Shown: positions 1 to 64,000, numbered from the stretch's first letter. The stretch is 64,000 nucleotides of DNA from Fimbriosthenelais zetlandica (GCA_977030845.1 OZ365110.1:19034001-19098000); one strand, 5' to 3'. Numbers and translations: made by a program. The notes: generated from the sequence alone by a model not told the origin.

Positions 1-19
1 ACTTTTGTATACATTACAG

Positions 20-3000
20 CGTTTGGGTCTTGGATGCCTCCAGTTATACGTCAGACAGAAGCGTTTAAAGAAATTGAGGAATGATCAAGCAATCGTTCAT
101 AGATGTACGCAGGTAAGTTTAATGTGACTTCTCAATCTCAAGCTCTATATGGTAAAAGACCTGAACGGCTAGAATTGTCTCCGACCTATTTTGGTATGTA
201 TATTCATGTCATGTTTGATATATTCAGGTAGAAGACATTATCATTTAGTGATAGTTTTAATGATACGTCTTGTTTTTTCTAGCTTCAGAAAATGGCATGG
301 ACACTCTGGCAAACCCGATGTGAGGAGCGGGAAGAATATCAACTCGCAAGTGCTTTAAGACTAGCTTCACTTCACTACAGGTTGCTATATCATTACTAAG
401 GCATACATCAGGACCTTCCTTTAAATTCCCATTTTCCCTGAAAATCTAATGAATATAATTCTACATTTCAGAGGGGTCCAACTGAAAATATCGTGGTCCG
501 TTTGGACACAGTATGTGGCCTGGAGGCGTCATAGAAAGGTAAAAATATAAAACTCTAATCTGTGTCATATCTGTGTCTTATTGAACAACTGATTTAATAT
601 GTATACTTTTGATAATAATGATCTGTTGTAGACGCAGTACCTGAAAGCTGAGGCTCACTTCTACATCACTGCCCTGCCACGGTATCTACAGCGTATGACA
701 GACTATGCGGGCTTCTGCAAGCACAAACGTGAACTAGATGCCAAGTCACAAAACTTTAGAAGGTGGGTACATTATACTCTTGAATATGGGGTATTTCTTT
801 AATTGTGCATTTCATTTTAAATCTTTCCGTGGAATAATATTATAATGTTTAATTCATGACAAGTGTTTTATTTTTATGTGGGGTTGTTCGGAAGCCTGAG
901 CAAAAACCTGTAACCATCCTGCTATTTCTTACAGAGAGAACCTCTCAGCCAGGTTTTTCTATGGTTGGGTCGAGGCGTGTCAAGTTAGTCAAGACACGAG
1001 GATGATGAATACCATGGTAGGTCCTTACCGGTAATTTCTTTTATAGATTATCATATCATTTTTTGAGAGAAAAGGGACACATGCTTATACTATATGATTC
1101 AAATATTCATTCTCGATGTCACAGGCCATCCTACACTATGAAGAATCTGCGAAGAGAAACGTATTCATTTTGTGGAAGGCAAGAACACAAGAAGTGCTGG
1201 AGGATCTGTTCAAAACCGTAAGTGGATCCAAAGAACAATTTTGAATGACTTTAACTCTTATAATAAATCAAAAAAAGCCATGGCAATGAAATTACATCAA
1301 GTATTGTAAACTAAGTTGAAATTTTCCAAAATAATAAATTATTTTTGTCCTGGTTGGGTGAAGGAAGTGGCCACAGAACACCACGAGGAGAGAGTGTGTA
1401 GGCGGGCGTTTAGAAGATGGCGTCAACATGTGAGCAACCTTCACCAGGAACATTCACAGCAGCGTCAGGCAGCCCAACACTGGTCCAAGAAAGAACTCAG
1501 CAAACACTTACAGGCATGGAAGGAGGTGATTATGATTACAATATTTAACGTCCGTGCAAAAGGTACCTTCACATTGAAGTGCATTTTACAGGATAGATAG
1601 CAGTAATCTAAAGGGAGATGATCTATTAACTCATATCTTTGTATCTTAAAGCATAAAATAGAAAATCATATTATAGAGATTTTGACCCTTAGCCCCTGTG
1701 ACATTTCAGTTGCTTGAGACTAAAAGATTTTGCGGCAATTTTTCAGTATGTTGAAATGAGGCGCGCAAAGAAGAGAAAGAAGTTGAAAGGAGATGAACAC
1801 TACACAATTGTGGCACTTGGCAAAGCTGTCGCGGCGTGGAAGGTTTGTCTGGAGGACAGAAGAGAAGTGATGGTTGTAGTGGAGGCGCGCTGGAAGGCCA
1901 GTTGTGATCTCCTGCTCAGGTAGATACAGTTTTTTTGTATAGTTAACTGGAGGTTCAGAAGGTTCATAATCTATTTCACTATCTGTTAAAATTCAATCTG
2001 TAGTCTCTGTTGTAGTTGTAATTTCTGACTAAATGACAAACTCCATGGCTGATAGAGTAGATGGCAGTAATACAGCTGACTGAATGGTGATAGGTCTTTA
2101 ACCAATAGGCATTTAACCCCTTTTACAGACGGGCCCTTCAGATATGGCAGTACCATGCTAAATTATTGAGGATGGAGAAGCAGAAGATGGCTGTTGCTGC
2201 AGCCCATCATCAGTCAAACGTCAACCGAAAAGTAGGTACTTTTTGAGTTGTGACAAGAATATGTGTTCTTAAATTTAGGTTGGTCGATACTAGCTAAATT
2301 CTGGTTTTGTTTCAGATTATTCATCATTGGCATGACTATGTCATTAGTCGAATAGAAAAGAGACGCAAGAGATCGGAAATGCTAGAGGCTGCTGAAAGCC
2401 ACTTGCAACAAGGTAGCAATTTACTCATTTAGTAACACACATTTATTAATTTTTTGCCATCAGAACTTTTTATTGTACCCTACTCTTTCATCACATATGT
2501 GACAATCCTTAGTCAGAGGCATGGTATTCATTAACATATCTACAATTTTAATAATTCCATATTACAGTTCGACTTGAGCTAGTGTTCAAACGCTGGAGAA
2601 ACAGATGCAATGAAGAAATGGTTGACAGATTTAAAAGCGAGAAAGCTCGCAAATATCATTACTTTGTAACTCTGCACAGAGCGTGGAATGCATGGTCGAG
2701 CTACACTCAGATATCCATCAGGAAACAGGTAAATTATCTACCTTAACGGTAATCTGTCCCCAGCTCCACACTTAATTTCAATTTAATCTCAATCAGTAGA
2801 ATATTAGTTGACTAATGGCTATTATGATTTCAGTTGTTGGCAAGACAATCTCAGCGCTACAATAGAATGCGTCTGACGAGGACATATTTCATCTGCTGGA
2901 AAGAGTCCCTCCAGTCGGCTCAAGAGTTACAAAACAAAACAAATATAGCGCTTTGGCAATGGTGCCTCACCCTGCAACGAAAGGTAGGCCTATGTACTTG

Positions 3001-6000
3001 GATATTGAATACGTATTGATTTCTTTCATCTGATACAACTTGGGAAATCATGTAATCTGGAATATGCAGGTTGTTGGTTAAGTTATCGTCAATTTGTCAT
3101 GGAATTGTTCTTGACATCATGGAGACTTTAGTCCACAGTTGCCCATAATACTGGAAGCAAAGACTTCACTCTTTATACAAACCCTAGGTTATTTGCATGG
3201 ACAGTTCTACAGCCTTTTGGAGCATCTCTTCATCATCCTCTTCCTCAGCAGAGTCCGCATCTTGGGGAATTGGTGCTTCTTGCTTTACATTCTTTTGTTC
3301 CATCAGGGATAACATGATGGCCTTCTTAAGAGCTTCTTCCTCATCATATGCAGCTCCCTCTCCCTCTCCCTCCTCATCTTTTTCATTCTCAGCATCATCT
3401 TCATTCCCTTCATCACCAGATCCCATCAGCAAAAGTTCATCTTCATTTGCCACTGCTTCCTTCTTCAGGTCTTCTGCAACCTTCCGGTCTTTACTTTTCT
3501 CTGTCGTTTCTTTGCTTTTCATCTTCGGTTCCTGACCATACGAGATCAGTTTTTCTGCCAGCCACTTTTCCCATTCCTCATCAGGCCCAACATCCAGTGC
3601 CATTTGGAAGGCTTCCACTGCTTCCTCCCTTTTTTCTATCTTGGCCATGGCAAGACCCAGCAGGGCATAACTTGTGGGAGAAAATGTCTCAGATATATTT
3701 TTGGTTTTATCACAGAAATCCTTGAAATCTTTGATAGCATTCTCACGTTTCACACCTTCGGTCACAATTTGGTCTTCAACCAGAGATAAGAAGAACATAT
3801 GTGCCAAAGCTGGAACTGTTTCTAACTGACCGCCCAGTGCTTCAGCCATTGCTCTCATGTCTGGATGGAGAGATACAATCTCATTGCTATCATAGCTGTT
3901 GGCTGCTGTCAATTCTGAAAAAAAAATGTTTAGATAAATTGGGAATTAACCGTCAATTTCAGGCCTGTTTAATGTTTGGACCATTTTCTTTAATGTTAGT
4001 TTATGTTGAATCGACTTGCAGAATTAACCCTTGATTTACTAAGACCCCACCCTGTCAGCTAACCTGTCAATATTATTAAAGATTAATATTACCATCAGAG
4101 TTGACAATGTCAGTGATCAAATCCTTTGCTCTTTGCCAGTCTTGAGTGTACCGTAAGAAGACCACATAGTCTGCTTTAGTTGATGCTGTCACTCCCGATT
4201 CAGCCATTGCAGCCTCAAACATGTCTTTGGCCTTTGACTTGTAAGTCTCTTCCCCTGCCACATACATGGAATGATAATTGCATCCAAGATTCCCCATGTA
4301 TGTATGTTTAGCGGGCAGGTCTACTTTCTCTATTATATACTCATAGAGAAAACAACTCCAGTAGATATTCTCATGGAGTCTTGAGACGACGAAGTCCCAA
4401 ACCCCGTCTTTCAACTCCATCCCCTTTTCTTTCACTAGATTTTCCACTTGCCTGTGGAAAAGGGCAATCTTTTCAAAGGCAACCTCTTTTGTCAGCTCAG
4501 TATCTTTCGTACCTGCTTTGTTAATCATAAGGCGGAGCAGGAAGGGAACGAGGACATACATAAAGGAATGCGCTTCATTTTGTGGATGCATTCTACTTTC
4601 GGTTACATCGAGAATCGGTTCAAATACTTCCCGCTCGATCCCCAGATTGGAATCAAATTGAAAGGAGAGATTAAAATCAATAAAAATAGTCAGAGCGTCA
4701 CTTCTTGCCTCTGCCAAAGCCACTTGAGTTGCATCGAGGAAATCTTCTGATATTCCACTGAGGAGGTTTCTACTGGGAATGAAGTAATCTGGGAACTCTC
4801 CACTGATGATTTGGTGCAGAAGGCTATCTAGGCAGTACATGAGGAGGGCAGTTGTTTGATCGAGCCTCCATGAGCCAGGCTGAACTTCTTCACACATCCT
4901 CAAGAAGTTAGCTCTCAAATGCTGCATCTGTAACACTCGTGGGCAGCTGAGTTTCTAAAATATAGAAAGAAACGGAATTTTCAGATCATTTTTTTTGTGA
5001 ATTTGGTGCATATGTCATAAACAACATGTAATTAAAACGAATGATATCCAAATTCAATCATTAATCTCTTTAGGATTGATGGGGAGCAATGCATTACATT
5101 CAGGAATAATGTGAAAAAAGACAAAATCATGTCTTACCTGGAACCACAATATCTTCAGCAGCGTGAAGACATATTTCTGTATTGGAGACAATGAACTCAT
5201 AAGCCTACGTTCCGCCACCGCAAAAGAATACGTCCAGGAGGCTTCAGATGTTGGGACGACATAGCACCCTTCACTTTTAACTTTCTCCATTATATCAGTA
5301 GAAGGCCAGTCATGTTTGCGTGCCCTGGTGAACCATTCCATAGCTACTTCTGGCCACTCGGGGCAATTAAAAGCATAGGAATGGCTCCATAGATCTACCT
5401 TAGTGTTGTAATGCTGAACATCTTGCTGATCTATGGTTGGCAAAGGTTGTATATGCCCCGTTTTGAAATTGGGCACACCTCGGGTAAATGGCTTCGGTGA
5501 AAGATAGACTTTGTCCTCGATTCCATTGCTTGTCAGGTTTTGACTCACCAGAACTTCTGCCCCTCTTAATTGAAGGTTTAATAAACCCCCTCCCTTATCT
5601 TTTATGATTGCCAGTGTTGGTTGCCCAACCCTTGGCTTTTTGTTCTCGCCTTGCTCGGATTCTAATGCTTGATTTTGGGAAGTTTTCCTTTCAGGATCTG
5701 AATGTATTGTACAAGTTTGATTCACTAGGTAGACTTCTATGTCAGTGTCCTCTGTATTGGTCTGTGTTTTCACCTGTAGAGCAGTTGGAACTTGTACCCC
5801 TTGGACAATCCCACCTGTCACGTCTGGTTCATGGTTGGCATAGTTATATCTCGCCTTGATTCTGGAATTTGAAAGAATATTATGAGAATAATATCCAAAT
5901 ATCTTATAACATTATCTTATTTATGCTGCAGTTCAAACATATTCCAAGTATGATTTTGCCATACACAGTCAGCATACTTACTCCTTGATTTTGGCTGTAT

Positions 6001-9000
6001 CTGTAATTGCTATATGATCGTCTAAGAGCAAAGTCCTGAATACAAAGTTGGATACACTGACTGGGCAGTGCAAGTGCCAGTCCCAGAGCAGGCCACCATC
6101 CTCCATATTAAACATCACCTAGAAGCAAGTGAAATATAATACAATTTATATAATTCAGAATAATGAAATTATGATTTAAAAATATATATCCTATAACATG
6201 CTACACTTGTATAGCCCTAGGCACCAAGCAAGTGCCTATTTGTATAATATGCCCTACACAAAATATTTGTCTAAATAGCTTAGTTTCTGGCTAGTTTCAT
6301 TTTCAGGTTAGTTTCATTTTCAGGTCAGTAGTCATACATCTTTCTTAGAAGATCAAAATACATCAAAATTGAATTCCCAACTGTATAAGCTACCTTAAAT
6401 ATCAGGTGTATAGAATGAAGAGAATTAAAAATACTTACTTTAACCACTGCGCACTGGCCACTCGATATTCCTAGAGTAGATAGGGGCAATCAGTATCTTT
6501 GTAGTGTAACCTTACAGTACTGAGTAGGCCCTGCAGCTCTTTCCCGATGCTTCGGGCCGTGAGTGGGGAATCCCAATGTTGCAGCTTGAGGATATTGATT
6601 TTACTGCTCTATAAAAAAGTGCATTATATCGGCCAAACCATGGTTTCCAAGTATGACACTGCAAACCATTGATTGAGATTCATAAGAGAATATTATTTCA
6701 TAGCACTTTTCAACTTGTTATTCTTTTCAATACTACAATACTACTAATTTAGTATCTCCCTAGAGTGTAGTGTTGTACCTATATGCTTAACCGACCCAGA
6801 TCTAAGTATCTGGGCCATCATGGATTCGCCTGTAGTGTGTCCCAACTTGGCTAGGGGACGGCTATGGTTGAGTTAAATTTAGTGGGAGGGTGATGGAGGT
6901 TGGGGTTTGGCAGTAACCATCACATTCTGCACTACGTCTACCTGTACGTACTGGCTAGGGGACGAGTCATGCATTTTTATATTGGCTACATAATACATTT
7001 CATATATATTTATACATTTCATAATTATATGAAAAATATATTATAAAAAAATGCCATTGTACATAAAATGTTCACAATTATTTGTGAAAATTGTCACTGA
7101 ATTATCATTCTGATTTCTTTCCCAGACTCTCATCATGTGGTATGTATATACCCAGCACAGGAAGAGGAAAAAGGGAAGAGTAGCTCAAGCTCTGGAGAAG
7201 AGGAGAAATATGCTTGTTAAACGAGGAGCAGCTCAGTGGCTGAGTGTGGCTTCTGATCTGGCTCAGATGAGACAGAAGTATGCTGCCAAACAAGGGGCAG
7301 AGGTAAGTGAAAATCTAGTCCCTTCTGACTTTAATACCAGTTCCCTTAGATATCTCTTGCTTTCTGAAATATCCATTCAACTTTTCATTTTTTTCTCAAA
7401 ATCTCGATTCTCCTACGTTACTCTGTAATGAATTTGCATCAGAATTACAAAAAAAAATTTATTGCAATCTTTCTCAGTTTAGCACTGGGTGACATGCATC
7501 TCCGAAACATTAACCTATACTGTGCATGTTTAATCTCATTTTTTTCCCCCTTTATCTTAGAAATCGTACAGAACCCATCAGGTGGTGGCCCACTGTGTGT
7601 CTCATTGGAGATCGTGGGCAGCGAGGAGGAGACTGGAGAGACCTCCTTCAGAGAGACTAGAACCACAAAGCATCACAGAGAAGGCTTTACCCAAAAGCAA
7701 TGGTCCACCGCATGAGCCCAACCTTCAAAATAAACCATCCTTCCGAGGAATTGATTTCATGCTGCCAAAGCAATCGGTGAATTCTCCCATTAAAATGCTG
7801 AACGCAGGGAACCACGAGTAAGTAAATTATATTTCGCTGATTACATTCTCAGCTTTTCCTGTTGAAATGATGAAGAGATAAGAACAGGTGGGATTTTCTA
7901 TGTCAAATCAACTTTGAGTTTCCTTTGTGGTAGGTATCTTCCTCCTGGAGTCGGGAATATAAAGGCTCCAAGAGCTGTACCCAGAACTCCCGCATTCTTA
8001 CTCGAATCTCTCAAGAAAGATGGCCTCTACTCATCAATGGACAAGACGGGGTGAGTTACTCCACTTAATTGAATAAAATAAATTATGTTACGATAAAATT
8101 ATTTTACAAAAACACCAGATCCCTGACCAGTATTGAATTGGTTAAAACGTTTTTGTCATTAAGTACTACCGGTATAAATACTGCATAAGTTTATCATATT
8201 GAATTTGTTACAGGGTCGAGATTTCGGTCCCCTTCGTGCCTCCTGACTCCAGCACCTCATCAAGTGATAACCCAAACCTTACATACATCATACCGGCCCC
8301 CACGAAAAGTCGCGAGGAGCCAAATAGAATCATCCATACTGACCATTCCAAACCCCACCGAGGCCATCAAAGCCATGACGAATCTCTCACCATCTCAGAA
8401 GAGGCCAGTCCTCGGCCGCCACTGAACTTCGAAACTCTAAATTCAGAAAACAAACACTTCCACCCACAGCATCTCCATCCAAGCAGAAAACTAAATGGCA
8501 ATATGGATATACAAGAGAGAATGTGTTCCACATCTGATAGTGAAGAATCGGATGTTCTTTCAGTTCAGCATCCCAAAAGAACTCAATCAGAGACCAGTGT
8601 TCGTCCAGTTATCAATGCCCCAAGCCAAAATGTCCACCTCCTTCCACCGCATGCATTCCTATTGAAAAGGGATGGTACTCCCATGACAACAGGGATGTCT
8701 GGAATCCATACCACTACCGGCGATCCAGGCTTATCTCAAGCCAAAGGGGATTATCATGAGGTCTTGCCATATCCTCACTGGTCCAAAACCAGGTCGACTG
8801 GTGCCAATGACGATACATTAGATCTTACATTTACAACTGTGGCTACCAATGTGTCCACTTCACCCAGGGTTCTCATTACAACTGCTGATATGGGGTATGG
8901 GGAGAGGAGGAAGGGGGCAGAGGAGGAAGAGATGAGCAGCTACCTCTCACCTGCTGAAGAGATGATTCACATCAGGAACAGGTTGAGAATCTTCAAGGAC

Positions 9001-9748
9001 AACAAAAATAAACTGAGGTATTTGGAAAATCTTTTCTGTTAACATGCTGTCTATGCCATATCAGAGACCCTAGAACGAGCCCAATATAGGGTCTCTGGCA
9101 ATATTTTAGTTGAATATGATACAGATAGGTAATCACTTATTCGATTCGAACCTGGGGCATCTTTCATAAGCTTTATGAATGATGCCTGTGGTACCCATCT
9201 TGCGTCCGAGTCCGTTATTAATAAAGATGCACATTTATGGCCTAAATTTTATGTCCGACTGGCCTTTTTTAATGTTTCAGGCTTGCTTGTGAACACAGAG
9301 ATCAGTTGAGGAGTTGGTTGCTAGACCAAGACGCTCATGGTGTTAATGATCCAGATGTGGCAGCTGCCCGCTTGGAATTCATCACGGTAACTTTTTCAAG
9401 TTTGTATTATGTTGGCCTAAGATTCTTCTATGTCTATGATTTAGACATTACTGTAATATTACTAATTTACATTTTTGAGTTATTTAGAGGCTACATTGAT
9501 GCTGGTTTGAGATACAGCTTATAAGATATTAATCTATAGAAATCTATTGAAAAAAAACCGATCCTCATGGTTCGGCGTTAAAATTCAGATTTTGTTTCAC
9601 ATTATAATCTAACGTTTGTATTTTTTCAAAGTTGGAAGAAGAGGCGGAGATCCTTGGAGATTTGGTGCGGAAAAAGAAACCTCATGCAAGAAAAATGGCC
9701 ATACGAGTCCAGAAATTGTTAAATTTAAATCCCACATTCAAACGGTAG
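20..9748 (+). CDS. SFI1: SFI1-like centrin-binding centriolar protein, 5' end outside window; 18 exons: 20-112, 283-380, 472-538, 632-762, 935-1016, 1125-1217, 1364-1525, 1747-1919, 2129-2231, 2316-2412, 2568-2728, 2834-2983, 7126-7302, 7561-7817, 7934-8050, 8214-9017, 9281-9386, 9632-9748
   Basis: All exons are bounded by AG/GT and splice in frame. The product has repeated Trp-containing basic helical units typical of Sfi1 repeats (RRAFRRWRQHV, KAVAAWK, HRAWNAWSSY, WCLTLQRKTLIMWYVYTQHRKRKKGR), then PRTPAFLLESL, a low-complexity linker and a C-terminal coiled-coil ending at TAG 9746-9748. Confidence 0.85.
3184..6115 (-). CDS. Mab-21/cGAS-like receptor (cGLR)-family nucleotidyltransferase-fold protein with TPR-like region, acidic tail and two UIMs, ~816 aa; coding exons 6115-5982, 5861-5138, 4954-4093, 3914-3184
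   Basis: Splice sites join ORFs 5054..5821, 4076..4936 and 3184..3912 in frame (2451 nt). Mab-21 motifs: TGGIVQG..EDTDIE, AFNCPEWPEVAMEWFTRARKHDWPS, EGCYVVP, WTYSFAVAERRL, HLRANFLRMCE, FPDYFIPSRNLL. TPR-like SYALLGLAMAKIEKREEAVEAFQMALDVGP. UIMs EEEALKKAIMLSLME and DEEMLQKAVELSMQ. The start ATG (6115) is inferred; small upstream non-coding exons are likely at 6439-6470 and from 6516 upward. Confidence 0.85.
6293..6321 (-). promoter_or_regulatory. Two tandem ISRE/IRF-E-like elements (GAAAATGAAACT on minus) in the first intron region of the cGLR gene
   Basis: AGTTTCATTTTC at 6293-6304 and 6310-6321, a 17-bp tandem duplication; exact match to the AGTTTCNNTTTC consensus. Confidence 0.5.
6565..6574. 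promoter_or_regulatory. Canonical NF-kB site GGGGAATCCC near the 5' end of the cGLR gene
   Basis: Exact GGGRNWYYCC match, about 450 bp upstream of the inferred ATG. Confidence 0.5.
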
Positions 9749-10929
9749 TAATATAATTTAAAATATGATGATGACTAGTGACCAAGATTTAAAGTTAGGA
9801 ATTTACATTAGTATTATAAAATACGAGATAACATTTGTATATTACTTTACATTTTGATACCCGTTTTCATATGATATGCAAAACATTGCTGTATATAATA
9901 TGTACAATTATGCTGATCTGTAATGTGCAAAATGTCATCACCAAAATGAATGATTTTCAGTGATGTATGCGAATTCCATTTATACCGAAGATGGATAGAG
10001 TATTTTTCATTATACCGATACACTCCCAATGTTCATGTTTCAATCGGAGAGGGTGTTAATATTTTGAATGTATAAATTATTTATATAGACTACATTTTAT
10101 AACGATTATAACTCCAAATAAAGTCAGTGCGTTTTCAAGACCCTTTTCTATAGTGTTCATAATCCCCGATTAAAATATAAAACGATACTACACCAATTTA
10201 TAATATCCATTACAATTTTATTGTTAGTAAATGCACGTGCGACAGATTTGATATATTCCATCGGTAAATATATTATTTCTGACATGGTTGAAGTACATTG
10301 AATTGTAAAATTGAACAGTTTTTTTTAAACAAAAATGGTCGCTTGTTTCAAATTATGCTGAAGTTGCGGGTTTCAAACCCTACAGTTTTTTTTAGTAAGT
10401 ATGAACCTGGAACACAGTTCACAAATAGTGTATAAAGCTGATACAGATTTACATACCATTAATGCATTATACACGTCTAACCAAGTGCATTGGTGTACCG
10501 GGGTACCTGATGGCAGAGTGAAATCTGTAGAATAGTTACCTAAAACTCACTGGGCAGAGGGAGAGGTTGGGGGAGTGGCGTGGGTATAGCAGAGAAAGTG
10601 GTTAGGGACATTCGATAGCTTTTCTTTTATACTTTTAACATCCAGTCAGCAATTGAAGGATAAGAGGAAACACACAGTTCATTTACATGCCTCCCCCCAT
10701 AGACAGTGGGAGACATGGCTGGCCTTTGATATCCCAGTTAGCAGCACTGGGTCCGGTTCGAAGGGAAAATAACAAATTTGGAGATTGAAACCGGGAAATT
10801 CCGCATACAATTCAAACACTACCGCCGCATTCACGACCCCGACCATCGCCTTCATTTAAGATGAAAGACAAAAAGAAAGCTTTGTACAGTACATAAAGTT
10901 ATATGTACATGTACAGTAAAAGTACACAA

Positions 10930-13117
10930 AAGTAAAAAGACAAGGCGTCTATTGGGAAAGTCCACATAAAGGTTCCTCCAAATGTGAAAAATCCTGAATG
11001 AGTACTTCGACAGCACAGAGACGCGAGTCCCCTGTACTTGCATATTCCCAGCACCTTACATTCCTACGGATGTCACACACAATTCAGGAAGGAAAATTTC
11101 CCCCCGAAAACGTGGTAAACCCCGATACCCCATAAGAGAGAATGGGTGGAAATGTAGATGGAATTAATTATTGCTAGCATCATATGTGTGGCTGGTGTTG
11201 TGGTTGGTAAAATCTAGTGGAAACAAAGGTCCTATCGGATGTAATTAATCAATTTTTAGATGCCAAAATTATAATTCTTCTGACCATCCTTTCTTCATAA
11301 TGTTAATTTTTTTATAGAAAAAAATAGATCTATAAAGCAACATCCATGACACTTCCATTCCACAGAACTTGCCCCCTTACAACCGCAAACAAATGCACCC
11401 AGACCAGGTGGGATTATTTGTTTCTACCAGACCAAGATATGGACCAAGAGGTCCATGCTCCACTGAGGGGGGACAGCCAGGCCCCCCACAGATTAAACAT
11501 TCCAATGTTAGAATGTTTTCCAATGTTGGAATGTTTTCCTAGTAACATCTCACACGTTAACCGAACTCTTCTCCAAACGATGTATATAAAATCACTCTAT
11601 ACACTTCGCTTCCAGTACTAACTTACACAGTAAAGGCTTCAATAGTCAAATAAGACGGCTCACTAACTTATATACACGTTTAAAATGCCAGCATTTCCAA
11701 AATAAAGTTTCTTGCTAAAATTGAAAATACATGGCTTTGACTGAAAGACTGAAAATTTCATTCTGCTTCAGCAGGGTACGGTACCCACAGAAAAGACAAT
11801 TTAATTCATAGTTTTTCATGACTTTCCAAACCCAAAATTCCCGGGGTTTTGACATGATATTGATTTTCGAAACGTTGCAGAAGCTTTCCATAATCTTGCC
11901 AAAATTAAAGATGATTCTATACCTTTTCAATTACTTTCCATACCACCATTTTTTCCAGGATTTTCTCAAACAGTGGGAACACTGTATCTGACTAAACAAA
12001 ATAAATTCACGTTTAAAATAATCTTAATTCAATCGCGTCTTCTGCATCCTATCGCATGTAATTTTAAGTAAAAAGACAAGGCGTCTATTGGGAAAGTCCA
12101 CGTAAAGGTTCTCCCAAATGTGAAAAAACCTGAATGAGTACTTCGACAGCACAGAGACGCGAGTCCCCTGTACTTGCATATTCCCAGCACCTTACATTCC
12201 TGGGGATGTCACAGTTCAGGAAGGAAAATGTTCTGACTTAGAAAATTTCCCCTTGAAAACGTGGTAAACCCCGATACCCCATAAGAGAGAATGGGTGGAA
12301 ATGTAGATGGAATTAATTATTGCTAGCATCATATGTGTGGCTGGTGTTGTGGTTGGTAAAATCTAGTGGAAACAAAGGTCCTATCGGATGTAGTTCAATT
12401 TTTTTATGTCAAACTGATAATTCTTCTGACCATCCTTTCTTCATTATGTTGATATTTGAGAAAGAATACATCTATAAGGCCATACCCATATGACACTTCC
12501 ATTCCACAGAACTTGCCGCCTTACAACCGCAAACAAATATGCACCCAGACCAGGTGGGATTATTTGTTTCTACCAGACCAAGATATGGACCAAGAGGTCC
12601 ATGCTCCACTGATGGGGGACAGCCAGGCCACCCCACAGATTAAACATTCCAAGTTAGATTGTTTTCCAATGTTGGAATGTTTTCCTAGTATAAACATCTC
12701 ACATGTTAACCGAACTCTTCTCCAAAAATATTACCAGACCAATACACTTCCTTTCCACAGTACAGGGTCCAAAAGTCAAACGATACAACTCGCAAAGCAA
12801 AGTTCCTTGCTAAAATTGAGAATACATGGCTTCGACTTAAAGGAAGATCATATACCTTGTGGAGAATTTCATTCTGCTTCAGCAGGGTTCCTACAGTAAT
12901 CTGAAAATCCAATCTGATAGCTTTTCCATGACTTTCCAAAACCAAAATTCCAGGGGTTTTGCCATGATATTGATTTACCAAAATTTACATATCGATGATT
13001 CCATTTCGATTACTTTCCATAACACCAATCCCATTTTTTCCCAGAATTCTCCAAAAACCATAGGAACACTGTATCTGACTAAACCTAATTCAACCACGTC
13101 TCCTGCATTGTAATTTT
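10930..13117. repeat. Diverged tandem duplication, unit ~1136 bp (copy 1 ~10930-12065, copy 2 ~12066-13117)
   Basis: aagtaaaaagacaaggcgtctattgggaaagtccac starts at both 10930 and 12066; collinear similarity continues to ggaacactgtatctgactaaac in both copies. Confidence 0.9.
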
Positions 13118-13298
13118 CATTCTAGAATAAATGCTTGACGAGATTTTATCAATACCAGGACTAGATATATTGTATCCTAAAATGTAAATATTATAAATAA
13201 TAAAAACTTCCTGCAAAATATTTGAGATAGCTAAGATGTAATATATAGCCGCATATGAATTCTACTAAATCTTCCCTGAATAATTCTTATTGCCTTTA

Positions 13299-13705
13299 CA
13301 GTGGAACCTCACATAGCGGAAAACTCTGTGTAGTGGTCGCCTCACATAACGACCATCTTAGACATGATACCATTTGTACTGTTTCATGTTTAAAAATATC
13401 CCACTCATACATCTATGTATCTACGTAGATGTATATGTATATATGTATCTAAGGCTTTAGTTTTGTCTATGCTGAAATTATGTGGAGAATTGTATGTTGT
13501 TCATTACATTATGTATTCACGATATTTATGATATTACCAAGGTCCTTGATATTACATGTAACTGTAAAAACTGACTTTTGTCAGAATCATTTTGAAATAA
13601 AAAAAGACCACCAAAGCGGCCACATCACACAGCGGCCACCTCACATAACTGTTACAGTCACGCTTGGAACTAAGGGTGACTGTAATAAATAGTGAGGTTC
13701 CACTG
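13299..13705. mobile_element. Non-autonomous Tc1/mariner(pogo)-type MITE, 407 bp
   Basis: 14-bp TIRs cagtggaacctcac / gtgaggttccactg, flanked on both sides by TA (13297-98, 13706-07); no ORF. Confidence 0.8.
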
Positions 13706-14004
13706 TAACTTAAAATCCCAATACAACGTAATGAGGTGGAAAGATACAATCATATGTGCCCGCAGATGAGCAGTGCCAGTACCATAATAAGCCATATAAG
13801 TCTATTATATTACAATTATACACCTGTCAATGCGCTGCCCCACCTCCCCGCAGCACACTGACTGGCACACATTATGGCCCCAGGTCTTTACACAATAGCA
13901 TAAAAAAACCTATTGTTTGCAGGAAAGAATAAGATAATTAGCTGTAGTGCCTACATTTTGGTGACGTACATATTCTAATGACAAAAGGTGAATGAAGTAA
14001 TGAA

Positions 14005-17000
14005 TTAGGCGTGGATGGCGCTGGTGACCGCCCTCACGTTGGAGTTCACTGGATTGTTCAAGTTTAAGATACGTTCTGCAGCAAGTTGGCGTTCAGTCTG
14101 TAGACGCCGGTACTTACAGCGAAAAAATGCCGTGAATATCATAATAGAAATAGCTGTCATTCCACATAGTCCCAGGTTAGCATCTGTAAAATGTGGATAG
14201 ATATATCTTTATTAACACTGAAAAATATTCTTCAGGTAGAAAGTTTCACGCAGACTGAGTATCCAATTCAGAGTGGGCGGGGGCCTATAATATGTATTTT
14301 ATTAATATTTGTAAATGTATAATATGTATCATTATTAATATCGGAAGATGTATTATGGAGTAAGGGAAAATGGGATTAAATGATGCTATGTCATGGAAAT
14401 GGAAACTTACATGTGTAATCCTGAGGTTTTATACCAGACTGCTGGCTGGAGTCACCACAGGTTTGGTACTGTTTGTCTGCAGGACTCAGTGGCCGGGCGA
14501 CTACTTGCGCCAAAATGATAAAAATGATCCCCTGGAGCTGGCTGAAAAAAACAGGATGAATTCAGGTCATAACTAAATTATGTACTTGTACATAAAACAC
14601 ATATATGGATAATGGGCAATAAACCTTATCGGGTGACTGGTAAAACCATCATGCATATACAGCACACGATTCCCAACAAAACGATCTGCATTATTTAATC
14701 GCAAGATCTTATCATTTGGAACTCAAATTGTAAGAGGTCGTTATAAAGTTTGGTAATGCATGTATTTATATCTAAAATGAGCAACGGCAAAGAAAATCAT
14801 ACTAACGAAACTCCTACAAGATTATCACCTCGAGGATGTGTCTATACTCCACGGACCTATCCCTTGAGACTGAGCCACTCAGAAATAAGTAACCTAGTTT
14901 CATAAGATGTAAATCTGTCCACTCTCCTCAGTCAGTCAACTTCCGTGACTAATTTAACCAAGCCACACAAAGTATTTTAGTAGGCCTATGCTTAGAGTAG
15001 GCCCCTTTTACTCTAAGGCCTATGTATTTAGGGCCTACACCGACTAACACTGTGTAGGAACTGGATCTGTTATTTGCGAGGTCGGTGTTAGCACTTGTAT
15101 TTTTAAAACAAATGTACTACTATATTTGTTGTACAGTATCCTTTGGATGACGACAGAAATGCAAGTAAGTTCCTGTCTCCAATCCGATCTGGTAAAGGAC
15201 TCGTCCTGCTTAGGGGCTCTGACTGTTATGTGGGAAGTGGTCTTATCTGACCTATATTGGATTGGACCACAATCAGCCAATGGGGCGCGAGCAAGATCAT
15301 AAATTTTAATGACACTCAGGTAGCAGCGTTGCTCAGTCCTTAGCATGCCATTTTCTATTACACACAGGGGTTACACATAGGCGTTCATGATTTCTTATAT
15401 TGCAAAGTTACAGTTCTATATTGGTCGTTAGATGAACGTGTACTAATGACTTAGATCTAAATGGGCTGTTAAAATCATAAATACGAATTAATACTTTTGA
15501 TGTTAATGTCTATAGAATAATAATGAACATATTCAGTTCTTTTTGTAACAGATTTTGAGGCAGGTCTATCCGGGAAAGGGTGTTCATATTGAGATTGGCC
15601 GCGATACCAATCTATAATACTAACCGCGTTGGTATCCATGGTAACATGGTATATTAACCTTCCTAACATACCGGTACTTCCCTTATATGGGAAATAGAGA
15701 TAGAACTGAATTTGAAAGAGTGGTTTGGTTTTCATTATAGGTTTTCATTAGTGGGGCATAGAGTATGATATCTATAGATCTAATTGTGTAGATCCATGCA
15801 TTAATTTGATTGTATAGCAGCCTATGATATGATTCCTATATACCAAACTGTATCTAAGGGCCAGAGATCTTTTTAAATCTAAGCCAACCCCCCCCCCCCC
15901 CAAAAAAAAAAAAAAAATGTTGTCTTCTAACTTTTAAGCGTTCGGTTTCCAAAATTCTCATTGGCTTAAGGGATAAAGGCATGTAAAATACAATGTATAC
16001 AGACAATTTTCTGGTCTAATCCCGTGTTCACAATTGAATTTTATTACGATAGCGTATAGCCTAGGGGGTAGGCCTAATGTCAAAAGCCACCGCCACCCTG
16101 GAAATAGGGTAGGTTCACCAGGTCAGCCCCTCCCCCATTTCAAAGGATTCAGATAGTACTATTCTATATATATAACAATCCGCTAGAAAGTGTCAATTCA
16201 TTGTATTTAAGTGTACTTGGGTTCAGGATATTTCAATTTCAAAGGAGGCTGGTGCCCGCGGCTGGGACCAATCCTATAATAGTCGCTGTGTTTACACAAT
16301 ATTTGTTGGCAATTTCTTTGGTGACTGTATCTACCCGTAAATATTCTTCGTGTAAATTTAATCTAGTGTCAGTTTCTTGTACTAAAGGGTGGAACTCTCC
16401 TATTTGTGGAGGCGTTATTGTTACTAACTTCCGGTCAATCAACTTCCGGTCATTTGCTTATCTCCCTCCCGCGTGGTTATCTCTGCCTTTTGAACACGCG
16501 CCACCGCCGAGTCAACATCGTCTCAAATATTCCTCTCCATCCACATTCATATACAGTGGTAAATATCTATTACTATTACTGGCATTTCTTCCCTTATGCA
16601 CATTCAAGTCATTTGTCGTTTATCATTAACTAGTTATTCTGTGCTTTTAAAAGTGTGTTTTATATAAGTTTCTTACAACTTGTTCATTCGTTTAAACTTC
16701 AGTTGTACAATTCGGTTGATGAGAAAGCCAAGCAATAAAGAACACCAAAACCATTACAACTAGCTGTCTTGTCGCACGGATTCGTTATAAATGAGCAACA
16801 ATGAGTAAAAACGGACAGGGGGGAATACAGTACAACACTTGAGACACGCATGGAAGCACACTGGAATAACATGGATTCATCCCTGTCACATCCTGACAGG
16901 ACCGCATGGAACGGTGTCAGTACCATGTGACAGATAATCCCAAGCAAATCAAGCAGAGATAAACCCAAGTCATCCTAAGCAAACCAGGTTCTCTCCGCCA

Positions 17001-20000
17001 AGTAAGATATTCCTATATAGCTTCAACCATGTATGAACTCATGTTGAACATTTCTGAAAATTAAAAACACGTGTCAGATAACTTACACACACGGAACTTT
17101 GTATCTATATGTAAGTTATCTTTTACACCAAGGATTTTGTGACGTTAAACTATTTGTACCCACGGAAACTAATCTATGTGCAAACTATCTAAGCTATTTG
17201 CACCCACGGAAACTAATCTATGTGCAAACTATCTAATACACCCAGGATCGTTATATATTGTGTATTGGAGGCTAATCTATGTGCAAACTATCTAAACTTG
17301 CACACACGGAACTTTGTATCTATGTGCAAACTATCTAATACACCCAGGATCATTATATATTGTGTATTGGAAACTACATGCACACAGGTATCATATTTAT
17401 GAATCAACATCATGGCGGAACAAATGAACGCCTCTGTCCATGAGGTAATGGAAAGGGAGGAGGATGCCGTAACTAAAGCAAGGAGTGAACCCGCACCCCA
17501 AACTCAAGAAATCCCACGTCGGTCTAGTCGTGAACGACGCCTAACTGAAAAGGGTAAGGCGTTACGCCATGAGGATTTTGTCACGGCTTGGAGCAGGTTT
17601 GATGAGTGCTATGACCAACTCAAACGAACATTAAAAGACACAAGAACTGGTATTAAAAATGTTCAGGTTAGTGAAGCAGAACTGTCAGATATGGTAGACA
17701 ATGTACAGGCCAGTTTGGCTGCAGTCACTCTTGCCTATGACAAGGTTAAAGCCATTGACGTCCCCTATGGAGAAACACGTAGGAGAATGGACGTTTCTAA
17801 GGCTATTTCTAATGACCTCTTATCAGTCCTAGATGAATTGACAGTCTTTGATGAGTTGAGTGAAGAGGATAAGCGGCAACTCCTCCAACGCCCCCTACTT
17901 CAGGAGTTTGCACGTTCTGTGTATGGCTCAACAGTGTCTCGACTGAACCGTGGTTCTACTCATCTCTCCAGACGCTCCTTACATGAGCAGCAGCTTAGAG
18001 GTTCTGAGCACATCTCTGAGAATCATGAAGTGAACCTCACCATCACACAACTCAGTGGCAACATCAGACCTCCTTCTCCCATCAGTAATAATGCAGGTGA
18101 GCGACAGGTGAATGTGGTTAACGCTCACCAAACATCCCAGAGTTCCCATGGGTCTGTGCACTCTCCCTTACAGACTCAACTTGCTACAGCTCCTGTGAGG
18201 CCCATTGCCACAACCTTACAAACACCTCAGATGCCAGCTCCTGCTCCTCACATGTCAGCTCCTGCCCCCCAGATGCCAGCTCCTGCTCCCCACATGCCTC
18301 CGCCAACTAGCATGTCAGCTCCTGCTCCCCACATGCCTCCGCCAACTAGCATGTCAGCTCCTGCTCCCCACATGCCTCCGCCAACTAGCATGTCAGCTCC
18401 TGCTCCCCACATGCCTCCGCCAACTAGCATGTCAGCTCCTGCTCCCCACATGCCTCCGCCAACTAGCATGTCAGCTCCTGCTCCCCACATGCCTCCGCCA
18501 ACTAGCATGTCAGCTCCTGCTCCCCACATGCCTCCGCCAACTAGCATGTCAGCTCCTGCTCCCCACATGCCTCCGCCAACTAGCATGTCAGCTCCTGCTC
18601 CCAACATGCCTCCGCCAACTAGCATGTCAGCTCCTGCTCCCCACATGCCTCCGCCAACTAGCATGTCAGCTCCTGCTCCCCACATGCCACCGCCAACTAG
18701 CATGTCAATGCCTGGACCTGACATGTCTGTACCTGCACATCACATTTCTGTACCTACATTTCTGTCAGTGCCTACTCCTCACTTGCCAACACCCACAGCT
18801 GCTGCTATGCAAATTAATCCTCTACCTACAAGCTTCCCTCATCCTTCTCATAGCTTCCCATCGCCAGCCCCAAGTCAACTCAGTGTCGAAGCAACAGCAC
18901 TTGCCCAAGTTTTATGTCAAACTGTACAAAGAAACAGACTTCCCTTACCATCACCAGAACCATTCACTGGCGATCCACTGAAATTCATCGAGTTTAAAAC
19001 TGCCTTTAAAACACTGATTGACACTCGCCAAATTCCAGCAGGGGAGAAAATGTTTTATCTGAAGAAGTACTTGAAAGGGGAGGCCCTGGAGGCGGTTTCA
19101 GGCCTCTTCTACTCTTCCACAGAGACAGCCTACCAACTAGCCTGGAGAACACTGGAAGAGCGGTTTGGCAACATGTTTGTCCTACAACAGGCTCACCGTT
19201 CCAAATTGATTAGCTGGCCCAAGGTTCCCCCTAAAGATGCGGCTGCTATAAGAAAATTTGCAGACTATTTAAAAACTTGCTTAGATGCAATGCCGCATAT
19301 ACCAGGCTTGCACATACTTAATGATTGCAGCATCCTATCTCAATTGCTGGAAAAGCTGCCTGAGTGGTGCCACACCAAGTGGAGGAGGACAGCTCTGGAT
19401 TACCGCGACAAGTACCAAGTTTACCCTGGCTTCTCTCAGTTTGTTTGGTTTGTGAGTCATGAGGCAAGAATATTAAACGACCCTGCATTCCCTGCATCTG
19501 TTGGCAGAGAAGTAAAGCAAGACAATCAGGCAAGACAGCATACAAAAAGGGGCAGTACATCACAGCGACCCAGAGGCAGCCAAACCACCTTTAGCACCCG
19601 CAATCAAGAGGCATCTACATCTACTACCCCCCAGCGAGATACTGCCAGCCGACACCCCCCTTGTGCTATGTGCACTAGTCTGGACCACCCAATCTGGAAG
19701 TGTCCAGATTTTACTGAGAAGCCAGTGGAGGAACGTATAAAGACAGTTAAGAGCAAGTCTCTTTGCTTCAGGTGCTTGGGACCCAACCACTCAATCAAAC
19801 GGTGCAGATCACAGCTGAGGTGTACCACATGTAAAAGGAGGCACCACACTACAATCCATACAGATGAACCACAAGAGAACAACATATCAACCAATCAATC
19901 AAGCCGTGACACTCAGGAGACAGTTGTAGAGGCTTCATCCCACAAGGTGGAGGCAGGTAGCCACTCGTCATCCACATCCATGATCGTACCTGTCTGGGTA

Positions 20001-23000
20001 AGATCACAAGGGGGAGGTCAAGAAGAACTCTGCTACGCTCTGCTTGATACACAGTCAGACTGCAGCTATATCACCAGTGACATGGCTCAGAAGTTAAATC
20101 TTCTAGGTACAAATGTGAACCTTAAATTATCCACCCTCGTTTCTACCACCACTGAGAAGTGTGAAAAGTTTGTAAATCTAGTGTTACGAGGATACTACAG
20201 TGAGGTGAAGGTGGAGCTTGACAGCTGTTACAGCCGTCCATGTATACCAGCCAACAGAGACCACATACCATCAACTGAAACCATAGCATCTTACCCTCAT
20301 CTCGCAGCCGTCAAGCCATGTTTGGCTCCACTGCAGGACGTTGATATCTCTCTACTGATTGGTTATGATTGTGCTAAAGCTCTGGCTCCTAGAGAAGTTA
20401 TTACTTCACCAGAGCACTCATCGTTTGCTGTTAGAACCGATCTAGGTTGGTCCATAGTTGGCCATGCTGATGGTGGGAGTTCCAACTCCACCTTTCGTCC
20501 AAGAGTATGCCATAGGACTGTAGCTAGGGAAGCCCCCTGGCCTTCACCAAAGGACGTATTAGCAGTTCTTGAATCAGACTTTACTGAGAATAAGCCGGAC
20601 ACTGTTACTTGCTCAGTCGAAGATCTAAGATTCCTCGATCATGTAAAGAACCATATCACTACAGATGAAGAAGGATATATTCAGATGCCCCTTCCCTTCC
20701 GTGCTCCTCCCCAGATATCAAACAACAAACCAGGCGCACTGGCGCGTCTCCAGCATCTTAAGAAAAAGATGGAAAGGGACAGTTCATACAAGACAAAATA
20801 CACTCAGTTTCTTCAAGAAACCATCGATCATGGCTATGCTGAGGTAGCTCCACCGCTGGAGCCAGAAGGAAAAACCTACTATATCCCTCACCATGGTGTG
20901 TTTCATCCTCAGAAAAAGGAGAAGATCAGAGTTGTGTTTGACTGTAGTACCAAGTCCCATGGAACCTCTCTTAATGACATTCTGCTCAAAGGCCCAGACC
21001 TGATCAATGCCCTCATTGGGATCCTGATCCGTTTCAGGTTGGGTCCTGTTGCATTTATTGGGGATGTGGAGAAGATGTTTCTCCAGTTTAGGGTCCCTGA
21101 AGAAGACAGGGACCTTCTCCGCTTCTTATGGTGGCCCAATGGCGATCTGAATCAAGGCCCCATCGCATATCGAATGAAGGTGCACCTGTTTGGTGCAGCC
21201 AGCAGCCCTGCTTGTGCAAACTATGGCCTTAAACATCTAGCGACCAGCAAGCAAGAGTTGTTTCCAAAGGGCTCCCATTTCCTGCTAAGAAATACATATG
21301 TAGACGATGCCATACAGTCAGTAATGACTGCAGACCAAGCTATCGAGGTTATCAGGGAAGCTAGGGAGCTGTGTGCTACTGCCAACATCCGCCTGCACAA
21401 ATTTGTGTCAAATTGTCCAAGAGTGATGGAAAGCATACCACCAAGTGAGAGAGCACCCATACCGACTAGCATCAGTCTGAATGGGGATCCAGAACTAGTG
21501 GAAAAGACACTTGGTATACAGTGGAAGGTCAGTCAAGATTGTTTTGCCTTTGCAGTAACACCAAAAGAAGCTCCAGCTAGCAGACGAGGTGTGTTGGCTA
21601 CAGTTGCCAGCATATACGATCCCCTGGGCTTCATCGCTCCTGTTATACTTCAAGGGAAAATAATCCTTCAAGCATTGTGCATTACAGGCTCTGGTTGGGA
21701 CGACACATTGACTCCTGAACTCCAGTCACGGTGGGAGCAGTGGAAACATGCACTAAAGACTCTGTGTGAAATTAACATCCCTAGATGCATCCGTCCAGCA
21801 GCCCCTCCAGAAGCCAGATATGAGCTCCATACCTTCTCTGATGCTTCCAGCCATGGGTATGGTGTATGCTCCTATCTACGTGTAGTTGTTCCTGGACAAG
21901 AAACCAATTGCAACCTTGTTTTAGCCAAAGCCCGTGTTGCTCCAAAAAGGTATGTCAGCATCCCCCGTCTGGAACTATCAGCAGCAACTACTGCTGTTAA
22001 AATATGTAGGGTTGTGCTGGGTGAGTTAGACTTGGGCGACATCGAAGTTCATTACTGGACAGACTCCAAGGTTGTGCTTGCCTATCTCCAGAATGAAACA
22101 AGGAGATTCCATGTATTTGTAGCCAACAGGCTTCAGTGTATCAGGGACAACTCTAACTTGGATCAGTGGCACTATGTGCCGACTCAGCAAAACCCAGCTG
22201 ACATGGCTTCAAGGGGATGCAATCCCACCACTCTAAAGAATTCATGCTGGTTTGAAGGGCCTGAATTCTTACAGCAGGATGTATTGCCAGATTTCAACAC
22301 CACTCTTCCCAACCTGGTGGGAGATCCTGAAGTAAAGGCATCAGTGATGACAGCTGATGCTACTGAAGAAAGAAAGTCCTTGCTGGAACGTTTGGAACGT
22401 TTCTCCAGCTGGACCATAGCCATACAAGCCATCGCAAGACTTCGACGTGTGCTGAAATCACGCCAACCACTTACTGTAGAGTACCAGCAAGCTGAGGTAG
22501 TAGTACTTAAGATGCTTCAAGACCAGTACTACAAAAGCATACTAAAATCGCTCTCCAGTAAGGCCCCCACATCAGTACCAAGCAACGATCCTCTCTTCAA
22601 CCTGAATCCAGTACTCAACAAGGACGGGCTCTTGTGTGTTGGTGGTCGGTTACAAAACGCTGATCAGCTTGAAAGTGTTAAAAGTCCCAAAATCTTGCCA
22701 AAGCATGCCCATGTTACAAAGCTCATCGTCCTACACATCCATGGCAAGATCCATCATGCTGGCAAAGGCCAAACACTGGCGGCCTTAAGAGAAGCAGGAT
22801 ATTGGGTGACAGGTGGATCCAAATATGTGGCAGATCTAATCAAGAACTGTGTAAACTGCCATAAAATACGACGCCCATGTGAGGAGCAAAAGATGGCAGA
22901 TCTGCCTAGTGAACGTGTTAATCCTTCACCTCCCTTCCTCTATACAGGTATTGATGTCTTTGGTCCATTCATTGTACGCCGAGCACGTTCCCAAATCAAA

Positions 23001-26000
23001 AGGTATGCCCTCATGTGCACCTGCTTCTGCACACGAGCAGTACATATTGAGCTGCTCGAAGACATGTCCACTGACAGCTTTATAAATGGACTCAGATGTC
23101 TGCTGTCAATACGTGGGGAAGTGAGGAAGCTCTTCTGTGACAATGGTACCAACTTCGTCGGTGCCTCTAATGAACTCGGCGATGGCCTCAACAATCTGAA
23201 AGTAGAACTGATTGAATTGTTTTTGGCACACCGCCAATGTGAATTTGTTTTCAATGTTCCCTACGCATCTCACAAGGGTGGTGTCTGGGAACGCCAAATT
23301 CGGTCAGCTAGAGCAATTCTGGCTGATATTCTAGACGTCGCGACAGGCCGCTTGACAGATGGAGGCCTACGTACTGTTCTGTATGAAGCTTCAGCAATAA
23401 TCAACAGCAGACCACTTGCTCCTCTCGATATGTCAGATCCCATTGCTGAGCCTCTTACGCCGAACCACATGCTGCATCTCAAGGCAGGCCCTATACTGCC
23501 CCCTCCTGGACATTTCCCTAAAGAAGACCTCTTCTCAGCAAAGCAGTGGAGAAGAGTACAGCACATCATGGAAGTATTCTGGAGCAGGTGGCGTAAAGAG
23601 TATGTTGCTGCTTTACAAACAAGACAACGCTGGTCTACAGCACGTCGCAACATGCAAGTTGGCGATGTAGTGCTAATGAAAGATGATGATTATCCTCGCC
23701 CTCTATGGCCATTAGGTCTGATCATTGAAGCACCTCGTGACGAAGATGATCTAGTCAGGAAAGTGAAAGTGAGAGTTGCTCGCAGAGAGCAAGGTGCTAA
23801 AGGACAAAAGGGTAAATATAGTGAAGTCACTCGAGGAGTCCATAGAGTTGTGTTATTGGTTCCCGCTAACAACCCAGGTGCTGTGTAATGTCCACATGAA
23901 CACATTACTTCTTCATGAACATTCATAATTTGTGAATTCAGGTTTACCATCTACCTAATTTTAAGGTTTAAATAAGTCCATATTATAAACTGTAATCATA
24001 TTCTCAGATTAATATGCACAACTCAACATGTAGAGTTGTTTTTTTGGTTCTTTAAATACATGTACTATGTATTAAGGTTTCTACAAATTCAGTCATTAAA
24101 TACTAGTCTTAACAAGTCATTTGTAACAGGTTCATAAACCTATTGTGGTATTGTCACATATCTAATGTTACCTAAGCATACTGTATCAAGGTAAATCTTC
24201 CTTTATCTGCTCAGGTTTATATTTTAATCAAAGTTAAATGGTGCTAAAACTAAAGTGCAAAATGTTTAAATTTAGGTGGGAGTGTATCTACCCGTAAATA
24301 TTCTTCATGTAAATTTAATCTAGTGTCAGTTTCTTGTACTAAAGGGTGGAACTCTCCTATTTGTGGAGGCGTTATTGTTACTAACTTCCGGTCAATCAAC
24401 TTCCGGTCATTTGCTTATCTCCCTCCCGCGTGGTTATCTCTGCCTTTTGAACACGCGCCACCGCCGAGTCAACATCGTCTCAAATATTCCTCTCCATCCA
24501 CATTCATATACAGTGGTAAATATCTATTACTATTACTGGCATTTCTTCCCTTATGCACATTCAAGTCATTTGTCGTTTATCATTAACTAGTTATTCTGTG
24601 CTTTTAAAAGTGTGTTTTATATAAGTTTCTTACAACTTGTTCATTCGTTTAAACTTCAGTTGTACAATTCGGTTGATGAGAAAGCCAAGCAATAAAGAAC
24701 ACCAAAACCATTACAACTAGCTGTCTTGTCGCACGGATTCGTTATAAATGAGCAACAATGAGTAAAAACGGACAGGGGGGAATACAGTGACAAATACCAC
24801 AGATTGCACAAGCAATTCTGGTAGATTTTTGAATTCATGTACCGGGTACCAACTGTAGCAATTCATGAAAAGAATGGTGAATGTTAGTATTAATTAGTAA
24901 TAATTGAATTATATTAGACAGTTTTGGTCACAGATTTGGATTATGTTAATGATGCGTGAATTGGTCATGAATTTTATGAATTGATCATGAAAATTATGAC
25001 AGACAGAAAGCTCCAATGTAATTTGTTAACCAATTTCTGTCTCCATGGCCAGTCATGAATATTTATGTCCTTTCTAAATCACGACGCTATTTTATTTTTT
25101 TTACGTTTGCAGAGGTCAGACACGGTCGCATCGGAGTGGGAATGGGGGCAATGTAGTCACATACATTTGTCTAAAGGCGTGAGGCGCGGTCATTTAGTAC
25201 ACAAAAGTAATTAGTTTTTACGACTAAATTGACAGCTAACAAGTTGGCTCATGGAACCTAAGTTTGAAGTAAACTGAACTGAATGTCTGGCTAACAGAAA
25301 ACCAGGCATAAGACGTGCTTGAAATATTAATGAATAATTAAATGACTATTTTTAACTACTTTTTGAAGGTTAGTGGGTTATGAATCTCAGGATGATTTTC
25401 TTCAGATTGCTGATGGAATCTCAAAATCGACCAAGAATGGTCTAATGATAGAAATTGCTCTAAACTGCTAAATTTTCCAGCGCAATGTTGTGTATCGCCT
25501 CACCCCCTAATGAAGATAACAAAATAACCAATTTAAATGTAAACATATTCGCACTTTAACCAGCATTTGGTATTTATGGTAAGCATGTAGGAATCTAAAA
25601 TTGTGTAATTGTGTATTTCATAGATCTTTATTAACTATTAAGCGTTGATTACAGTTTAGTTGTTTTATTCCTCCATAGTATATATGATGATTATTGGTAC
25701 AATGCTCAAATACACAATCAAATGCATGGCATGCAAAAAGGGCTCAGAGCAACATGCTCTCTAGGAATCAAGTGGTTTTTGAGCACCCAGAGTGTGGGCT
25801 TTGCAGCTCTTATATACCCCTGACACAAAGGTTATTGCATCAGACTATCATATGGTATAGGGCTTTTCTATGGGTTTCAATGTTAAACTCCTATTCAATA
25901 TGGCGAGTGCTCGAGCAGGGTCTTGCTCGAGTCACGTAGTACAGGACACAATATGGCATAGGGACTTTCAATGGGATTCAACGCCTATTCAATATTGTAA

Positions 26001-29000
26001 GTGGAGATGAATATTGTAAGTGGAGCTCAATATTGTAAGTGGAGCAGGAGCAGGAGGAGGGGCGTCCTGGTGGGAGCAGACCCCCGCCTATGTCATTACA
26101 TTGCCCACTTATGGTAGAGTGATTATTATGGGGTAATTGAATATAATGCTTAATGAATTCTCATCAAGGCCTGTTTCATTTCACGAAAAGAACAACACCA
26201 AATACTAAATAAGTATTTTGACTAATACTGGTTACACAAATTATTAATTAGGTGCATGCATTTTATGGGATTAAAATACATAGTATGACGAGTTTGCTTC
26301 GGGCTTAATTCCAAACGACCAATAGTGGTATCATTACGTGATAGGATGCTAATAACACATCCCAGGGGAGGGGAGGCCATATACAACAGTTCTGACTCGG
26401 CCGTCCCCTAGGAGGGAGCGCAGGGAGTGGATAGAGTTAGAGCATCTCGATCTAGTAATTGCTGAACACGTGAGAAAGCGTCTTTATGCGCGGACCGGTA
26501 GCGACCAGGCCCAACCCGTTTTTTTTACAATTCATGCCAGGTTTTTTACAACGCATGCCAGGTTTTTTACAATTCATGCCAGGTTTTTTACAACGCATGC
26601 CAGGTTTTTTTTACAACGCATGCCAGGTTTTTTACAATTCATGCCAGGTTTTTTTACAACGCATGCCAGGTTTTTGGTGGAGGGGCACATAATTATGAAA
26701 TTTGAGACTTACCCAGACATGATGAGGAAGCCTGAGCTTGTAGCCTCAGCCACAGGGTAGGTACATTCTACAGCCAATTCTAAACACACGGGGTAGGTAG
26801 CGAATCCGAAGAAACCAAAGAGAGCCACAGAAATAGCGATCAGTACCTCCTGCTCTCTGTATCGACTCACCTGGAACAAAGTAATATTTTCAGAACTTCT
26901 GATCGATATGTGTCAGAAAGTCGGACATTGTCTCTTTTATCTTGGCATGCCATAAACCTAAATTTAATATTATAAAACATTAAAATTGTTTATACTCCGA
27001 CTATAAAAGCTATCACAGATCAACTAGATGCAAATTGTTAAAGCTTTATATCTACATTGTATATTCTCTACACTCACAGAGAACTGAACAGGGAAATGGA
27101 AGAAATTCTGACTTACCAAAGTGAAAAATACGAAGGCAATGGCGGCCATGCTGTAGGAAACTTTGGCTACCTCTTCAAATTTCTTTGTTTTGTCGACATA
27201 GAATCCAGCAAAGGCAGCACCAATGACACCGAATCCAATGAGCAAGGCTCCAGTGATACCGGCAAAAGACTGAAATACAAACATTCCAACTCATATTTAT
27301 TTAAATCTATTTTTTATATACCACCAATGTCATACAAAAGTGATTCTAGATGGGTGGGTTAAATGGACCACCGGTTGTTTCAGAAGATCTTCGTTATCGT
27401 AGACTAATGTTAGACTTACATCAGAATAGCCTTGTACACAAAGGATCTGTTCCAGGAGCGTAGAAAGGGCTGTGAAAACAGCCATACCCACTCCAAACAC
27501 CCAGGCCAGCAACCAGTAAGGCTTGTCTTTGGATATCTGTCAGAAGAGTTAATATCATTATGTTTTTTTATAACGAACTGGCTGATGGAAAATACAGTCC
27601 AAAGGTTCTGTCTAGATGTGTTATATAGTGGCATATGGCTCCGTGAAATGAATACTGGAGATAGGGTATATATAAAGTGAGTGCGAACATTTTTTTATCC
27701 TGAGCGATAAATATAAAATAGCCCAAGGGATTAACTTATAATGTATACCGTACGTAGAAAACAATCCTATAGTCATACATAAATATAAAAATACAGTAAG
27801 ACATAAATCAAATAGACAATAAGACATAAATCAAAATTAATATTGATTATGGTAATAATAAGTAGGAAGAAAAATCCCTACCCGTGCCATTCCCTACTAA
27901 GTCCTATGGTTGGAATCTGGCAGTAAGAATGGGCAGACCTCTGCCCTATATAGGTCTAGAATTAGAATTTTTAATGTGTTCAGCTGCTGGCCAAACAATT
28001 ACGAGCAATTACCCTGCGCGACCACGTGGCAGCAGAAAGCAAATGGCCATACATAATTTTGTCACTTTGTATTAATGTGAGTGGTGTGTATTCCCCACTT
28101 GAAATCCATGAAATGAAGGAGCAGTCCATCTGTAAACATAATAGATAATTAAATTGTCCTGCATGGTTGGGTGAAGACCCCTCCTTGTTCCACTAGGGTT
28201 TATGGCCTTTTATGGTCCTTTTAGGATGCTTTCATGCAATATGCACGCGACTGCACGCGAGTAGGTATCTGAGGATCCGCAGGGACCTATGAGGATAATG
28301 GTTATACAAGTGTATTCCCCACTTGAAATCCATGAAATGAAGGAGCAGTCCATCTGTAAACATAATAGATAATTAAATTGTCCTGCATGGTTGGGTGAAG
28401 ACCCCTCCTTGTTCCACTAGGGTTTATGGCCTTTTATGGTCCTTTTAGGATGCTTTCATGCAATATGCACGCGACTGCACGCGAGTAGGTATCTGAGGAT
28501 CCACAGGGACCTATGAGGATAATGGTTATACCATATATAAAGCAGAAATCTGGCCGACCAGGGGAGACATGAAGGCCCTAACCCAGGGGCCGACACTATA
28601 TTCTCCAGAAAAGAAAAATTGACTAAATAAAATTACCTTCTTCAGGCCCTCAACGAATGGTTCGGAGAGTTCGGCAGCACTAGATGTGGGTGGGGTCGGG
28701 GGTGTAGAACTACAGATTCCAAATGTTGCCATGAGAGTACCAAGAGCAGCTGGTACAGTGAAGAGAGACATCTGAAGAACAGGAGTGAACCTTCTTACTA
28801 ATTAAAATTTATGTATTAGAACCTGTTGAACCCGAAAAAAAGTCTTGAAAAAGATTCCTGGTAAGTTCGAAAACGAAATATAAGTTTACTTACAAGGAGC
28901 AGCATTTGATTTGCATTTTTCACAATCACAGGCGAGAGGATGTTGGCGAGTAATATCCCAAGCGGGTTTGCTGCAAAAGGACGCATTCAGGATAGTAAGT

Positions 29001-32000
29001 GTGACCATACTGGTCGGCATATGACAACTACCTGACTGACTACATTGCAGAAGAGTCCCTTTATCAAAGTTTATGGGTCCCTTTATTACCCAGAGTTGGG
29101 GTGGTGTATTGTGGGGGCGGGGGACGCTTAGAATCAATGTGGGTCACAATATCAAGGAGAAAGGGTTGCTAACTGCTAACATCAAGGACATTGAAATCTG
29201 AGGGAATGTCTAATGAATGGGAGGCAGGCTACTATTGGAGGTTAAAAATATGCAGGAAACCAGGCATTACCGCAACTACCATTTATATATAACTATAATT
29301 AGTAAGAATTTGTATTAACATAAATGTAAAACGCACGTTTAAATAATTAAATCTAATGAGTTAAAGATAGAGCTCAAATCACATTTAAGTAACAAGTAAC
29401 ATTTCGATACTTACACATTGATGAGAACATGTTAGCAGTCGTTCGTTGGTTTTCTTTGAACCAAACAGCTGCAACTTTTGTGGGTGTGAATAGAAGGAAT
29501 GGCTGAGCGCAGGCTGGCAAGACTTGACCTATCATAACTAGCGGGAATCTCCATGGGCTCGAGACGAAAGATAGCGTGCTGATAACACGAAGAATGGCCC
29601 CGATTAGGTTCATCCATGCAGCACTCAATATCTATCAGGGTATGACAAAATAGGAATGGGCATATTTTTCAACCGAGCCGATTTTTCATTATTTTTTATC
29701 CCGACTTTCACACTGTTGTGTATGCCCCCCCCCCCCCCCCCACCCCCTCCCAAGTGACGTGTTTTTAGTACCTTAGCACCAGTAATGATTCCCGCATGAT
29801 AACTTGGTAATTTAGCCGGGAGCAAATATGGTCTGGTCATATTGTGTTTTAGTTTGAGAATATGGAAAACACTTGCATTTTATAATTATGTATACTTATT
29901 CATGTGCATTATGACATATTGTAAAATAACCAGTATTACCCAGTACACTTAATTGCTGATATTCTTTGTGTAAAATGAAAATGGTCTTGATGAGAATTCA
30001 TTAAGCAAATGTTATATTCAATTAACCCAAGTAGTAGTTGATAATATTAACTCCACCATAAGTGGGTAATGTAATGACGTGAGCAGGAGCCTGCTCCCAC
30101 CAGGACAGGACCCCCACCCCCCACCCACTCCTCCTGCTTCTCCCAGTACTCTATTTGAGTGCAATATTGTATGACAATATGGTAGAAAAATTAACGTTGG
30201 AAACCCTAAGTATAAACACCTAGTCTGGAATGTTAATTGATTCGTGGTTACCTCTTTCTCCCCACCACATTCCTGGTTACCTCCCTTTCCAAGTGACAGA
30301 TGATCTTTAACACCTAGGGCCTAGGGGTCAAGGGTGAACCATATGGGCGATTGGTGGGTTTGACCTCTAGGGTCATAACCCAGACAAAACATGGCATAGA
30401 GACCTCCTTGGAGAAAGAGGTAACCACGAAGACGAGGTGTCCACCGGGCACAGATAACTACACCCTATACTCAACGTTGGGCAGTATCCTTCACCATATT
30501 GTATTGTATATAATTATGTTTCCTGTGACGCGAGCTGCTCGCACTATAATGTGTGAGCACATGTAGTCTGCTATATGGTATACTATGTCATATACACCTA
30601 TGGATGCTGTATATCATGTATAGTGTTTTGTGTGTAAATTTTCTCACCTTTAATAGATGTGTGTGTAGTCCATTCGTGACCAAGTGGTAGTGAGGAGGGG
30701 GAAGGCTTTAGGCATATGGAAACTAAAAAGGGTTGTATAAGTGGGTACTTTATGGGTTGGAAAGGTCGCCAGCCAGAGGAGGCGCCTCCCTTTAGGGTTT
30801 TATGAGTCTTTTATTGTCTCTATGCCTTTAGTAATACAAAGGGCATTTTGATTATTTAATGAGGGTGTTATATGATAATTCTATGTGAGTACTATGTGTG
30901 AATTCTATGAGGATTCGATGGCAAATGTAAGAGAATTGTATGTTAATCTATGGGAATTCTGTGGGATTCTATGGGAATTCTATGGGATTCTATGAGATTT
31001 CTATGGGGATTATAGGGGATTGTAGTGGAATTATATGTGAATCTATGAGAATTGTATGGGATTCCATGGGAGTTCTATGGGAAAAATATGAGGATTCTAT
31101 GGGAATTGGTGCTAAGCCAATCATGGATGGAGCATATATATAAGGCAGGGGAATATTAGTGTGTGTACAAACCTGGCACTGTAACTCTGAACATGGGGAA
31201 GGAATCATACCTCTCATGGATTGATTTGTGGATTTGTATCTTTTGTCTTCTTTGGATATATCGTGATTTGAGAAATAAATGCCAAATTAACGCATTTATG
31301 CCTATTTTATTCACGGAGTCCTGCCGCTATGTGACACATCGTTGTTTTAGTGCGCAGTGAGCACGTACTTTATTTACTGACATGAAGGCCCCATAGGGGG
31401 GCCGACATACTATATGGTAAAAATGTTAGCATTGAAAACCCTATGTTTAGCATTAGTGGGTATCCCCCGCCCTATTGTATCACATATGTTTCATCTGAAA
31501 CACGACAACTTCCCAGATGAAACGGTTGGACACCCCTAGAACGAGGGTGAGATCAGGATTCAGAAGGTGGCAATGGGATCGGGTACAAATCCATATAAAT
31601 CCAAGGCAACAAAAGGTTGAAGCTGCATACTCGTAAATGACTTTATGCTGGTTAACGTAAAATATAATAGGGAAGTATTGTGTAAATATACACAGGGAGG
31701 TGAACTCTATTTGACCTGTATTTACAGCGAATTTTTTTCTTCGCATGATACCGACGCAGGACTCTCAGCGAACTTTGGACTCAAAGGTTAACGCTATAAA
31801 TGTCCTTTCAACCCAAAATAAAGGGTTTAAAAACAATTTTTTTAGAGGAAACCCAAATTCCAGGAGTTTTCAATGAATTATCCAGGATAAAATTTGACTT
31901 TTCAAGGACTATAATCTGGCACATTTTAGGTTTTTCTCAATGGTTTATGTACAAAAAAGAAAAAGACTCAACTGTTTCAGAATCCATACCCATGGGCTCA

Positions 32001-33730
32001 TAATTGACACGTCTGATCCACAGATGCATGATTAAAATGATCAAATCTTTGAGTTTGATATATATTATATAGTCATAGCAAAGGCATTTCTATCAACCAA
32101 AGCATTTTAAGATTTTTTATATGACTTTCCTGGAGTGTGATTTGGTTTCCAGGAAATTCCTACACGTACACTGGAAAACACATTTCTGATGAGTTTCCAG
32201 GATCTGCGAACCCTGATATTTGAAATTCATCAATTATTGCATTTGCATAGAACCATCAGTCATGAGAGCACAGACACTAGAAACCTGTCTCTCTACAGGC
32301 ATAAGTCCAACCTCATGTCCATGATTATCGGACTCATTATGTTTGTTGCCATGCGACACATGTGTACACACACCCACACCCAGCATAGTGAGCATTAAAA
32401 ATAACTTGATCTCATGATAGTGTTGTGTGGCGCAAAAATCTCGCTATTCTGATTAATTACAGAATGTAAAAATGGGGATGGCGCCCGCAGAAATAGTAAA
32501 AAAAGAAAAGAAGGGAAAATATAAGAGACAAAGAAATAGTACACTTACACCAAGGCGCAAACCTATTGTATCGAGGAGCCAGGATGCTAGTAGACCAAAT
32601 GGCAATGTTGCAACAGGGAACGCTAATGATAGCCAATTGACAGAATTAGCGTCAATGCCATAGAAGGTGGCTGTTATGTCTGCTATAGGGGAAAAGGATA
32701 ACCATATCTGCAAGTAACAGAGAAAGGAAAATGTCAATAAATACATAATAAATACCGGGTACCGGTACCCACTTCTTAGGCCGATCATCATGGCCTATAG
32801 AGGCTGGGCCAATAGACAATAGATCATTAATTAAGTCATTGAGGCTCATTTATGCCTAGGATATTACGATAACAAATTATATACGGTACCGGTAGCCCAC
32901 ACAGCATAAAGCACAGAGCAAACCCATCAATCCATACATTTTTTGGGGGCTAGATGCCGAGGTTTACTTAAGAGGCTTAACTCAGGGCGCCCAATACACA
33001 TTAGATCATTGCCATTGGAGGTAAGTTAGGGAAAATGGATCCAGTCCCATTGATTAACATTTATCCCTAAGATACCGATATTAACAAAATTATAACCTAC
33101 TCAGAACAAATTACAACGCAAAACCATCAGTTTGGTATTAGCCTGAATATAAATTTAATATCTTTAACCTAAACCCGAAGAACATTAAGTTAACGATGTG
33201 CCCCATATTATCTCAAGACCCATAATGTGATTCTAAGGTACCGGCCGGTTACGGGTGTCTGCCTACCGTACCACCCACATAAGTCATGTGTCATGCCTCA
33301 TGGGATCATTATCAGTGATATCAGCCAGGACATACCATCCAAATATTATCACCACAATATGTCAATATCAGCAGCCCCGACCCACCCCCAATCAGACTGT
33401 TAATATTTAGCATAAATATAAATATATCGCAGGATTATAATCATAGTTCCATTATTTTTGCTGTAGGCTGTAGGCCGCCTACCCCTGCTTACAGTTCAGT
33501 CTGCAGACTGCTGGCAGTGCCAAGAATAGTGACAGTGAGTTATCGTTGACACTTACCATAGCGTTAGATAGATTCAATATACAAACAACTGCTAGTATAT
33601 ACCATCTCTGCGGGTAATCTACGTATGCTGATTGCCCCTGGGTATGAATATCTGTTGAAGATACAACATAGGAGCCATTATTGGCGGGTAACAGGGGACT
33701 ACGCTCGTCCACTGCTTCCTCACCCGCCAT
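14005..33730 (-). CDS. SLC49A3: MFS transporter SLC49A3 (MFSD7), 499 aa; exons 33730-33557, 32707-32549, 29631-29415, 28970-28894, 28771-28637, 27536-27420, 27269-27117, 26870-26713, 14541-14411, 14183-14005
   Basis: Ten exons splice in frame (1500 nt). Motifs YPQRWYILAVVCILNLSNAM, IWLSFSPIAD, AQPFLLFTPTKVAAVWF, SNPLGILLANILSP, PPTPPTSSA, ELAVECTYPVAEA and FFRCKYRRLQTE match the SLC49A3/MFSD7 subfamily. Confidence 0.9.
16326..16829 (+). repeat. 5' LTR (504 bp)
   Basis: TGTAT...ATACA termini; TATATAA 16661-16667; AATAAA 16734-16739; identical to the 3' LTR except G16350 vs A24307 by visual alignment. Confidence 0.97.
17087..17372 (+). repeat. Imperfect repeats in the retrotransposon 5' leader
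   Basis: atctatgtgcaaactatctaa occurs four times, interleaved with cacggaa(a)ct and tacacccaggatc.ttatatattgtgtattgga blocks. Confidence 0.8.
17412..23888 (+). CDS. BEL/Pao gag-pol polyprotein (2158 aa): Gag, three Zn knuckles, aspartic protease, RT, RNase H, integrase, C-terminal domain
   Basis: CAMCTSLDHPIWKC, CFRCLGPNHSIKRC, CTTCKRRHHTTIH; ALLDTQSDCSYI; HHGVFHP..KIRVVFD and YVDD; HTFSDAS, IPRLELSAA, WTDSKVV, NPADMASRG; HHAG..CVNC, GIDVFGP, DNGTNFVG, GVWERQIR. Order PR-RT-RH-IN is as in BEL/Pao. Confidence 0.97.
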   Translation: MAEQMNASVHEVMEREEDAVTKARSEPAPQTQEIPRRSSRERRLTEKGKALRHEDFVTAWSRFDECYDQLKRTLKDTRTGIKNVQVSEAELSDMVDNVQASLAAVTLAYDKVKAIDVPYGETRRRMDVSKAISNDLLSVLDELTVFDELSEEDKRQLLQRPLLQEFARSVYGSTVSRLNRGSTHLSRRSLHEQQLRGSEHISENHEVNLTITQLSGNIRPPSPISNNAGERQVNVVNAHQTSQSSHGSVHSPLQTQLATAPVRPIATTLQTPQMPAPAPHMSAPAPQMPAPAPHMPPPTSMSAPAPHMPPPTSMSAPAPHMPPPTSMSAPAPHMPPPTSMSAPAPHMPPPTSMSAPAPHMPPPTSMSAPAPHMPPPTSMSAPAPHMPPPTSMSAPAPNMPPPTSMSAPAPHMPPPTSMSAPAPHMPPPTSMSMPGPDMSVPAHHISVPTFLSVPTPHLPTPTAAAMQINPLPTSFPHPSHSFPSPAPSQLSVEATALAQVLCQTVQRNRLPLPSPEPFTGDPLKFIEFKTAFKTLIDTRQIPAGEKMFYLKKYLKGEALEAVSGLFYSSTETAYQLAWRTLEERFGNMFVLQQAHRSKLISWPKVPPKDAAAIRKFADYLKTCLDAMPHIPGLHILNDCSILSQLLEKLPEWCHTKWRRTALDYRDKYQVYPGFSQFVWFVSHEARILNDPAFPASVGREVKQDNQARQHTKRGSTSQRPRGSQTTFSTRNQEASTSTTPQRDTASRHPPCAMCTSLDHPIWKCPDFTEKPVEERIKTVKSKSLCFRCLGPNHSIKRCRSQLRCTTCKRRHHTTIHTDEPQENNISTNQSSRDTQETVVEASSHKVEAGSHSSSTSMIVPVWVRSQGGGQEELCYALLDTQSDCSYITSDMAQKLNLLGTNVNLKLSTLVSTTTEKCEKFVNLVLRGYYSEVKVELDSCYSRPCIPANRDHIPSTETIASYPHLAAVKPCLAPLQDVDISLLIGYDCAKALAPREVITSPEHSSFAVRTDLGWSIVGHADGGSSNSTFRPRVCHRTVAREAPWPSPKDVLAVLESDFTENKPDTVTCSVEDLRFLDHVKNHITTDEEGYIQMPLPFRAPPQISNNKPGALARLQHLKKKMERDSSYKTKYTQFLQETIDHGYAEVAPPLEPEGKTYYIPHHGVFHPQKKEKIRVVFDCSTKSHGTSLNDILLKGPDLINALIGILIRFRLGPVAFIGDVEKMFLQFRVPEEDRDLLRFLWWPNGDLNQGPIAYRMKVHLFGAASSPACANYGLKHLATSKQELFPKGSHFLLRNTYVDDAIQSVMTADQAIEVIREARELCATANIRLHKFVSNCPRVMESIPPSERAPIPTSISLNGDPELVEKTLGIQWKVSQDCFAFAVTPKEAPASRRGVLATVASIYDPLGFIAPVILQGKIILQALCITGSGWDDTLTPELQSRWEQWKHALKTLCEINIPRCIRPAAPPEARYELHTFSDASSHGYGVCSYLRVVVPGQETNCNLVLAKARVAPKRYVSIPRLELSAATTAVKICRVVLGELDLGDIEVHYWTDSKVVLAYLQNETRRFHVFVANRLQCIRDNSNLDQWHYVPTQQNPADMASRGCNPTTLKNSCWFEGPEFLQQDVLPDFNTTLPNLVGDPEVKASVMTADATEERKSLLERLERFSSWTIAIQAIARLRRVLKSRQPLTVEYQQAEVVVLKMLQDQYYKSILKSLSSKAPTSVPSNDPLFNLNPVLNKDGLLCVGGRLQNADQLESVKSPKILPKHAHVTKLIVLHIHGKIHHAGKGQTLAALREAGYWVTGGSKYVADLIKNCVNCHKIRRPCEEQKMADLPSERVNPSPPFLYTGIDVFGPFIVRRARSQIKRYALMCTCFCTRAVHIELLEDMSTDSFINGLRCLLSIRGEVRKLFCDNGTNFVGASNELGDGLNNLKVELIELFLAHRQCEFVFNVPYASHKGGVWERQIRSARAILADILDVATGRLTDGGLRTVLYEASAIINSRPLAPLDMSDPIAEPLTPNHMLHLKAGPILPPPGHFPKEDLFSAKQWRRVQHIMEVFWSRWRKEYVAALQTRQRWSTARRNMQVGDVVLMKDDDYPRPLWPLGLIIEAPRDEDDLVRKVKVRVARREQGAKGQKGKYSEVTRGVHRVVLLVPANNPGAV
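18273..18705 (+). repeat. 39-bp coding minisatellite, 11 copies (MSAPAPHMPPPTS), within gag
   Basis: Unit atgtcagctcctgctccccacatgcctccgccaactagc repeated almost perfectly. Confidence 0.95.
24283..24786 (+). repeat. 3' LTR (504 bp)
   Basis: Direct repeat of 16326-16829, preceded by the polypurine tract and followed by TSD GTGAC. Confidence 0.97.
26048..26184 (+). repeat. Dispersed repeat copy A (inverted relative to copy B at 29970-30140)
   Basis: Perfect reverse-complement blocks, e.g. tgcttaatgaattctcatcaa (26147-26167) vs 29987-30007, and gtcctggtgggagcag vs ctgctcccaccaggac. Confidence 0.8.
26518..26675. repeat. ~21-24-bp minisatellite, 7 copies (ttttttacaa[ttc/cgc]atgccagg)
   Basis: Direct reading of the sequence; two unit variants roughly alternate. 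Confidence 0.9.
28086..28531. repeat. Near-perfect tandem duplication, period 224 bp, in SLC49A3 intron 5
   Basis: gtgtattccccacttgaaatcc starts at 28086 and 28310; the copies differ at about one position (ccgcag/ccacag). Confidence 0.92.
29970..30140 (-). repeat. Dispersed repeat copy B (inverted relative to 26048-26184)
   Basis: Collinear reverse-complement similarity to copy A, with small indels. Confidence 0.8.
30241..30430. repeat. 190-bp element bounded by a perfect 21-bp inverted repeat (MITE-like/foldback)
   Basis: ttcgtggttacctctttctcc (30241-30261) is the reverse complement of ggagaaagaggtaaccacgaa (30410-30430); no convincing TSD. Confidence 0.6.
30890..31110. repeat. Degenerate 10-11-bp tandem repeat (ctatggga[a]tt)
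   Basis: About 20 imperfect units of ctatgggaatt/ctatgggatt/ctatgagatt. Confidence 0.8.
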
Positions 33731-34023
33731 GTTTCTTGTTTTGATCGGAAGTAGACACAATTAAAAATACGGAATTGACGTAGCTCCGTTTCAGCGGAGC
33801 CTTAGGCCCAGGAGATCCAGTATTCTTAATTAATAAAGATTTTTCTTCTATCATACACACCCGTTGAATTATAGTCTCGATATAAAATATATCTAGTAGA
33901 CGAATAACCAAAAATATGACAAAAATATAAATCATTTTCAGTTCTCGTGAGACCGACGACAGCGACGTGACCAAAACGTTTGGTGGCCATCTTTGAACTG
34001 ATTGTCGGCGTGCTGCATTCAGC
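33731..34023. promoter_or_regulatory. Putative bidirectional promoter / 5' UTR region shared by SLC49A3 and SNRNP200
   Basis: Divergent start codons are only 293 bp apart, and a locally CpG-rich patch lies at ~33945-34040. Confidence 0.65.
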
Positions 34024-50547
<16,524 letters not shown>

Positions 50548-52899
50548 ACTAAGTGGGGTGAAAACACAAGGGGCGGTTCCATAAAAAAGATTGGTACGAT
50601 AGTAATATAAAGGACAATAGACTGGAGTTGTTTCATAAATATGATGTGACTTAAGAGTGAATAATTTTGGAAGAGTCTACAGAGCGTGCTTTAATGTTTG
50701 AGAAAAATATATCAGACAGTTAACTATATTATTATGGCAGATATATATTTGAGACAAGTACTGACTCTCCTGAATCATCAAGAGGCATGTAATTAATATT
50801 GTCATGAATAGAGCTTTTTGATGTTCCGTTCATTATAAATTTCATTTCTGGTACATAATTCGGCAAATAGCACAAGTTATCCAAGTAAATGTTTGATGTG
50901 TTCAAACGAATAAGCTTAATTTTGCAATATCATGGTTGGTTTTTGAGATGGGAATGTCTACCAAGTAGAAAAGATTTAATGGTTTTAGTTAAAAATAATG
51001 TATCTGATGAATGAATAGAGCGTATGAAAGATGGAATATTCGAATCCAAATGTTCACCGTTACAAAATTCTATGAGATATTCTATATTCAGTGTGAAGGC
51101 CCTATCCTTTAGTGAAAACCGTGCAGCACCTTTATGTTAACCTAATTTAAACGTGTACATATATTTTCAATTCATGGTCAGACGTATTCGCCGATCTTCG
51201 AATCTTAAATATTGGTGAAATATATTGTGGACATGTATAGTGGTTGTACAATGTTCGCATTACAGAAATTTACACATATTATATGACCACTTTCTTCAAA
51301 GTATATGTATAATAACATCATGCAAAATAAAATTGAAAAAAAGTATTGTAAATACGAATGATATTGTCTGCTCAGCTTTTTAATAATTTTTGAAATAACA
51401 TAAGGGACATTATATTCTGTAGCCATCCCTGTGTTCTGAGTTACTTTCATTACATGTATACATATGGATTTAATGCTCTCCATCTTCATCCCATATCGTT
51501 CAAACAAAAACATGCCGCCTCAGGCACTGACTCGAGTGTAAGCCTGTTGAAAAGTGCTATGTGTGTGTATGTAGGTGTTAATTCAGAGATTCCTTTATAA
51601 GATCGGCCCTCACCATGAAGAGCCCGGAGTGACGGGCTGCTCCTCTTCAGCAGGCTCAGTCTACTGATATGTGGAGGCATTAATTGGATAGGATGGATCG
51701 CATCTACTCGTGTTCTTAAAACCTGAGCCTTATATGTCTGCTACTGCTGAGAAACATAATGACTAAGTCTTTTATATTGCCAGCTTATGTCGTACTTACA
51801 GTAAAATGCGACTTTAAACTTATCTAGTTAAACAGCGGAAAGTTTTGTAATGTACTCTTTTCAAAAATATGGACTGGAATCTATGACTTTAAATCAGAAA
51901 ATAGATTTTTATCTCAGACGATTGATTCGTATCTCACCCAGTGATTCATTCAATATTCATCGTCTGTTGTGTTTCTTAGTTTGTCACTGTACATATTTTC
52001 GATTTTCATGCAAGAATTTATTACAATTTTGTTATTTGTGTTCACACCTGGCTCACATTGTACACACTTGCTGATAAATTGAACTGAATTCCCAAACAAC
52101 GGCTGACCACACCCTAGAAAATGATGATTGCCTGATAGGCTGAATGTACGTTTTATTTAAAACAAATTTATACTTAATTAGTTATGAATTATTATGAGTT
52201 CTAATTGTTTCTCGGAAGTACTTATGCTGAAAAACGATCAGATCCCATTCCTTCTCAGGTCTTTTAATTTGCAGACCTCCAGGCCTCTCTTAAGTTGTGT
52301 TTTCATTTGATAACACTTTTATTTTTATTTTATGATTTTGTATTCATATAGAATCACTTTCTATTTTCAGCCTGTGTCCATTAGTGACACGTGTACATAG
52401 AGAAAGCGGTGCTGACTAAGACCAGTGGATGTATGTGTAGTCCATATAATCCCTTCACCTGCCCCACCCACCCACACAAGGCTGGAGATATGGGATATAG
52501 CAGCACTGATCTGACAACATGTATTCTGTCTAATTAAAAGCGCCACATCACATAGCCAGAACTCTCATATATATGTGGATCAGACCATTCCCATGGGAAT
52601 TACTGCAGCAGAAGACTGCATGCGGTGTTTACAAACCGACTCTCACACTACTCCAGCCCATCCCTCCCTTTCACACCAGAACCTATAATGATGCCTTTGG
52701 TTCCCAAACTGGTTGAATATAAAATCAAGGCAGGATTTCAACATGGAAGATTAGTACAATGCTTGGATGTATTAATTGGACCAATCATAAAACGGGCTTC
52801 CGGTAGGGACCAGGAGGAGAGGAATTAAACTTAAAGAGCGGAGGTTCCACTGCAGACAGACGATCTATAGAATAGCAGACGCCCAGGATGGATCCAAAC

Positions 52900-53035
52900 A
52901 GTGCACTGGTGGTGACGTCACTGCTCATATGGAGGCTGGGTTAGGGCGGGCCAGCCAGCCAGGCCTGGAGGTGTGTGTGAGAGTGAATGTGTGCGTTAGA
53001 TCGTCTGAGAGGCGCGTGGAGGACACGAGCTGAAG
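52900..53035 (+). promoter_or_regulatory. Possible promoter and non-coding first exon of a downstream gene
   Basis: Full CRE TGACGTCA 52913-52920, GC box GGGCGGG 52944-52950, a GC-rich stretch, then a strong donor AAG|GTAGGT at 53035/53036; no coding exon was identified. Confidence 0.3.
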
Positions 53036-56000
53036 GTAGGTGCCAACAATCTCTCTATACATCAACACTCTCCCTCACACGACCTTTCTAAAATGGTCAA
53101 TGACAGACCTATTGGGTTTGAAAGCTTGGGTGTTTAGTCACACAAGGACATGATTGTTACAATAGTGTACCTTATAACGTATGACAGCCAGTTGTAATTT
53201 AAGCCCTTTTCTTTGAGATCTTGGCGGTCCATGCAGTCAGTGGGCGTGTAGCGACCAACCCACTGCAGCATGTCGCCTGGTATCATTTGGGTCCATTGAT
53301 TTAGATTTTTATCTTGATCTAGTTCGGTTTCTATCGATTAAATCAAATTTTGTTTTAACCTTTGCTGTTCATTGGACACACGACCTTGATGTGTTTGTTT
53401 AGGCTGAGTTGAGAGGTTGAGTAATTGTTGGGTCTGGGTGGTGAGTGGACTCGCGGGGTATGTGTGAATATATGCTCGGAGAGCGGGTCACTGGCTACCT
53501 GAGCAGCTCTCACGCCCTCAGCTCCCCGGCTCACGCCTGGTCTTTGCCCATACTATAGCCTCTACATGCCGGTTCGGCTGGAAAAGGTCAGAGCTGGATT
53601 GTCTAGGTTTACCCACTGATGCCATGTGAGACCTTTCTATTTCCAGAAGTGGTATTGATAGAACTTGGCCCTAAATAGGGAGGATGCCTTTTCTGGGGAA
53701 GATCAAACAGTTTGTGTGGGTGGATGGGGAATTATATCTTTTCCTGACAATGTCCTCGATTAGTATGATCATTGGACTGCGTAGCTAAGCACAGCGGATT
53801 ATAGGCCTAATTAGCTTTGGTAATACAAGCATATAACTACATTACATGTGAATTCAATCTGGGATCTTTGGTTGGGCCTATATTCAATTCAATGCAGAAC
53901 AATGGACGAGACAGTACAATGGTGTGCTATAATATGTCATTTTGTTTAACTTAATTTCAGAAATTGGACAGTGCATTTTCATCGTTTCAACAAACTTTCG
54001 ATTCTATTTGAGAAACTACAATGATATTTTTGTAAAAAGTAAAGTACAGGTGAGGTGTAGACAGCTGCATGTACTATCTTACTCCTGACCGGAAAGCACC
54101 TGATAGACTGGTGCGTAGTAAAACACCTGAACTCAGCATTACCTGAGATAGGCTACTGTGAGCTGAAGGTGCCCTCCTCCACCTCCTACCCTTTAAACTT
54201 GCCAAAGGTGAATGTTTATTACTCCCACTTACATTACATTCAGAACCATCATAATTATAAATATGAAGCACAATTTTCATTGAAAATCATGGAGGAGAAG
54301 TACTTTTTTTCGAAGATTTTAACTCTATAGGAAATTACTTATTAAGACCTATGGGAAGTAAAAGTTATTAAGTTTCTTGTATGGCCAATATATGTTAATA
54401 TTTCTGCATAATTTTAGTCAGAAATTATTGACAAAATTGGACTAGTGTAATACATGTACTTGTTCAGTCCATCCCTAGTAGGTAACTTGAAGGTTTCTGA
54501 GGTCTGTAAATCAAAAGGTTTACAATGACAATATTGATAGTAATGGGACTTGGAGTATATCTAGGCAGGAGGTGATATAGGGTTACGTACAAACCTGAGA
54601 GATGCCACTGCCACTCATATATATCTCAATCTTTCATAAACAAATCCCCAACTCGGAGCTCATTATTAGTTAACAACTGCAGGTGATGGGTTGTTATTTA
54701 TGCTGGCATAATGAGATAATCATGTGGTGTTGGCAATGACACCATCCAATAATAACCGTGAAAATTGCTTCATAATTTATTTTTTTGTCTGTATGACTAT
54801 TTTACCTGCATTTCATGTCGGCTATCGGTCCTTAGATACAAGTGTGCAACAAGGGAAAGAACAGTTGGAAGATATATCGGAGCATCTCTATTGAGTGAGA
54901 GGGAATACGTGGGTATTCCCCAGACAAGGTGTTGGTACCAAGCTGTATAAACACTCCTCCACAACCTACCCACCCTGCTCCAACATTTTGTTAAATTGTG
55001 CTTTACATCCACTTTCACTCGGCGAGCAGGTGCCCGTTGGGAATGTGCCAGCCTTTTAGGTTCATTAGGTTCTTTGGAGATGAATTTGGTGTCTGCTGTA
55101 GGTGAGAAAATGTATGGAATGACCCGTTCCAATGCCCATCAAGATATTTTCCCATTGCTGTAGAAACGGCTGAAGTAGAATAAAAAGACATTTAGAATGT
55201 GAATGTCTATATAAAATTCATTTAAGAGTCTTTTCGTTTGACTGGGTAGTATACAGGAAAAGAAATATGTCCCTGGCGAACGAGGACATAAGTATATGAG
55301 GTCTCGGGACTGTATAATTTCCAGAGCTTGATATAGTACGATTCCTGTTAAAAAAGGATATCCTCGCTTGGTTTATTAGAGAGGATGACCATAGAGATAT
55401 ACAGAGGGATTGAATATAGATGGGTTGCTTCCTTCTATCACCGTTACCTAAATGTGGCAATGGCATGCCTGGGGCGGTGAAAGATAGAGAAGTCTACTAA
55501 AGAAAATCTCGTAAATAAACTTGCTTGATCTATGAGCTGTGAAGGGAGTTCTCGCCTGTCTTACTCAGAGATAAATATAAATGAAATTAATACAATATTC
55601 TAATGAGAATCGATGATATGCAGATGGATTTTTTTTTATCCCTTACTCTTGATTCCATAGGGACAAAATAAGCCTTCCCTGAATGGAGGGTGTGGGAGAT
55701 ATATGAGAATAAGATCCCTGCCCCTTGTCCATACTTCCCAATGCACACTTGTTACTTTAAAATCACTTACAGATTTCCACTCGTTTACCATGGAGATCTA
55801 GAACTGAAACTTTTTCACTTTTGAATAATATCAGAAGAGGTAGTTTTTTCCACTTCAGCAATGATCGAAATATATAGGCTAGGTATACATTTCTGATACT
55901 AATGACATAACTAAAGGCAAACAGTCCTTTATAAAACCTGCAGTCATCCTCCTCTCATCCAGTTTCCTTTCTGATAGACTTATCTGTCCACCGTCCCCCT

Positions 56001-59000
56001 TTTCTTCATCGTCTGGGCCTAAACATTAATGGATGATGTAACACAAAATGGCTTCTCTTAATCAAATGTAGGACTCTTCTCTGATGATGGCCGTGCTCCT
56101 GATGGGGCCTGCTATGCATCGTCTGTGACATTCAGTGTACAGCTTCTCATAGTCTCATGGACTCCCCAAGATTCTCCCCATTAGTCACTTCATAAACAAG
56201 TTAAAGTAACACAGCCTGTTGTGGAATTGGTCCTTCAGAAAGCTCCATGAAAATAATATACTGAGAAGCCATTTCTAGTATGAAAATGCAAGGCTTATTT
56301 TTGACACGGTCGCACTGAAATGGGGATCTTGCACTTTTCTTATATTGTTCATATGAAAGGCTTATTACTCAGATCGAGTAATCCTGGAAATTCATGTCGC
56401 TTTGGGGAAGATTCAATGTACCGTATAGTAAATTTCACAAATTCTGTCTATCATTGCATACTTGTAAAGCTTACTCTATGTCAAGCTTAGGATTTAGTTG
56501 AAGGTCCACCATTCATGTTTTTATGGAGGGGGACAATTGACTCTACAGAGAAGCATGGACTACACCGCCTTAGTGATGTCAGTCAGTTGTCTGACTTTGT
56601 TATAGAAACCAAGGCTTCCTGAACTAATTAACTAGCTGACTCTCATGTATACGACCTTCATCAGCCCTGTCACTCCCCACCATCAGCTTAATTAAGCCGA
56701 GAGGCCACCTCAGATGCTTCTAATATTCCCTTTACTAACTCCCCGGGCCTGCACCGACTTCATTTCATTTGATAAAAGATAGGGGTCGTTTAAAAAAACG
56801 AGAGACAAGGAGATCACACATAGGCCTAGATTTTCTACATACTACAATGCATACTCCAAGGCCTTCAATTGTAAAGTACGTAAGGGGTTTTCTTTAAATT
56901 AAAGGGAGACACGGTTCTGAATTTGTCATGATTAAGTTACTTTGAGGAAAGAACAAAACAGTGTGATAATTGATCGGCTCATGCTGGCTCAGAAGAAAAT
57001 GAACAGCAGATTTTGAATTGGAAAGGCCCTGTTTCAACCTTGCAATGTACTAGTTTTCCCCCTCGATGAAGACACTTCATCGCTTTTTAATATTGTAATA
57101 AGATGGAGTGATTACCTTAATATGAATCCACTCTTTATCCAATCAATTTGATATATTGAAAATTTTATAACCAGTTTCCATAGCAACAGATATCTATTAT
57201 GCTTTCGTGAGATTTCTACCTAACATTATGAGTGTCATTTATATATATATTATATATATAGTTCCGGTTATTTGCCTGTAATCATATATATCTAGGTAAT
57301 CACTTGTCTGTCCTTTGGACCATCACAGAAGGTCAGGCTTGTGGGTGGTGATTGAAGGGCGGAACCATGGACAGGAATATAGAGAAGGAAGGGAAGGAAG
57401 GGAGGATGAGGGGACTTATAGTGTGGTTAATGGCACTGGTATATACTTTGCACGTGATGGAGGCAATGAATGGGTGGAGAGCATAACTGGAACTACTCAT
57501 TGTATAAGATGGTCATTATTATTCTGCATTAATCACTGTATTTAACATGGTTTCCATCTGAATCATGTTCATTTACTCCTCTGATATTAAATTTCCCTCG
57601 GTTAAAATGCCGCAGGTGTGATTCCTGGCTTCCCATTACAGGGAGGAAATTATTTTTCCCTCAATGTTTGGTTTGTTATTTGGGAGCAGGAAAATCGATT
57701 ATTATTTTTTGCTCGGTTCTGCCACAATATGACGTCCCATTTGGCCTCTTCCATCAGAAAAAATGAGCCAAAGAGAACCACGGCGAAAATGGTGCTCAAA
57801 AGATGATGGAGAAATGTTGAAAATCCCAGAATACATAGGCCTAATTGTGATCCCTTTAAGACCAGAGGTAACATAACTTGTATGATATTATTATTTATGT
57901 ATATATTATCCTGCATGAAAGTTATAACTTGATTATCAGAGAGTAATGGGAAGCTAGAGAGAAAAACCATCGTATTCATTAATTGATAGAAGAGCTGCTC
58001 AGAGTCTCCCTGCTTCTGCAAATACCATCATGTGGTTGTTTAACATTCCCCGGGGTGGCCGGCCTTCTCCTGATTCATGAAACTATTAGCTCTAAAGCTG
58101 GCAATTAAAGTTCTATTTGAAGAATGCTCACAGACACCTAATCTGACTTTTTCCCTCTTTTCATTATTTAGCTCCCTCTGCCTGTCTCTGTATTTCTCTC
58201 TCTCTGAGCCTCTCGTTATCTCTCAGTATGTTTGTCTCTCCTCTCTTCTAGTCTCTCCCTCCCTCCCCCTCAACCCCTTTTTTCTCAATTCCTCCCATTC
58301 TTTGCTGTAAAGGTTATATTTAAAGACGCATACGTTGTAAAAAGCACCACATCTGTCAAAATGAATTCAGGTGGTGGTCCGGCACCATTCAATTATTAAA
58401 TAATCTCCACTAATAGTCTTCAACAATTGATTTCCAAACCTTTCTCAGTTGCCTATTTCAAAAGTCAACGCTTTGTCAGAGGAGATCAAACCTTAATGGG
58501 AGCTGGATTCAAAGCTTTTGTCCCCTTTGAAGAGTCGAATGGAGTAATGAAACAAAAAGCATGCAGTGCTGGCGGCATAAAGAATCCAAAGAAGCCTGTG
58601 AAAATGACAGTTAGTCGAGACCTTGTGCAAGGTGACATTTCATCTTGATTTTCATCAGTAGCGTATATGGGACATTATAGCATGCCTGTTTCACAGAAAT
58701 CTGACGTGTCCATTGGTCCTTTTCAACATATATACGGGACATTCACCATTGACTTTCCATTGTATAGGCATATATATATGCTGTGCACTGCCACTCCATT
58801 AAAGTTTTTGTTAAAAAAAACGTTCCAGCAACAGAATGGATTTTTTCATTTGCACATTTCAGTGGTTCAATACAATGCTGTCTGCTACAGTTCCCTCCAC
58901 CCTGTCGAAATTGTCTGCAAATGCTGGCATGGTTTAGCATGGACTAAAGCAGGTGCTTGATTCGTATACCAGGAAAACACTAGAAGGCACACTGTATGCC

Positions 59001-62000
59001 TATTGTAATTATCTTCCTGTAAATATGTATGTAGCCTAAATAGGAAACAATTCATCGGCTCGTATATAGGATATTGGATGAAAGGCAATGGAAAAATCAT
59101 TGAAATAACGTTAATTAGGAAGCTTTGAAATTGAAGAGCATTTAAAAACGGAGGACGTTGTATGTTGGGACTGGAAAAACTGGCTTTTCTATCCTCTATT
59201 TATTATTCTGGAAAGGCTGAGAAAGGGATAATAAATAGGGACATGATTTCCTTTCCTCCCATGGGAAAGGCTGGCTGGCACTATGTAGAGAAAGAGGTTA
59301 TATAAATAGGTGCAGCACAATAGACCTTATGTCCTATGCCCTTGTATATAGCTCCATATATCTCTGGCATCCCATGTCCATGCATCCCTGACTTTTCTCC
59401 CAGAAGCCATTTTCCATGGGAAGCCATTTCCCAACATTGTATACTTTGTGTTCATTTTGGTGTACCATATCAAAGTGAGTTGCATGGCTTAAAAATCAAT
59501 CACCTTTCGATCATAATTTATATATATGTTTGACCCACACATGAGGTATTCAAATTTCAAAGTTCAAAAAACTAAATCTGGGGAGAAAATAGTCAGTTCG
59601 ACATCCCATTACAGCAGCGACTCGTGCCTTTAGTCCAGGAGGAGGGAGGCTATGACCCACCCTGGAGCAGCTCTCTGCTGCCCTGGAATCTCATAGTTTG
59701 AGCGAACAAGGTACAACTCCCCATACTGCATCCACTTTACCTAATCGAACCATAAGGTGAATATATCTAAAAGGGCAAGCAGACAATGACGTCTCTCTTC
59801 TATTCTGCAATGGAATATATGCCTATAATATAGGCACAGATTTCAACTTAGCTTTGAGCATTTCTGCTCTCCTTCCCAGTCCTCCCTCTCCCAATTTCTC
59901 CTGTAATCTCCTGGGAAATAAATGTCACTTTCTAGGAAAGGTCCCTTCTCATCTCTCTGTAATATCAGGTGAAAAGTTGGTTTATCTCTTGCATTTTATG
60001 GTGAAAGCAGTAGTAGGTATATATGAGCCAGACATTGCCCCTCATCTAACACACCTGTTACACCATGGTGATCTATACCTGTTTGCCCAGAGCTAGTCGC
60101 CTATAATAAATATCCCAGGCACTAAACATTGTTAGCACTCTCCTCGATTGGATTAATTAAACGAACATTTAATCCACAGCCATGGGGTCATATTGCTTAT
60201 CAGCTCATGGGGCATGATCCAGTTCATTATTCTCACCTATACTTCTATGTGCTCACCTCTTTACTGGCTTCTAGCTAGGGCTTCATGGACTTAATTAATA
60301 GATAAACTTGAGTTTGAAAGTTAATCAAATTTTTCAACCATACACCTTTATCAGCTGTCAAGTATCACCTACTAAGAGTTTTGTATTGTACCTTGTTTTG
60401 TATTATTTTAGGCTACGGATCAAATCACAGAAAATCCATCTATAGTGTAAATCAAAACTCAACTGAAAGAAGTCGAGACCACGAGTGAAATTTCAATGAA
60501 AGATCAGATTTTAGTCTGAGCAAAGCACCAACAGGTGCAGAACAAGCAAGCTTTGTTTTGCCATATTATACAAATGTTACGGTAGGCCTACTGTAGGTTC
60601 ATTCAAGAGAGAATAAGCTAGGATTATGAATGGCAACAAAGGAGATTAGTATAGACTATGTATTACACATGTATGCTTTCATCCAGTACAATTGTAGCTT
60701 CCAAACAGGTCAGATCCAATAGCAAAATCACATATTCCATCCTGAGAGAACCATCAACTGGGATCTTATGAACATTTCAGCTAATGTTTTTAAGGAGTTT
60801 TTCAACACAAAATTAATAACATTTGACATTGAATCTGGTCCCTGTTTTTTTAATTATAAAAACTCCCCTTGATGACAACAGACATGTTGTCTCCTCTCTG
60901 GGGATAGCACCTTGCCTTTTACGAATAACTTCGTACTGTATCCTTTCTTCTCCAATACCACAGCATGACTGGCTATTATTTATAAGGGGATTTACTACTA
61001 ATTTAGTATAGTAGACTCTATCTAATACCTTTCACATTATAGTATCTTGCAGTTCATATTCCGGCCATTCATCAGTACCGGGTAGGAAGCAGAGGCATTC
61101 TCTCCACAGTAGATGATTTGTAAGCTGATATTGATGCTGGCTGAACAACGTTGTCTTTCTAGTGATTGCTATTAGAAACCAGTGTAACACCAGACACCCT
61201 ACAGTACAGTGCTGTGGGCAGGCAGGGGTTAATACTCCACCAGAGTTGGGGTTGAAAGGGCACGAGGTTCACGATCACGTTAATCTTGCAGAACCTGCCT
61301 ACATCACATGCAGGCTATATAGATTGGAATTACCATACATATACCTGTGTATGGTATTACCCAGAATTATCATGCCCTTGGTTTCTCATTGCTGCATTTA
61401 ATGTGTAACTGTGTAGGCCTATTGATTTTCAACTTCATTATTTCATTCTTTTAAACTTTTACTTCTATTCACAGCAAATTACCGTGAGATGCCTTGAACC
61501 TTTAAAACTCTGTCTGAAGGTCCTATTTTCATTAATTTTGTATTTCCAGCATCCTCGTCTCATTGAGAACTGATGCCTTCCGCCGGAAGTACCCATCAAG
61601 GGCATCATGGGAATTTTTTCGAGCTTGAACAGTATTTCCGTTTGCTTTTTACGGTGACAGCAATATGGCTACTGATGGATATTGGTAAGTAGCATTTGCC
61701 TTGAATTCACTGCTTTCGAAAGCAGACAATGTAAAACATGTACATACTGGTAGGCCTAAGGTAGGCCTTTTGTGTAGCCCTATAGCTGATTTGGTCTAAA
61801 TAGTCCATTATACCAACGATATATACATGTAATATATACCATACAAATATGGATGATTAAGGGAAGTTGATGTTGCATGAGGCAGCCCCTACTAATCATC
61901 TGATGAGAAAAGCTGCTCATGACATGCAAGCCAATTATGATAGCACGTTGTAGATGCTCGGGCTCATTTCCTATAAGCTGGCTATACTGGGAATTAAGTT

Positions 62001-64000
62001 TCAGGATAATGTTCATGAGCCATATGTGATTTATAATCTATTTATAATCTATCTTAAAAGATATATCTGATTAATAATTTATTGCGAAGAAGGCTCCATT
62101 GTTGGGGATTTTTAAAACGTTCATTTCTTATAATTATTCCCTTAAATATTATATGCTCAGACTCTGATCGTCGTTACCCGAAAAAGAGAAAAAAGTGACG
62201 GATGTCTGCATAAAATATTATAATTGATCCATGCATTGTTGGGAAATTAAATTGTCATCCCAAACCAGCCATCAGTGAGCCTTCAAACAGGCAACAACCA
62301 ATAGATATTTTTATGGATTCAAACTTTCATGTAGAACCCAAGCCGCTGAAAAATGGTAAAAACAGGATTAGGTGGATTAGTGAGGGAAATGAACTCAATC
62401 AACTATTTATGACATTCGGAATGATTTTCCTGACATTACTCAGGTACTGTTCCAGAGAGAATGTCTACTCAAATGTTTTTCCTTTTTTAAGGTTGGGATC
62501 ATGCCATGCCTTCTTTGGTTTCTTTCCTCTTCAAGGCAATGACCAATGTTTAACATTTCTTTACGAGCTCATTTCGGCTGGTCTTAAATTCCCATTTTGA
62601 AATCAGCTGCTTTAAAAAGCCATGTGCCGAAATCCTTGTGTTGACGAATAAAGAAAATATGAAGCAGGCAGAATACTTTACTCTGATTTAGGGCTGGGTC
62701 TAATGTCCAATAGAAGTCTTAAATCTTTTTTCAAGAAGGTTTTGGGACTTTATGCATTCAATACCTCCTGGTAAAGTAGCAAGTTTAGTACCTTCAGTTA
62801 ATTTATGATCCGTCTGGCTTTCCTGATTATTTTTCATGTTGCCATGCCCTCGGTAGATATCCCTGCTTAGTCTTAGTCATGAAAATGGGAAGCTAGACAT
62901 ACTCCATCGTGAATATGGTCCCATGTTAAGGCTGGTGCCGTCTACAGCATTCAGTAGCATTCCACAAACCCCTTTGGGAATTCATTTTTCAGTTCTTGGA
63001 GTTTTAGTTATTTTGGTCATTGTCATTGTCATACAACATAGGTCTTCATCATATTGTCAACTACGCATAGAGGCAATCTGACCAGTATTTTCCATTATCA
63101 ATTGTGTTACAGTAGATCTACATTGGTTATTCGTCCATCTACCAGGTCCATGCCATTAGGGAATCTGCCATATACCATTTGGCCAGCAGTAGTCTCGTAC
63201 TTCTTGGTACTAGAGAAAGTAGCCACCTGCAGTTGCATGGGATGATAAACTGGCAGTTTATTGGGAAGAGATGTCCTGTAGATCTTTGCAGTATTAGATG
63301 TGAAAGGAACTGTATGACAGGATGGCCTGCTGGCAGTCAAGACACGTTTACATCCATCAGAAAAAAGAAAAAAAGCTTTTCTGGTAGAAAGTGAGAAGCC
63401 CATTGCCTTTGGAAAGCTGATGGCAGCAGAGACTGTGAGCAAATATATCCCCCAGCCTGTGTGTCTCAGAATAACGAATGTATTTGATGCTACACTGAAC
63501 ACATTATTGCTATTTCCAAGAGATGGCTTCAGGCATATAAAACATGAGGAGCAATGGCTTCTTCCGTCCCTCTAGGATCCAGGCATATCAGAGGGATATG
63601 CCTATCACCAGCGAACAGCTTTCATTGAGGCCTTCTATCCTTTATCTTTTTGATGGGCAAGTTATCTATCACTATTGGGGACTAATCGATCAGATCCTGC
63701 ATTGAAGGGAAAAAGCCTGGATCAACTAATGGAAACATCACGTAGTGGATCCAGTCGATTAACCAGGCTTTTCATTGGACCAGTGAAGCAAGAATATTGA
63801 GAAGTTAATATGGCAAATCCCTTTCGAATATTTCACGGGGATTTATAAGTGTGGTATAATATTCAATCCAATGAATAGTTCTGGAAAAGTCCTATAATTA
63901 GGGATACATTATATAGATGCATGATGGGTCCCCATTGCTCTTATATTTCAGACAGATGGACAAAAAGAATATGATAAACCTTAATTATGATAGATCTAGA

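What the first reader, a model, noticed from the sequence alone, without database searches (positions are those of the whole stretch)
3184..6115. cGAS-like receptor fused to TPR-like repeats and a tandem ubiquitin-interacting-motif tail: candidate ubiquitin-sensing cGLR
Seen: the three large minus-strand ORFs, which look unrelated in the six-frame track, splice in frame with a small 5' exon into one ~816-aa protein. It has a Mab-21 NTase/Mab-21_C core, a helical TPR-like region, a very acidic linker and two textbook UIMs (e-e-e-x-L-x-x-A-x-x-x-S) at the extreme C-terminus (nt ~3298-3342 and ~3193-3234). Known: cGAS and Drosophila cGLR1 are activated by nucleic acids and make cyclic dinucleotides for STING; tandem UIMs (RAP80, epsins, S5a) bind ubiquitin chains. 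Inference: this may be an innate-immune sensor recruited to or activated by polyubiquitin rather than DNA/RNA. I do not know a characterised cGLR with this architecture, but I cannot search to confirm novelty.
Basis: partly seen in the sequence, partly recalled or inferred. Interest (0 to 1): 0.82.

Follow-up and report, generated by a model that had tools for sequence, protein, structure and literature searches.

The report
Mab-21/TPR protein with ubiquitin-binding tail
This is a real, intact gene of a probable mollusc that joins a cGAS-like (Mab-21) fold and a helical repeat region to two ubiquitin-binding motifs. Its enzyme site has lost a key catalytic residue, so it is more likely a ubiquitin-linked adaptor than a ubiquitin-sensing signal-making enzyme.

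Summary
Four minus-strand exons (6115-5982, 5861-5138, 4954-4093, 3914-3184) join in frame through canonical GT/AG sites into an 816-aa protein. Pfam scores Mab-21, Mab-21_C and UIM above their cut-offs. No RNA run of this species could be listed. An orthologue from another species (P0079, 48% identical) comes from an assembled transcript. That transcript maps onto its own genome with the same four coding exons and the same intron phases (2/0/1).

- The protein belongs to a large invertebrate Mab-21 plus TPR family, and cGLR-TPR fusions were already described by Li et al. 2023.
- Most relatives keep the full G-S / D-x-D / D active site. In this clade the third catalytic Asp is Ser here (S204), Ser in P0079 and Thr in L002, and the second acidic position also varies. 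It therefore fails the published active-site criterion for a cGLR.
- The acidic disordered linker and C-terminal UIMs are specific to this well-supported clade. They resemble the tandem UIMs of Vps27.

My best reading is a catalytically impaired Mab-21/TPR scaffold that UIMs tether to ubiquitinated partners. I rate it a new variant of a known kind, of moderate interest. I found no paper on Mab-21 plus UIM.

The parts
5982..6115 (-). Coding exon 1 (aa 1-45, ends in phase 2). It carries the N-terminal 'W-D-W...' motif shared with the family.
   Evidence: There is a GTAAGT donor, and an AG acceptor 3 nt before the ATG. The motif matches the N-termini of P0079, P0009, P0010, P0011 and P0012.
5138..5861 (-). 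Coding exon 2: nucleotidyltransferase core of the Mab-21 fold.
   Evidence: Pfam Mab-21 scores 36.9 bits over nt 5195-5374. Sp-cGLR1 (8gjy) is the best solved match by sequence. The orthologue has the same exon.
5810..5815 (-). G61-G62, the G-[SG] activation-loop motif (V-T-G-G).
   Evidence: This column is G in 51 of 53 filled rows. The next column is S or G in 47 of 53.
5735..5749 (-). D83-T-D85-I-E87: the first two acidic catalytic positions. MAFFT register gives D85/E87; the alternative register gives D83/D85.
   Evidence: The orthologues read D-D-D-V-C (P0079) and D-D-D-I-H (L002), so the MAFFT-register second position is not conserved.
5384..5386 (-). Ser204 at the position of the third catalytic Asp (W-S-H-S-Y-A-F-N-C-P-E-W-P).
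   Evidence: The family column is D or E in 41 of 55 filled rows. The profile alignment places that D on the catalytic Asp strand of Sp-cGLR1, MB21D2 and cGAS. Spacing to W-P is gap-free. P0079 has S and L002 has T.
4093..4954 (-). Coding exon 3: Mab-21_C helix bundle (nt 4727-4933), then the first part of the helical/TPR-like region (from about nt 4672).
   Evidence: Pfam Mab-21_C scores 31.7 bits. MB21D2 (7lt1) matches at E 5.6e-5. Of 76 relatives found with this exon, many are 600-1100 aa and align over the whole exon.
3184..3914 (-). Coding exon 4: end of the helical/TPR region, acidic linker, two UIMs and a TAG stop.
   Evidence: It is colinear with P0079 and with P0077, the exon-4 ORF of the orthologue's genome.
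3580..3672 (-). Last TPR-type repeat (aa 655-685).
   Evidence: TPR_2 scores 16.3 bits and TPR_1 14.6 bits, both below cut-off here. The same position scores above cut-off in relatives, for example TPR_1 at 32.3 bits in P0036. The family profile hits consensus TPR structures.
3349..3564 (-). Acidic linker (aa 691-762, pI 4.3), predicted disordered.
   Evidence: In the orthologue model, residues 685-741 have pLDDT below 50.
3298..3342 (-). UIM 1 (E-E-E-A-L-K-K-A-I-M-L-S-L-M-E).
   Evidence: Pfam UIM. The only solved-structure sequence matches to the tail are Vps27 UIMs. It is conserved in P0079 and degenerate in L002.
3193..3234 (-). UIM 2 at the extreme C-terminus (D-E-E-M-L-Q-K-A-V-E-L-S-M-Q).
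   Evidence: Pfam UIM best stretch. It is conserved in P0079 (18.3 bits) and in L002/L005 (17.3 bits).

Best explanation
The locus encodes an intact 816-aa member of the invertebrate Mab-21 (MB21D2/cGLR-like) plus TPR family. Within that family it belongs to a small, old orthologue clade that did two things. It lost the third catalytic aspartate of the nucleotidyltransferase site. It also gained a long acidic disordered linker ending in one or two ubiquitin-interacting motifs.

I propose that it no longer makes a nucleotide second messenger. Instead it would work as a scaffold. The closed Mab-21 cage and the TPR solenoid would bind a partner protein or small ligand. The flexible Vps27-type UIM tail would tether the protein to mono- or poly-ubiquitinated proteins, or promote its own coupled ubiquitination.

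Shown:
- the gene structure and the fold;
- family membership;
- the state of the active-site columns;
- the presence and conservation of the UIMs.

Inferred:
- loss of catalysis;
- ubiquitin binding;
- the adaptor role, and any link to immunity.
For: Gene and splicing.

Fold: the AlphaFold model of orthologue P0079 has pLDDT 83 and pTM 0.77. It scores Z 25.5 with rmsd 3.0 A over 290 residues against human cGAS, and also matches MB21D2 and Sp-cGLR1.

Family: 76 relatives were found. Of 62 aligned rows, Mab-21_C is scored in 60 and TPR families in up to 15. AlphaFold DB neighbours are long oyster, mussel and Lingula 'C3orf59/MB21D2'-type proteins.

Active site: the third Asp column is D or E in 41 of 55 filled rows, but S in the window and in P0079 and T in L002. 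That column is anchored to the catalytic Asp of solved cGLRs.

Clade: the window, P0079, P0002/P0080, P0003 and P0004 group with SH-aLRT 99, nested among relatives with a complete G-S/D/D/D pattern.

UIMs:
- They score above Pfam's cut-off.
- They are very unlikely by chance.
- They are conserved at 48% overall identity while the linker diverges.
- A downstream ORF with a faint UIM hit lies in the P0004 locus.
- The nearest solved sequences are the Vps27 UIMs.

Other points:
- The core is acidic (pI 5.5), which argues against bulk electrostatic nucleic-acid binding.
- There is a precedent for non-enzymatic Mab-21 signalling adaptors: the shrimp LvMab21 proteins bind IKK-epsilon and make no cGAMP (PMC12928593).
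Against: - No biochemical data exist for this protein or for any close relative.
- The window's own protein keeps G-G and, in the MAFFT register, both first acidic residues (D85, E87). Residual or unconventional catalysis cannot be excluded.
- The register of the D-x-D motif is ambiguous, and no residue-level structural superposition was available.
- The structural model is of the orthologue, not of the window's protein.
- Expression in this species was not shown.
- UIM motifs of similar quality do not always bind ubiquitin with useful affinity.
Confidence: 0.55

Rival explanations
1. One reading: an active cGLR whose nucleotide second-messenger synthesis is switched on, or localised, by polyubiquitin binding to the UIM tail.
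For: The fold and helix bundle are of the cGAS type. G-G and two acidic residues are present in the window's protein. Most family members keep a full active site. Many cGLRs have unknown ligands (PMC9980059). The core is acidic, so the ligand is unlikely to be a nucleic acid.
Against: The third catalytic Asp is Ser or Thr in all three orthologues examined. In the MAFFT register the second acidic position is Cys or His in the other two. [quoted passage not shown]
Confidence: 0.15
2. A non-immune housekeeping or trafficking adaptor. The layout of a folded module, a disordered acidic linker and C-terminal UIMs is that of endocytic and sorting adaptors such as Vps27/Hrs and epsins. The protein would sort ubiquitinated cargo, or be regulated by coupled mono-ubiquitination, with no link to cGLR-STING signalling.
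For: The tail's best solved matches are the Vps27 tandem UIMs, with a similarly long flexible spacer. The gene is a conserved orthologue kept next to the same W-rich-repeat neighbour gene in three assemblies. That is unlike the lineage-specific expansions of bivalve cGLRs described in PMC9980059.
Against: Its nearest relatives are the cGLR-TPR proteins with complete active sites, which are thought to be immune sensors. There is no membrane-binding or cargo-binding domain. No expression or localisation data are available.
Confidence: 0.2
3. The UIM-like helices act mainly in cis. The acidic C-terminal tail would dock into the protein's own TPR groove, as EEVD tails dock into TPR clamps, and keep the protein auto-inhibited. 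Ubiquitin binding would be secondary or absent.
For: A TPR solenoid and an extreme C-terminal acidic helix lie in the same chain. Many relatives without UIMs end in a conserved helix right after the last TPR.
Against: The motifs match the UIM consensus at every defining position and pass Pfam's cut-off. The AlphaFold model leaves the tail helices at only moderate confidence, separated from the body by a disordered linker.
Confidence: 0.07
4. A decaying or unexpressed gene copy, that is, a pseudogene in the making.
For: The active site is degenerate. No RNA run could be listed for this species.
Against: The 816 codons are open across four exons with canonical splice sites. The orthologue is transcribed and spliced. 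Conservation is patterned: the core and the UIMs are conserved while the linker is not.
Confidence: 0.03

Closest known systems
cGLR-TPR fusion proteins of invertebrates (Li et al. 2023, PMC9980059, Fig. 1C/S2A); in solved structures, S. pistillata Sp-cGLR1 (8GJY) and human MB21D2 (7LT1)
   Same: They share the Mab-21 NTase core plus helix bundle. The family profile scores E 2.7e-48 to 8GJY and 6.3e-41 to 7LT1. The C-terminal TPR-type extension is shared with dozens of relatives.
   Different: The third catalytic Asp is replaced by Ser or Thr in this clade. An acidic linker and UIMs are added. Neither 'UIM' nor 'ubiquitin' occurs in the supplementary files of that paper that are held as text.
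Human and mouse cGAS
   Same: The overall fold matches: Z 25.5, rmsd 3.0 A over 290 residues for the orthologue model. A G-[SG] loop is present.
   Different: Sequence identity is about 17%. The core is acidic rather than basic. The catalytic triad is incomplete, and there is a TPR and UIM extension. I did not look for the zinc-thumb.
Vps27 / Hrs-type tandem UIMs (1Q0V, 1Q0W, 2KDI)
   Same: Two canonical UIM helices are separated by a long flexible spacer. UIM 1 is nearly identical in motif positions to Vps27 UIM-1.
   Different: The E-values are weak (0.1-0.4), as expected for 20-residue motifs, so this shows a shared motif rather than homology. The rest of the protein is unrelated.
RAP80 tandem UIMs (K63-linkage reader)
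   Same: There are two UIMs in tandem, preceded by acidic residues.
   Different: Pfam RAP80_UIM scores only 8.9 bits on the orthologue tail, against a cut-off of 27.3. From my own knowledge, RAP80's linkage reading depends on a short helical linker of about 7 residues. Here about 21 non-helical residues separate the motifs, so no linkage selectivity can be inferred.
Non-enzymatic Mab-21 proteins: shrimp LvMab21-1/2/3 (PMC12928593); from my own knowledge, MAB21L1 and MiD49/MiD51
   Same: All have a Mab-21 fold used as a protein-binding scaffold without cyclic-dinucleotide synthesis.
   Different: Those proteins have no TPR extension and no UIMs. An adaptor role for the present protein is inferred, not shown.

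Membership tests
cGAS-like receptor (cGLR) as defined by Li et al. 2023 | Complete active-site motif h[QT]G[SG] X8-20 [DE]h[DE]h X50-90 h[DE]h | tested here: not met
   V-T-G-G and D-I-E-V are present, with 20 residues between them. The third h[DE]h is W-S-H (Ser204), and the spacing to it is about 117 residues. Orthologues have S or T there. The criterion is quoted from PMC9980059.
cGAS-like receptor (cGLR) as defined by Li et al. 2023 | Sequence homology across both the NTase core and the C-terminal helix bundle | tested here: met
   Pfam Mab-21 scores 36.9 bits and Mab-21_C 31.7 bits, both above cut-off. The best solved-structure sequence matches are 8GJY and 7LT1.
cGAS-like receptor (cGLR) as defined by Li et al. 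2023 | Predicted structural homology to known cGLR/CD-NTase enzymes | tested here: met
   Shown for the 48%-identical orthologue P0079, not for the window's own chain. Foldseek gives probability 1.0, and VIA-align gives Z 24-25.5 to cGAS, MB21D2 and Sp-cGLR1.
cGAS-like receptor (cGLR) as defined by Li et al. 2023 | Ligand-activated synthesis of a nucleotide second messenger | not testable with these tools
   This needs recombinant protein and NTP incubation assays.
Mab-21 + TPR subfamily (MB21D2-like with helical extension) | Mab-21 core followed by a long helical region ending in TPR repeats, colinear with family members | tested here: met
   Exon 3 aligns end to end with 600-1000-aa relatives. 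TPR Pfam families occur in up to 15 of 62 aligned rows. The N-terminal W-D-W motif and the 'N-x-Y-D' motif at the start of exon 4 are shared. The tree places it inside the family.
Ubiquitin-interacting motif (Pfam PF02809) | Score above Pfam's gathering cut-off and the consensus ac-ac-ac-x-hydrophobic-x-x-A-x-x-x-S | tested here: met
   The score is 26.1 bits against 21, in two stretches. Both motifs fit the strict pattern, with a shuffle frequency for two hits of about 1e-5. Both are predicted helical in the orthologue.
Ubiquitin-interacting motif (Pfam PF02809) | Conservation of the motif among orthologues | tested here: met
   Both UIMs are kept in P0079. The terminal one is kept in L002/L005. 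A faint UIM hit lies in the ORF downstream of P0004.
Ubiquitin-interacting motif (Pfam PF02809) | Direct binding to ubiquitin | not testable with these tools
   This needs pull-down, ITC or NMR with mono-ubiquitin and defined chains.
RAP80-type linkage-specific tandem UIM | Two UIMs joined by a short helical linker; match to Pfam RAP80_UIM | tested here: not met
   RAP80_UIM scores 8.9 bits on the orthologue tail, against a cut-off of 27.3. The spacer is about 21 residues and is partly non-helical and low-confidence in the orthologue model.

The most novel reading that the evidence does not exclude
This clade would be a ubiquitin-coupled regulator of cGLR signalling. It would be a Mab-21/TPR pseudo-enzyme, or an enzyme with an unconventional Ser/His-assisted site. 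Its UIM tail would recruit it to ubiquitinated signalling platforms, where it would activate, scaffold or antagonise its catalytically intact cGLR-TPR paralogues or STING/TBK1-type effectors. That would be a first direct wiring of ubiquitin recognition into the cGAS-like receptor family.
Probability: 0.15. Interest if true: 0.8.

Novelty: new variant of a known kind. Interest (0 to 1): 0.5.

Why it matters
Most animal cGLRs and Mab-21 proteins have no known ligand or partner, and what the TPR-fused ones do is unknown. This clade replaces part of the catalytic centre and adds canonical ubiquitin-binding motifs. That gives a concrete, cheap hypothesis: ubiquitin pull-downs, NTase assays and partner screens on one small protein family. 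If the protein is an adaptor, it would be a further case of the cGAS fold being reused without catalysis, and it would link that fold to ubiquitin signalling. If it is not, it remains one more uncharacterised invertebrate domain combination.

Tried and rejected
- RNA evidence for this species: two look-ups for sequencing runs (the whole gene, then exon 3 alone) listed nothing. Read laying was therefore never used.
- Word-indexed protein searches failed:
  - Exon 4 alone gave no hit.
  - Full-length P0079 gave no hit, probably because acidic low-complexity words filled the candidate list and the cluster representative is a short fragment.
  - The exon-4 alignment recovered only L002's own fragment.
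  - The breadth of the UIM clade therefore rests on four assemblies.
- I considered that the conserved C-terminal helix of many relatives ('A-E-E-N...C-x-A-x-x-L-S') is an ancestral UIM. Pfam UIM does not score it in nine tails tested, so I treat it as a helix following the last TPR.
- I considered a RAP80-like linkage reader and rejected it on spacing and score.
- I checked whether the 20-aa insertion in exon 2 could be an unrecognised intron. It has no GT/AG borders and is in frame, so I kept it as coding.
- Pfam gave no hit for the neighbouring plus-strand exons, and the Atlas supports Sfi1 only weakly.
- Literature searches for cGLR or Mab21 together with UIM returned nothing. One broad search was uninformative.


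Full report
**Observation**

The minus strand between 3184 and 6115 holds three long ORFs and one short one. They join through canonical splice sites: donors GTAAGT, GTAAGA and GTAATA, and pyrimidine-rich AG acceptors. The result is a 2451-nt CDS of 816 codons plus a stop.

On the window's own pieces, Pfam scores Mab-21 (36.9 bits), Mab-21_C (31.7 bits) and UIM (26.1 bits, two stretches), all above their curated cut-offs. TPR_2 and TPR_1 stay below theirs.

Two such matches arise in about 1 in 100,000 shuffles of the tail's own composition. The linker is acidic, with pI 4.3.

**Splice model**

No sequencing run of this species could be listed, so the direct test was not possible. An exhaustive HMMER search with exon 3 led, through its best hit's cluster, to P0079.

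P0079 is a 797-aa protein encoded without interruption on a 2825-nt assembled transcript contig (L001). It is 48% identical to the window's model and colinear across all three exon junctions without gaps.

Its cDNA maps onto a genomic contig of the same organism (L004) as one 5'UTR exon plus four coding exons. The introns there have phases 2, 0 and 1, the same as in the window.

The AG acceptor 3 nt before the window's ATG suggests that the window's gene also has an untranslated first exon further upstream. I did not locate it.

**What family it is**

Exon 3 finds 76 relatives. Many are 600-1100 aa long and align over the whole exon. They share three things with the window's protein:
- its N-terminal W-D-W motif;
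- the Mab-21 core;
- a long helical region ending in TPR repeats.

Named members come from an annelid (Ridgeia) and a brachiopod (Lingula). AlphaFold DB neighbours are long oyster, mussel, scallop and Lingula proteins labelled C3orf59/MB21D2.

The family profile hits Sp-cGLR1 (8GJY, E 2.7e-48), MB21D2 (7LT1, E 6.3e-41), MAB21L1 and cGAS. Its C-terminal end hits consensus TPR proteins.

An AlphaFold model of P0079 has pLDDT 83.2 and pTM 0.77. It superposes on human cGAS with Z 25.5 and rmsd 3.0 A over 290 residues.

Li et al. 2023 already reported that some cGLRs are fused to TPR modules. The Mab-21 plus TPR part is therefore known.

**Active site**

The published cGLR definition requires G-[SG], [DE]h[DE]h and a third h[DE]h. 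In the family alignment the third acidic column is D or E in 41 of 55 filled rows. Most relatives read G-S/D/D/D.

The profile alignment puts that column on the catalytic Asp strand of Sp-cGLR1, MB21D2 and cGAS. The spacing from it to the invariant W-P motif is gap-free in the window's protein.

At that position:
- the window has Ser204 (W-S-H-S-Y-A-F);
- P0079 has Ser;
- the more distant orthologue in L002/L005 has Thr.

No nearby acidic residue is conserved among the three.

The first motif has two possible registers. In the MAFFT register the window has D85 and E87, P0079 has D and C, and L002 has D and H. In the other register all three have D-x-D. The strand boundaries in the model favour the MAFFT register (my reading).

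Either way the triad is incomplete, so I do not file the protein as a cGLR in the enzymatic sense. It is a Mab-21 family member with a degenerate site.

**The clade and its tail**

A quick maximum-likelihood tree on the exon-3 region groups the window, P0079, P0002/P0080, P0003 and P0004 with SH-aLRT 99. This group sits among relatives with complete active sites.

Evidence for the tail across the clade:
- In L002 and L005 the gene has the same exon layout and ends in one UIM at 17.3 bits. The position of UIM 1 is degenerate there.
- In the P0004 locus the ORF after the Mab-21_C exon carries a faint UIM hit, but its DNA could not be fetched.
- Outside the clade no relative has a UIM.

The UIM tail and the loss of the catalytic Asp therefore coincide in one lineage.

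The gene's neighbour is conserved as well. Five plus-strand segments with W-rich repeats lie just beyond the gene's 3' end, on the opposite strand. They are colinear with segments in the same relative place in L002, L005 and L004.

**How it probably works**

The tail is disordered for about 55 residues and ends in two helices at moderate confidence. Its only sequence matches among solved structures are the Vps27 UIMs, including the tandem-UIM fragment and the UIM-ubiquitin complex.

The roughly 21-residue non-helical spacer and the RAP80_UIM score of 8.9 bits argue against a RAP80-like linkage reader. From general knowledge of UIMs, such a tail binds mono-ubiquitin weakly, gains avidity on chains or multiply ubiquitinated targets, and often promotes ubiquitination of its own protein.

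The core is acidic (pI 5.5), unlike DNA-binding cGAS. There is a published precedent for Mab-21 proteins that signal by binding a kinase without making cGAMP.

Putting this together, I favour a catalytically impaired scaffold tethered to ubiquitinated partners (0.55). The alternatives are:
- an active ubiquitin-switched cGLR (0.15);
- a non-immune sorting-type adaptor (0.2);
- a tail acting in cis on the TPR groove (0.07);
- a decaying gene (0.03).

**Novelty**

Full-text searches for cGLR or Mab21 together with UIM found no paper. The held supplementary files of Li et al. hold neither 'UIM' nor 'ubiquitin'. The library misses most subscription papers, so this is absence in what could be searched.

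The combination is a new variant of a known kind. It is interesting as a testable lead, but less so than a ubiquitin-sensing enzyme would have been.

Noticed in passing
window 1702-3019 (+), also candidates at 7114-7425, 7561-7818, 8203-9039 (+): Plus-strand exons with W-rich repeats lie tail-side of the Mab-21 gene on the opposite strand. They are colinear with segments at the same relative place in L002, L005 and L004, so the neighbourhood is conserved. Pfam gave no hit and the Atlas only a weak Sfi1 lead, and I did not verify the exons beyond 7100.
   Followed up: partly
C-termini of P0008, P0012, P0017, P0027, P0036, P0056, P0074: Many Mab-21/TPR relatives end in a conserved helix 'A-E-E-N...C-x-A-x-x-L-S'. 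It fits the bare L-x-x-A-x-x-x-S spacing of a UIM, but Pfam UIM does not score it. It is probably the helix that follows the last TPR. Whether the true UIMs of this clade grew out of it is open.
   Followed up: partly
window about 3430-3450 (-), aa about 729-735: A short hydrophobic patch inside the acidic linker (D-E-L-L-L-M-G) is kept in the orthologue (E-D-F-L-L-K-G), while the surrounding linker diverges. It may be a short linear motif.
   Followed up: no
window about 5650-5710 (-), aa about 98-117: A 20-residue low-complexity insertion in the NTase core is absent from the orthologue P0079. It is in frame and has no splice-site borders.
   Followed up: partly
window 2787 (-) relative to 2834-3019 (+): The first poly(A)-signal-like hexamer after the stop codon lies 396 nt downstream. 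The 3'UTR may therefore overlap an exon of the opposite-strand neighbour.
   Followed up: no
L002 and L005 (same ENA assembly, two contigs): Two near-identical copies of the orthologous gene lie on different contigs. They are either haplotypes or a recent duplication.
   Followed up: no
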